The notes under the pieces: generated by a model | Told to the model about the DNA's origin: nothing | The model's input: only the letters and a program-made list of their open reading frames with translations | The model's database searches: none | NCBI RefSeq assembly: GCF_001705235.1 | Contig: NZ_MCGV01000001.1 | Span: 3,010,181 to 3,042,180, forward strand | DNA from: Clostridium pasteurianum | GTDB lineage: Bacteria > Bacillota > Clostridia > Clostridiales > Clostridiaceae | Length of the DNA: 32,000 bases | Direction: 5' to 3' | Made by a program: the position numbers and the translations under genes | Shown here: positions 1 to 32,000 of the stretch, piece by piece | How the letters are laid out: each line of letters starts with the position of its first letter | Position numbering within the stretch: position 1 is the stretch's first letter

Positions 1-250
1 TATGACCATTTTTATAATACAATTATATCATTTATGTAATCGCTAATCATATATATTTTTTAAGCTGAACGTTTGAAAATAAATCCGTTTATGGTGCAGA
101 ACAACTAAATGAAGCAACTGCTGAATTAAGAATGGGGTCTTTTGTAATCTAACGAGACGAAAAAGGTTGTAATCTGCTAAAGCCCGAACGTCATATATGA
201 AAGTATCCTTCTGCTGACGCTACGGAAAATTTAAAATTTGAAATTAGAGG

Positions 251-487
251 CTTTCCATAGTGAAATGGAGGAAAGGTGTCCTTGTTTTTATTTTAAGGAA
301 AGGAATAGTATTGGGGGAACGGTTTAAATAAAATTCAATAAGTCTTGCCGCAAATTATAAAAAAACTTAGAAATTTTAATTTGTTTGAGCTTTTTTTCAG
401 CGATTTATTAAAATTTATTAGTTCTTTTATAATTTGTAGCTTAGACTTATGAGTTTTATTTAATGTTTCCTAAATACTACTCCTTCC
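251..487 (+). repeat. Long-hairpin repeat element, copy 1 (stem-loop 251-275, hairpin 297-487)
   Basis: CTTTCCATAGTGAAATGGAGGAAAG at 251-275 is shared with the copies at 5094 and 21966. Arms 297-380 and 405-487 are near-complementary. The apical loop TTGTTTGAGC-N7-CAGCGATTTAT is shared with copies 2 and 3. Upstream GGAAAATTTAAA (224-235) also occurs before copy 4, so the left boundary may be near 223. Confidence 0.8.
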
Positions 488-520
488 CTAATATGCTATA
501 CTAGAAATGAGGTGATAGCA

Positions 521-1150
521 ATGCTTAAATGGAGAGAACTGTATGATGAGTGTTTAGAATGTCATAAATGTGCACTTGGTGAAAATAGAAAAAATATGGT
601 TTTTGGTGAAGGAAATCTTGAATCAAAATTGATGTTTATAGGAGAGGCTCCAGGAGCTGACGAGGATAGGCTTGGAAGACCTTTTGTTGGAAGAGCAGGT
701 CAACTTTTAACTAAGGGATTAACTACTTTAGATTTATTGAGAGAAAGAGATTATTATATAGCAAATATATGTAAATGCAGACCGGAAAAAAATAGAACCC
801 CGTATGAGGATGAGGCAGATAGTTGTCTTCCATATTTAAGAAATCAGTTTGCCTTGGTAAAACCCAAAATAGTTGTATTATTAGGAGCAACTGCCATGAA
901 GTTTGTGATGGAGCCAGCCTTAAAAAAAGTTTTAGAGAATGGCAGTGAAGACGATATAAATAATGAAATTAAAAACTCTGTAAAAGGTGGTCAAATGAGG
1001 ATTACAAGGGATAGAGGAAAATGGCTTAAAGTTAAAGGAATTTATATGATGGCAACCTTTCATCCAGCAGCATTGTTTAGGGATGAAGCTAAGAAAAAAA
1101 TATTTTGGGAGGATTTGAAGTTAGTTAAAGCTAAGTATGATGAGCTGTGA
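521..1150 (+). CDS. Uracil-DNA glycosylase, family 4 (Fe-S type)
   Basis: GEAPGADED and FVGRAGQLL motifs, C-terminal HPAALFR, and Cys residues (CLECHKC, ICKC) typical of family-4 UDG. The ATG at 521 lies 6 nt after GAGGTGA; the ORF-track start at 512 is a GTG with no SD. Confidence 0.85.
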
Positions 1151-1161
1151 GGTGATTTATT

Positions 1162-4100
1162 ATGTTTAATGTAACTGAGGATAGTATTAAACAGTGGATG
1201 AAACCCAAAATATACACGGAATCCTTAAGCTTTTATGAAAATGATAATATTAGTAGCATACAAATAAACGAGAGCCATAATGAATTTTATAATGCAAATT
1301 TCGTTGAACTAAAAGGAGAAGTAGAAGATTTAAATGGAAATGTACATGAGGCTCTCTTATTATTTAATGATAAAACAGGTATAAATATTATTAAATGCGA
1401 TTGCAAAAAATCCAAAATTGATGATATTTGCAGTCATGTTGGTGGTATTTTAATAAAATATGTAAGGGAAAAAGGATACATTAGTGATAAATCAAAAGAC
1501 TATTTTACCGAAAAGTTTTTAGATAGGATAAAATGTGATCTTATAAGGCGTGGTAAATCAGGAATTCCTGTTAATATGGAAATAAGGATTCATTATTTTA
1601 CAGAAGAATTTAATAGGAGTTATGCGGAGATAAAAGCAGGGGAAGAAAAATTGTATGTAGTTAGAGATATAAGTAAGTTTCTAAATTCAGTTTTGTTAAA
1701 TAAAAATATTGAATTAGGAAAAGAATTTACATACAATCGTGATAAATATTACATAAAATCAGAGGATAAAGAGACTATTAATTGTCTTTATGAAATCTAT
1801 AAGAATAACATTATAGGACTTGTACAAGATAACGAAAAAATGATTTCAGGCAAGAAGGTATATCTCATAGGGACCGATATTAGAAGGATAATGGAAGCAA
1901 TGAAAGATAGAATGTTCAAGTTCTCTATTGATGGAGAGGAAGATATTTCTGTAAGTATAACTAATAAATTTCCTCCAATATACATAAAGTTAGAACAAAA
2001 AAATGAATTCCTTCAATTAATATTAATGGGAGACACTCCTATATCACTTACATATGACAGCAAATACATATATTATAAAGAAAATATATATAGGCTAAAT
2101 GAATATCAAATGGGTGTTTTTAAATTACTGATTGGCGAATTTTTAAGAAATAGTAACATAATAAAATTTAGTGCGGAAAAATCTCAGGAAGTATTATCAT
2201 ATATACTTCCTATTTTAAGTCAATTGGAAATACGAAAGAATGTAGATGATAAAATCAATGAAAAACTTTATAATAAAATGCTAAAACCTGAGATTTATAT
2301 AGATAAATTTCATAGAGGCATGCTAATAAATGTTAGATATAATTATGATAATACAAATGCAAATAATGAAAAAAGTATTATTCTTAAGGATATAATGCTT
2401 GAGGTAGAAATTATACGTATTTTAAAAGAGTTTAAATTTGAAAAGTTAGAGACAGGATATGTAAATATTAATTTAGAAAATATAGTTCACTTTATGGCTT
2501 ATGGAATCGTTGAAATTCAGAAAAAGGGCTGCCAGGTTTTTTATTCTGAAGATTTTAAGAGCTATAAAGTATATTCTGAGTCAAGTTATAGAGGAAATAT
2601 AAGGCTAAATGATAGAAGTGAGCTTGAGATAAATTTCCAAATAGAAGGTGTTGATGCTGAAAAACTTCAAAACATATTTAATGCTATTGATGAAAAAAAG
2701 AAGTACTACGAATTAAAGGAAGGCAAATTTGTTGATTTAGATAACAAAGCTATAAAAAGTGTTAGAGATATGTTTCATTATCTTGACATAAGTCCTTTAA
2801 AGGCAGCTCAAACAGGCGTAGTGCTTTCAAAATATAATAGTTTTTATGTGGATAAGTATGTTGATGAAGAAAAGTTGGTATTTTTTAATAAGAATAAAAG
2901 GCTTAAAAAAGCAGTGAATTCATTAAAAAATGTAGATGATATAGAAATAAAATTACCCATTGAGTTTAAAGATGTAATGAGAGAATATCAAAAAAAGGGG
3001 TTTAGGTGGTTTAAGATACTTGACCATTTTGGATTTGGTGGGATACTTGCAGATGAAATGGGACTAGGTAAAACGCTTCAAACAATAGCTTTTATATGCT
3101 CAGAAAAAGAATACAGGAAACCAAGTATTATAGTTGTGCCTACATCAATAGTATACAACTGGCAGGAGGAAATAAAAAAATTTGCTCCTAAGCTTAAAGT
3201 TTTAATTATAAGCGGAAGTAAGCACGAAAGAAAAAAATTAATAAAAAACTGCATGGATTACAATGTTATTATAACTTCTTATCCTCTTATAAGAATTGAT
3301 ATAGAGGAGTATAGTAATATAGAATTTAAATATTGTTTTTTAGATGAGGCACAGTATATAAAGAATAAAGCTTCAATTTCAGCTAGAGCGGTAAAGAGAA
3401 TAAAGGCTAAAAATCGTTTTGCACTTACGGGAACTCCTATAGAAAATTCACTTTCAGAATTATGGTCTATATTTGATTTTATAATGCCTGGGTATCTTTT
3501 AAGTCATTCAAAGTTTGTAAAAAATTATGAGAAGCCTATTATTAAGGATAAAAATAGCAGGGCAGCAATTGAATTAAATAGACATATTAGACCGTTTATT
3601 TTACGCAGAATTAAGAAGAATGTAGTAAAGGAATTACCAGATAAAATTGAACATGAGATTTTAGTTGATATGACTAAAAAGCAAAAAGAAGTTTATCATT
3701 CATATCTTAAAAATGGAAGAAATAAGGTATATGAAAATATAAAAGATAAGGGCATAAATAATAGCAAGTTTATAATATTAGGCCTTTTAACAAGATTAAG
3801 ACAAATATGCAGTAATCCCGCTTCATTTATTAAAAATTATAGTGGAGAAAATTCTAAAATGGATGTGCTTATGGATATTTTAACAGATGGGATAGCAAAT
3901 GGTCACAGGATATTGGTATTTTCACAATTTGTAAGTGTACTTAAAATTGTGAAAGATAGACTTAATGAAGAAAATATATCGTATATGTACCTTGATGGAA
4001 GTACTAAAATGAAGGAAAGAGTTGAACTTGCAGATAGATTTAATATGGGAGATGGAAAGGTATTTTTAATATCACTTAAAGCTGGTGGTACAGGACTTAA

Positions 4101-4371
4101 TTTAGTAGGGGCTGATATTGTAGTACACTTTGATCCTTGGTGGAATCCAGCTGTAGAGGAGCAAGCTTCTGATAGAGCTCATAGAATAGGTCAAAAGCAT
4201 AATGTTGAAATTATAAAACTTATAGCACGTGACACTATAGAAGAAAATATATATAATCTCCAGAAAAAAAAGAAAATGATTGCAAATGCAGTAGTTGACG
4301 AGGTTAATTATACTGATGAAAATATTTTATTAAATTTGAAAGAAACAGAAATAAAAAAAATATTAGGCTGA
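1162..4371 (+). CDS. SNF2-family helicase with N-terminal SWIM zinc finger
   Basis: SWIM signature CDCKKSKIDDICSHV. Helicase motifs LADEMGLGKT (I), DEAQYIKN (II), LTGTPIEN (III) and QASDRAHRIGQ (VI). Starts 11 nt after the UDG stop, preceded by GAGGTGA. Confidence 0.9.
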   Translation: MFNVTEDSIKQWMKPKIYTESLSFYENDNISSIQINESHNEFYNANFVELKGEVEDLNGNVHEALLLFNDKTGINIIKCDCKKSKIDDICSHVGGILIKYVREKGYISDKSKDYFTEKFLDRIKCDLIRRGKSGIPVNMEIRIHYFTEEFNRSYAEIKAGEEKLYVVRDISKFLNSVLLNKNIELGKEFTYNRDKYYIKSEDKETINCLYEIYKNNIIGLVQDNEKMISGKKVYLIGTDIRRIMEAMKDRMFKFSIDGEEDISVSITNKFPPIYIKLEQKNEFLQLILMGDTPISLTYDSKYIYYKENIYRLNEYQMGVFKLLIGEFLRNSNIIKFSAEKSQEVLSYILPILSQLEIRKNVDDKINEKLYNKMLKPEIYIDKFHRGMLINVRYNYDNTNANNEKSIILKDIMLEVEIIRILKEFKFEKLETGYVNINLENIVHFMAYGIVEIQKKGCQVFYSEDFKSYKVYSESSYRGNIRLNDRSELEINFQIEGVDAEKLQNIFNAIDEKKKYYELKEGKFVDLDNKAIKSVRDMFHYLDISPLKAAQTGVVLSKYNSFYVDKYVDEEKLVFFNKNKRLKKAVNSLKNVDDIEIKLPIEFKDVMREYQKKGFRWFKILDHFGFGGILADEMGLGKTLQTIAFICSEKEYRKPSIIVVPTSIVYNWQEEIKKFAPKLKVLIISGSKHERKKLIKNCMDYNVIITSYPLIRIDIEEYSNIEFKYCFLDEAQYIKNKASISARAVKRIKAKNRFALTGTPIENSLSELWSIFDFIMPGYLLSHSKFVKNYEKPIIKDKNSRAAIELNRHIRPFILRRIKKNVVKELPDKIEHEILVDMTKKQKEVYHSYLKNGRNKVYENIKDKGINNSKFIILGLLTRLRQICSNPASFIKNYSGENSKMDVLMDILTDGIANGHRILVFSQFVSVLKIVKDRLNEENISYMYLDGSTKMKERVELADRFNMGDGKVFLISLKAGGTGLNLVGADIVVHFDPWWNPAVEEQASDRAHRIGQKHNVEIIKLIARDTIEENIYNLQKKKKMIANAVVDEVNYTDENILLNLKETEIKKILG

Positions 4372-4526
4372 AATTGTAAAATGATAATTTAAGGTATATA
4401 ATTTTAATATACTATGGTTACTAAAAGGGCATAATTAGTGATGATAATTATAAACATATCAGGATCAGCTTAATAATTAACTTATGCTTAGCATTGATTC
4501 TTATTATAATTAGGGGGGGAATATGA

Positions 4527-4994
4527 TTGAGTTACTATGCTGATGAAAAAAATTTTGAAATAAAATCACCTGTTGATGGAGCAATACTTGATATTTCTAA
4601 AGTCGATGATTATGTATTTTCCAAAAAACTTGCAGGAGATGGAGTTGCTGTAAGATTTAAGACAAATAAAATAACTTCACCTATCAATGGAATTGTGAAG
4701 TTGGTATTATGCACAAAAAACGGAGTAGGAATAGAAAGTGAGAATGGGATTGAGGTATTACTACATATAAATGTTGAAAAAGTAGCTAATAAAAAAGGAT
4801 TTTGTTTAAAGGTTAACGAAGGTGATACGGTAAATATTGGCGATGATATTCTTTGCATAGATGACAGTGTTCTTAAAAATGAGGAATTGACATTATGCGT
4901 AATAGTTACCAATATGAATGATGTTAAAGAAATACACAAAAATTCTGATCACATGGTTTCAAGGGAAGAACCTTTGTTTGCTGTAAGCATATAA
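4527..4994 (+). CDS. Stand-alone PTS EIIA(Glc)-like domain protein with an atypical active site
   Basis: Aligns by eye to E. coli Crr (GDGVAV, GIESENGIEVLLH, KGF, GD.V..GD). The phospho-His equivalent (H80) is present, but the second catalytic His is Asn (TKNG). TTG start 6 nt after AGGGGGGGA. Confidence 0.7.
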   Translation: MSYYADEKNFEIKSPVDGAILDISKVDDYVFSKKLAGDGVAVRFKTNKITSPINGIVKLVLCTKNGVGIESENGIEVLLHINVEKVANKKGFCLKVNEGDTVNIGDDILCIDDSVLKNEELTLCVIVTNMNDVKEIHKNSDHMVSREEPLFAVSI

Positions 4995-5014
4995 AGAGCT
5001 TGGACTAATATATG

Positions 5015-5050
5015 AAAGGGCGATGGAACTATATTCCATTGCCCCTTTTA
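5015..5050 (+). terminator. Intrinsic terminator after the EIIA-like gene
   Basis: AAAGGGCGATGGAA-CTATAT-TCCATTGCCCCTTT stem-loop followed by TTTT. Confidence 0.6.
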
Positions 5051-5093
5051 GCCTTAAGTAAGTAACTAAAAAAATTAATACTAAAGTTAAAAA

Positions 5094-5331
5094 CTTTCCG
5101 TAGTGAAACGGAGAAAAGGTTTCGTTGTTTTTATTCTAAATGAAGTAACAGTATTTTGGCAACGATTTAAATAAAACTTAATAAGTCTTGCTTCAAATTA
5201 CAAAAGGACTTAGAAATTTTAATTTGTCTGAGCATCTTTTCAGCGAGTTATCAAAATTTCCTAGTCCTTTTATAATTTGGAGCTTAGACTTATGAGTTTT
5301 ATTTAATGTTGCCAAAATACTGTTACTTCAT
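5094..5331 (+). repeat. Long-hairpin repeat element, copy 2 (stem-loop 5094-5118, hairpin 5140-5331)
   Basis: CTTTCCGTAGTGAAACGGAGAAAAG, then a TGTTTTTAT spacer. The basal 24 bp ATGAAGTAACAGTATTTTGGCAAC / GTTGCCAAAATACTGTTACTTCAT pair perfectly. The central part closely resembles copy 1 by eye. The right arm contains the telA stop codon. Confidence 0.85.
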
Positions 5332-6471
5332 CTTTTTCAAGTATTCAACTTTTAAATTATTAAGTTTATTCATACCCTCATCACGGAGCTTTTTATTTTC
5401 TTCTTCTATTCTTTCTGTCTCATTAATTCCATCCATTATTATTTTCCATGTTTCTTCAAGTGTCTCGATTTTTATTGATGGAGAACCGGTTATTTTTGCT
5501 ATATCAATACTTTGGTCTTTTATATTATTGGCATTTTTTAAAAGAAGTTCATTTGTAGCCTTATCTAAAGCTTCCATGGATTTTGCTACTGATTTTTGTC
5601 TTCTTAAAGTTATAGCCTGTATTAGACCATTTTTAAATACTGGTAGAGTTACTATAAAAGCAGAATGAATTTTACCTATCAGTTTATAGTTACCTTTCTG
5701 TATTGTTCGTATTTGAGGAGCTGTTTGCATAGAAACCATTTTTGCCATTTCAAGATCATAAAGTCTTTGTTTTAACATTTCAAGTGAATACTGCACTTCT
5801 TGAAGTTTAAGGGCATCTTCTTGAAGACCACTTTCTGCCTTTTCAGTCCAATAAGGTATGTCTTCACGTTCTATTTCTTGTATTGTAAGTTCACAGGCAG
5901 CAGAATATTTTTCAAGCTCTATGTAATAATCAAAATTTTGAGCAAACATTTCTTCAAGCATTTTGTTAGTATCCATTATTTCTGTTTTGTAGGAGCTTAT
6001 CCTAGAATAGATTCTGTCTATTTCAGTTCCAAAGCTCTGATATTTCTTTAAAATGCTCTGAACTGTTTTTTTGCCGGAATTAAATATTTTTGAAAAAAAT
6101 CCTTCTGGTTTTTCCTCAAGTTCCTGCTTATCAAATTTGCTCATTATTATAGTCAATTCCTTTAAAAGAGCACTGGAGTTTTCAACACTACTTAGCTTCA
6201 TTGTTTTTAATATTCTATCTGAAAACTGTGAAATTTGTTCAGCAGGAGCATTACCAAATTGCATTATTGAATTTATATCCATTACGTTCAGATTCTTTGA
6301 AATTTCAATTACTTCTGGAGAGTTTTTTAGTTTTTCATTTATTTGTTTTATTTTATCTTCTATTTCTTTATCTGTGTCGGAAATGTTATTATTGTCATTA
6401 TTAGAGATATCATTTTTTATGACTGTGTTATCTTCTTTATCATTATTAAAATTAAATCTCATTAAAGTCAT
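5323..6471 (-). CDS. telA: TelA / toxic anion resistance family protein (YceH-like)
   Basis: About 380 aa, coiled-coil rich, with the MQFGNAPAEQISQFSDRIL region typical of TelA (PF05816) as I recall it. Its ATG overlaps the upstream TGA (ATGA), indicating translational coupling. An alternative start is the ATG at 6462. Confidence 0.75.
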   Translation of the reverse strand: MTLMRFNFNNDKEDNTVIKNDISNNDNNNISDTDKEIEDKIKQINEKLKNSPEVIEISKNLNVMDINSIMQFGNAPAEQISQFSDRILKTMKLSSVENSSALLKELTIIMSKFDKQELEEKPEGFFSKIFNSGKKTVQSILKKYQSFGTEIDRIYSRISSYKTEIMDTNKMLEEMFAQNFDYYIELEKYSAACELTIQEIEREDIPYWTEKAESGLQEDALKLQEVQYSLEMLKQRLYDLEMAKMVSMQTAPQIRTIQKGNYKLIGKIHSAFIVTLPVFKNGLIQAITLRRQKSVAKSMEALDKATNELLLKNANNIKDQSIDIAKITGSPSIKIETLEETWKIIMDGINETERIEEENKKLRDEGMNKLNNLKVEYLKKMK

Positions 6472-7469
6472 CCCCTTTTAAAGAATATTTTAATTTTTCT
6501 AATTAGGTATGTAAAAAAGTTGTTTCTTTTATATCTAAGATTTTGATTTATAAATTGAAGTCTATGTAAATCAAAATAGGATTCATCTATAAAATTTTCT
6601 ATATCATTTGTTCCAGCAGGATTAAAGATTACAACATCTACGCCCATGGAGTTCATGAACATCAATATTACAGCATCTGAAAAAGAAAAATTACCGCTTT
6701 TTCCGTTGTTATATAATATGATTTTAGGAACATTAAGAGGGTAATCAAAATTCTGCAATATATTAAGCAGCCTGTTGTCGAGATTTAGCATGATACTTAA
6801 TATAGATATTTTCATCATAAGTCTTTCTCTAGCACTTTTATCATTTTTGTACATGAGAAAGTTGGTGAATTTATCAAGTAAAGAAAATCTTATATTTATG
6901 GAAAAACATTTTGCTTTCCAAAAATCAGGTAAGGCACAAAATTCAAGTATCCTATCAGCTATATTTTCCTGCAGCCCTGATTTTAGAGAAGTATATTTCC
7001 AGTATTCTGAAGTAAGGAGCCTCTCCTTATCTATTTGGCCCTTTTTATTCAAAAGCGATGAATAAATTTTAACTATGTTGCCTGGAGGAAAGATACGAAA
7101 CATTGGAAAGCGTTTGAAAAAAAGTACATTTTGCTGATCCACAAGAGTATTTATATCATCTCTATATTTTACTACATCTTCATATACACCACTTATTTTA
7201 GAAAAAATATTAGGCACATGAACTTTATTACCTTCTATTTTCCATCCAGGACGTATAACTGCTTCTTCAGAGCTCCATATATTTATTTCATCGTAAGTGG
7301 TTTTTAGAGTATCTGCACAAACTTCATAGTCAGCAAATTGCCATGGTTCATAATAATAAGAATCTTTATCATGAAATTTTTCTTTGAATTCTTTTGTAGC
7401 TTTAAAGGCGTAAGTTTCGGTTCGATTGTCTGTTTCATATTTATTATTGTCTTCATTTAAGTGAGACAC
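6468..7469 (-). CDS. YceG-like protein (partner of TelA in the yceG-yceH type module)
   Basis: Placed immediately upstream of telA and coupled to it. The call rests on gene context and general resemblance, not on a diagnostic motif. GTG start 6 nt after GGAGGGG. Confidence 0.45.
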   Translation of the reverse strand: MSHLNEDNNKYETDNRTETYAFKATKEFKEKFHDKDSYYYEPWQFADYEVCADTLKTTYDEINIWSSEEAVIRPGWKIEGNKVHVPNIFSKISGVYEDVVKYRDDINTLVDQQNVLFFKRFPMFRIFPPGNIVKIYSSLLNKKGQIDKERLLTSEYWKYTSLKSGLQENIADRILEFCALPDFWKAKCFSINIRFSLLDKFTNFLMYKNDKSARERLMMKISILSIMLNLDNRLLNILQNFDYPLNVPKIILYNNGKSGNFSFSDAVILMFMNSMGVDVVIFNPAGTNDIENFIDESYFDLHRLQFINQNLRYKRNNFFTYLIRKIKIFFKRG

Positions 7470-7627
7470 TTAATTCCCCTCCCCAGATAATTATAAAAAT
7501 TAATTTATATGTTATTAAATATTATATCAAAAAAACATAATTATAGGCTAAAGATATATGCAAATTAAAAAAATCTTTCATATATTAATGATATACTATA
7601 GTTATTATAATTTTAGGAGAAATGATT

Positions 7628-8407
7628 ATGAGCACAAAACATATGGTTCTTATAACAGGGGCTTCTACAGGGATTGGACGTGAAATGGCAAAAATATTTG
7701 CTCAAAATGGATTTAGCATTGTGATTGCAGCTAGAAATAGGTCTAAATTGATTGAACTGTCTGATGAAATTAAAAAGAAGTATACGGTAGAAGTTTTAGT
7801 AATGCCAAAGGACTTATCTATTAAAAATTCAGCTAAAGAACTTTTTGATGAAATAAGAGAGAAGAATATTGAAATAGATACACTTGTAAATAATGCAGGT
7901 ATGGGAGATTGTGGCTTTTTTCATGAATCTAGTGTGGATAAAGATACAGAAATGATTGAACTTAATATAACTTCTTTGACCATTTTAACCAGAATTTTTT
8001 CTGAAGATATGGTAAGACACGGCAGCGGAAAAATATTAAATGTAGCTTCAACTGGTGCATATATGCCAGGACCATTTATTGCAGTTTATTATGCTACAAA
8101 GGCTTATGTTTTATCATTTACTGAAGCTATTGCAAATGAACTTAAAGAATTTAATATACAGGTATCGGCGCTTTGCCCCGGGGCTACTATTACTGAATTT
8201 GCTAAGAGAGCAGGAAAGTTAGAACTTAAGGGAGCTATGAGTGCAGAAAGTGTGGCTAGAATTGGCTTTACAGAATTTATGAAAGGAAAACAAGTTATAA
8301 TTCCAGGATTTTTTAATAAAGTAGGATTATTATTTTCAAAATTTCTCCCTAGAAGGATTTTAGCATACGTAATTGGAAAAACGCAAAGAAAGTTGCACAT
8401 AGGGTAA
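7628..8407 (+). CDS. Short-chain dehydrogenase/reductase (SDR)
   Basis: TGASTGIGRE (TGxxxGxG), NNAG, and the catalytic Y-x3-K in YYATKAY. The ATG at 7628 has 8-nt spacing from AGGAG; the ATG at 7622 is too close. Confidence 0.9.
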   Translation: MSTKHMVLITGASTGIGREMAKIFAQNGFSIVIAARNRSKLIELSDEIKKKYTVEVLVMPKDLSIKNSAKELFDEIREKNIEIDTLVNNAGMGDCGFFHESSVDKDTEMIELNITSLTILTRIFSEDMVRHGSGKILNVASTGAYMPGPFIAVYYATKAYVLSFTEAIANELKEFNIQVSALCPGATITEFAKRAGKLELKGAMSAESVARIGFTEFMKGKQVIIPGFFNKVGLLFSKFLPRRILAYVIGKTQRKLHIG

Positions 8408-8420
8408 AGGCGGTGAAATA

Positions 8421-9269
8421 ATGAAAATTGCTGTTTTGTCAGATATACATGGGAATTTAACTGCTCTTAATGCTGTACTTAAGGATATTAAAAAATTAGG
8501 CATTAATAAGTTTATAATTGCTGGTGACCATATCATAGATTGCCCAAATCCAAATGAAGTATTAGAAAAAATTAAAACTTTAGATGCATATATTATAAAA
8601 GGAAATAGAGAAGAATATTTACTAGATTATTATAAAGGAAAACATGATGAATGGAATAAATATAAGCAGATGGGAGCTATATTATATACATACAATATCA
8701 TAAGTGAAGACAATATGAAATATATTGATGGATTACCAGAACAATTGAGAATTTCCTTACCACAAATGGATGATATAAGAGTAGTGCATGGTTCACCGTA
8801 TAGAATTAATGAGGAACTTTTTCCAGACAAGCATCTTGAAAGGTTAGAAAAAACACTTAAAAATTTAAAAGAGCAAGTTTTAATTTGTGGTCATACACAC
8901 TATGCATGGAGTAAAGAGATAAATAATAAATTAATAGTAAATCCAGGATCTGTGGGTGTTCCATTTAATGAAAATAAATCTGCTGAATACGCTGTTTTAA
9001 CATGGAGTGGTGCTAAGTGGAAAGTTTCCCATCATCAAGTAAAGTATGACTTAAAAGAGTTACAGCAATTGTTTCTTGAAAACAAACTTTTTGAGAAATG
9101 TCAGGCTTGGTCCCGGCTAACACTTCAAAGCATAAAAGAAGGTAGGAATGTAACAATAGAGTTTATTAGATATGCTTATAAATTAGCTCAAAATGGTGGA
9201 GTTAGTGAACCGAAATTTGTGCCGAATAGCATTTGGGATATGGCAGAAAAACTTTGGTTTAATTCTTAA
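8421..9269 (+). CDS. Metallophosphoesterase (calcineurin-like phosphoesterase)
   Basis: DIHGN, GDH, GNRE and GHTH motifs in the canonical order. Confidence 0.85.
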   Translation: MKIAVLSDIHGNLTALNAVLKDIKKLGINKFIIAGDHIIDCPNPNEVLEKIKTLDAYIIKGNREEYLLDYYKGKHDEWNKYKQMGAILYTYNIISEDNMKYIDGLPEQLRISLPQMDDIRVVHGSPYRINEELFPDKHLERLEKTLKNLKEQVLICGHTHYAWSKEINNKLIVNPGSVGVPFNENKSAEYAVLTWSGAKWKVSHHQVKYDLKELQQLFLENKLFEKCQAWSRLTLQSIKEGRNVTIEFIRYAYKLAQNGGVSEPKFVPNSIWDMAEKLWFNS

Positions 9270-9490
9270 GCAAAATAATGTGATTAAAGAAATTAAAAAT
9301 TAAGTATAGTGGCAACTTTTCCTACAATTCACTAAGAAAAACTTTTAAATTTATAAACACCGCAATTCGCACTAATAGTGATGTTATCTTATATTGTGAG
9401 GGTTTCCAAGAGAAAAGTGGCGGAAAATCTGAAATTAAAACTATATAATGCATTAAATTATTTAAATGTTAGAAAAAGTTGTTCGCACTT

Positions 9491-9724
9491 AAAATTCCGT
9501 AGGTACGGAGGAATTTTTACATTGCTTTACTTCTTAAGCCAAATAACAATGATGAAGGAATGATTTAAAAGAATTCTAATAAAGCTTGGTAAAAAAATCA
9601 TAAAATACTTAGTGTTTTTAATTTGTTTGAGCTTTTTCTCAGCGAGTTATTAAAAACACTTAGGATTTTATGATTTTTTTGACTTAGCTTTATAGAATTC
9701 TTTTAATGTTCCTTCATCATTGTT
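9491..9724 (+). repeat. Long-hairpin repeat element, copy 3 (stem-loop 9491-9517, hairpin 9546-9724)
   Basis: Divergent stem-loop AAAATTCCGTAGGTACGGAGGAATTTT. Arms AACAATGATGAAGGAA... / ...TTCCTTCATCATTGTT pair over about 78 nt. The apical loop TTGTTTGAGC-N7-CAGCGAGTTAT matches copies 1 and 2. Upstream CGGAAAATCTGAAATTA (9421-9437) resembles the copy 1 flank. Confidence 0.8.
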
Positions 9725-10340
9725 ACTCGGCTTTTTCAACTAGTTTTGAAAAATATCTTTTTGGTATATAGCCTTGTTTAATTCCCTCCACAACCAATAA
9801 ATAGGTAGCTGTAGTATCAAATCTAGCATCATGAAAGTTTCCGTCTTCTTCAAAGTACTTTTGGCTCATTCTGTTAATATAAGATTCATCTATGCCTAAA
9901 AAGTTTACTACTTCTTCCAGCCTCGGCTTTTTATAATTGCCATGGTTATTTAGAATTTTACATATACCTTTGTAATAATTCATAGTACAAAAAATGTGTT
10001 TTGGATTAAAAGGTTTCTTACATTGAAATAATTCATGTTTCATGAACTTTAAATCAAAATTAACATTATGCCCTATAAAGATATCTGCATTTAGAAAATC
10101 AGGAAGCAAATTTTCTAAACTGTCCTCAAAAGATTTTCCACTACTTAGCTTGTACAAATCATCTACGCTAAAACCGTGAACTTTTTCTGCACTTGGCTCT
10201 ATATAATCAACTGAAAAGAAAAAATTTTCACCAATTGTTTTATTCGGTTTTACATCTGTATCAACAAGGATATAACTTAGCTGACAAATGCTTCCGGGCA
10301 TTAATCCAGTTGTTTCCGTGTCAAAAAATATCATTTTCAT
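9723..10340 (-). CDS. DEDDh 3'-5' exonuclease (DnaQ/PolC-exonuclease-like), stand-alone
   Basis: FFDTETTGL (Exo I), HNVNFDLKF (Exo II), HDARFDT (Exo III, His type). ATG lies 9 nt after AGGAGAC. Confidence 0.85.
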   Translation of the reverse strand: MKMIFFDTETTGLMPGSICQLSYILVDTDVKPNKTIGENFFFSVDYIEPSAEKVHGFSVDDLYKLSSGKSFEDSLENLLPDFLNADIFIGHNVNFDLKFMKHELFQCKKPFNPKHIFCTMNYYKGICKILNNHGNYKKPRLEEVVNFLGIDESYINRMSQKYFEEDGNFHDARFDTTATYLLVVEGIKQGYIPKRYFSKLVEKAE

Positions 10341-10423
10341 AAAAAATCAGGTCTCCTATACTAAAAACTATTTAGTATTATAGAATAAAAAAAAGATAAT
10401 GGCAAATAATGAATAGTATAGAG

Positions 10424-10452
10424 TTGACAATAATGAAATTGTATACTAATAT
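10424..10452 (+). promoter_or_regulatory. Candidate sigma-A promoter for the metG leader
   Basis: TTGACA (10424-10429), 17-nt spacer, TAATAT (10447-10452). Confidence 0.45.
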
Positions 10453-10458
10453 AATTAT

Positions 10459-10748
10459 TAAGTGCATTGATGGGAAGAGTAGTAAATGGAAGCAGTTAAA
10501 GAGAGCTGATGCTTGGTGAGATTCAGCGGTGCTAAGGTTTATGAACATGGCCCCGGAGCAGAATATCTGAAGTTTAGTAGGGTATTACGTTAGCAGACGT
10601 TACACTGCAGGGTGATAAATAATTTTAAGTTAGGAGTCACTTGTTGAGATTTTCATTGTGAGATGAAAATGAATTAGAGTGGTAGAGCGAAATTACGCCT
10701 CTAAATAAGAGTTTATACTTTTATTTAGAGGCTTTTTTATTTAATAAA
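10459..10748 (+). promoter_or_regulatory. T-box riboswitch leader, Met specifier
   Basis: Stem I start GATGGGAAGAGTAG, AGAGAG and GGTGAGA motifs, ATG codons at 10541 and 10546 in the specifier region. T-box sequence AATTAGAGTGGTAGAGCGA (10672-10690). Terminator GCCTCTAAATAAG...TTATTTAGAGGC followed by TTTTTT (10697-10748). Confidence 0.85.
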
Positions 10749-10761
10749 AGGAGTGATTTTA

Positions 10762-12702
10762 ATGGCAGAGAAGAAAAAATTCTATATTACAACGCCTATA
10801 TATTATCCATCTGCAAAGCTGCATATAGGAAACACATATACAACAGTTGCAGCAGATGCACTTGTAAGATTTAAAAGACTTCAAGGTTATGATGCTTTTT
10901 TACTTACAGGTACAGATGAACATGGTCAAAAGATTCAAAGAATTGCAGAAGAAAAGGGTATAACACCAAAAGCTTATGTTGATGAAATTGTTGCAGGAAT
11001 AAAAGACTTATGGAAAATGATGAATATAAGTTATGATAAGTTTATAAGAACCACAGATGATTATCATGTAAAAGCTGTGCAAAAGATATTTAAAAAACTT
11101 TATGATCAAGGTGATATTTACAAGGGGCATTATGAAGGATGGTATTGTACACCGTGTGAATCATTTTGGACTGAAACTCAGCTTGTTGATGGAAAATGCC
11201 CAGATTGCGGTAGACCAGTTGAAAAGACAAAAGAAGAAGCATATTTCTTTAAAATGTCAAAATATGCAGATAAGCTTATAAAATATATAGAAGATCATCC
11301 CGATTTCATACAACCTGAATCTAGAAAACATGAAATGCTAAATAATTTCTTAAAACCAGGGCTTCAGGATTTATGTATTTCAAGAACTTCTTTTGACTGG
11401 GGAATTCCAGTTACATTTGATCCAAAGCATGTAATTTATGTTTGGATGGATGCACTTACAAATTATATAACAGCTCTAGGATATGGTAGTGACGATGACA
11501 CTTTATTTAACAATTATTGGCCTTGTGATTTACATCTTGTAGGGAAAGATATAATAAGGTTCCATACAATATACTGGCCAATTATGCTAATGGCCCTTGG
11601 ACTTCCACTTCCTAAACAAATTTTTGGTCATGGCTGGCTTTTAGTTGACGGTGGAAAAATGTCAAAATCTAAAGGGAATGTTGTAGATCCAGTAGTTCTA
11701 ATAAATGAATTTGGAACAGATCCAGTTAGATATTATCTATTACATGAGATACCATTTGGATCTGATGGTTTATATAACAGCGAAATATTCATAAAGAAAA
11801 TAAATTCAGATCTTGCAAATGATCTTGGAAATCTTGTTTCACGAACTATAGCTATGATTGAAAAATACTTTGATGGAGTAATTCAGCCTCCTTGTGAAAA
11901 AGATGATATAGATAATGAACTAATTGATTTGGCAGTAAATCTTCCAGAAGTTTTAGATAAAGACATAAAGGCTCTTAAAATACCAGAAGCATTAGATCAC
12001 ATATGGGATGTTATAAAAAGAGCAAATAAGTATATAGATGAAACAACTCCTTGGATATTAGCTAAAGATGAAAATAAGAAAAAGAGACTTGGAACTGTAC
12101 TTTATAATTTAGTTGAAAGTCTTAGATTTGTAGCAGCTACAGTAACACCATTTTTACCTGATACAGGTGCAAAGATGAAAAAACAGCTTAATATAGAACT
12201 TGATTCATGGGAAAGCTTATCAGCTTTTGATGGAACAAGAGCTGGAATTAAAGTTTGTAAGGGAGAGGTAATATTCCCTAGAATTGATGTTGACAAAAAA
12301 TTAGAAGAGCTTAACAAAATAAAAGAGGAACAATTGAAGGCTAGCAACAAAAATAAAATGACACCTCTTAAACCGGAAATAACTATAGATGATGTTGATA
12401 AATTAGATTTAAGAGTTGTTAAAGTTCTTGAATGTGAATCGGTAAAAAAATCTAAAAAGCTTCTTAAACTTAAAGTTGAATTAGGTGGAGAAGAGAGACA
12501 GGTGTTATCAGGTATATCTCAATTTTATAAGCCAGAAGAATTGGTTGGCAAGAAGGTTGTGCTTGTGGCTAACTTAAAACCTGCAAAACTCATGGGTCAA
12601 CTTTCGCAGGGCATGATACTTGCTGTGGCAACTGATGACGATAGTAAATTGTATACTGTAGAGATACCGCAAGATATGCCTACTGGAAGTATTATAAGAT
12701 AA
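10762..12702 (+). CDS. metG: Methionyl-tRNA synthetase with C-terminal tRNA-binding domain
   Basis: HIGN (HIGH) and KMSKS motifs, zinc knuckle CTPCESF...CPDCGRP, C-terminal Trbp111/EMAP-like LDLRVVKVLECE. ATG lies 8 nt after AAAGGAG. Confidence 0.97.
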   Translation: MAEKKKFYITTPIYYPSAKLHIGNTYTTVAADALVRFKRLQGYDAFLLTGTDEHGQKIQRIAEEKGITPKAYVDEIVAGIKDLWKMMNISYDKFIRTTDDYHVKAVQKIFKKLYDQGDIYKGHYEGWYCTPCESFWTETQLVDGKCPDCGRPVEKTKEEAYFFKMSKYADKLIKYIEDHPDFIQPESRKHEMLNNFLKPGLQDLCISRTSFDWGIPVTFDPKHVIYVWMDALTNYITALGYGSDDDTLFNNYWPCDLHLVGKDIIRFHTIYWPIMLMALGLPLPKQIFGHGWLLVDGGKMSKSKGNVVDPVVLINEFGTDPVRYYLLHEIPFGSDGLYNSEIFIKKINSDLANDLGNLVSRTIAMIEKYFDGVIQPPCEKDDIDNELIDLAVNLPEVLDKDIKALKIPEALDHIWDVIKRANKYIDETTPWILAKDENKKKRLGTVLYNLVESLRFVAATVTPFLPDTGAKMKKQLNIELDSWESLSAFDGTRAGIKVCKGEVIFPRIDVDKKLEELNKIKEEQLKASNKNKMTPLKPEITIDDVDKLDLRVVKVLECESVKKSKKLLKLKVELGGEERQVLSGISQFYKPEELVGKKVVLVANLKPAKLMGQLSQGMILAVATDDDSKLYTVEIPQDMPTGSIIR

Positions 12703-12734
12703 AAAAATAATCCTCACACGAGGATTATTTTTTG
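12701..12734. terminator. Bidirectional intrinsic terminator between metG and csp
   Basis: A-run, ATAATCCTC-ACAC-GAGGATTAT, T-run. Lies between convergent genes. Confidence 0.8.
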
Positions 12735-12759
12735 TTATAATTTAATTTATATGAAAGGT

Positions 12760-12957
12760 TTAATGTTTTACAACATTAACTGCCTGCTCGCCCTTTTGAC
12801 CTTCAGTTAAATCAAATTCAACTTCTTGACCTTCTTCTAAAGTCTTGAATCCATTGTCTTTGATACCTGAATAATGAACGAATACATCGTTACCTTCTTG
12901 GGTAGTGATGAAACCATATCCTTTCTGAGAATTAAACCATTTAACTGTTCCTAACAT
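12760..12957 (-). CDS. Cold-shock protein (CspA family)
   Basis: [17 protein letters not shown] (RNP1) and VFVHYS (RNP2). ATG lies 8 nt after GGAGG. The ORF-track N-terminal extension was discarded. Confidence 0.95.
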
Positions 12958-13252
12958 AAAAAAAACCTCCGTAAATTGAATATAAGATGAATAAATTACC
13001 TTCATCCACTTAATAGTATACCACTAAATCTGCATAATATTCACTGTTTTTGTTTAAATTATTATAATATATAAACAGATGATGATTATTAAAGATAATT
13101 TAAGAAATACTTTATTTTTATAATTACATATATAATTAATGCTAAATTATCGCATATATATAGCTATTTAATAAGGATATAACATAGTGATATAATTTAT
13201 TATAAATAAGATTTTGCTTAGAAAATAATTTTACCATAAAGGAGATTTTAAA

Positions 13253-14014
13253 ATGATATTTGATGCTCATGCACATTATGATGATGAACAATTTAATGAA
13301 GATAGAGAGACAGTAATAAGAGAACTTAAAGAAAATGGTATCGTTGGAGTATTAAATTGTGGTGCTTCAATGGAAGGAAGCATAGAATCTGTTAAACTAG
13401 CAGAAAAGTATGATTTTTTTTATGCAGCTGTTGGAATACATCCAGAATATGCAGATAAAGTTGATGATGATTCACTAAAACAAATAGAAAGCCTCACAAA
13501 AAATAGTAAAGTTAAGGCAATTGGTGAAATAGGGCTGGATTATCATTATGATGAAAATCCACCGAGAGAAATCCAAAAGAAAGTTTTTATAAAACAAATG
13601 GAACTAGCAGAAAAGCTTAATTTGCCCGTGATTATTCATGATAGAGATGCTCATGGTGATACACTTAATATAATAAAGAAGTTTCCAGAGGTAAAAGGTG
13701 AAATTCACTGCTTTTCTGGTAGCGTGGAATTTGCAAGAGAATGTTTAAAGCTAGGTTATTATCTTGGATTTACTGGTGTGGTTACTTTTAAAAATGCGAA
13801 AAAAGTAATTGAGGTTGTAAAGGAAGTACCACTCGATAGAATGCTTGTTGAAACCGATTGTCCGTATATGGCACCTGTTCCGGAAAGGGGAAAGAGAAAC
13901 AGGTCTGAATATATTGAATATATAATAGACAAAATAGCAGAGATAAAGAGTATTCTTCCAATAAATGTAAAAGAACAAACTGTACACAATGCCAGGAACT
14001 TGATTAATATATAA
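13253..14014 (+). CDS. tatD: TatD-family metal-dependent DNase/hydrolase (YabD)
   Basis: FDAHAH at the N-terminus, GEIGLDY, IHDRDAH, ETDCPY. Conserved position after metG. Confidence 0.92.
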   Translation: MIFDAHAHYDDEQFNEDRETVIRELKENGIVGVLNCGASMEGSIESVKLAEKYDFFYAAVGIHPEYADKVDDDSLKQIESLTKNSKVKAIGEIGLDYHYDENPPREIQKKVFIKQMELAEKLNLPVIIHDRDAHGDTLNIIKKFPEVKGEIHCFSGSVEFARECLKLGYYLGFTGVVTFKNAKKVIEVVKEVPLDRMLVETDCPYMAPVPERGKRNRSEYIEYIIDKIAEIKSILPINVKEQTVHNARNLINI

Positions 14015-14277
14015 TTTTAGTGTACAATTAGTGCATACTTCATTTCTTAGATAAATCGGATAAGCAATGACATAATGTTTTTTAGGTCATTATCAGAATA
14101 GCATGAATAGTTGTACTTCTAAAAAGTATAACTTTTTCATATAATCATTAATATATCATAATTTATATCAATCTCATAAACGAAAAAATCAGTAACTTTT
14201 TAAACGCTATTATCCTTAAATTTTTAATAAAAATGCTTAGAGCATTTACTGATTTATGTTTATTCAGGCTTTGAAAT

Positions 14278-14307
14278 TTGACATTATTGCAAAATTGTTG
14301 TTATAAT
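14278..14307 (+). promoter_or_regulatory. Sigma-A promoter for yabE
   Basis: TTGACA (14278-14283), 18-nt spacer, TGtTATAAT extended -10 (14299-14307). Confidence 0.6.
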
Positions 14308-14343
14308 GTTAAAGACTTTTGCCTGTTGGGGGGAGGTATATTT

Positions 14344-15411
14344 ATGTTAAAAATGCTGAAAAGTAAGTTTGAGCTTAAGTTAAATTTAAACAAGAGCAAC
14401 TTCAAATCTAAAATTAAAACTTACTTTTCAAGTGGTCCTAGGGTATTAGCCGCATCTTCATTAATAGCTTTGATTGTAGTTGGAATTGTGCTTTTTACAG
14501 TTCATTCCATGAAAAAAGATGTTACTATTAATGTTGATGGTAAAATATTGAAAGTTGTTACGTATAAGAGCAATGAAAAAGATATTTTAAGTAAAAATAA
14601 TGTACTGGTGGGACCAAAGGATAAGATTCAACCAGGGATAGGCACAAAATTAAGAGATGGAGACAAAATATATATAAAAAGGGCAGTAAACATTGAAGTT
14701 GCGGTAGACAAGAAAGTGCGAAAGATTAAATCGGCAGAAAAAACGGTAAATAAAATGCTTAAAGCGGAAAAAATTGCACTTAGCAAAGTAGACAAAGTCA
14801 ATGTTTCAAGGAATGCACCACTAAAAAAGAATATGAAAATTTCTATAACAAGGGTTAATTCTCAGATTATAAATGAAAATCAGCAGATTGATTTTCCAAC
14901 TGAAGTTGTTTCAGATGATAATATGGGAAATGATGAAAAACAAGTTATTCAGCAAGGGCAAGCTGGTCAAAAGGAAGTTTTCACTAAGATAATTTACGAA
15001 GACGGAGTTGCTGTATCAAAAAAAGTGGTGGCTGAAATTGTAAATAAGGAACCTATAAAACAGATCTTTAAAGTTGGAACTTTAGGAGTTTTAAAGCCTG
15101 ATAGAGGTGGACGTGTATTATATAAGTCATCTATCAATGCGCTTGCAACTGCATATACTGATGATTTCGGTTTTGGTATAACAGCATCAGGTACGAAAGT
15201 TAAAAGAGATTCTGGTGGTTATAGCTCTATAGCAGTTGATCCTAGTGTTATTCCGCTTGGCACAAAACTGTATGTTCCTGGCTATGGTTATGGTATTGCA
15301 GAAGATACTGGTGGTGCCATAAAAGGCAATAGAGTGGACTTGTTTTTTACAAGTGAAAAAGATTGCTACAGCTGGGGAGCTAAAGACGTTACAGTATACA
15401 TTCTTAAATAG
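14344..15411 (+). CDS. yabE: YabE-like cell-wall protein (DUF348 / G5 / 3D domains)
   Basis: N-terminal TM segment, DUF348-like VTINVDGK, G5 region (QQGQAGQKEV...KVGT), 3D domain (ASGTKV...IAVDPSVIPLGTKLYV...AEDTGGAIKGNRVDLFF). The ATG at 14344 lies 5 nt after a purine-rich SD (GGGGGGAGG). The ORF-track TTG at 14278 coincides with the promoter -35. Confidence 0.9.
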   Translation: MLKMLKSKFELKLNLNKSNFKSKIKTYFSSGPRVLAASSLIALIVVGIVLFTVHSMKKDVTINVDGKILKVVTYKSNEKDILSKNNVLVGPKDKIQPGIGTKLRDGDKIYIKRAVNIEVAVDKKVRKIKSAEKTVNKMLKAEKIALSKVDKVNVSRNAPLKKNMKISITRVNSQIINENQQIDFPTEVVSDDNMGNDEKQVIQQGQAGQKEVFTKIIYEDGVAVSKKVVAEIVNKEPIKQIFKVGTLGVLKPDRGGRVLYKSSINALATAYTDDFGFGITASGTKVKRDSGGYSSIAVDPSVIPLGTKLYVPGYGYGIAEDTGGAIKGNRVDLFFTSEKDCYSWGAKDVTVYILK

Positions 15412-15432
15412 GAGCTTAGGCTCCTTTTTTTT
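15410..15432 (+). terminator. Intrinsic terminator after yabE
   Basis: AGGAGC-TTAG-GCTCCT followed by eight T. Confidence 0.75.
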
Positions 15433-15459
15433 AATGTTACAAAGCATCGTTAATTCACT
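15426..15459 (+). repeat. Solo fragment homologous to the right-arm end of hairpin element copy 4
   Basis: TTTTTTTAATGTTACAAAGCATCGTTAATTCACT versus 22274-22307 TTTTTTTAATGTTACAAATCAATGTTAATTCGCT. The first 18 nt are identical, about 29 of 34 overall. No complementary left arm is nearby. Confidence 0.6.
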
Positions 15460-15570
15460 TTTTATTGACTTTAGGGTGTTATAGTATAAAATAAATTATA
15501 GAAAATATTTGAAAGGAGAAAAGAATGCTCAGAATAATTATATTTATTTTGAGGAATTCTTTATATATAT

Positions 15571-16128
15571 ATGATTAAAGAAGTAATTGTTGTTGAAGGA
15601 AGAGATGATATAACAGCTGTAAAAAGGGCTGTTAATGCTGAAATGATTGCAGTTGGTGGATTTGGAATAAATGCTAAAGTTATAAGCAAAATAAAAGAAG
15701 CACAGAAAAGATGCGGAGTTATTGTATTTACAGATCCTGATTTTGCAGGTGAAAAGATAAGAAGCATAATAAGTAAAAGAGTTAAAGGAATTAAGCATGC
15801 TCGCATATCGCAAAGTGAAGGTACTAAGAATGGGGACATAGGAGTTGAAAATGCATCGCCAGAAACAATAATGAAGGCTCTTAAAAATGCTAAATGTGAA
15901 GTTCAGAAAAAAGATATTGTTTTTACAATAGATGATATGATATTTTTCAAATTAGTAGGAGATCCTGATGCAAGAAGAAGAAGAGATTTAGTGGGAAATG
16001 AACTAGGAATAGGGTATGCAAATGGAGCACAATTTTTATCGAGACTTAATAATTATGGCATATCAAAAGAGGAAATGATAGAAGCTGTAAATAAAGTCAA
16101 TAGGAGATATTATAATGAAGAAATTTAA
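15571..16128 (+). CDS. rnmV: Ribonuclease M5 (Toprim domain)
   Basis: VIVVEGRDD Toprim start, [12 protein letters not shown], conserved position upstream of rsmA. Confidence 0.92.
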
Positions 16129-16948
16129 TACAAAGCAAATAGTATCAAAATATAATTTTAAATTTTCCAAGAAGCTTGGTCAAAATTTTTTAACTGATGA
16201 TACTGTATTGGATGATATAATTGACAATTCTGAAGTTGACAAAAATGATTTTGTTATAGAAATAGGGCCGGGTGTAGGTACATTGACTCATAGGCTTGCA
16301 GATAAGGCTAAACATGTTTGCGCTATAGAGCTTGATGACAGTTTAATTCCAATATTAAAAGAAGAAATGAAGGAGTATGAAAATTTTACATTAATACATA
16401 GTGATGCTTTGAAGGTTGACTTTGATGAGATTATAGGAAATGAGGAGAATGTTAAGTTAGTTGCAAATTTACCGTATTATGTTACTACACCGATAATTTC
16501 AAAACTTCTCAATAATGGTTATAATTTTAAATCACTTACTATAATGATTCAAAAGGAAGTTGGAGATAGAATTGCTGCTAAACCTGATACAAAGGAGTAT
16601 GGAGCACTTTCACTTTTAGTTCAGTATTATTGTGATGTTAAGGTAATAAGAGTTGTAAAACCATCATGTTTTATTCCTCAACCTAAAGTTGATTCACTTA
16701 TTATAAGGCTTGATAAATTACAAAAGCCTAGAATCGTAGTGAAGGATGAAAAGCTATTTTTTAAGGTTATTAGAAGCTCATTTAATATGAGAAGGAAAAC
16801 TTTATGGAATGCAATGAAAGGTTTTAAACTATCCAAGGAAGACTTAGAGCAGGCCTTTAATGATGCAGGTATTGATTCCAAAAGACGTGGTGAAACTTTG
16901 AGTATAGAGGAATTTGGAAAATTATCTGATGAAATATATAAGTATTAG
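16115..16948 (+). CDS. rsmA: 16S rRNA (adenine1518/1519-N6)-dimethyltransferase
   Basis: [18 protein letters not shown] (SAM site), [10 protein letters not shown]. Overlaps the rnmV end by 14 nt. Confidence 0.95.
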
Positions 16949-17011
16949 TTCATTTTTTTAAAAAACTTTCATATATTTATAATAAATAAATTTTATGGGA
17001 GGACAAATAAG

Positions 17012-18403
17012 TTGAGTCAGAAAAAGAATTACAGTAGAAGTTTTATAATTCTTCAAGAGAATGAAAAAGGATATGAGATATCTTCTGATAAACTTCCTAC
17101 AGGTTATGCAAAGATAGAAATAAAAAATGGCAAATGCAAGGTATCTTTTTATGTTCAAAATTTAAAGAAGATGTCTAAACCATATAGTATGCTGCTTGTT
17201 TGTGATAAAAAAAATACAAAAAAATTAATTCATTTGGGAAAAATTAATATAGATGAATATGGGAGATCAGAAATAAGCAGAGAATTTGAGGAAAGCGATA
17301 TAGCAGGAAGCGGTATACCTGTAGATAGAGTTGTAGGAGCATCTATTGCACAGGTTATAGAGGATAATATCATTGCTGTTATGAGTGGATTTAATGCTTC
17401 AGATGTATCAGATTCATGGAAAACATATCCTGTGGCTCAAGTAAAAAAGGAAACTGATGAAACAAATAAAGTAAGTGAGAATATAGAACAATCTCATAAG
17501 GATGATATTAGAAAAGACGAGGCTCAGGAAGCAGTATCAAAGAAAAAAGAGAATACAACTAATGTATTTGATGAATATGAAAAGAGAGTACAGGCGAAAG
17601 CAGACAAACAAGATGAAGAGGTAAACAAAGTAAAAGAAGTAAATGCAGTAAAAGAAGTAAAAGAAGTAAAAGAAGTAAATGCAGTAAAAGAAGTAAAATC
17701 AGAGAATACAGAAATTAGTAAAGAAAAGACCAAGGAAAAGACCAAAGAGAGACACCAAGATAAAAGGGACAATGCACAAGAAGATAGTGTGCAGGATAGT
17801 AGCAGCGAAGATGAAAGCAACAATAATGTAGAAGAAACTAGTACAGTAGAGGGAATCAATAAATTAGAAGATAATGATAATACAGATGAAATTAATAAAG
17901 TTAGTGATATAGAAGATAATAATTATGATTCATATCAAAGTGTAAATGAGGATGAAGAAGATTTGAGTGAACTTCCTAAGGGAAGAGTAGGAAAATTCTT
18001 TAGAAGTCTTACTAATGGACTTGAAGATCTAGGAGATGTTTTCCCAGATGTAAAGCGCTGCCAGTGGTATAAAATATCATCTGAATATCCTCAAAACATG
18101 TTTGATTCTCAAAGTTATAATAGATATGCTGTGATATATTACCCAATGTTAATGTATTATCCGTACATCGAAAAATATGGACATTATTTGCTAGGATATA
18201 AGTGTGATAAAAATGACAATATGAAATACATTGTATATGCAGTTCCAGGAACGAAAAAAAGAACAGAGCAGCCATTTGGAGGAAAAACTGGTTTTGTTTC
18301 ATGGATTCCGCTTGTAGATGGTGATGAAAAAGAGGATTCTCTTGGATATTGGCTTATGTTTTATGATTTCAAAAATGCAACTATAGCAGTACCTAAAAGA
18401 TAA
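17012..18403 (+). CDS. Hypothetical protein: N-terminal domain, acidic/Lys-rich low-complexity centre, aromatic-rich C-terminal domain
   Basis: 463-aa ORF. TTG start 9 nt after GGGAGG. Coding-like composition throughout. No family recognised. Confidence 0.7.
   Translation: MSQKKNYSRSFIILQENEKGYEISSDKLPTGYAKIEIKNGKCKVSFYVQNLKKMSKPYSMLLVCDKKNTKKLIHLGKINIDEYGRSEISREFEESDIAGSGIPVDRVVGASIAQVIEDNIIAVMSGFNASDVSDSWKTYPVAQVKKETDETNKVSENIEQSHKDDIRKDEAQEAVSKKKENTTNVFDEYEKRVQAKADKQDEEVNKVKEVNAVKEVKEVKEVNAVKEVKSENTEISKEKTKEKTKERHQDKRDNAQEDSVQDSSSEDESNNNVEETSTVEGINKLEDNDNTDEINKVSDIEDNNYDSYQSVNEDEEDLSELPKGRVGKFFRSLTNGLEDLGDVFPDVKRCQWYKISSEYPQNMFDSQSYNRYAVIYYPMLMYYPYIEKYGHYLLGYKCDKNDNMKYIVYAVPGTKKRTEQPFGGKTGFVSWIPLVDGDEKEDSLGYWLMFYDFKNATIAVPKR
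17621..17701 (+). repeat. In-frame 9-nt tandem repeat (GTAAAAGAA and variants, 9 units)
   Basis: GTAAACAAA GTAAAAGAA GTAAATGCA GTAAAAGAA x3 GTAAATGCA GTAAAAGAA GTAAAATCA encodes VNKVKEVNAVKEVKEVKEVNAVKEVKS. A second short repeat, GAAAAGACCAAG x2, follows at about 17722. Confidence 0.9.
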
Positions 18404-18435
18404 CAAAAGCATATTTAAAATGTGTAGGTGATAAT

Positions 18436-19074
18436 ATGAAGTTTGTAGTGGTAGACGGTAAGAAACTAGGAGCTATAATTGTTGTTATTGGACTCATGCT
18501 TGTATTATTCGGTATAGGAAATAATTTTAATGATAAAATAAGATCCACAGCTTATATCCAGAGCAATATGGGAAAATTGAAAGAGTATAAAATAAATGAG
18601 TTAAATATAAGTTATATGCTTCCAGAAAAATGGGTAACGAAGATTCAAAAATTTGGTGGCGGCGAAATTATATATCACAATGATTTTACAGATACGGCTG
18701 AAGGTATTAATGGATTTGTTGAGGTATGGAATATTAAGCAGGATTTGAAAACATTTTTAAATAACAGCAAAGAAGTTAGTATGGAGCAAAATGTTATAGA
18801 GAATTATACGATTCAAAATTTGAGTACAAAAATCGGTAATGGATTTTTAGTTAAATATATAATTAAAGATAAATATGAAAAGAAATATGTTGCCAATGAG
18901 TACTTTATAAAAGCGGGAAGTAAATTTATAAGATTTGCTTTTTATGTAGATAGTGAAAAATATAAAAATAATATGCAGCCACTTTTTAAAGCTATAATTA
19001 ACACTCTAAAATATGAAAAGAGTGTAAATTTAATTGATAAAACTAATTTTAAGTATTATAATAGGAGAAGTTAA
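18436..19074 (+). CDS. Hypothetical N-terminally membrane-anchored protein
   Basis: Hydrophobic segment LGAIIVVIGLMLVLFGIG near the N-terminus. AGGTGA SD. 32 nt after the preceding gene. Confidence 0.7.
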   Translation: MKFVVVDGKKLGAIIVVIGLMLVLFGIGNNFNDKIRSTAYIQSNMGKLKEYKINELNISYMLPEKWVTKIQKFGGGEIIYHNDFTDTAEGINGFVEVWNIKQDLKTFLNNSKEVSMEQNVIENYTIQNLSTKIGNGFLVKYIIKDKYEKKYVANEYFIKAGSKFIRFAFYVDSEKYKNNMQPLFKAIINTLKYEKSVNLIDKTNFKYYNRRS

Positions 19075-19155
19075 GCACTTCTTCTTTTTTAATGTGCTTA
19101 AATAGATGTAGATTGTAGATTTTAGTACAAAAAACTTCAATTAGGGGGAATTCAG

Positions 19156-20010
19156 TTGAAGCGTAAGAAGCTCTTAAGCTTTTTTTTAGTTTTAGTTATG
19201 TCTCTTAGTTCAATGACTTTTACCGGGTGTCAAAGTTTTAGCAATAACATAAGTAACATTAAAGTTAAATTAGGTTTAAAAAATAATGACTTCCAATATA
19301 TAGAAGACGGTAAAATAAGTAAGATAGTTGTACAAAGTACAAGAGACAGCGGATTTAGATTTGTTGTTACTGATAAAAATGTAATTAATGATATATATGA
19401 TATGCTTTCTTCAGCTAAAGCTGTGAATAGTAGATCATCTTTAAAGCCTGATTATACATTTCAATTATATAAAAATGATAAGAAGGTATATGCTACTTTT
19501 AATTATATAGCAGGTCTCGACAAAAAGGACGGAGGAAATTTTTATAACAATAGTAAAAGTTATGTGGTTTCAAACAGAATAGATAGTGATATAATAAAGA
19601 ATTTTTGGGAAATAGATGGAACAAGAAGTTTAATAGATTTTAATTCTGTTTACTATAAAATGATTTCAGACGTAGTTGATAAGTATATTGCTTATAGTAA
19701 AAGCAGTAGTATAGGAATAGAAGTAGACAATGATATTAATGCAGCTAAGTTTATTCAGTCTACTAAGCTAGAAGATTTTAAGAAGAAATTGCCTTCCGGT
19801 GTTACACTTGTAGAAAGTACAGACGATGATACAAGCAAAGACTCTACATTGAATTTAACTACAGAAGGCTATGATCAAACAATATATAAGTGTACTGCCA
19901 CTTTTTATAATAAGAAGACTATGGAGCAAAAGAAATACTATTTGACTGGAAAATATATAAAAAGTTATTGGAATATATCTATTTCTGAAACTAAGCCTAA
20001 TAATTTTTAA
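19156..20010 (+). CDS. Hypothetical lipoprotein
   Basis: Signal peptide with lipobox (LSSMTFTGC). TTG start 6 nt after AGGGGGA. Confidence 0.7.
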   Translation: MKRKKLLSFFLVLVMSLSSMTFTGCQSFSNNISNIKVKLGLKNNDFQYIEDGKISKIVVQSTRDSGFRFVVTDKNVINDIYDMLSSAKAVNSRSSLKPDYTFQLYKNDKKVYATFNYIAGLDKKDGGNFYNNSKSYVVSNRIDSDIIKNFWEIDGTRSLIDFNSVYYKMISDVVDKYIAYSKSSSIGIEVDNDINAAKFIQSTKLEDFKKKLPSGVTLVESTDDDTSKDSTLNLTTEGYDQTIYKCTATFYNKKTMEQKKYYLTGKYIKSYWNISISETKPNNF

Positions 20011-20037
20011 TATTTGGTAAAAAACGGAGGAAAATTT

Positions 20038-20868
20038 ATGAATAAGTGTGATAGCTGTTCTAGTAAAAATAATTGTAAAAGTAATGGCAATTGTTCTAAA
20101 CTAGCTTGCAAATATGGGAATATAAAAAATATAATAGGTGTTATAAGTGGAAAAGGTGGAGTTGGAAAATCTACAGTTACTGGAATTCTTGCAGTTAAGT
20201 TGGCTCAAAAAGGATTTAAAGTTGGAATTCTTGATGGGGATATAACAGGACCATCTATGCCAAGAATACTTGGTATAAATGATAAGAGAAGTCTTATTGT
20301 TCAGAATAAAGGAAGCGAAGATGTAAAATTCGTTCCAGTTGAAACTCCAAAGGGGATAAAAGTAATATCACTTAATTTAATGATTGAAAGTGAAGACCAA
20401 CCAGTTATTTGGAGAGGACCGGTTATAAATAGTGTACTAAATCAGATGTATGCAGACACTGAGTGGGGAGATTTAGATTATCTTATTATAGATATGCCTC
20501 CTGGAACAGGTGATGTAGCTTTAACAGTAATGCAGAATATATCTTTAAGTGGAATGATTATAGTATCAACGCCTCAAGATATGGTATCTATGATAGTTAA
20601 AAAAGTGGTTACCATGGCTAAAAAAATGAATGTTAATATACTTGGAGTTGTTGAAAATATGTCATATATAGTTTGCGAGAAGTGCGGAGAAAAAATGAGA
20701 GTATTCAGTAAGAAATCCGCCAAGGAACAGGCAGAATATTTAGGACTTCCACTTGTGTGTGAGATGCCAATAGATTTAGATTTGGTAGACAATCTTGAAA
20801 AAGGTACTGTTGAAGAATATATATATGATAATGATAAGTACGAAAATATTTTAGATAATATTTTATAG
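20038..20868 (+). CDS. mrp: Mrp/ApbC/NBP35-family Fe-S cluster carrier ATPase
   Basis: Deviant Walker A GKGGVGKST, DMPPGTGD, CEKCGEK, Cys-rich N-terminus. The ATG at 20038 lies 7 nt after GGAGG. Confidence 0.9.
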   Translation: MNKCDSCSSKNNCKSNGNCSKLACKYGNIKNIIGVISGKGGVGKSTVTGILAVKLAQKGFKVGILDGDITGPSMPRILGINDKRSLIVQNKGSEDVKFVPVETPKGIKVISLNLMIESEDQPVIWRGPVINSVLNQMYADTEWGDLDYLIIDMPPGTGDVALTVMQNISLSGMIIVSTPQDMVSMIVKKVVTMAKKMNVNILGVVENMSYIVCEKCGEKMRVFSKKSAKEQAEYLGLPLVCEMPIDLDLVDNLEKGTVEEYIYDNDKYENILDNIL

Positions 20869-20895
20869 AAGTTTTAAAACTTATATGTATGAATA

Positions 20896-20928
20896 AAAAT
20901 CATCCAATGTGTGTTATTGGATGATTTT
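20896..20928 (+). terminator. Intrinsic terminator after mrp
   Basis: AAAATCATCCAAT-GTGTGTT-ATTGGATGATTTT stem-loop. Confidence 0.65.
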
Positions 20929-20973
20929 ATGTTGATATACCAATTTTTAATTTTATACGGGGGGAAATAAATT

Positions 20974-21918
20974 ATGACAAAAGTAAAGAAGTTAATAGCA
21001 GTTGCTTGTGTAGCAGCCACTATACTAACAATTAGTGGTTGTGACAATACAAAAGATATAAGCATGAATGTCAAAAAGGGCGATAAATATGTTTCTAGTC
21101 TTACTGAAAATGAGAGCACTTCAATGAGTGTGAATGGAGAAAATGTTAATACAAAACAAAAGCTTGACACAAGTTATGATGTTAAAGTAACTGATGTAGA
21201 TAAGAATAATAATGTAACTATGGAATACAAATATGCTGATATAAAGATTGAACAAGAATCCAATGGACAAACTGTAAGCTATGATACTAAAAAATTAAAT
21301 GCTAGCAGCGGCGGTGAAGCTCAGATATATAAAGATCTTATTGGAAAGAGCTTTTCTGTGAAATTTACGAATAAAGGTAAAGTTCTATCTATAAAAGGAA
21401 TAGGTGAAATACTTGATTCTATAGCTGATAAAGCTGTTACTGATGATAGTCAAAAGCAAAAGGTTAAAGACATATTGTCAAAGAATTTTGGAGACGATAC
21501 TATTAAATCAAGCTTGCAGCAGAGCATGGGATTTTATCCAAAAGATAAGATAAATGTAGGAGACACATGGGAAAATAAATTTAAGTATAATATTATATTA
21601 CCTGTCTCTGTAAGTAGTAAATATAAATTATCAAGTGTCCAAAATAATCAATATGTTATAGATGTAAATTCAAAACTTGCTACAGACAGTGGATCCAAAG
21701 ATGGAGAGATTGATGGAATTAAAGCAAAAGTAAAATTAAATGGAAATATAAATGGTAATATAAATATAAATAAAGATGATTGTATTTTAGGTGATGGAAA
21801 ATTAACTGAGACATTAAAAGGTACAATATATGTTCCTGCAAGTGATAATGTTCCAACAGATCTTAAATTTCCAGTAACAATGAAAATAAATATTAATTAT
21901 AAAACTATAAAGAAATAA
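20974..21918 (+). CDS. Hypothetical lipoprotein
   Basis: Signal peptide with lipobox (TILTISGC). ATG lies 8 nt after GGGGGGA. Beta-rich, Lys/Asn-rich mature part. Confidence 0.75.
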   Translation: MTKVKKLIAVACVAATILTISGCDNTKDISMNVKKGDKYVSSLTENESTSMSVNGENVNTKQKLDTSYDVKVTDVDKNNNVTMEYKYADIKIEQESNGQTVSYDTKKLNASSGGEAQIYKDLIGKSFSVKFTNKGKVLSIKGIGEILDSIADKAVTDDSQKQKVKDILSKNFGDDTIKSSLQQSMGFYPKDKINVGDTWENKFKYNIILPVSVSSKYKLSSVQNNQYVIDVNSKLATDSGSKDGEIDGIKAKVKLNGNINGNININKDDCILGDGKLTETLKGTIYVPASDNVPTDLKFPVTMKININYKTIKK

Positions 21919-21965
21919 AAAATAGGTCTGATGCGATAAAGGTTAAGGAAAATTTAAATTAAAAG

Positions 21966-22307
21966 CTTTCCATAGTGAAACGGAGGAAAGATGTCCATGT
22001 TTTACTCCAAAAGCGAATTAACATTGATGAAGTAACAATTTAAAAAAATCTAATGAATGTTATCATACAAGAGGCTGGGGCTTGGGTCAAAGACCCATTA
22101 TCCTTCTTAATCTAATATAAGCACTCTCTATATTATGAGAGTGCTTGTTTAGATAGATCTTAAAATATTTATAGATCAAAATTATTAGGCGTAAACATTA
22201 AGATAGCCTATATTTTATAAAGAAGGATAATGGGTCTTTGACCCAAGCCCCAGCTATGATAAGATTTATTAGATTTTTTTAATGTTACAAATCAATGTTA
22301 ATTCGCT
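21966..22307 (+). repeat. Long-hairpin repeat element, copy 4 (stem-loop 21966-21990, hairpin 22012-22307) with a different apical module
   Basis: CTTTCCATAGTGAAACGGAGGAAAG. Basal arms AGCGAATTAACATTGATGAAGTAACAATTTAAAAAAATC / GATTTTTTTAATGTTACAAATCAATGTTAATTCGCT. The apex is replaced by the 22074-22254 element. Confidence 0.8.
22074..22254. repeat. 181-bp element with perfect 35-bp GC-rich terminal inverted repeats, nested in copy 4
   Basis: GCTGGGGCTTGGGTCAAAGACCCATTATCCTTCTT (22074-22108) is the exact reverse complement of 22220-22254. The 111-bp core holds three small hairpins, including AAGCACTCTC-TATATTAT-GAGAGTGCTT. Confidence 0.85.
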
Positions 22308-22802
22308 CTATTTCTCGTAGCTTTCAACTATTTCTCCAAAGAAAAGTGTGTGAAATCTACCATCACTATAAATTTTATCTTTTATGTCTTTATCAATTTT
22401 TGAAAGATCAATATCACTAGAATATACTACTTTGCATTCGTAATAAATTCCACAGTCATCTATAATTGGCGCAGATAATTTTTTTGAGTCTTTCGTTTTT
22501 ATATTGGCTTCTTTAAATTTATTTATGTCCCTTCCTGATTTTGTTCCACAGATTGAAAGTGCTTTTTTCAATTTGTCATTAGTGGGTATGCTTATGGTAA
22601 ATTCTTTTGATTCTTTTATGAAGTCATAAGAATATCTTGAAGTTCTTATTAATGCCATAAATATTGGACGATTCCATTCGTAACCTATGTTGCCCCAGCT
22701 TATAGTCATTGTATTAGTTTTATCACCATTTTTTACAGTTAAAAATGCACCTTGTTTATGAAGATATTCCATAGCCTTATCTAAGTTATTAGTAAAATCC
22801 AT
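22308..22802 (-). CDS. Flavin reductase-like FMN-binding (split-barrel) protein
   Basis: About 160 aa with TISWGNIGYEWNRPIF and an overall pattern resembling the flavin reductase/flavoredoxin family. ATG lies 8 nt after AAGGAGG. Confidence 0.55.
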   Translation of the reverse strand: MDFTNNLDKAMEYLHKQGAFLTVKNGDKTNTMTISWGNIGYEWNRPIFMALIRTSRYSYDFIKESKEFTISIPTNDKLKKALSICGTKSGRDINKFKEANIKTKDSKKLSAPIIDDCGIYYECKVVYSSDIDLSKIDKDIKDKIYSDGRFHTLFFGEIVESYEK

Positions 22803-23020
22803 TTGTATAGCCTCCTTGATTTGAATATATAATATTATTCTATCATATAAGAAAAAAAATTCATTTGTATCTTTGAAATTTTAAGTATAAATTTTCATAT
22901 CATTGTTTAGATAATAAATTAATATAAAAATAATTGTAAAATTGAGTGAAGTTATTAATATAATGATTATATGAGCACCGTATTTAATTGTTCGTAGAAA
23001 TATAATAGAGGGATGGTACA

Positions 23021-25462
23021 ATGAAGGCTATTATTATGGCAGGAGGTAAGGGTACGAGACTTAGACCGCTTACATGTAATATTCCCAAACCCATGATGCC
23101 AATTATGCAAAAGCCGATTATTCAGTATATTATTGAGTTATTAAAAAAGTATGATATAACGGAAATAGGTATTACACTTCAATATCTTTCTGATGAAATA
23201 ACAAGTTACTTTGGAAATGGAAAAAAGTTTGGGGTGAATTTACAGTATTTTATAGAAAAAAGTCCTCTAGGAACTGCGGGAAGTGTAAGAAGTGCGGAGG
23301 ATTTTCTTGATGAAACCTTTGTAGTTGTAAGTGGTGATGCTCTTACAGATATAAATTTAACTAAAGTTTTACAATATCATAAACAGAAGAAATCTACAGT
23401 TACAATCGTTTTAAAGAAAGTGGATATACCTCTAGAATATGGTGTTGCAGTTACAGATGAATGTGGCAAAATAGATAATTTTATTGAAAAACCCGGGTGG
23501 AGTGAAATTTTTAGCGATAAAGTTAACACCGGTATATATGTTATGGAGCCTAAGATTTTTAAACTATATAATAAGAATAAAAAGATTGATTTTAGTAAAG
23601 ATTTATTTCCTGTTCTTTTAAAAAATAATGAGCCTGTGTATGGATATGTAACTAATACTTATTGGAGAGACATAGGAAATATAGAGCAGTTTATGGAGTG
23701 TAATTTTGATGTACTTAATGAAGAAATAAATGTGAAAATTGATGCTGAAAAATGTAAAGACGGAGTGTGGATGGGAAAAGACTGTATAATAGAACCTAAT
23801 GTAAAAATAATTCCACCAGTTTATATAGGAGATAATTGTAAGATATTATCTAATGCCGAAATTGGACCTTTTACTGTACTTGGAAGAAATAGTATAGTAT
23901 CTGAAATGGCAGCATTAAAGAGAAGTATAGTGTTTGAAAATTGCTATGTCGGGAAATACACTCAATTAAGGGGGGCTATAGTATCAAATAATGTTCAAAT
24001 CGGAAAAGGAGTATCAATTTTTGAAGAATGTTCAATTGGCAGTGGAAGTTTAATAGGAGAGAGAAGTATTATTAAAGCAGGTGTAAAAATATGGCCATAT
24101 AAAGTTATAGGAAGTAGAGCAATTATAAAAACAAGCATTATGTGGGGGAAGAATAGCCCTAAAGTATTATTTGGTAAAAATGGAGTATGCGGTGAGGTAA
24201 ATGTTGAGATCACACCGGAATTTGTGTCAAAATTAGCATCAGCTTTTGCTGCAATTTTGAAGCTGAACTCAAAGGTAATAGTATGCTCGAGTTCTGATTC
24301 TTCATGTGAAATGTTAAAATATTCTTTTATGTCTGGTCTAGTATCTATGGGCATGCAGGTTTATTCTGCTGAAGAAATGACAATCCCAATGATTAGGCTT
24401 TCAACAGTTAAATTTAATATGGACGCTGCGGTGTATTTATTCTGTGAGGAAGATACTTATGAAAAGGTCAATATATTATTCATTGACAAAGATGGAATAG
24501 CTATATCAAAATCTATGCAAAGAAAGATAGTGAATAATTTTGTAAAAGAAGATTTTATAAGAATGAGATCAAATGATTTTAAAAGAATAAGAAAATTAAA
24601 AGAATTCACAAGCTACTATGAAGAATACATTATAAGTGATTTGAAGATGCTAAAAGATGAACATAGAGAGATAAAAATTGCAGTATGGGCTTCCAATGAA
24701 TTTATAAAAAAAATTGCTATAAGAGTACTTAACAAGCTTAATATTCAATGTATTAAGTATGATAATTATATAAGTTTGGATGGCCTAAAAAAAGAAGTTT
24801 TAACAAAAAAATTGGACTTTGGGGTTAATATTTCAGAAAACTGTAGTGAAGCTATATTAATTGATGAGAAAGGCACAATATTAAATAAACAAATATATGA
24901 GAGTATAAAATCGTTGGTACTTATATATGCTTACGGATTTAAGACTATTGCGGTGCCGGTTAATTCATCAGCTGCATTGAAGAAAATAGCACAAAGATAT
25001 AACTGTAAGTATATTAGAACTAAGATTTCAGAAAGACATATTTTAAATGAATATATCAAAAATGAGAAAGATAAGGATAGAAAAAAGGTGCTGCTTTCGT
25101 ATCTTTCAAGTATAGATGCATTAAGTGTAATAATAAATGTAATCGATATTATGCTGGAAAATGAAATGAAGATTTCTGAATTTATAGGGAATATACCAAA
25201 TTATATTTTAAAGAACAAGGAAATAGCATGTTCGTGGGATAAAAAAGGAAGTATAATGAGAAAACTTATGGAAAAAAGCACTAGAAATCCGGTGGAACTT
25301 ATAGAAGGGATTAAATTTAATTATGATGATTCATGGGCACTTGTAATTCCAGATTCTAATGAACCTATATGCAAAATATATGCAGAGTCCTGTGATGAAG
25401 AGAAAACTGAGAAAATTATAGATAGATTTGAGAATGAAATACATTTGTTTTTAAGAAGTTGA
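23021..25462 (+). CDS. Sugar-phosphate nucleotidyltransferase (GlmU/GMPP-like, with left-handed beta-helix) fused to a degenerate PGM/PMM-like C-terminal region
   Basis: MAGGKGTRLRPLT signature, hexapeptide-repeat stretch at roughly aa 240-370, then a PMM-like alpha/beta region that lacks the TASHNP phosphoserine loop and the DGDGDR metal loop. Confidence 0.8.
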   Translation: MKAIIMAGGKGTRLRPLTCNIPKPMMPIMQKPIIQYIIELLKKYDITEIGITLQYLSDEITSYFGNGKKFGVNLQYFIEKSPLGTAGSVRSAEDFLDETFVVVSGDALTDINLTKVLQYHKQKKSTVTIVLKKVDIPLEYGVAVTDECGKIDNFIEKPGWSEIFSDKVNTGIYVMEPKIFKLYNKNKKIDFSKDLFPVLLKNNEPVYGYVTNTYWRDIGNIEQFMECNFDVLNEEINVKIDAEKCKDGVWMGKDCIIEPNVKIIPPVYIGDNCKILSNAEIGPFTVLGRNSIVSEMAALKRSIVFENCYVGKYTQLRGAIVSNNVQIGKGVSIFEECSIGSGSLIGERSIIKAGVKIWPYKVIGSRAIIKTSIMWGKNSPKVLFGKNGVCGEVNVEITPEFVSKLASAFAAILKLNSKVIVCSSSDSSCEMLKYSFMSGLVSMGMQVYSAEEMTIPMIRLSTVKFNMDAAVYLFCEEDTYEKVNILFIDKDGIAISKSMQRKIVNNFVKEDFIRMRSNDFKRIRKLKEFTSYYEEYIISDLKMLKDEHREIKIAVWASNEFIKKIAIRVLNKLNIQCIKYDNYISLDGLKKEVLTKKLDFGVNISENCSEAILIDEKGTILNKQIYESIKSLVLIYAYGFKTIAVPVNSSAALKKIAQRYNCKYIRTKISERHILNEYIKNEKDKDRKKVLLSYLSSIDALSVIINVIDIMLENEMKISEFIGNIPNYILKNKEIACSWDKKGSIMRKLMEKSTRNPVELIEGIKFNYDDSWALVIPDSNEPICKIYAESCDEEKTEKIIDRFENEIHLFLRS

Positions 25463-25472
25463 CAAAAAACTA

Positions 25473-25501
25473 TTGATTTTACTCATGATTAGTTTTATAA
25501 T
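25473..25501 (+). promoter_or_regulatory. Sigma-A promoter for the aspS-gatCAB leader
   Basis: TTGATT (25473-25478), 17-nt spacer, TATAAT (25496-25501). Confidence 0.6.
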
Positions 25502-25507
25502 GTATTT

Positions 25508-25815
25508 ATTATTTAAATATAAAGCTATAAAATTGCAATGAAGGAAAGAGTAGATTTAACTGAGCTTTCAGAGAGCCGGGCTTTAAGCTGTGAACCGGCA
25601 GCGAGATTAAATTGAAGAACATTCTGGAGTAGTTAACCAAAATCTTTTTGAAAGTAGGCTTAAACGGATGTCCATCGTTAAAGGGAATAGGTATTGATGT
25701 TTTTAGAGAACATTTTGTACTGAATTGAGTTAGCATTTTGCTAAGTAGGGTGGCACCGCGTTATATACAATCGCCCCTATACCAATATTATATTTGGTAT
25801 AGGGGCGATTTTTTA
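25508..25815 (+). promoter_or_regulatory. T-box riboswitch leader, Asn (AAC) specifier
   Basis: Stem I start AATGAAGGAAAGAGTAG, AGAGAG and GTGAACC motifs. Specifier context TTGAAG-AAC-A-TTCTGGAGTA (AAC at 25618-25620). T-box AAGTAGGGTGGCACCGCG (25743-25760). Terminator ATCGCCCCTATACC...GGTATAGGGGCGAT followed by TTTTTT (25769-25815). Confidence 0.85.
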
Positions 25816-25839
25816 TGTAAAAAAATTGGAGGGCTATGT

Positions 25840-27132
25840 ATGAAAAAATTTTATGTCAAAGATGTATTTTCCATGAATGAAGGGGATGAAATAGTACTTA
25901 AAGGATGGGTTCATAAAATTTATGATCTCGGTCATGTTAATTTTATAAGACTAAGAGATAAAACAGGAATTGCTCAGCTAGTAACAACTAAGGAACAATT
26001 AGAAGGTCTTAGAAATGAAACTTGTATAGAAGTTAAGGGAAAACTAAGTAAAAATGAAAAAGCTATTAATGGAATGGAAGTTCAAGTAGAAGATATAAAA
26101 ATTTTAGGAAAAGTTTATTATGATAAATTACCTTTTGATATAAATGGTAAAAAAATAAATGCAGCACTTGAAACTCAACTTGATCATAGAAACATAAGTC
26201 TTAGAAAACCTAATATACTCGCAATTTTCAAAATTCAAGAACAAATTGGAGATTGTTTTAGAGATTTTTTAAGAGAAAATGGCTTTACAGAAATACATAC
26301 ACCTAAAATATTGGCATCAGGAACTGAGGGTGGAAGTGAGCTTTTCACTGTAAATTATTTTGATCATAGAGCATTTTTAGCTCAGAGTCCTCAATTTTAC
26401 AAGCAGATGATGGTTGGAGTTGGATTTGAAAAAGTTTTTGAGGTAGGTCATGCTTATAGAGCAGAGCTTCATAATACTTACAGACATTTAAATGAGTATG
26501 TGAGTCTTGATGCAGAAATGGGCTTTATAGAAGATGAGACTGAAATAATGGATCTTGAAGAAAGATTTATGAACTATTTATTCAAAAAATTAAGAGAGAA
26601 TTGTGCAAGGGAACTTGAAATGTATAATATAACTTTACCCCAAAAAGTTAACATACCAAGGATTCCTCTTTCAGAAGCACAGGAGATTGTTTATAAAGAA
26701 TATGGTAAAAGATCACCTAAGGGAGATTTGAATGCTGAAGGTGAAAGATTGTTTGGAAAGTATATTAAGGAGAAGTATGATAGTGATTTTGCTTATCTTA
26801 CAAAGTATCCTCTTTCAAAAAGGCCTATGTATACAATGCCTGATGATGAAATAGAAGGAGCCTCAAAGAGCTTTGATTTAATATATAAAGGTCTTGAAAT
26901 AACAACAGGTGGTCAAAGAATTCATGATCATGATATGCTTGTAGAAGCTATAAAGAAAAAAGGATTTAAACCAGAAGAGTTTGAATTCTATACGGAAAAC
27001 TTTAGATACGGTATGCCACCTCATGGAGGTTTTGCTATAGGTCTTGAAAGACTTACAATGCAGATATTAGGACTTGAAAATATAAGAGAAGCATCATTAT
27101 TGCCAAGAGATATGAAGAGAATAACACCATAA
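25840..27132 (+). CDS. aspS: Aspartyl-tRNA synthetase, archaeal/short type (likely non-discriminating)
   Basis: About 430 aa. QSPQFYKQ, motif 3 GGFAIGLERL, C-terminal LPRDMKRITP. The ATG at 25840 follows GGAGGG. The ORF-track extension covers the T-box terminator and was discarded. Confidence 0.88.
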   Translation: MKKFYVKDVFSMNEGDEIVLKGWVHKIYDLGHVNFIRLRDKTGIAQLVTTKEQLEGLRNETCIEVKGKLSKNEKAINGMEVQVEDIKILGKVYYDKLPFDINGKKINAALETQLDHRNISLRKPNILAIFKIQEQIGDCFRDFLRENGFTEIHTPKILASGTEGGSELFTVNYFDHRAFLAQSPQFYKQMMVGVGFEKVFEVGHAYRAELHNTYRHLNEYVSLDAEMGFIEDETEIMDLEERFMNYLFKKLRENCARELEMYNITLPQKVNIPRIPLSEAQEIVYKEYGKRSPKGDLNAEGERLFGKYIKEKYDSDFAYLTKYPLSKRPMYTMPDDEIEGASKSFDLIYKGLEITTGGQRIHDHDMLVEAIKKKGFKPEEFEFYTENFRYGMPPHGGFAIGLERLTMQILGLENIREASLLPRDMKRITP

Positions 27133-27387
27133 TTATGTTTGAAAATATTGATAAAAATTTATGGAGCTAACAGATTCTAAGGATTGCTCGTTTATAATTG
27201 TCTACCCATTTAAATGTATCATCCTGATGCTTAAATGGCTTCGCACGTCCTGTGCGAAATTACGCCAATTATAAGTCGCAAATCCTAAGAGTCTGTAAAC
27301 TCCAACATACAATATCAACATTATTCAAACATAATTATTAAGAAAGTTAAGGTTAATGAAAATTTTTTTCCGTTTCACTACAAAAAA
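27130..27387 (-). repeat. Long-hairpin repeat element, copy 5, inverted orientation (stem-loop 27387-27363, hairpin 27337-27130)
   Basis: The minus strand reads TTTTTTGTAGTGAAACGGAAAAAAA, a 13-nt exact match (GTAGTGAAACGGA) to copy 2. The 208-nt hairpin TAATTATGTTTGAA... / ...TTCAAACATAATTA has a branched apex. Its first 3 nt on the plus strand are the aspS stop codon. Confidence 0.7.
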
Positions 27388-27487
27388 TTGATATTAGTTT
27401 TTTATACATTAAAAATTTGGTAAAGTGAAATTAAGAAAAAGTGTCATTAACAGTTAATTGATTATCAAAAACAAGGAGCTGATTATT

Positions 27488-27784
27488 TTGAGTGATAAAC
27501 ATGTGGATTTAGACACGGTTAAATATATTGCTAAACTTGCGAAACTTAAGTTTACAGACGGAGAAGCAGCAAAGCTTGCAGGTGAGTTTGAATCAATACT
27601 TGGACATTTTGAAACTATAGATAAAGTGGATTTATCAGATGTTAACGTAAATGAATTTGATGAGGTTAACACTGAATTTAGAAAAGATGTTCCAAAAGTT
27701 TTTGAAGATAAAAAGAAACTTATGCAGAATGTAAAGAGTTTAAGAGACGGTGCAATTGAGGTACCTAAGATAATTGAAGAGTAG
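27488..27784 (+). CDS. gatC: Asp/Glu-tRNA amidotransferase subunit C
   Basis: [16 protein letters not shown] is a typical GatC start. TTG lies 9 nt after AGGAG. The start is somewhat uncertain, since a GTG at 27503 is also possible. Confidence 0.85.
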
Positions 27785-27797
27785 GGAGGCTTTATAT

Positions 27798-29234
27798 ATG
27801 GATATACTGAGTATGACAGTAGAGGAACTAAGGACTGCTATTTTAGATAAAGAGCTTAAATCAGAAGATATTGTAAAAGCTTATTTTGATAATATAAAAA
27901 AAACAGAGCCCAAGATAGATGCATATATAACATTATGTGAAGATTATGCACTTAAAGAGGCAAGAATTGTGGATAAAAAAATTGCAGCTGGGGATAAAGT
28001 TGGATGCCTTGCAGGAATTCCTATTGCTATAAAAGATAATATATGTACAGATGGAATAAAAACAACTTGTGCATCAAAAATGTTGTATGATTTTATTCCA
28101 CCTTACGATGCTACGGTAATAAAAAAATTAAAGGCAGAAGATGCTGTAATAATAGGAAAAACTAATATGGATGAATTTGCAATGGGATCTTCCACAGAAA
28201 ATTCAGCTTTTAAGGTTACTAAAAATCCTAGAGATATAACTAGGGTTCCAGGCGGTTCTTCAGGAGGTTCAGCGGCTGTAGTTGCAGCTAAAATGGCGCC
28301 TATATCTCTTGGCTCAGATACAGGTGGGTCAATAAGACAGCCTGCTGCATTTTGTGGAGTTGTTGGCCTTAAGCCAACTTATGGTCTGGTTTCGAGATTT
28401 GGGCTTATAGCTTTTGCATCATCTCTTGATCAGATTGGACCTTTTGGAAAGACAGTAAAGGATTGTGCACAGCTTTTGCAGGTTGTTTGTGGAGAAGATG
28501 AACTTGATAACACAAGTGCTAAGGGCCTTGAAACAGAAGATTATCTTGATGGAATAGATGATGGCATCAAAGGCATGAAAATAGGAATGCCTAAAGAATT
28601 CTTTGGAGAGGGACTTGATCCTGAAATAAAAAAAGCTGTTTATGATACAATTGAAAAGCTTAAAAGCCTTGGAGCAGAGGTTATTGATATTAGCCTTCCA
28701 ATAACAGAAGAGGGACTTTCAGCTTACTATATTATTTCATCTGCAGAGGCAAGTTCTAACCTTGCAAGATTTGATGGAATAAGATATGGATACAGACCTA
28801 AAGACTTTGAAGATGTATATGACTTAATGGAAAGTTCAAGAACAGAGGCTTTTGGAGATGAGGTAAAGAGAAGAATAATGCTTGGAACATATGCATTATC
28901 ATCTGGATATTATGATGCTTATTATAAGAGAGCACTTAAACTTAAAAAGAAAATAAAAAATCAGTTTAAGGAAGCTTTTGAGAAATACGATTTGATTTTA
29001 AGCCCTGTATCACCTGTACTCCCTTTCAAAATAGGTGAAAGAAAAGCAGATCCTTTAGAGATGTATCTTGCAGATATATATACAGTAAACATAAATCTTG
29101 CCGGAATACCTGCAATATCAATGCCATGTGCTGTAAGTAAAGAGGGACTTCCAATAGGACTTCAACTTTTAGGACCTCACTTTGGTGAAAAGAAAATATT
29201 TAGAGCAGCAAGAGCACTTGAAAAGGAGAGATAA
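27798..29234 (+). CDS. gatA: Asp/Glu-tRNA amidotransferase subunit A
   Basis: Amidase signature [13 protein letters not shown]...[15 protein letters not shown] lies 8 nt after GGGAGG. Confidence 0.95.
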
Positions 29235-29237
29235 AAA

Positions 29238-30671
29238 ATGAGTTATGAAACCGTAATTGGTCTTGAAATACATGCTGAGTTAAGTACAAAAACTAAAATA
29301 TTCTGTAATTGTTCAACTGAATTCGGTGCAAAACCAAACGAACATACTTGTCCTATATGCATGGGACTTCCAGGTACTCTTCCTGTTTTAAATGAAGAAG
29401 TTGTTCATCTTTCTGTAAAGGCAGGAGAAGCACTACACTGCAAAATAAATAAATTAAACAAAATGGATAGAAAAAACTATTTTTATCCTGATTTACCTAA
29501 GGCTTATCAGATATCACAGTTTGATCTTCCAATGTGCAGTGGTGGATATGTTGAGATACAAACTAAGGACGGTAAAAAGAAGATAAGACTTAACAGAATT
29601 CACATAGAAGAAGATGCAGGAAAACTTGTCCACTTGGAATATGAACCTTTTTCACTTATAGATTATAATCGTGTTGGAGTACCGCTTATTGAAATAGTTT
29701 CAGAGCCAGATATGCGTTCACCAGAAGAAGCAGTTGAATTTATGAAGACACTTAGAGCTATGCTTCAATATGCAAATATATCTGATTGCCGTATGGATCA
29801 AGGTTCAATGAGATGTGATGCTAATATATCCTTAAGAGAAGTTGGTTCTACTGAGTATAATACTAAGGTTGAAATCAAAAACATAAACTCCTTTAGGGAA
29901 CTTCAGAAGGCTCTTGAAAAGGAAGAAAAACGTCAAAAGGAACTTTATGATTTCAATGAAGGTTTTAGAATTAAACAGGAAACTAGAAGATGGGATGCAG
30001 GTAAAGGAAAAACTGTAACTATGAGAACTAAGGAGGATGCTAATGATTATAGATATTTCCCTGAACCAGATATAATTCCTATAGTAGTAAAGGATGAACT
30101 TATAGATCAAGTAAAGGATGAAATGCCTGAGCTCCCAATGCAGAGGCTTCAAAGATTTAAAGAACAGTATGAACTGACAGATAAGGAAATAGAAATTCTT
30201 GTTGATGATAAAGCGTTATCCGATTATTTTGAGAAACTCGTAAAGCTTGGTTCGGATAGTAAGGTAGCAGCTAACTGGATACTTGGTGATATGCTTAGAT
30301 TAATGCGAGAGTGGGAAAAGGAATCTAAGGATATACCTATAACACCTCAAAATATGAATGAGCTAATAAGTATGATAAAGGGAAAAGAAGTAAGTAATAC
30401 TGCAGCAAAAGAAGTATTTGAGGAAATGTTTAAAACTTCAAAGAATCCTAAAGACATAGTTAAGGAAAAAGGGCTTTCACAGATAAGTGATACAGGTGCT
30501 CTTGAAGAAATGGTTAAGGAAGTTATTGCTGCAAATGAAAAATCAGTTTCTGATTATAAAGCAGGTAAGAAACAGGCAATTGGATACCTTGTTGGACAGG
30601 TAATGAAAAAGAGTAAGGGCAAGGCAAATCCACCTATGGTTAAAGAACTTCTTGAAAAAGCATTAAGTTAG
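29238..30671 (+). CDS. gatB: Asp/Glu-tRNA amidotransferase subunit B
   Basis: YETVIGLEIHAEL, CPICMGLPGTLP and the C-terminal YqeY-like tail. Starts 3 nt after the gatA stop. Confidence 0.95.
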   Translation: MSYETVIGLEIHAELSTKTKIFCNCSTEFGAKPNEHTCPICMGLPGTLPVLNEEVVHLSVKAGEALHCKINKLNKMDRKNYFYPDLPKAYQISQFDLPMCSGGYVEIQTKDGKKKIRLNRIHIEEDAGKLVHLEYEPFSLIDYNRVGVPLIEIVSEPDMRSPEEAVEFMKTLRAMLQYANISDCRMDQGSMRCDANISLREVGSTEYNTKVEIKNINSFRELQKALEKEEKRQKELYDFNEGFRIKQETRRWDAGKGKTVTMRTKEDANDYRYFPEPDIIPIVVKDELIDQVKDEMPELPMQRLQRFKEQYELTDKEIEILVDDKALSDYFEKLVKLGSDSKVAANWILGDMLRLMREWEKESKDIPITPQNMNELISMIKGKEVSNTAAKEVFEEMFKTSKNPKDIVKEKGLSQISDTGALEEMVKEVIAANEKSVSDYKAGKKQAIGYLVGQVMKKSKGKANPPMVKELLEKALS

Positions 30672-30675
30672 AAAA

Positions 30676-30706
30676 AAAGCTAGGGAATTCATTCTCTAGC
30701 TTTTAT
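30676..30706. terminator. Bidirectional terminator after gatB and the small minus-strand ORF
   Basis: AAAGCTAGGGAA-TTCA-TTCTCTAGCTTT flanked by an A-run and TTTTATT. Confidence 0.65.
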
Positions 30707-30745
30707 TAAGTATAAATGAAAATTTTGAAATACTATGAGAGAGCT

Positions 30746-30922
30746 TTAGCTTCTAGGATCGTTGATCTTTCTTTTTCTATTGCCATCTTTACCTAGTTTT
30801 CTTGATTCATTTGAAAATCCTATTTCATTTGAAGTTTCTTCATTCATTTTACTAAGTTCTGCTTTTGTTTTTTGACTTGCCTTTTTGTTTGATTTTGAAT
30901 TTTTATTTTCTTTATGTGACAT
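30746..30922 (-). CDS. Small (58 aa) very hydrophilic Lys/Asn/Ser-rich protein, hypothetical
   Basis: Not in the ORF track because it is under 60 aa. My translation: MSHKENKNSKSNKKASQKTKAELSKMNEETSNEIGFSNESRKLGKDGNRKRKINDPRS. ATG lies 9 nt after a perfect AGGAGG. Ends 40 nt before the shared terminator. Confidence 0.5.
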   Translation of the reverse strand: MSHKENKNSKSNKKASQKTKAELSKMNEETSNEIGFSNESRKLGKDGNRKRKINDPRS

Positions 30923-31104
30923 TAAAAACTGCCTCCTAAAAAATAATTTGAATTTTGTTACACTTCAATTTTGCCCAAAAAAATAAAAAATACAATTAAC
31001 AGATTATTAATACTTTTTTATGTGATATTATATACTACTTATAAAATATATGATATACTATACACATAAATTAAATTATATTTTTATGAAAGAGAGTGAG
31101 ACAA

Positions 31105-31371
31105 ATGAGCTTTTCAAATAAAGGCATATGGGGAACGATATTGTTTGCTGTTATAATTTTTATAGTTGCATTGCTATTTATCAAATTATTGCCATTCATA
31201 ATAGTAGCTGGACTAGCTATATGGGGCATATCTAAGATATCAAAGGTTGTGGAAAATAAGAAGAAGGATAAAATCGATAATTTTAAGGAAGATAATTTTG
31301 CAGGTGAACATAACTTTGATTCTGAACAAGGTGATGTAATTGATGTGGATTATACAGAGGTTAAACATTAA
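31105..31371 (+). CDS. Small membrane protein, hypothetical
   Basis: Two hydrophobic segments (WGTILFAVIIFIVALLFI, LPFIIVAGLAIWGI) followed by an acidic tail. The start could be the ATG at 31105 or the GTG at 31096. Confidence 0.6.
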   Translation: MSFSNKGIWGTILFAVIIFIVALLFIKLLPFIIVAGLAIWGISKISKVVENKKKDKIDNFKEDNFAGEHNFDSEQGDVIDVDYTEVKH

Positions 31372-31396
31372 TAAGGATGGAACATATATATATATG

Positions 31397-31436
31397 AAGG
31401 CACTGAAATTACAGTTGGATTTTCGGTGCCTTTATT
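31397..31436. terminator. Bidirectional terminator between the small membrane protein and the GNAT gene
   Basis: AAGGCACTGAAA-12 nt-TTTCGGTGCCTT followed by TATT. Confidence 0.6.
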
Positions 31437-31504
31437 ATATACATGTTTTAGAATAATACCTATTAATAAAACACAGAAAAAGTGTATATGAAAGACCATA
31501 GTAA

Positions 31505-32000
31505 TTATATTAAATTTCTATATTGTCTGTAGTAGAAGTAACTATCACTTTCCATGTTAGGCTGCTTATGTCCAATAGGTGTTCGTTTTTCGAATAGTTC
31601 AAAATTACATTTCTCCGCAAGATGGCAAGAAGGTGTATTTGCACAATCAATAGTTAGTATAAGATACTTTATATCTGATACGCTAAAGCACCAATTGACT
31701 AAAGCATTTACTGCTTCTTTTGTGTATCCCATTCTCTGAAATTTTTCGGACATAAAATAGGCTACTTCAACTTCATTTAGCGTATCTTCTAGTCCCATTC
31801 CTACCATACCTATCATTTCATCTGTGTCAGGTAATGCTATTACATATCTTTTGTTTTCATAAATGTCTGTTGAATTTGTTTGAACTTGTAGCCAATCAAT
31901 ATAGCTAAAATAACCTTGAGGTGAATTACTGTTTTCCGCCCAATCAGGCATAAATCGAAGTATATTTTTTTCTCTAGCAATTCTATAGAGGTTTTCTGCG
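31505..32000 (-). CDS. GNAT N-acetyltransferase (RimJ/RimL-like), 5' end outside the window
   Basis: EVAYFMSEKFQRMGYTKEAVNALVNWCF acetyl-CoA region. The frame stays open upstream of the ATG at 31951 to the window edge (AENLYRIAREKNILRF), so the gene is probably truncated by the window. Confidence 0.8.
   Translation of the reverse strand, partial: AENLYRIAREKNILRFMPDWAENSNSPQGYFSYIDWLQVQTNSTDIYENKRYVIALPDTDEMIGMVGMGLEDTLNEVEVAYFMSEKFQRMGYTKEAVNALVNWCFSVSDIKYLILTIDCANTPSCHLAEKCNFELFEKRTPIGHKQPNMESDSYFYYRQYRNLI

Follow-up and report, generated by a model that had tools for sequence, protein, structure and literature searches.

The window analysed here, a 32,000-nt stretch of Clostridium pasteurianum DNA, contains five intergenic loci at which a short stem-loop (S) accompanies a long imperfect hairpin (H), and the question is what kind of element these loci represent. 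The initial annotation had listed the five loci together with one fragment and described them as a dispersed, modular, non-coding long-hairpin family without a coding sequence. All of them were recovered at their positions, and our analysis supported the description; no conserved open reading frame was seen in the H copies by inspection. On balance, we favour the view that the five loci are non-coding mosaic long-palindrome repeats, similar to MITEs and BIMEs, which have spread as DNA and persist at gene ends.

Copies of the element in the window

The features are given below in window coordinates. H2 denotes a second long palindrome, and A and B denote two types of S.

205-250, forward strand: copy 1, remnant of the left part of H2, comprising the box GGAAAATTTAAAAT and S in degenerate, inverted form; alignable to the U module found in C. 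neuense L005a and in metagenome contig L037
251-275, forward strand: copy 1, S stem-loop of the A type (motif match)
276-295, forward strand: copy 1, T-rich spacer, conserved with copies 2 and 4
296-489, forward strand: copy 1, main-type long hairpin H (fold; nhmmer 297-488, E = 4e-42)
5094-5118, forward strand: copy 2, S stem-loop of the A type (motif match; terminator-like on the minus strand)
5119-5139, forward strand: copy 2, T-rich spacer, conserved with copies 1 and 4
5140-5331, forward strand: copy 2, main-type H (24-nt arms 100% complementary; nhmmer 5141-5329, E = 4.5e-44)
9491-9517, forward strand: copy 3, S stem-loop of the B type with loop AGGT (terminator-like on both strands)
9518-9535, forward strand: copy 3, S-H spacer (aligns with B-type spacers of foreign copies)
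9536-9733, forward strand: copy 3, main-type H (arm pairs; nhmmer 9538-9731, E = 2.7e-45)
15426-15459, forward strand: solo fragment similar to the end of the copy 4 right arm (88% over 34 nt)
21966-21990, forward strand: copy 4, S stem-loop of the A type with the intermediate pair CCAT/ACGG (motif match)
21991-22011, forward strand: copy 4, S-H spacer, conserved with copies 1 and 2
22012-22307, forward strand: copy 4, H with a base homologous to the main type and an interior replaced by a nested element (17-nt arms 100% complementary)
22068-22256, no strand assigned: palindromic G element nested within the copy 4 apex, with inverted repeat GGCTGGGGCTTGGGTCAAAGACCCATTATCCTTCTT (inverted-repeat search)
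27130-27338, reverse strand: copy 5, long hairpin H (folds as one hairpin)
27156-27309, reverse strand: copy 5, interior with a TwoAYGGAY-like core of two hairpins, loops CAGGAC and CAGGAU (RF01731 model alignment)
27363-27387, reverse strand: copy 5, degenerate S stem-loop TTTTTTGTAGTGAAACGGAAAAAAA (2 mismatches to the core)

H was an AT-rich imperfect palindrome of about 190 nt (190-300 nt across copies) with a defined polarity. Its ends are written here as GCGAAGTAACAATG...CATTGTTACTTCGC, where CATTGTTACTTCGC is the gene-proximal end. The H of copy 1 folded at -83.7 kcal/mol (z = -9.1; opposite strand z = -11.0) and copy 4 at -160.9 kcal/mol, and arm pairs were detected in copies 1-4. The hairpin positions proposed earlier held, except that the pairing of copy 3 was slightly longer and covered 9536-9733; no further long hairpins were found in the window. 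Copies 1 and 2 were 82% identical over 261 nt, and copy 3 was 82% identical to the C. neuense copy at the TelA site. The apex TTGTYTGAGC-N7-CAGCGAKTTAT was common to copies 1-3, as previously noted, and was also found in other species. The right terminus of copy 4 gave an nhmmer match at 22261-22305, and the GC-hairpin motif of its G element recurred in L037, L041, L044, L028 and an array in C. felsineum. Comparison with L029, which bears on the right boundary only, placed the end of copy 1 at about 490, with homology resuming at 491. The segments upstream of the copy 1 S were not repeated among the loci compared. The solo fragment at 15426-15459 comes after the terminator of a 3D-domain gene.

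We then considered S. The 25-nt motif CTTTCCRTAGTGAAAYGGAGRAAAG reported initially was present on the forward strand at its three sites (copies 1, 2 and 4), with the divergent versions in copies 3 (forward) and 5 (reverse). Searching the window with the core CCRTAGTGAAAYGGA at up to two mismatches gave four matches against 0.09 expected, and none of 100 shuffles reached four. The stem covariation CCAT/ATGG versus CCGT/ACGG proposed earlier is real, but copy 4 and one C. neuense copy carry the intermediate CCAT/ACGG; the outer A/T stem supports covariation better (CTTT/AAAG, ATTTT/AAAAT, TTTACC/GGTAAA and AAAATT/AATTTT). S had been regarded as an independent module. It proved rather to be a right-arm fragment of H2; complete H2 elements occur in C. 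neuense and one metagenome contig, and in C. neuense L005a, the U module pairs with S in one long hairpin (-78 kcal/mol, z = -11). The repeat unit is composite, with the right-arm fragment of H2 (S plus spacer) joined to H. A B-type S identical to that of copy 3 was found in C. neuense, C. guangxiense and metagenome copies.

A terminator scan flagged the S of copy 3 on both strands and that of copy 2 on the minus strand, and did not flag copies 1, 4 and 5; S may be a weak terminator at most, as flagged in two of the five window copies. The promoter scan in and before S returned only weak, non-conserved hexamers at the level of shuffles. A small coding frame following the GGAGG of S was rejected: the reading frames differ among copies, and where two B-type copies keep a frame of 44-47 codons, their differences are not concentrated at third positions (counted by eye, the three codon positions have roughly equal shares of the substitutions that separate these two copies).

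Pairing, stop codons and the Rfam match of copy 5

In the alignment of H copies, 95.3% of cells were paired, and 91% of the paired cells were Watson-Crick with few wobbles. Both sides were altered in 36 of 79 pairs, compared with 18.9 in shuffles (0/500) and 4-10 in slid controls. These results indicated that the pairing of H is maintained by compensatory change. The T·T mismatch in CTTAG/CTTAG was invariant (10/10 H copies), a G·U pair was conserved at alignment columns 68/164, and the terminus motif GAAGTAACARTG was confined to H termini in the loci examined. The cross-species identity of about 80% along the entire hairpin and the invariant bulges and mismatches exceed what a decaying selfish repeat would keep and suggest a constrained function. 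Wobble-type cells read along the S-to-H strand comprised 28 G·T and 14 A·C (33 and 21 by arm alignments). An assignment of the functional strand from wobble pairs was dropped, the excess being too weak and the copies not independent.

The strongest regularity, overlooked in the initial annotation, was that a convergent gene has its stop codon at the far end of the hairpin. The end ...CATTGTTACTTCGC lay on this stop or a few nucleotides from it in 4/5 window copies and in almost all foreign copies. Read in the sense of the gene, the terminus is GCG AAG TAA C, and in many copies the TAA is the stop; on the other strand, the TTA of GTTAC is often the stop codon itself. The GCGAAGTAA of H supplies the 'AK*' ending of two unrelated genes. 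There were seven independent in-phase cases, and the gene's own stop was 0-1 nt away in four. Within the window, TelA (5323-6471, minus strand) has its final two codons and its stop (5323-5325) inside the right terminus of copy 2, CTGTTACTTCAT, and the right terminus of copy 3 overlaps the stop (9723-9725) and last codons of an RNase_T-family exonuclease gene (9723-10340, minus strand). The right end of copy 4 touches the stop (22308-22310) of a flavin-reductase gene, and the stop codon of the AspRS(Asn) gene (27130-27132) falls within the terminus of copy 5. Copy 1, whose right end meets the UDG promoter region, is the sole window copy without a convergent gene, and the copy at L041 7702-7928 likewise has none. 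In C. neuense compared with L039, an 8-nt deletion fused TelA to the TAA of the element, and the opposite arm changed from GC to AA; this change is a post-insertion compensation. Tolerance of insertions alone does not explain so exact a placement at the stop codon.

To the initial reader the elements matched no named family, and Rfam at gathering thresholds indeed returned only two T-boxes in the window. The apices of copies 4 and 5 had been called unrelated on a related base. Copy 4 nests a third element there, and the apex of copy 5 has a sub-threshold relative: copy 5 aligned with the full TwoAYGGAY model RF01731 (positions 1-168 of 168) on the S-to-H strand. The score of 37.2 bits fell short of the gathering score, 43, and E was 0.014 for the window as a whole and 1.9e-4 in the local search. 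Above a long closing stem stand two apical hairpins whose loops, CAGGAC and CAGGAU, miss AYGGAY by one base. Copies 1-4 gave no match to RF01731 even in a 301-nt search, and the C. felsineum homologue of copy 5 gave none up to E = 1 in a scan of L043 and L044. A match to a described Rfam family, which would have spoken against novelty, was found for copy 5 only, and there below threshold.

Copies in other genomes and the origin of the family

Copies were found in C. neuense (L030 11125-11372; L005 7532-7778; L044 573-903 and 11299-11587), in C. guangxiense (L041 7371-7558 and 7702-7928), in a JGI contig of an uncultured relative (L039 11430-11620) and in metagenome contigs L034-L038. By nhmmer, the positive genomes, about 123 kb in all, held at least 14 copies of main-type H, or roughly one every 6-9 kb, with E-values across species of 1e-42 to 1e-51 and a clear orientation; none occurred in 46 kb of L029, L042 and L043. 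The family was confined to part of Clostridium sensu stricto, namely the window species, C. neuense, C. guangxiense and relatives, and C. felsineum has the copy-5 subtype, its copy overlapping the thiI stop being 80.6% identical to copy 5 over 201 nt. A scan of the genome collection used the pattern TTTCCRTAGTGAAAYGGAG, which was too narrow: it gave 26 matches against an estimated 17 or so by chance, and of these C. neuense alone looked genuine. Searches of viral contigs, plasmids and phages turned up nothing relevant, and the H terminus motif was unmatched in plasmids and phages. Since copies lie in several other genomes at non-orthologous loci, the family is dispersed, as first proposed, and is not an artefact of local duplication.

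Comparison of orthologous spacers, suggested at the outset, revealed empty sites. The TelA-PTS EIIA spacer was empty in L029 and L042 (44-64 nt with an ordinary terminator), which are nearer to the window than C. neuense is by TelA identity; a further close strain, the assembly behind Logan SRR31124921, has 94% TelA identity. The thiI 3' end, occupied in C. felsineum, was vacant in C. neuense. In the window, the aspS-gatC spacer was occupied by a TwoAYGGAY-like H; the C. neuense spacer had a main-type H, and that of C. felsineum an array of G units in tandem. At this site, interspecies homology stopped exactly at the stop codon. Hairpins were about 80% identical between species whose flanking spacers do not align. 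Nested insertions, apex deletions, truncated copies and head-to-head pairs were seen among the copies, and the flanking genes were housekeeping genes in conserved order. The same comparison defined no target duplication: none was recognisable, the filled and empty TelA spacers were unalignable, and the left boundary of S plus H is approximate. Collectively, the copies exhibited common descent, filled and empty orthologous sites, nesting, apex deletions, polarity and a position at stop codons.

The loci form a new MITE/BIME-like family of a known kind of bacterial repeat (compare ERIC, BOX and Correia). The elements are short (190-300 nt), non-coding and palindromic throughout, as expected of MITEs with terminal inverted repeats, and occur as many dispersed copies with filled and empty sites. 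As stated previously, no transposase was present in the window, the scanned ORFs having no transposase domain, and a search for a transposase or recombinase partner found none. The unit may have spread as DNA through an unseen enzyme or recombination, and it would persist at gene ends where insertions are tolerated. If transcribed, as a gene's 3' UTR or by read-through from the other side, H would fold into a helix of about 85 bp, which could act between convergent genes by blocking transcripts or having them processed; the analogy of Correia and ERIC elements points to RNase III as the nuclease to expect. Because the base of the hairpin overlaps the stop codon, folding could be coupled to translation termination. 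The function of the family is probably that of a 3'-end hairpin or transcription barrier.

The most serious alternative, which we consider rather unlikely, is that H, including copy 5, comprises functional structured RNAs acting in cis on the termination, stability or translation of the neighbouring gene. Such RNAs would be transcribed from S to H and end on the stop of the convergent neighbour, or form its 3' UTR, and their multiplicity would stem from recruitment time and again, not from selfish spread. The strong covariation over the full helix argues for this reading, as do the invariant asymmetries (the T·T mismatch and the G·U pair); however, a helix that is 91% Watson-Crick with few wobbles is more typical of DNA palindromes than of RNA. 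On the S-to-H strand, G·T is twice as frequent as A·C and copy 5 spans the whole TwoAYGGAY model, but the G·T excess is small and comes from non-independent copies, the strand signals of S contradict each other (copy 4 versus copy 5), and no conserved promoter stands upstream of S, where promoter-like matches are at shuffle level. The non-palindromic apex conserved across species and the identity of hairpins between unalignable spacers are consistent with RNA; the empty orthologous sites, truncations, insertions within copies and head-to-head pairs are what repeats show. The close tie to stop codons also favours a role in cis, yet two copies (copy 1 and L041 7702-7928) have no convergent gene.

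We give little credence to H being a single-stranded-DNA hairpin site for a recombinase or an HUH/Y1 enzyme, analogous to attC, REP-RAYT or IS200/IS605 PATE and inserted at gene 3' ends. The location at ORF 3' ends with the stop overlapped recalls many attC sites, the polarity and conserved extrahelical or mismatched bases point the same way, and nearly pure Watson-Crick pairing fits a DNA hairpin; but H measures 190-300 nt against 57-141 for attC, and cassette arrays are absent, the flanks being housekeeping genes in conserved order. The terminal pair AAGTAAC/GTTACTT loosely resembles the attC cores RYYYAAC/GTTRRRY, although by inspection each of the two breaks the consensus at two positions. 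Occupation of the same gene end by different elements across species and insertion of other hairpin elements into H would suit such a site, whereas the window has no integrase, RAYT or TnpA, and the RSB site that defines ssoA origins is absent. An ssoA origin carries RSB in its stem and CS-6, TAGCGT, in its loop (PMC4598088); it was rejected, as RSB TTATGCCGAGAAAATTT had 0 matches at up to 3 mismatches and the apex has only (T/C)AGCGAG. A group II intron domain V and a 16S anti-SD mimic were rejected on sequence inspection.

Equally doubtful is the proposal that H, together with TwoAYGGAY, is a mobile or recombining unit targeting stop codons. A candidate machinery would place or exchange it, recognising the folded single-stranded DNA or RNA by the CTTAG/CTTAG T·T mismatches, and its folding would be coupled to translation termination of the host gene. 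Independently evolved ordinary terminators, or a local duplication or assembly artefact, can hardly account for the loci: the hairpins are intergenic, as terminators would be, and S has the look of a weak terminator, but the identity of copies 1 and 2, the cross-species nhmmer E-values with clear orientation and the unrelated genes flanked by copies in several genomes refute this explanation.

For the favoured repeat family, several implications follow if the observed density holds genome-wide. These species would carry hundreds of helices of about 85 bp on gene ends, bearing on 3'-end formation and mRNA stability in solvent-producing clostridia, and also on genome stability, since long palindromes are SbcCD substrates. 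For annotation, these repeats are places where spurious ORFs and assembly breaks occur; contig L028 starts and ends in one. The orphan TwoAYGGAY gains a context as a multi-copy long-hairpin element by stop codons, which makes its function easier to test. The fixed phase of terminus and stop, with compensatory change in place, offers a natural system for studying the maintenance of long palindromes.

Comparison with known repeat systems

The discoverers of TwoAYGGAY considered it a probable RNA (Weinberg et al. 2010, PMC2864571), and its P1 stem is often very large (supplement of PMC2864571). Like our family, the motif is multi-copy, and it has a long closing stem with two apical GGAY-loop hairpins, as in the interior of copy 5. 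Its gut-metagenome seeds are hairpins about 300 nt long that share the CUUAG/CUUAG U·U mismatch, and at least one seed has a convergent stop codon nearby. In contrast, copy 5 scores below the gathering score and has CAGGAY loops, and copies 1-4 have other apices and no Rfam match.

Integron attC sites resemble H as imperfect palindromes directly after an ORF that often hold its stop, with polarity given by unpaired bases. The attC core sites are R'' RYYYAAC and R' GTTRRRY, the sites span 57-141 nt, and an IntI integrase or cassette array is nearby. Assignment of H to attC was rejected, as core sites, length and context all fail: the consensus is unmet, H is much longer, integrase and cassette arrays are absent, and gene order is kept. 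IS200/IS605-derived PATE have subterminal hairpins recognised by Y1 TnpA and insert 3' of a fixed tetra- or pentanucleotide; by inspection, the TTAC in the terminus GTTAC is on the wrong side for an IS608-type insertion.

The Correia elements of Neisseria and the bcr1 MITE of Bacillus cereus are likewise small non-coding inverted-repeat elements. They are co-transcribed with their neighbours, and their RNA hairpins are processed (by RNase III for Correia) and alter mRNA levels. What sets them apart so far is that their terminal repeats are defined, that they carry a target duplication (TA; TTTAT) and that candidate transposase families are known for them. Pneumococcal BOX elements and E. coli BIMEs are modular mosaics in which several modules jointly form hairpins, and they are intergenic and often at gene 3' ends, BOX being found in Firmicutes. 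BOX is not known to have a dedicated transposase. The sequences and sizes of their modules are unrelated to those found here, where only the nested G module is REP-like. A REP unit is a palindrome of 20-40 nt, rich in GC and carrying GTAG or CGTC as its 5' tag (PMC3733652). H was rejected as a REP on size and tag, being at least 190 nt long and AT-rich, and S holds GTAG within its stem-loop and not as a 5' tag.

The ERIC (IRU) elements of Enterobacteriaceae were reportedly described by Hulton in 1991 and De Gregorio et al. in 2005 (J Bacteriol 187:7945). They are about 127 bp long and duplicate a TA target, whereas the elements here are 190-300 nt, AT-rich and clostridial, show no sequence relation to ERIC and are joined to a fragment of a second element. 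In both cases, a whole-length imperfect palindrome is non-coding, dispersed and strongly conserved between species, has internal insertion and deletion variants, and often adjoins or overlaps stop codons in a preferred orientation. ERIC is co-transcribed and folds as an RNA hairpin.

Folding and pairing of the window copies

The five intergenic loci (copies 1-5) showed the architecture described in the initial annotation: behind every stem-loop (S, 25 nt) came a short spacer, then a long imperfect hairpin (H). The stem-loop CTTTCCRTAGTGAAAYGGAGRAAAG was found at 251-275, 5094-5118 and 21966-21990, with divergent forms at 9491-9517 and 27363-27387 (minus strand), and its outer stem covaried. 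The S core had four matches in the window vs 0.09 expected. The H elements were located as follows.

296-489 (+), copy 1
5140-5331 (+), copy 2
9536-9733 (+), copy 3
22012-22307 (+), copy 4
27130-27338 (-), copy 5

Folding of copy 1 yielded -83.7 kcal/mol with z = -9.1 (complement strand z = -11), and the remaining copies yielded -74 to -161 kcal/mol. Copies 1 and 2 were 82% identical across 261 nt, and no further long hairpins were found in the window, which is AT-rich (30% G+C). In line with the annotation, the scanned ORFs contained no transposase domain. Rfam at gathering thresholds returned only two T-box leaders in the window.

10458-10705, T-box leader, score above Rfam gathering, ahead of the MetRS gene (10753-12702)
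25529-25781, T-box leader, score above Rfam gathering, ahead of the AspRS(Asn) gene (ORF 25738-27132)

Since its homologues have 430 aa, AspRS(Asn) probably starts later than 25738. A sub-threshold cspA thermoregulator match at 12701-13028 (-) (30.8 bits; gathering score 78) overlapped ORF 12760-13005 (-), where L029 (GCA_000785855) and the C. neuense contig L030 carry a cold-shock (CSD) gene. ORF 17012-18403, which had no Pfam match, contained at 17597-17711 a tandem repeat with a 9-nt unit (GTAAAAGAA and its variants). Mechanical ORFs such as 5306-5668 (+) and 4610-4939 (-) overlap elements or opposite-strand real genes and are almost certainly not genes.

The alignment of 10 H copies gave 79 predicted pairs, with 95.3% paired cells, 91% of which were Watson-Crick. 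Changes on both sides occurred in 36 pairs, a number reached in 0/500 shuffles (mean 18.9; slid controls 4-10). G·T cells outnumbered A·C cells (28 vs 14; 33 vs 21 in arm alignments), an excess so small that it does not single out the strand of function. The T·T mismatch within CTTAG/CTTAG was kept in 10/10 copies, and the conserved asymmetries further included a bulge with G·T at CTTGG/CCTTAG, two additional left-arm bases ahead of TTTAAA, and a non-palindromic apex, TGTYTGAGC...(T/C)AGCGAGTTATTG. The H profile scored strongly unequally on the two strands (e.g., forward 172 vs reverse 57 bits), indicating that H is polar.

Dispersal, occupied sites and stop codons

The window TelA was 94% identical to that of Logan contig L028, 80% to L042 (also Logan), 77% to L029 and 72-74% to the C. 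neuense/C. guangxiense group, and the window AspRS(Asn) shared 89% identity with its C. felsineum counterpart. Main-type H (that of copies 1-3) was sought elsewhere by BLAST, a metagenome pattern scan and an nhmmer profile, and short forms of 70-100 nt with a deleted apex were also found.

C. neuense, main-type H: L030 11125-11313; L005 7581-7771; L044 672-831 and 11302-11484
C. guangxiense, main-type H: L041 7371-7558 and 7702-7928
JGI contig, main-type H: L039 11430-11620
Metagenome contigs, main-type H: L034-L038
Short forms: L039 11121-11200; L005 5810-5912; L041 11135-11227

These copies bear out a dispersed modular family rather than a local duplication. The short forms are the expected deletion products of long palindromes. 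The 46 kb searched across L029, L042 and L043 (C. felsineum) contained no main-type H, and no similar sequence was found in plasmid, phage and viral collections. Both ends of L028 (1-35 and 3222-3329) lie within hairpin arms, by the adh_short and TelA stop codons; H-family repeats seem to break short-read assemblies.

The spacer between the TelA and PTS EIIA genes is 328 nt in the window, element included, vs 44 nt in L042 and 64 nt in L029, which have an ordinary bidirectional terminator there. In the more distant C. neuense group an element after TelA is present again, with 82% identity to window copy 3 vs 75% to the orthologous copy 2. L028 breaks off inside the TelA-site hairpin, and its visible part is copy-4-like with a G-type motif (the G module is described below). 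The TelA-site copy is common to C. neuense and L039; in C. neuense 8 nt were lost, so that TelA ends on the element TAA, and the opposite arm changed from GC to AA, restoring pairing. These changes represent compensation that followed insertion. The aspS-gatC spacer holds copy 5 in the window, main-type H in C. neuense and another repeat (six tandem ~100-nt units) in C. felsineum, and interspecies similarity there ends exactly at the aspS stop codon. The thiI stop of C. felsineum is overlapped by a copy-5-like hairpin vs an empty site in C. neuense.

For each copy, a convergent ORF ending near the right terminus of H was sought. The stop codon lay within the terminal stem in copies 2, 3 and 5 and one base past the terminus in copy 4; copy 1 had no such ORF. 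Among foreign copies, the stop was repeatedly provided by the conserved terminus ...CATTGTTACTTCGC, always at an identical position: L030, L034, L035 and L028 have G[TTA]C, L039 has G[CTA]C, and the L028 start has G[TCA]C. As a result, Ala-Lys-stop, encoded by the H-element sequence GCGAAGTAA, forms the end of two unrelated genes. Four cases (copy 4, L039 TelA, and L005b and L044 573 of C. neuense) had their own stop, AAATAG or AAATAA, followed 0-1 nt on by the full terminus. At the short copy L005 5810-5912, the adjoining 454-codon ORF runs 12 codons into the arm. The TelA C-terminus was equally long with and without the element (EYLKKMK*, EYMKKIK*, EYIKTIK*), indicating that TelA is not truncated.

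Composite structure of the elements

The 25-nt S had been taken for a module of its own, a view that did not hold. In several copies the module upstream of S was an inverted S copy (GATTTTTCTCCGCTAACGCTGGGAAAAATC vs the S reverse complement GATTTTCCTCCGTTTCACTATGGAAAATC), and at C. neuense L005 2396-2576 both paired in one ~180-nt hairpin, a complete second element (H2), closed by AGAGTAGAGAGTAGAGTG / CACTCTACTCTTTACTCT (-78 kcal/mol, z = -11) and also adjoining a stop codon, that of uvrB. A second complete copy was found at L037 3545-3745 (metagenome). S plus spacer is thus a fragment of the H2 right arm. The closing repeats of complete H2 copies were heptad-like (AGAGTAG / AGAGTAC). By loop, S fell into an A type (AGTGAAA) and a B type (AGGYA), and S was terminator-like only weakly and only in some copies. 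The H2 fragment became fused to H, and the two were amplified together in these two sub-types.

The apices of copies 4 and 5 had been called unrelated, which is too simple for copy 5. Nested in the copy 4 interior (about 22068-22256) is another palindromic element, whose GC-rich hairpin, e.g., TGGGC-N3-5-GCCCA, is followed by AACCYC. This G module is a third repeat family, and it also interrupts the right arm in other H copies.

Window 22068-22256, G module
L043 11294-11865 (C. felsineum), G module, the six tandem units of the aspS-gatC array
L037 about 1700-1790 (metagenome), G module
L044 about 590-670 (C. neuense), G module

The copy 5 interior aligned to the entire TwoAYGGAY model of Rfam with 37.2 bits, short of the 43 bits set as gathering score. 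TwoAYGGAY is an orphan motif (PMC2864571). Its seed sequences from gut metagenomes are ~300-nt hairpins that likewise carry the CUUAG/CUUAG U·U mismatch, and a convergent stop codon lies near at least one of them.

Interpretation and relation to known repeats

The loci fit a family of palindromic repeats that is mosaic and non-coding, of the MITE/BIME/ERIC/BOX kind; this reading is favoured by their dispersal, by sites filled in one species and empty in another, by nested and truncated copies and by the lack of coding capacity. No mobilising enzyme (no transposase domain in the scanned window ORFs), target duplications or transcripts were found. The whole-length conservation, invariant mismatches and stop-codon phase exceed what is predicted for a decaying selfish repeat. 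These three features keep alive two less likely readings, namely that H is a dedicated structured RNA of the TwoAYGGAY class or a single-stranded-DNA recombination site; against the RNA reading stand empty sites, nesting and truncations, which are features of repeats. For such a repeat family, ERIC and Correia elements suggest by analogy how H most likely works: H would be co-transcribed and its transcript would form a long helix, blocking or being cleaved in transcripts between convergent genes, and the ribosome would melt the base of this helix as it terminates.

Copies 1-4 are not covered by any Rfam family, and literature searches on clostridial MITE-/REP-like repeats and on the species names C. 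neuense and C. guangxiense yielded no account of such an element. The H family is new, of a known repeat kind, and is linked to the orphan Rfam motif TwoAYGGAY.

Follow-up and report, generated by a model that had tools for sequence, protein, structure and literature searches.

Palindromic repeats at the stop codons of genes in Clostridium pasteurianum and related Clostridium genomes

Described repeat families and the Clostridium elements

Several families of co-transcribed MITEs have been described in bacteria, among them Correia/NEMIS in Neisseria, ERIC/IRU in enterobacteria and Yersinia, RUP/BOX in the pneumococcus and bcr1 in the Bacillus cereus group. These elements are 100-350 bp long, carry long inverted repeats that fold as RNA hairpins, and show presence/absence polymorphism between relatives. 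Orientation-dependent effects on mRNA stability or processing are known for ERIC and, with RNase III, for Correia, and terminator or promoter activity is found occasionally. To our knowledge, strict abutment to stop codons in a single orientation is not a described property of these families.

Most REPs are found behind ORFs, in the spacers of convergent or co-directional gene pairs, and the stop codon often comes from a REP terminus (PMC3733652). They have been proposed to stabilise mRNA, to terminate transcription and to stall ribosomes close to the stop codon (PMC3733652, PMC12306157); for the stalling of ribosomes, PMC12306157 cites Liang et al. 2015. A REP is defined by a basal stem of 7-20 bp, a loop of 2-5 nt or a bulged second stem, and a GTAG or GTGG 0-2 nt 5' of the stem (PMC6006769).

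Here we describe five copies of a repeat in a 32 kb stretch of C. pasteurianum DNA (32,000 nt, “the window”). Each copy consists of a short stem-loop, which we call the tag, a spacer and a hairpin of 190-300 nt. A covariance model of the tag identified exactly these five copies in the window and gave zero chance matches in shuffled sequences. The features are as follows.

243-490, forward strand: copy 1, with tag 247-279 and hairpin 296-489 (repeat comparison, RNAfold, covariance model)
5021-5050, either strand: GC-rich hairpin between the PTS-EIIA gene and copy 2, outside the repeat (-17.9 kcal/mol, both strands)
5090-5122, forward strand: tag stem-loop of copy 2, in which the stem CTTTCC/GAAAAG closes the loop GTAGTGAAACGGA (43.6 bits; dG -6.7)
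5123-5137, forward strand: T-rich spacer of copy 2 between the tag and the long hairpin, beginning GTTTCGTTGTTTTTATTC (alignments)
5138-5333, forward strand: long imperfect hairpin of copy 2, about 85 bp, its helix starting 8 nt before the stop codon (RNAfold)
5323-5325, reverse strand: telA stop codon TAA, within the hairpin arm (ORF list, Pfam)
9313-9345, reverse strand: degenerate solo tag, a weak, borderline match (16.9 bits, E 0.26)
9489-9733, forward strand: copy 3, with tag 9489-9519 (shorter loop, GTAGGTACGGA) and hairpin 9536-9733 (RNAfold, covariance model)
15426-15459, forward strand: solo piece that matches the right arm of copy 4 at 88% identity, directly after the canonical terminator of a yabE-like gene
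21962-22308, forward strand: copy 4, with tag 21962-21994 and hairpin 22012-22307/8 (RNAfold, covariance model)
27129-27391, reverse strand: copy 5, inverted, with hairpin 27129-27338 and tag 27359-27391, the tag stem all A/T (RNAfold, covariance model)

The tag is directional, with a variable stem of 5-8 bp and a conserved loop of 11-14 nt (GTAG...CGGA), and it is separated from the long hairpin by a T-rich spacer of about 20 nt. The long hairpin is imperfect. Copies 1-3 and three copies in C. neuense share an asymmetric apex, ..TTTGTCTGAGC..TCAGCGAGTTA.. (5223-5246 in copy 2), and the inner hairpin is flanked by AAATAAAAC and GTTTTATTT. A net 2-nt bulge is conserved across copies 1-4 and appears in copy 2 as AAC-GA-TTTAAA / TTTAAT-GTT. 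Between copies 1 and 2 the identity is 82-84% across about 250 nt, and this includes the outer arms (blastn). The interiors of copies 4 and 5 are different, and a second palindromic module is nested in both arms of copy 4 (22074-22134 and 22194-22254).

Folding z-scores for the hairpins were -14 and -16. Compensatory changes were found in 36 of 93 long-hairpin pairs (five copies, two species), with outer stems that vary between copies and keep their complementarity, and both sides changed in six of eight tag-stem pairs (17 instances; 0 of 500 shuffles reach that), although arm-to-arm conversion in DNA palindromes can also yield compensatory change without selection on the folded strand.

Apart from two T-boxes in the window, which lie away from the elements, Rfam covariance models at gathering and permissive thresholds on both strands returned nothing on the elements, the window or the related loci, and a tRNA and tmRNA search found none. 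A plasmid or phage origin was rejected: blastn against plasmid and phage collections yielded no DNA similar to the elements, and viral contigs scanned for the tag had none. We also discarded a small ORF behind the GGAGG of the tag, as the peptides that can be read there (6-14 aa) are not conserved. Literature searches returned no match to the tag loop sequence and no report of such a gene-end repeat family in solventogenic-group Clostridia.

The feature at 5094-5331 probably belongs, as one copy, to a lineage-specific family of non-coding, non-autonomous, mosaic palindromic repeats with members of about 250-360 bp. We read the family best as mobile, mosaic palindromes akin to REPs, BIMEs and MITEs, which enter the 3' ends of ORFs in one direction and then form the 3' UTR there. 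On this reading its members are not mainly transcription terminators.

Like REPs, BIMEs and REPINs, the Clostridium elements are non-coding palindromes oriented by an asymmetric tag, and inverted pairing often gives rise to larger hairpins and mosaics. They differ from REPs in several respects. The GTAG is part of the tag loop (11-14 nt, on a stem of 5-8 bp) and does not stand 0-2 nt 5' of a stem, and by inspection no window copy has GTAG or GTGG at the foot of its long hairpin. The unit is 250-360 bp, compared to 20-40 bp for a REP. REPs with GTAG tags are mobilised in Proteobacteria by RAYT Y1 transposases, whereas the window ORFs include no RAYT gene; the host here is low-GC, and the REP survey in PMC3733652 mentions neither Clostridium nor Firmicutes.

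With MITEs the family shares terminal inverted repeats, multiple dispersed copies and empty sites in relatives. In contrast to MITEs, it has an extra asymmetric tag outside the inverted repeat, and we saw neither an evident target-site duplication nor a related full-length IS. Eight complete junction pairs showed no consistent direct repeat by eye, in a comparison where the tag-side boundary is unfixed and empty and filled sites are too diverged. The window and the fetched Clostridium loci yielded no gene for a transposase or nuclease.

The third comparison is with integron attC sites, which are likewise imperfect hairpins at the 3' ends of ORFs, often over the stop codon, and in which the sequence varies while structure and extrahelical bases are conserved. 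attC sites are recognised strand-specifically as folded single-stranded DNA, a mode of recognition also proposed here for the tag of the Clostridium element. Unlike cassettes, the Clostridium copies are dispersed behind housekeeping genes and form no cassette array, and there is no intI or other integrase gene in the window; as read from the sequence, the 7-mers of the conserved boxes AACGATTTAAA / TTTAATGTT do not fit the R''/R' cores RYYYAAC/GTTRRRY.

Placement at stop codons and comparison with related genomes

The first-pass annotation of this DNA had noted that four of the five hairpins have their far end at the stop codon of an opposite-strand gene, with the tag distal. To describe this placement we used an offset, defined as the position of the first paired base of the long helix (RNAfold) relative to the first base of the stop codon; the identities of the neighbouring genes were confirmed with Pfam. 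The offset was -8 for telA (TAA 5323-5325, helix 5138-5333) and for the exonuclease gene (TAA 9723-9725, helix 9536-9733), +2 for the flavin reductase gene (TAG 22308-22310, main helix 22012-22307/8) and -1 for aspS (TAA 27130-27132, helix 27129-27338). The observation was therefore borne out: four of five copies begin their long helix -8 to +2 nt from the stop codon of the incoming gene. The right arm of copy 2 holds the telA TAA together with the last two sense codons, the flavin reductase TAG adjoins the arm of copy 4, and the aspS TAA lies at the base of the copy 5 helix. The exonuclease TAA does overlap the arm of copy 3 as annotated, although that arm runs on to 9733 and does not end at 9724. 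Copy 1, upstream of the UDG gene and with no gene at its far end, is the sole exception to the placement rule.

Given about 3,650 nt of non-element intergenic DNA, 27 gene ends (both from the ORF list), a 15-nt target per end and one of two orientations, our own arithmetic puts the probability of such placement by chance at p ~0.05 per copy and at ~3e-5 for four of five copies.

Six further element ends, four in C. neuense and two in L005 (a relative with a 94% identical TelA), all obey the rule. The C. neuense offsets were +3 at aspS, +4 at the desulfoferrodoxin gene (dfx), +1 at an unnamed gene and +6 at uvrB. In L005 the homologous arm follows directly after the telA TAA, and the adh_short stop codon lies within 0-5 nt of an arm end; one arm of each of these two copies is assembled, and they stand outside the offset figures. 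In the three related genomes, 10 of 11 element ends are thus at the stop codon of the incoming gene, with the tag distal throughout and offsets of -8 to +6 nt among the eight elements with both arms assembled. These 11 ends represent some 8-9 independent events, as some are probably orthologous (copy 2 and the L005 telA copy; perhaps copy 5 and the C. neuense aspS copy). Like REPs, the elements lie downstream of ORFs in both convergent (copies 2-4) and co-directional contexts (copy 5 and the C. neuense aspS, dfx and uvrB copies) and have termini able to provide the stop codon; placement there is merely frequent in REPs but close to obligatory in the Clostridium family.

Copies 1-4 share the leading-strand orientation, as judged by GC skew. 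We considered whether orientation is set by replication, as in IS200/IS605, and rejected this. Because the inverted copies (copy 5 and three of the four in C. neuense, at aspS, desulfoferrodoxin and uvrB) keep their orientation relative to the gene, orientation follows the gene and not the replication strand. G.U pairs are slightly more frequent on the tag strand of the long hairpins (25 vs 14), and four of five copies fold slightly better there. An attempt to determine the functional RNA strand from G.U versus A.C mismatches gave no conclusion, as it was confounded by strand composition and the tag intermediates go both ways.

In some cases the element provides the stop codon and between one and about five of the codons before it. 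Copy 3 appears to supply the final 2-3 codons of the exonuclease gene, to judge by homologues, whose C-termini are 1-3 aa shorter or different. The length of the TelA C-terminus is unchanged in element-free relatives.

Orthologous sites are empty in the C. acetobutylicum group. The telA-EIIA spacer of loci L006 and L007 is 44-64 nt long and holds no element, only a single hairpin straight after the telA stop codon. The orthologous spacer in L006 also lacks copy 1, and neither blastn nor the tag model found a tag or element in L006, L007 or L017-L024. Conversely, the adh_short site is occupied in L005 and empty in the window. The empty orthologous sites of close relatives show that the copies are insertions, and the preference for gene ends or stop codons that had been suggested for this DNA is well supported by the empty sites and by the 10 of 11 element ends. 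The position of the hairpin at 5021-5050 matches that of the single hairpin of L006 and L007, and it is therefore likely the ancestral bidirectional terminator. We considered that copy 1 might be a segmental duplicate of the EIIA-copy 2 locus and rejected this, as the left flanks have no similarity.

The same comparisons show that members of the family occur at partly different sites in at least three genomes of related Clostridium, and that element interiors have been exchanged or have taken up a second small palindromic module. Copy 4 shares its interior with the L005 telA copy and with one arm of the C. neuense dfx copy. At the aspS site, C. neuense has an element in the same orientation as copy 5, with an interior of the copy 1-3 type, which copy 5 lacks; altogether this site has three different repeats in three species, each beginning at the TAA.

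Termination, nuclease recognition and growth in place

One alternative, put forward in the first-pass annotation as a portable 3'-end module, is that the selected function of the element is to end and stabilise the transcript of the adjoining gene, with the long hairpin as stabiliser and the antisense tag with its U-tract as intrinsic terminator. We regard this as possible but doubtful. The order of stop codon, hairpin and antisense tag is kept in every case, and the element is in the place of a terminator: element-free relatives have a canonical terminator directly after the telA stop codon. The antisense sequences quoted for copies 2 and 4 in support of this proposal are correct; on the reverse strand the copy 2 tag is followed by TTTTT and the copy 4 tag by TTTTAATTT. 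In addition, the sequences AAATAAAAC / GTTTTATTT around the inner hairpin resemble a bidirectional terminator. The description of the motif as an intrinsic terminator is weakly supported: a simple consensus scan flagged the antisense tags of copies 2 and 3 as terminator-like but not those of copies 1, 4 and 5.

The folds are marginal. In the window the folding energies of the antisense tags are -2.7 to -6.7 kcal/mol, and in C. neuense they reach -9.2 kcal/mol, compared to -9.0 to -17.9 kcal/mol for the canonical terminators of the window and -21.7 kcal/mol for a canonical terminator in a relative. The U-tract is good only in copy 2 among the window copies and is poor at the C. neuense aspS and desulfoferrodoxin tags. 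It had also been claimed that the genes concerned have no other recognisable terminator. This agrees with the scan for the exonuclease and flavin reductase genes, which have no other scan-positive terminator, and counts in favour of the module; it fails for telA: reading on from telA, the strong hairpin at 5021-5050 (-17.9 kcal/mol) follows 45 nt past the tag of copy 2. An efficient terminator between aspS and gatCAB, the position of copy 5 and of the C. neuense aspS copy, would do harm if gatC had no promoter of its own. No gene adjoins copy 1 at its far end, and G.U pair counts give the gene-sense strand no advantage. Finally, the tag loop (11-14 nt) is conserved across copies, species and even phyla. 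Termination needs no such conservation, and the loop therefore points to sequence-specific recognition. Termination by the antisense tag would be at most a weak side effect.

A second alternative takes the tag as an Ssn-related motif, that is, a directional hairpin that is bound and cut nearby, as single-stranded DNA, by a small Ssn-family GIY-YIG nuclease; this we consider improbable. On this view the repeats would mark gene ends for the processing of ssDNA (transformation, recombination or replication), like NTS/dRS3 in Neisseria. The comparison arises from metagenome contigs L008 and L011-L013, in which small tandem GIY-YIG genes (Pfam GIY-YIG, PF01541) are flanked by repeats with the identical 13-nt loop, an ATTCC/GGAAT stem and a 5' GTCA flank; the database matches were, however, selected by the loop pattern, so that the shared loop is partly circular evidence, and by our own estimate a few chance matches are expected in the metagenome scan. 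NTS (CGTCATTCCCGCG..GCGGGAATC) has the same general form as the tag and is directional (PMC11893778). Like the Clostridium tag and the metagenome repeats, NTS/dRS3 and the SRM are directional hairpin repeats of the ATTCC...GGAAT type in intergenic mosaics around genes; the formation of such mosaics by NTS/dRS3 is described in PMC11893778, which likens the NTS-ssnA-NTS layout to insertion sequences.

On the other hand, the published degenerate SRM pattern, HGTCWYN(0-2)YYVSBRHN(0-5)WNVSBRGN(0-2)RNCYNB, matched neither the window tags nor the metagenome repeats in a regex search of the window and all loci. The SRM takes its orientation from a conserved, non-palindromic 5' flank (CGTCA/GTCW). This GTCW flank, called crucial in PMC11893778, is absent from the window tags, which are preceded by AAAAA, AGAGG, AAAAG or TCAA, whereas the metagenome tags in L008-L013 do carry a GTCA flank. 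In the Ssn system the repeats surround a gene for a small GIY-YIG protein of one domain (cd10448). By tblastn there is no GIY-YIG gene in the window or in any fetched Clostridium locus; such genes were found only in L008 and L011-L013. For NTS, the sections of PMC11893778 (Chenal et al. 2025) consulted here describe neither placement at stop codons nor an attached long hairpin. The single SRM-pattern match in the window falls in unrelated coding DNA.

Growth in place without any mobility, in which ordinary terminators or 3' UTR structures were enlarged by palindrome extension and gene conversion and came to resemble one another by convergence or local duplication, would account for outer stems that differ between copies and are still complementary, and for an inverted repeat that takes in the final codons of telA and of the exonuclease gene, as if the gene end had served as template for the tag-side arm, but we consider it very unlikely given the empty sites in close relatives, the whole-length identity of copies 1 and 2 (82-84%) at 4.8 kb distance in unrelated contexts, the 77-78% identity of copy 3 to two C. 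neuense copies at non-orthologous sites, and the arm ends AAGTRACAGTATTTT and GCNAAGTAACAATG common to copies behind different genes.

Proposed mechanism and significance

The preferred reading, a mobile repeat that inserts directionally at the ends of ORFs, can be put as a sequence of steps. A trans-acting enzyme encoded elsewhere would recognise the asymmetric tag, and perhaps also the apex and the bulge, probably as single-stranded DNA. Insertion by this enzyme would be directional and at the 3' ends of ORFs, where terminator stems close to the stop codon may be the target. A model in which the element entered the loop of a terminator that was already present is unsupported at telA, where the equivalent of the ancestral terminator (5021-5050) lies outside the element. 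Once inserted, the element would be transcribed as the 3' UTR of the gene, and its long hairpin could then act as a block to 3' exonucleases or as a substrate for RNase III. The overlap of the helix base with the stop codon may also hinder ribosomes at termination, an effect reported for REPs in E. coli.

A bolder proposal is that these repeats represent a new kind of mobile element, inserted in one orientation by machinery that senses where an ORF ends (the stop region or a stop-proximal terminator stem), with the tag serving as the handle for a hairpin-specific ssDNA enzyme. We think this unlikely. If true, it would imply a widespread tag-and-enzyme system that installs ready-made 3' UTR hairpins behind genes in Firmicutes, and such hairpins might regulate the decay of mRNA, the termination of translation or the processing of ssDNA at the ends of genes. 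The occurrence of the tag loop beside GIY-YIG nuclease genes elsewhere suggests a candidate enzyme class. As the placement is strict, the way in which gene ends are found could be tested with few sequences, namely a tag, an apex and a bulge.

The family would extend REP/BIME-like gene-end repeats to low-GC solventogenic-group Clostridia. It also bears on annotation and assembly, since the elements supply stop codons and alter the last residues of some proteins, and they break short-read assemblies at gene ends; both contig ends of L005 stop inside copies. The elements are, in addition, candidate portable 3' UTR parts for Clostridium engineering.

Two smaller features resemble parts of the element. 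The solo piece at 15426-15459 is absent from the orthologous spacers of relatives and may be an element remnant. The degenerate tag at 9313-9345 is antisense to a metallophosphoesterase gene, which ends 45 nt upstream.

Architecture of the repeat copies

The window holds five copies of a repeat built from a tag stem-loop, a T-rich spacer and a long imperfect hairpin. They lie upstream of the UDG gene (copy 1) and after telA, the exonuclease gene, the flavin reductase gene and, inverted, aspS (copies 2 to 5). A covariance model of the tag found these five tags in the window and none further above noise, and an Rfam search matched the elements to no family. Together they are best regarded as a Clostridium family of mosaic palindromic repeats, each bearing a tag.

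Parts of copy 2
within 5094-5331: tag stem-loop, CTTTCC-GTAGTGAAACGGA-GAAAAG
after the tag: spacer of ~20 T-rich bases
5138-5333: long hairpin, near-perfect, 196 nt span

The long hairpin of copy 2 folded at about -99 kcal/mol alone and at about -105 to -108 kcal/mol with tag and flanks (z-scores -14 and -16, one per strand). Across the entire element, copies 1 and 2 share 82-84% identity, and copy 3 has the common architecture with an apex that hardly varies (TTTGTYTGAGC..TCAGCGAKTTA). Copies 4 and 5 have the tag and layout of the others with different interiors; in copy 4 a second palindromic module is nested within both arms. The boxes AAC-NN-TTTAAA / TTTAAT-GTT are common to copies 1-4, each with the identical net 2-nt asymmetry.

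Among five copies from two species, 36 of the 93 base pairs predicted for the long hairpin carried compensatory double changes; apex, boxes and tag were unchanged. This shows maintenance of the pairing, with RNA, ssDNA or inter-arm conversion all compatible as the cause. G.U counts in the long hairpins did not favour gene-sense RNA.

The second module (..GGGTCAAAGACCCATTATCCTTCTT..) occupies 22074-22134 and 22194-22254 in copy 4. It recurs in the telA copy of a 94% TelA relative (L005, about 3259-3303) and in a C. neuense copy after a desulfoferrodoxin gene (L026, about 600-650). Copy 4 carries it in each of its two arms and the latter copy in a single arm, which suggests an independent repeat that invaded the first. 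Separately, a 34-nt piece at 15426-15459 (+), directly after the canonical terminator of a yabE-like gene, matches the right arm of copy 4 at 88% identity. It lacks a partner arm and a tag, was not present in the same spacer of the C. acetobutylicum-group or C. neuense loci, and may be a remnant or the source of an arm.

Placement at stop codons

The first-pass annotation held that the far end of the hairpin, distal to the tag, sits on an opposite-strand stop codon in four of five copies, and this was borne out. When each gene-sense strand was folded, the stop codon of these four lay within or touched the long helix and the tag was always on the far side.

Start of the long helix, counted from the first stop-codon base
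telA, copy 2: -8
exonuclease gene, copy 3: -8
flavin reductase gene, copy 4: +2
aspS, copy 5: -1
C. neuense, desulfoferrodoxin gene: +4
C. neuense, unnamed gene: +1
C. neuense, aspS: +3; site and orientation as window copy 5, interior of copy 1-3 type
C. neuense, uvrB: +6; shorter variant, two inverted tags within the repeat

By our own arithmetic, using the window's ORF list, a single intergenic insertion of random position and orientation would obey this rule with a chance of ~0.05, and four of five copies would do so with a chance of ~3e-5. No gene abuts copy 1, which precedes the UDG promoter. Overall, 10 of 11 element ends obeyed the rule, about 8-9 of these being independent events. The orientation of the copies is set by the gene, not by the replication strand.

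Loci of the C. acetobutylicum group show synteny with the window from 1 to about 23,000, and neither tag nor element was found in them. Their telA-EIIA spacer is 44-64 nt long with one strong hairpin directly after the TAA, and all these relatives have TelA proteins that stop at the same residue (..KKMK*, ..KKIK*, ..KTIK*). The final nine bases of the window telA (ATGAAGTAA) are repeat sequence, since in copy 1 the homologous arm runs across them. L005 has the same arm behind telA but a different, copy 4-like interior. Its other contig end stops within another arm, abutting an adh_short gene; this site is empty in the window, where the encoded protein has a few more residues. In L005 the insertion replaced the final adh_short codons and provided the stop. 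Arm ends (AAGTRACAGTATTTT; TAR-GCNAAGTAACAATG) are common to copies behind different genes and hold stop codons in several frames, so an ORF truncated by the element can be terminated by it. Compared with nine homologues, the exonuclease has 1-3 additional residues at its C-terminus (..VEKAE*).

In C. felsineum the aspS TAA is directly followed by a different repeat family, a 93-nt unit present 5.3 times in tandem (L025 7296-7781), which fills the aspS-gatC spacer. The same stop codon is thus occupied by copy 5 in the window, by another element in C. neuense and by this family in C. felsineum. A C. pasteurianum locus (L028) has a tag-like hairpin without the long hairpin in this spacer, at about 3955-3990 (TTTTCATC-CAGCGTTAGCAA-GATGAAAA); tag-like units may be old residents there.

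Copies 3 and 4 sit in convergent blocks, metallophosphoesterase-copy 3-exonuclease (8421-10340) and DUF6263-copy 4-flavin reductase (20974-22802). The C. acetobutylicum-group loci (L017-L024), syntenic in other respects, lack both blocks, which places the two elements within lineage-specific gene pairs.

In behaviour the element resembles REP/BIME/REPIN repeats and co-transcribed MITEs, which lie downstream of ORFs, overlap stop codons and are able to influence mRNA decay and terminating ribosomes (PMC3733652; PMC12306157). It lacks the sequence features that define REPs, SRMs or attC sites, and it keeps to stop codons with unusual strictness. We propose that a putative enzyme would target the element directionally to ORF ends.

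The tag as a possible recognition site or terminator

The tag stem covaries over 17 instances (CTTTCC/GGAAAG, TTTTTT/AAAAAA, ATTCC/GGAAT, ATCTC/GAGAT, ATCCC/GGGAT): 6 of 8 pairs changed on both sides, which 0 of 500 shuffles equalled, and an alternative register had lower support. The loop GTAGTGAAACGGA is nearly fixed over the same instances, with the variants GTAGGYACGGA and GTAGCGATAGCGGA in copy 3 and C. neuense. A fixed loop on a variable stem is the expected signature of a protein-read site, not of a terminator.

Exact-pattern scans, which selected matches by the loop itself, located this tag in other phyla too, in a few genomes and metagenome contigs. In four contigs (L008, L011-L013) it has a GTCA 5' flank and adjoins tandem genes for GIY-YIG proteins of about 100 aa. 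This matches the layout that PMC11893778 describes for Ssn nucleases, whose NTS/SRM hairpins are directional and are bound and cut solely as ssDNA. A link to Ssn nucleases is a lead only, since the published SRM pattern matches neither window nor metagenome tags, the window tags lack the GTCW flank, none of the fetched Clostridium loci has a GIY-YIG gene, and the foreign hits were chosen by loop.

On these contigs the small GIY-YIG genes (about 95-108 aa, Pfam PF01541) form arrays, some members being frameshifted. Each is preceded by GTCA-flanked hairpin repeats, the window's exact tag loop among them, which gene callers render as an N-terminal extension (MKSFRSETEESL..). In Arenibacter (L004 6800-7010), two tag-like hairpins follow a tRNA gene, and one of them matches the window consensus exactly over 25 nt; the repeats that enclose them are similar in their 3' parts to the T-arm and acceptor end of the tRNA.

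The proposal that the antisense tag is an intrinsic terminator fared less well: a consensus scan picked out copies 2 and 3, not copies 1, 4 or 5. Antisense tag hairpins reached -2.7 to -6.7 kcal/mol in the window, with values up to -9.2 for those of C. neuense, against -9.0 to -17.9 for the window's canonical terminators and -21.7 for a relative's telA terminator. Both copy 5 and the corresponding C. neuense copy are located between aspS and gatCAB. The accompanying claim that the three minus-strand genes have no other recognisable terminator held by scan criteria for exonuclease and flavin reductase. It was wrong for telA, because a -17.9 kcal/mol hairpin (5021-5050) sits 45 nt past copy 2, at the position that corresponds to the terminator shared by the relatives. 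If the antisense tag ends transcripts at all, this is a secondary effect.

A solo tag, weak and degenerate, lies at 9313-9345 (-) (16.9 bits, E 0.26), antisense, 45 nt past the metallophosphoesterase stop and followed by TTTTAAATTT.

Setting of the window

The window has ~30% GC and a strongly positive GC skew, and Pfam shows it to contain a gene block conserved in Clostridium, metG-csp-tatD-yabE-rnmV-ksgA ... aspS-gatCAB. The window TelA shares 72-80% identity with the proteins of the C. acetobutylicum, C. felsineum and C. neuense group and 94% with that of one Logan assembly (L005); for the exonuclease, WP_066021887 (labelled 'MULTISPECIES Clostridium') is a 100% match.

Between a conserved divergent-promoter sequence and copy 1, ~165 nt (60-225, +) have no counterpart in L006, of the C. 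acetobutylicum group, and no similarity to the EIIA-copy 2 flank; the segment ends in a short ORF tail (..GAEQLNEATAELRMGSFVI*, stop 148-150). The ORF at 17012-18403, without a Pfam match in relatives, contains a 9-nt tandem repeat (AAAGAAGTA-like; 17597-17711, +) encoding K/E/V-rich repeats. Two T-box leaders, 10458-10705 and 25529-25781 (+), lie 5' of metG and the non-discriminating aspS. The aspS ORF as listed (TTG at 25738) begins within the T-box; because its homologues have 430 aa, the real start is placed ~34 codons downstream.

Follow-up and report, generated by a model that had tools for sequence, protein, structure and literature searches.

A layered, terminator-like palindromic repeat of a narrow Clostridium clade with base pairing kept up by compensated changes

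The SPRITE repeat of S. pneumoniae consists of a long AT-rich stem followed by a long T tract and lies between convergent genes near their 3' ends; no target-site duplication (TSD) was found for it, and it has been suggested to be co-opted as a terminator (PMC3049150). REPIN hairpins commonly show compensatory changes between their two sides, and the hairpin itself has been argued to be the unit of selection (Bertels & Rainey 2011, PMC3116915). The classical bacterial MITEs (Correia/NEMIS, RUP, ERIC and bcr1), reviewed in PMC3184786, are non-coding sequences of less than 400 bp with inverted-repeat termini and long hairpins at the RNA level, whose presence varies between relatives, and they can supply terminators, stop codons or processing sites.

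The window, by which we mean the whole 32,000-nucleotide stretch of Clostridium pasteurianum DNA analyzed here, contains four copies of a palindromic repeat that we compare with these systems below, every one of them on the + strand. Four odd intergenic palindromes of 200-350 nt seen in the window are these same copies. Copy 3 is an imperfect hairpin of ~85 bp at 9536-9733 (~200 bases overall). The initial annotation had treated it as a single hairpin structure within 9420-9724, a range that stops 9 nt short of the end of the right arm and includes, ahead of the hairpin, a module (9491-9518) that was left undescribed. The hairpin is real, but it is one part of a layered mobile repeat, and its bulge lies exactly at the junction of an outer and an inner layer. 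The copies and the parts of copy 3 are as follows.

251 to 488, + strand: copy 1, A-type, with the 5' module at 251-275 and the hairpin at 297-488.
5094 to 5331, + strand: copy 2, A-type, with the 5' module at 5094-5118 and the hairpin at 5140-5331.
9491 to 9518, + strand: 5' module of copy 3, a hairpin AAAATTCC-GTAGGTAC-GGAGGAATTTT and then T's, terminator-like on both strands.
9536 to 9562, + strand: outer left arm of copy 3, family consensus GCGAAGTAACAATG..GAAGGAAC, with its partner at 9707-9733.
9563 to 9564, + strand: 2-nt extrahelical R-T bulge (A-T in copy 3) at the seam where the outer stem meets the inner palindrome.
9565 to 9622, + strand: inner left arm of copy 3, with CTTGG at 9585-9589, CTTAG at 9608-9612 and a 1-nt A bulge.
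9623 to 9648, + strand: asymmetric apical region of copy 3, TTGTTTGAGCTTTTTCTCAGCGAGTT, with U·G/G·U pairs on the + strand only.
9649 to 9706, + strand: inner right arm of copy 3, with CTTAG at 9659-9663 and 9683-9687 opposite the left-arm boxes, giving two T·T mismatches.
9707 to 9736, + strand: outer right arm of copy 3 (to 9733) and T-run (9732-9736), covering the end of the convergent RNase_T-family gene.
21966 to 22307, + strand: copy 4, C-type interior within the family outer arms, with an A-type 5' module at 21966-21990 and the hairpin at 22012-22307.

Four parts make up the unit, which is ~240-345 nt long: the 5' module, which is a small hairpin resembling a terminator; an outer stem of ~16-28 bp; a palindrome inserted in the loop of that stem, which occurs as types A, B, C and others; and a T-rich tail that follows the right arm. 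Inverted repeats form both the outer arms (GCGAAGTAACAATG.../...CATTGTTACTTCGC) and the inner arms; the 5' module stands outside them, at one side, and makes the unit asymmetric. All four window copies, and most of those elsewhere, have the 5' module ahead of the long hairpin. The small hairpin of the module contains GGAGG and is followed by T's, and two sequence types share the same pairing, CTTTCCRTAGTGAAAYGGAGGAAAG in copies 1, 2 and 4 and AAAATTCCGTAGGTACGGAGGAATTTT in copy 3, where a terminator scan gave matches inside the module on both strands (9495-9510 on + and 9509-9496 on -). The B-type module starts with TAAAAT, and in some copies TTGnnn stands 15-18 nt upstream of it, a feature that is not conserved. 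The B and C inner layers have A7...T7 ends.

The inner arms of copy 3 (9565-9622/9649-9706) are complementary at 81% and the outer arms (9536-9560/9709-9733) at 92%. As RNA the copy folds with ~-99 kcal/mol on either strand (z of -13.0 on + and -16.1 on - against shuffles) and as DNA with ~-60 kcal/mol (z of -15.5 and -14.8), and no shuffle equalled it in either form. Its apical region, the most conserved stretch of the family, is common to copies 1, 2 and 3. The outer stem of copy 2 is complementary at 24/24 positions, and the interior of copy 4 is larger than, and different from, those of the other window copies. A coding role was rejected: two C. neuense copies have an open frame of 43 codons, which is interrupted in other copies and missing from the A-type. 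A Pfam search with the 61-aa ORF at 9378-9563 gave no match.

Compared by description, with no sequence relationship expected, the Clostridium repeat resembles SPRITE in that both are AT-rich, non-coding, dispersed Firmicute repeats of one species group each, with a long stem and a T-rich tract far longer than those of a normal terminator and with A-run/T-run ends (compare the A7/T7 of the B and C inner layers). Both are also enriched between convergent genes, lie close to the 3' ends of coding sequences and have no established TSD. The Clostridium repeat differs in being about twice as long (~240 nt versus ~105 nt), in its layering, in the second small hairpin module upstream and in its overlap with stop codons. 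With REPINs it shares a long extragenic hairpin of two inverted halves that bears compensatory changes and would fold as ssDNA or mRNA. REP sequences are, however, short, G+C-rich and tagged with GTAG/CGTC, with a single-copy RAYT gene as the partner of each family. The Clostridium arms are AT-rich without GTAG/CGTC and have CTT(A/G)G as their conserved box, and the unit also has a 5' module and keeps a constant orientation relative to gene ends. Membership in REP/RAYT was rejected, since no G+C-rich REP with a GTAG or CGTC tag is present. The size, the lack of coding capacity, the terminal inverted repeats, the long hairpins and the dispersed presence and absence between relatives are those of MITEs. 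Unlike MITEs, which conserve their terminal inverted repeats only, the whole Clostridium unit is palindromic with covarying helices; it is also asymmetric. Two further candidates were set aside: a plasmid single-strand origin (ssoA), as the apex reads CAGCGA and not the CS-6 sequence TAGCGT, the copies are multiple and chromosomal, and the plasmid collection held nothing similar; and IS200/IS605 end structures, which the repeat does not match. A literature search returned no description of the repeat family. The family is undescribed, and its kind, that of interspersed palindromic, terminator-like repeats, is known; it is unusual in being layered, in having a 5' module at one side, in its same-strand CTTAG/T·T boxes and in overlapping stop codons.

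To define the range of the family, we scanned one genome per species, in a collection that lies outside the source species, with a pattern of the apical loop and passed all 45 resulting loci through nhmmer. True matches were found only in Clostridium neuense (9 loci), C. guangxiense and C. hydrogenum, the other 34 loci being chance. Further copies came from the loci of TelA homologues and from a metagenome scan, so that ~25 copies are available outside the window, in these three species and in related metagenome bins. A pattern scan of viral contigs gave 42 loci, none of them a real copy by nhmmer, and BLAST against plasmid and phage collections gave nothing similar. Searches of Rfam 15 at the gathering threshold and at permissive E-values returned only sub-threshold plant miRNA-precursor models, which are generic hairpins. 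The repeats are confined to a narrow Clostridium clade made up of the source species, C. neuense, C. guangxiense, C. hydrogenum and related bins. The genes of the window share ~70-77% DNA identity with those of C. neuense, in which one locus (L013) is syntenic with window positions 500-5700.

Fourteen copies from four or five species were aligned, and RNAalifold gave a consensus structure of 76 pairs, 37 of which have changed on both sides; in helix 1, the outer stem, this holds for 11 of 16 pairs. Standard pairs fill 96.3% of the cells, compared with 85.0 ± 0.6% after shuffling and 41-47% when the partner is slid by 1-3 columns, and cells with changes on both sides number 127, compared with 40.5 ± 4.8 shuffled and 4-18 slid by 1-3 columns, cell counts that overstate independent events because the aligned copies are kin. 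At the apex, C-G varies to U·G at columns 96-119, 100-115 and 104-111. Pairwise comparisons gave 21 compensated doubles and 9 single-arm changes between copies 1 and 3 (3.1 doubles expected with independent arms), 10 and 6 between copy 3 and the C. neuense L013 copy (0.74 expected), and 5 and 9 between copies 1 and 2 (0.40 expected). The doubles are therefore 7- to 13-fold over independence and exceed the single-arm changes at higher divergence. They are found inside subfamilies too (22 pairs in the A-type and 20 in the B-type). Single-arm changes plateau at ~9 per comparison while doubles go on accumulating, which is the pattern expected if mismatches are transient. The covariation is far above chance, and base pairing along the whole ~85-bp hairpin is kept up by compensated changes.

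These counts bear out the observation in the initial annotation that copy 3 has the apical loop of copies 1 and 2 on a stem that differs in sequence and keeps its pairing. The paired changes that it listed are present in the sequence: GGAATAG/CTACTCC in copy 1 (with one A·C) and GTAACAG/CTGTTAC in copy 2, GGGGAAC/GTTTCC and TGGCAAC/GTTGCC, and AATAAGTCT/AGACTTAT and AATAAAGCT/AGCTTTAT. Its argument for selection on the folded structure was to be given up if compensatory changes were not in excess and the bulge varied. Compensated changes exceed single-arm changes both within and between subfamilies, and the bulge is invariant, so that the argument holds.

Covariation of this kind may also arise as a by-product of DNA-level processes, with the palindrome homogenized by intra-element conversion, by repair on extruded hairpins or by copying of an arm at each transposition, and with no selection on the fold. 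That double changes are seen even between copies that are 6-9% diverged would be in keeping with such processes. The irregularities of the hairpin, however, should be erased by them and have been kept. All 14 aligned copies retain the 2-nt R-T bulge of the left arm (columns 36-37, unpaired in the consensus), the 1-nt A bulge, and, at two places, a left-arm CTT(A/G)G opposite a right-arm CTTAG. Both facing boxes read alike on the + strand and so produce a T·T mismatch in the middle, with a T·C in copy 2 as the sole exception. The asymmetric apex CAATYTGTYTGAGC...CAGCGAGTTATTGAAA is likewise present in 14/14 copies, as is a recurrent G·T pair, across subfamilies that differ at half of their pairs, and in the B-type copies of C. 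neuense a 7x10-nt internal loop persists in the outer stem. Given that homogenization would erase such irregularities and drift would vary them, their constancy is the strongest argument for selection on the fold or on a protein that reads it, and we regard homogenization alone as an improbable account of the covariation.

The bulge had been noted earlier in the four window copies, where the left arm reads RRTTTAAA and the right arm TTTAATGTT, and was proposed as a possible recognition determinant, of the kind read by some ssDNA recombinases and RNA-binding proteins. Its conservation is confirmed, with the same bulge in 14/14 aligned copies, but no ssDNA recombinase, integrase or transposase was found near any copy, and its position at the junction of outer stem and inner palindrome may make it a historical seam as much as a recognition determinant. 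A hairpin-specific recombinase of the attC or the IS200/IS605/RAYT kind would place units at ORF ends, and there are likenesses to attC: a hairpin of variable sequence with conserved extrahelical bases, whose start coincides with or overlaps the stop codon of the ORF before it, and one mildly favored strand. The stop codon lies in a terminal pair ..AAGTAAC / GTTACTT.. that is reminiscent of the R''/R' boxes. Set against this, the boxes do not fit the attC consensus (R'' RYYYAAC and R' GTTRRRY), AAGTAAC and GTTACTT each matching at 5/7 positions. The ~195-nt hairpin is longer than known attC sites and is without the REP tag GTAG/CGTC. Its host is a Firmicute, and the copies are scattered singly beside syntenic housekeeping genes rather than arrayed as cassettes. 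In the 32-kb window no gene was found for intI, a Y1 transposase or any other recombinase; no transposase, RAYT or recombinase was found in any fetched locus, including the annotated loci L046-L049, and no RAYT (Y1 transposase) gene was seen in ~250 kb of examined sequence. A substrate for a recombinase of these known kinds is accordingly very improbable.

Which strand folds could not be decided by eye in the initial annotation, which had noted that both G·U-compatible and C·A mismatches occur. Both do occur, with G·T in 60 cells and A·C in 21, or in 21 and 15 columns of the 14-copy alignment, and the strand test is significant by cells and not by columns. Much of the G·T excess comes from the apex and from one inherited G·T column; outside the apex the ratio is 18 to 15 columns, so nearly balanced in the main stem that homogenization would be consistent with it, as if neither strand were privileged. 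The + RNA hairpin is the more stable in 12/14 copies (mean -6.35 kcal/mol; Wilcoxon p = 0.006, for copies that are not independent). U·U mismatches are milder than the A·A mismatches that the boxes would form on the opposite strand. The 10 nt after the right arm contain a mean of 5.6 T, compared with 3.2 in the background (56% versus 32%); this tail often reads A/C-TTTTT(T)AT, with a run of at least 5 T in 11-12 of 25 copies, and gives the unit on the + strand the look of an oversized intrinsic terminator. Counts, folding and tail thus mildly favor the + strand as the one that would fold, while copy 3 taken alone folds equally well on both. In head-to-head pairs the transcript of the neighboring gene enters the adjacent hairpin in the - sense, so that reading the + strand as a terminator would not account for all copies.

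The genes beside the copies are ordinary. In the window they encode TelA, an RNase_T-family exonuclease, a flavin reductase and UDG, and elsewhere MurE, MCP, LDH, an M18 aminopeptidase, an AraC regulator, a HAD hydrolase and an ABC permease. In 15/20 copies a convergent gene adjoins the right arm, with gaps of -14 to +49 nt, and the right arm lies -15 to +16 nt from a stop codon in ~20 of 27 copies. The element contains the ends of nine or ten ORFs, whose final codons in every case read GCG AAG TAA or a variant of this frame, for example ATG AAG TAA for TelA in the window, which ends inside copy 2 (stop at 5323-5325), and GCC GAG TAA for RNase_T. The last codons and the TAA (9723-9725) of the RNase_T-family gene (9723-10340, - strand) lie within the outer right arm of copy 3, and the stop of the flavin-reductase gene (22308) comes one base after the end of copy 4. 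Copy 1 lies upstream of the UDG gene, with no convergent ORF. The protein ends have barely moved relative to genomes without the element (...IEYIKTIK* versus ...VEYLKKMK* for TelA and ...SKIVESF* versus ...SKLVEKAE* for RNase_T).

How such an overlap may come about is suggested by an orthologous pair of loci. In L049a a native TAG abuts the element (...AAA AAA TAG|CGAAGTAAC), whereas in L013 of C. neuense (...CAT AAG AAG TAA C) ~8 nt have been lost and TelA ends in the AAG TAA of the element, a comparison that points to a deletion route. Targeted insertion at ORF ends may be an alternative to it. Relative to L049, the left arm of L013 has changed from GCA to AAG and the base of the stem is still paired; such a change of the left arm at the TelA site, in step with a right arm under coding constraint, is also what homogenization would produce.

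This tight and polar placement at the stop codons of housekeeping genes in several species, together with the covariation and the invariant irregularities, would suit a structured RNA that serves the host as a 3'-UTR stabilizer, an RNase III site or a terminator shielding convergent genes from read-through. On the same reading the hairpin, alone or together with the 5' module, might tune termination or tmRNA tagging of the upstream ORF from beside the stop codon, or act as an independent sRNA. The U·G/G·U pairs, the better folding on one strand and the T-rich tail fit such a role, as does the outcome of the terminator scan, which finds no other terminator between the genes that flank copies 3 and 4. 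Orthologous genes nevertheless do without the element (L046, L048 and L049), the type at one site differs between close relatives, and nested and half-deleted copies are common. No conserved promoter of the unit's own was found, with 60 promoter-like matches in the region against 71.5 in shuffles, and where the element overlaps a stop codon, the gene concerned reads the strand that pairs less well. We regard a host function as possible but rather unlikely to be what maintains the fold.

The layers can be told apart from the sequence of the left arm, which is conserved in its outer part through GGAACRRT, just beyond which the interior types diverge. The interiors that follow are the A-type and B-type palindromes, which have a common apex, and the C-type in copy 4; an extra palindrome stands ahead of the B-type in L029 and L035, and L013b has an unrelated interior. 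Nested composites (L029, L035, L011 and L048b) and deletion derivatives both occur. The site at the 3' end of the TelA gene is occupied differently from one genome to the next.

Window: an A-type unit.
L047, a 94%-identical relative: the same outer right arm, with a C-type interior.
L013, C. neuense: a B-type unit.
L049, a MAG: a B-type unit, with the interior nearly deleted.
L048, C. guangxiense: a ~90-nt hairpin with similar ends, without outer stem and without 5' module.
L046, GCA_000785855: a 64-nt spacer with an ordinary terminator only.

At the RNase_T site of copy 3, L048 and L049 are empty and have ordinary terminators after the gene. Because units are present, absent or of another type at orthologous sites, and because they nest and leave deletion derivatives, we conclude that they are, or were, mobile, as small non-autonomous DNA with turnover, nesting and deletion. 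Copies occur singly or head-to-head, 4-12 kb apart, and head-to-head pairs with a homologous spacer are found at three C. neuense loci and one C. guangxiense locus. Relative to replication, judged by GC skew, ~17 copies are co-oriented and 9 anti-oriented, which amounts to no strong rule. Attempts to define a TSD failed: the TTTAA/TTAA that borders the inner layer is a palindrome, the left boundary of the unit is undefined, and the nested inserts of L029, L035 and L011 have junctions that are replacements or deletions and not clean insertions. Nor was a close relative with a clean empty site found, the intergenic DNA of L046, L048 and L049 being too diverged to align and the next RNase_T homologue only 75% identical. 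Many right ends read ..TTTAT, and such an end recalls the bcr1 target.

Taken together, these data are best explained, with a probability that we put at roughly 0.55, by an oriented and layered mobile repeat of the MITE/REPIN/SPRITE kind, terminator-like and with its fold under selection. To survive, a lineage of the element would have to retain a single-stranded fold of defined shape, more likely that of the + strand, either as RNA in the form of an oversized Rho-independent terminator or as ssDNA during mobilization. The fixed irregularities would then be contacts for a putative trans-acting protein. Once inserted, the element is predicted to take over transcription termination, after which the redundant native spacer would be deleted until the ORF sets a constraint, so that the element comes to abut the stop codon. 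What is selected may be the spread of the element itself and not a benefit to the host.

Within this framework, a hairpin-reading enzyme of a kind so far unrecognized in Clostridia could read the four same-strand CTTAG boxes with their T·T mismatches and the R-T bases and could place the units at stop codons, a proposal that we consider a long shot. Were it true, the repeat would be a mobile "stop codon plus terminator" cassette that rewrites the 3' ends of genes, and translation termination would be coupled to a giant 3' hairpin.

The repeat is a Gram-positive addition to the few bacterial interspersed repeats in which the fold, and not the sequence, is demonstrably maintained, with half of the pairs replaced while every kink is retained. 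Its placement at stop codons is unusually strict, and it supplies the last codons and the TAA of ordinary genes. For annotation, it accounts for several altered gene 3' ends. The family offers a tractable system for the study of hairpins as terminators, as obstacles to the ribosome or as transposition intermediates.

The right arm of a unit of this dispersed hairpin repeat lies on or next to the stop codon of a convergent gene, a rule that is broken by copy 1 (window 251-488), which has no convergent ORF and instead precedes the start codon of UDG by about 34 nt. The C. neuense spacer orthologous to this site (L013:3271-3426) contains no element. Head-to-head pairs of units recur at four loci (L026:5586-6158, in C. 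neuense; L043:1789-2171; L001:6004-6416; and L048:7368-7935, in C. guangxiense), each combining one A-type and one B-type unit with their 5' modules facing each other across a homologous spacer of ~35-90 nt, and such a pair takes up the entire gap between two convergent genes.

Two of the C. neuense B-type copies carry an open frame of 43 codons (L013:7440-7580 and L026:5945-6085), which starts at a TTG 3' of the GGAGG in the 5' module, runs through the left arm and stops just beyond the apical loop, giving the product ..KEQFKKI.INL..SICLS.FSASY*. Because this frame is interrupted in other copies and missing from the A-type, we consider it probably non-coding. The C-type interior of copy 4 has a hairpin of its own, richer in G+C (window 22115-22150; AAGCACTCTC..GAGAGTGCTT), and a related motif, GGGC..GCCCATTATCCTTCT, is inserted in the apical region of the L011, L035, L043 and L048b copies.

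Three consecutive plus-strand ORFs of 463, 212 and 284 aa (window 17012-20010), none of which had a Pfam match, are surrounded by a housekeeping block that is otherwise well annotated. The window also contains two T-box leaders.

10458-10705, T-box leader (122 bits), preceding the methionyl-tRNA synthetase gene (10753-12702)
25529-25781, T-box leader (103 bits), preceding a class II aminoacyl-tRNA synthetase gene (25738-27132)

A Phage_integrase-family gene of 186 aa adjoins RNase_T in C. guangxiense (L048:5412-5972) and in a related MAG (L049:5668-6228). The window lacks this gene, and there the space next to RNase_T is filled by copy 3, which may be no more than a correspondence of position. 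A 28-nt near-repeat (window 9251-9278 versus 9519-9546, 24/28 identical) has its first copy over the end of the metallophosphoesterase gene with its TAA. Its second copy is part of copy 3, where it follows the 5' module and precedes the left arm. This near-repeat could be due to chance, or it could be a footprint of the arrival of the copy 3 unit.
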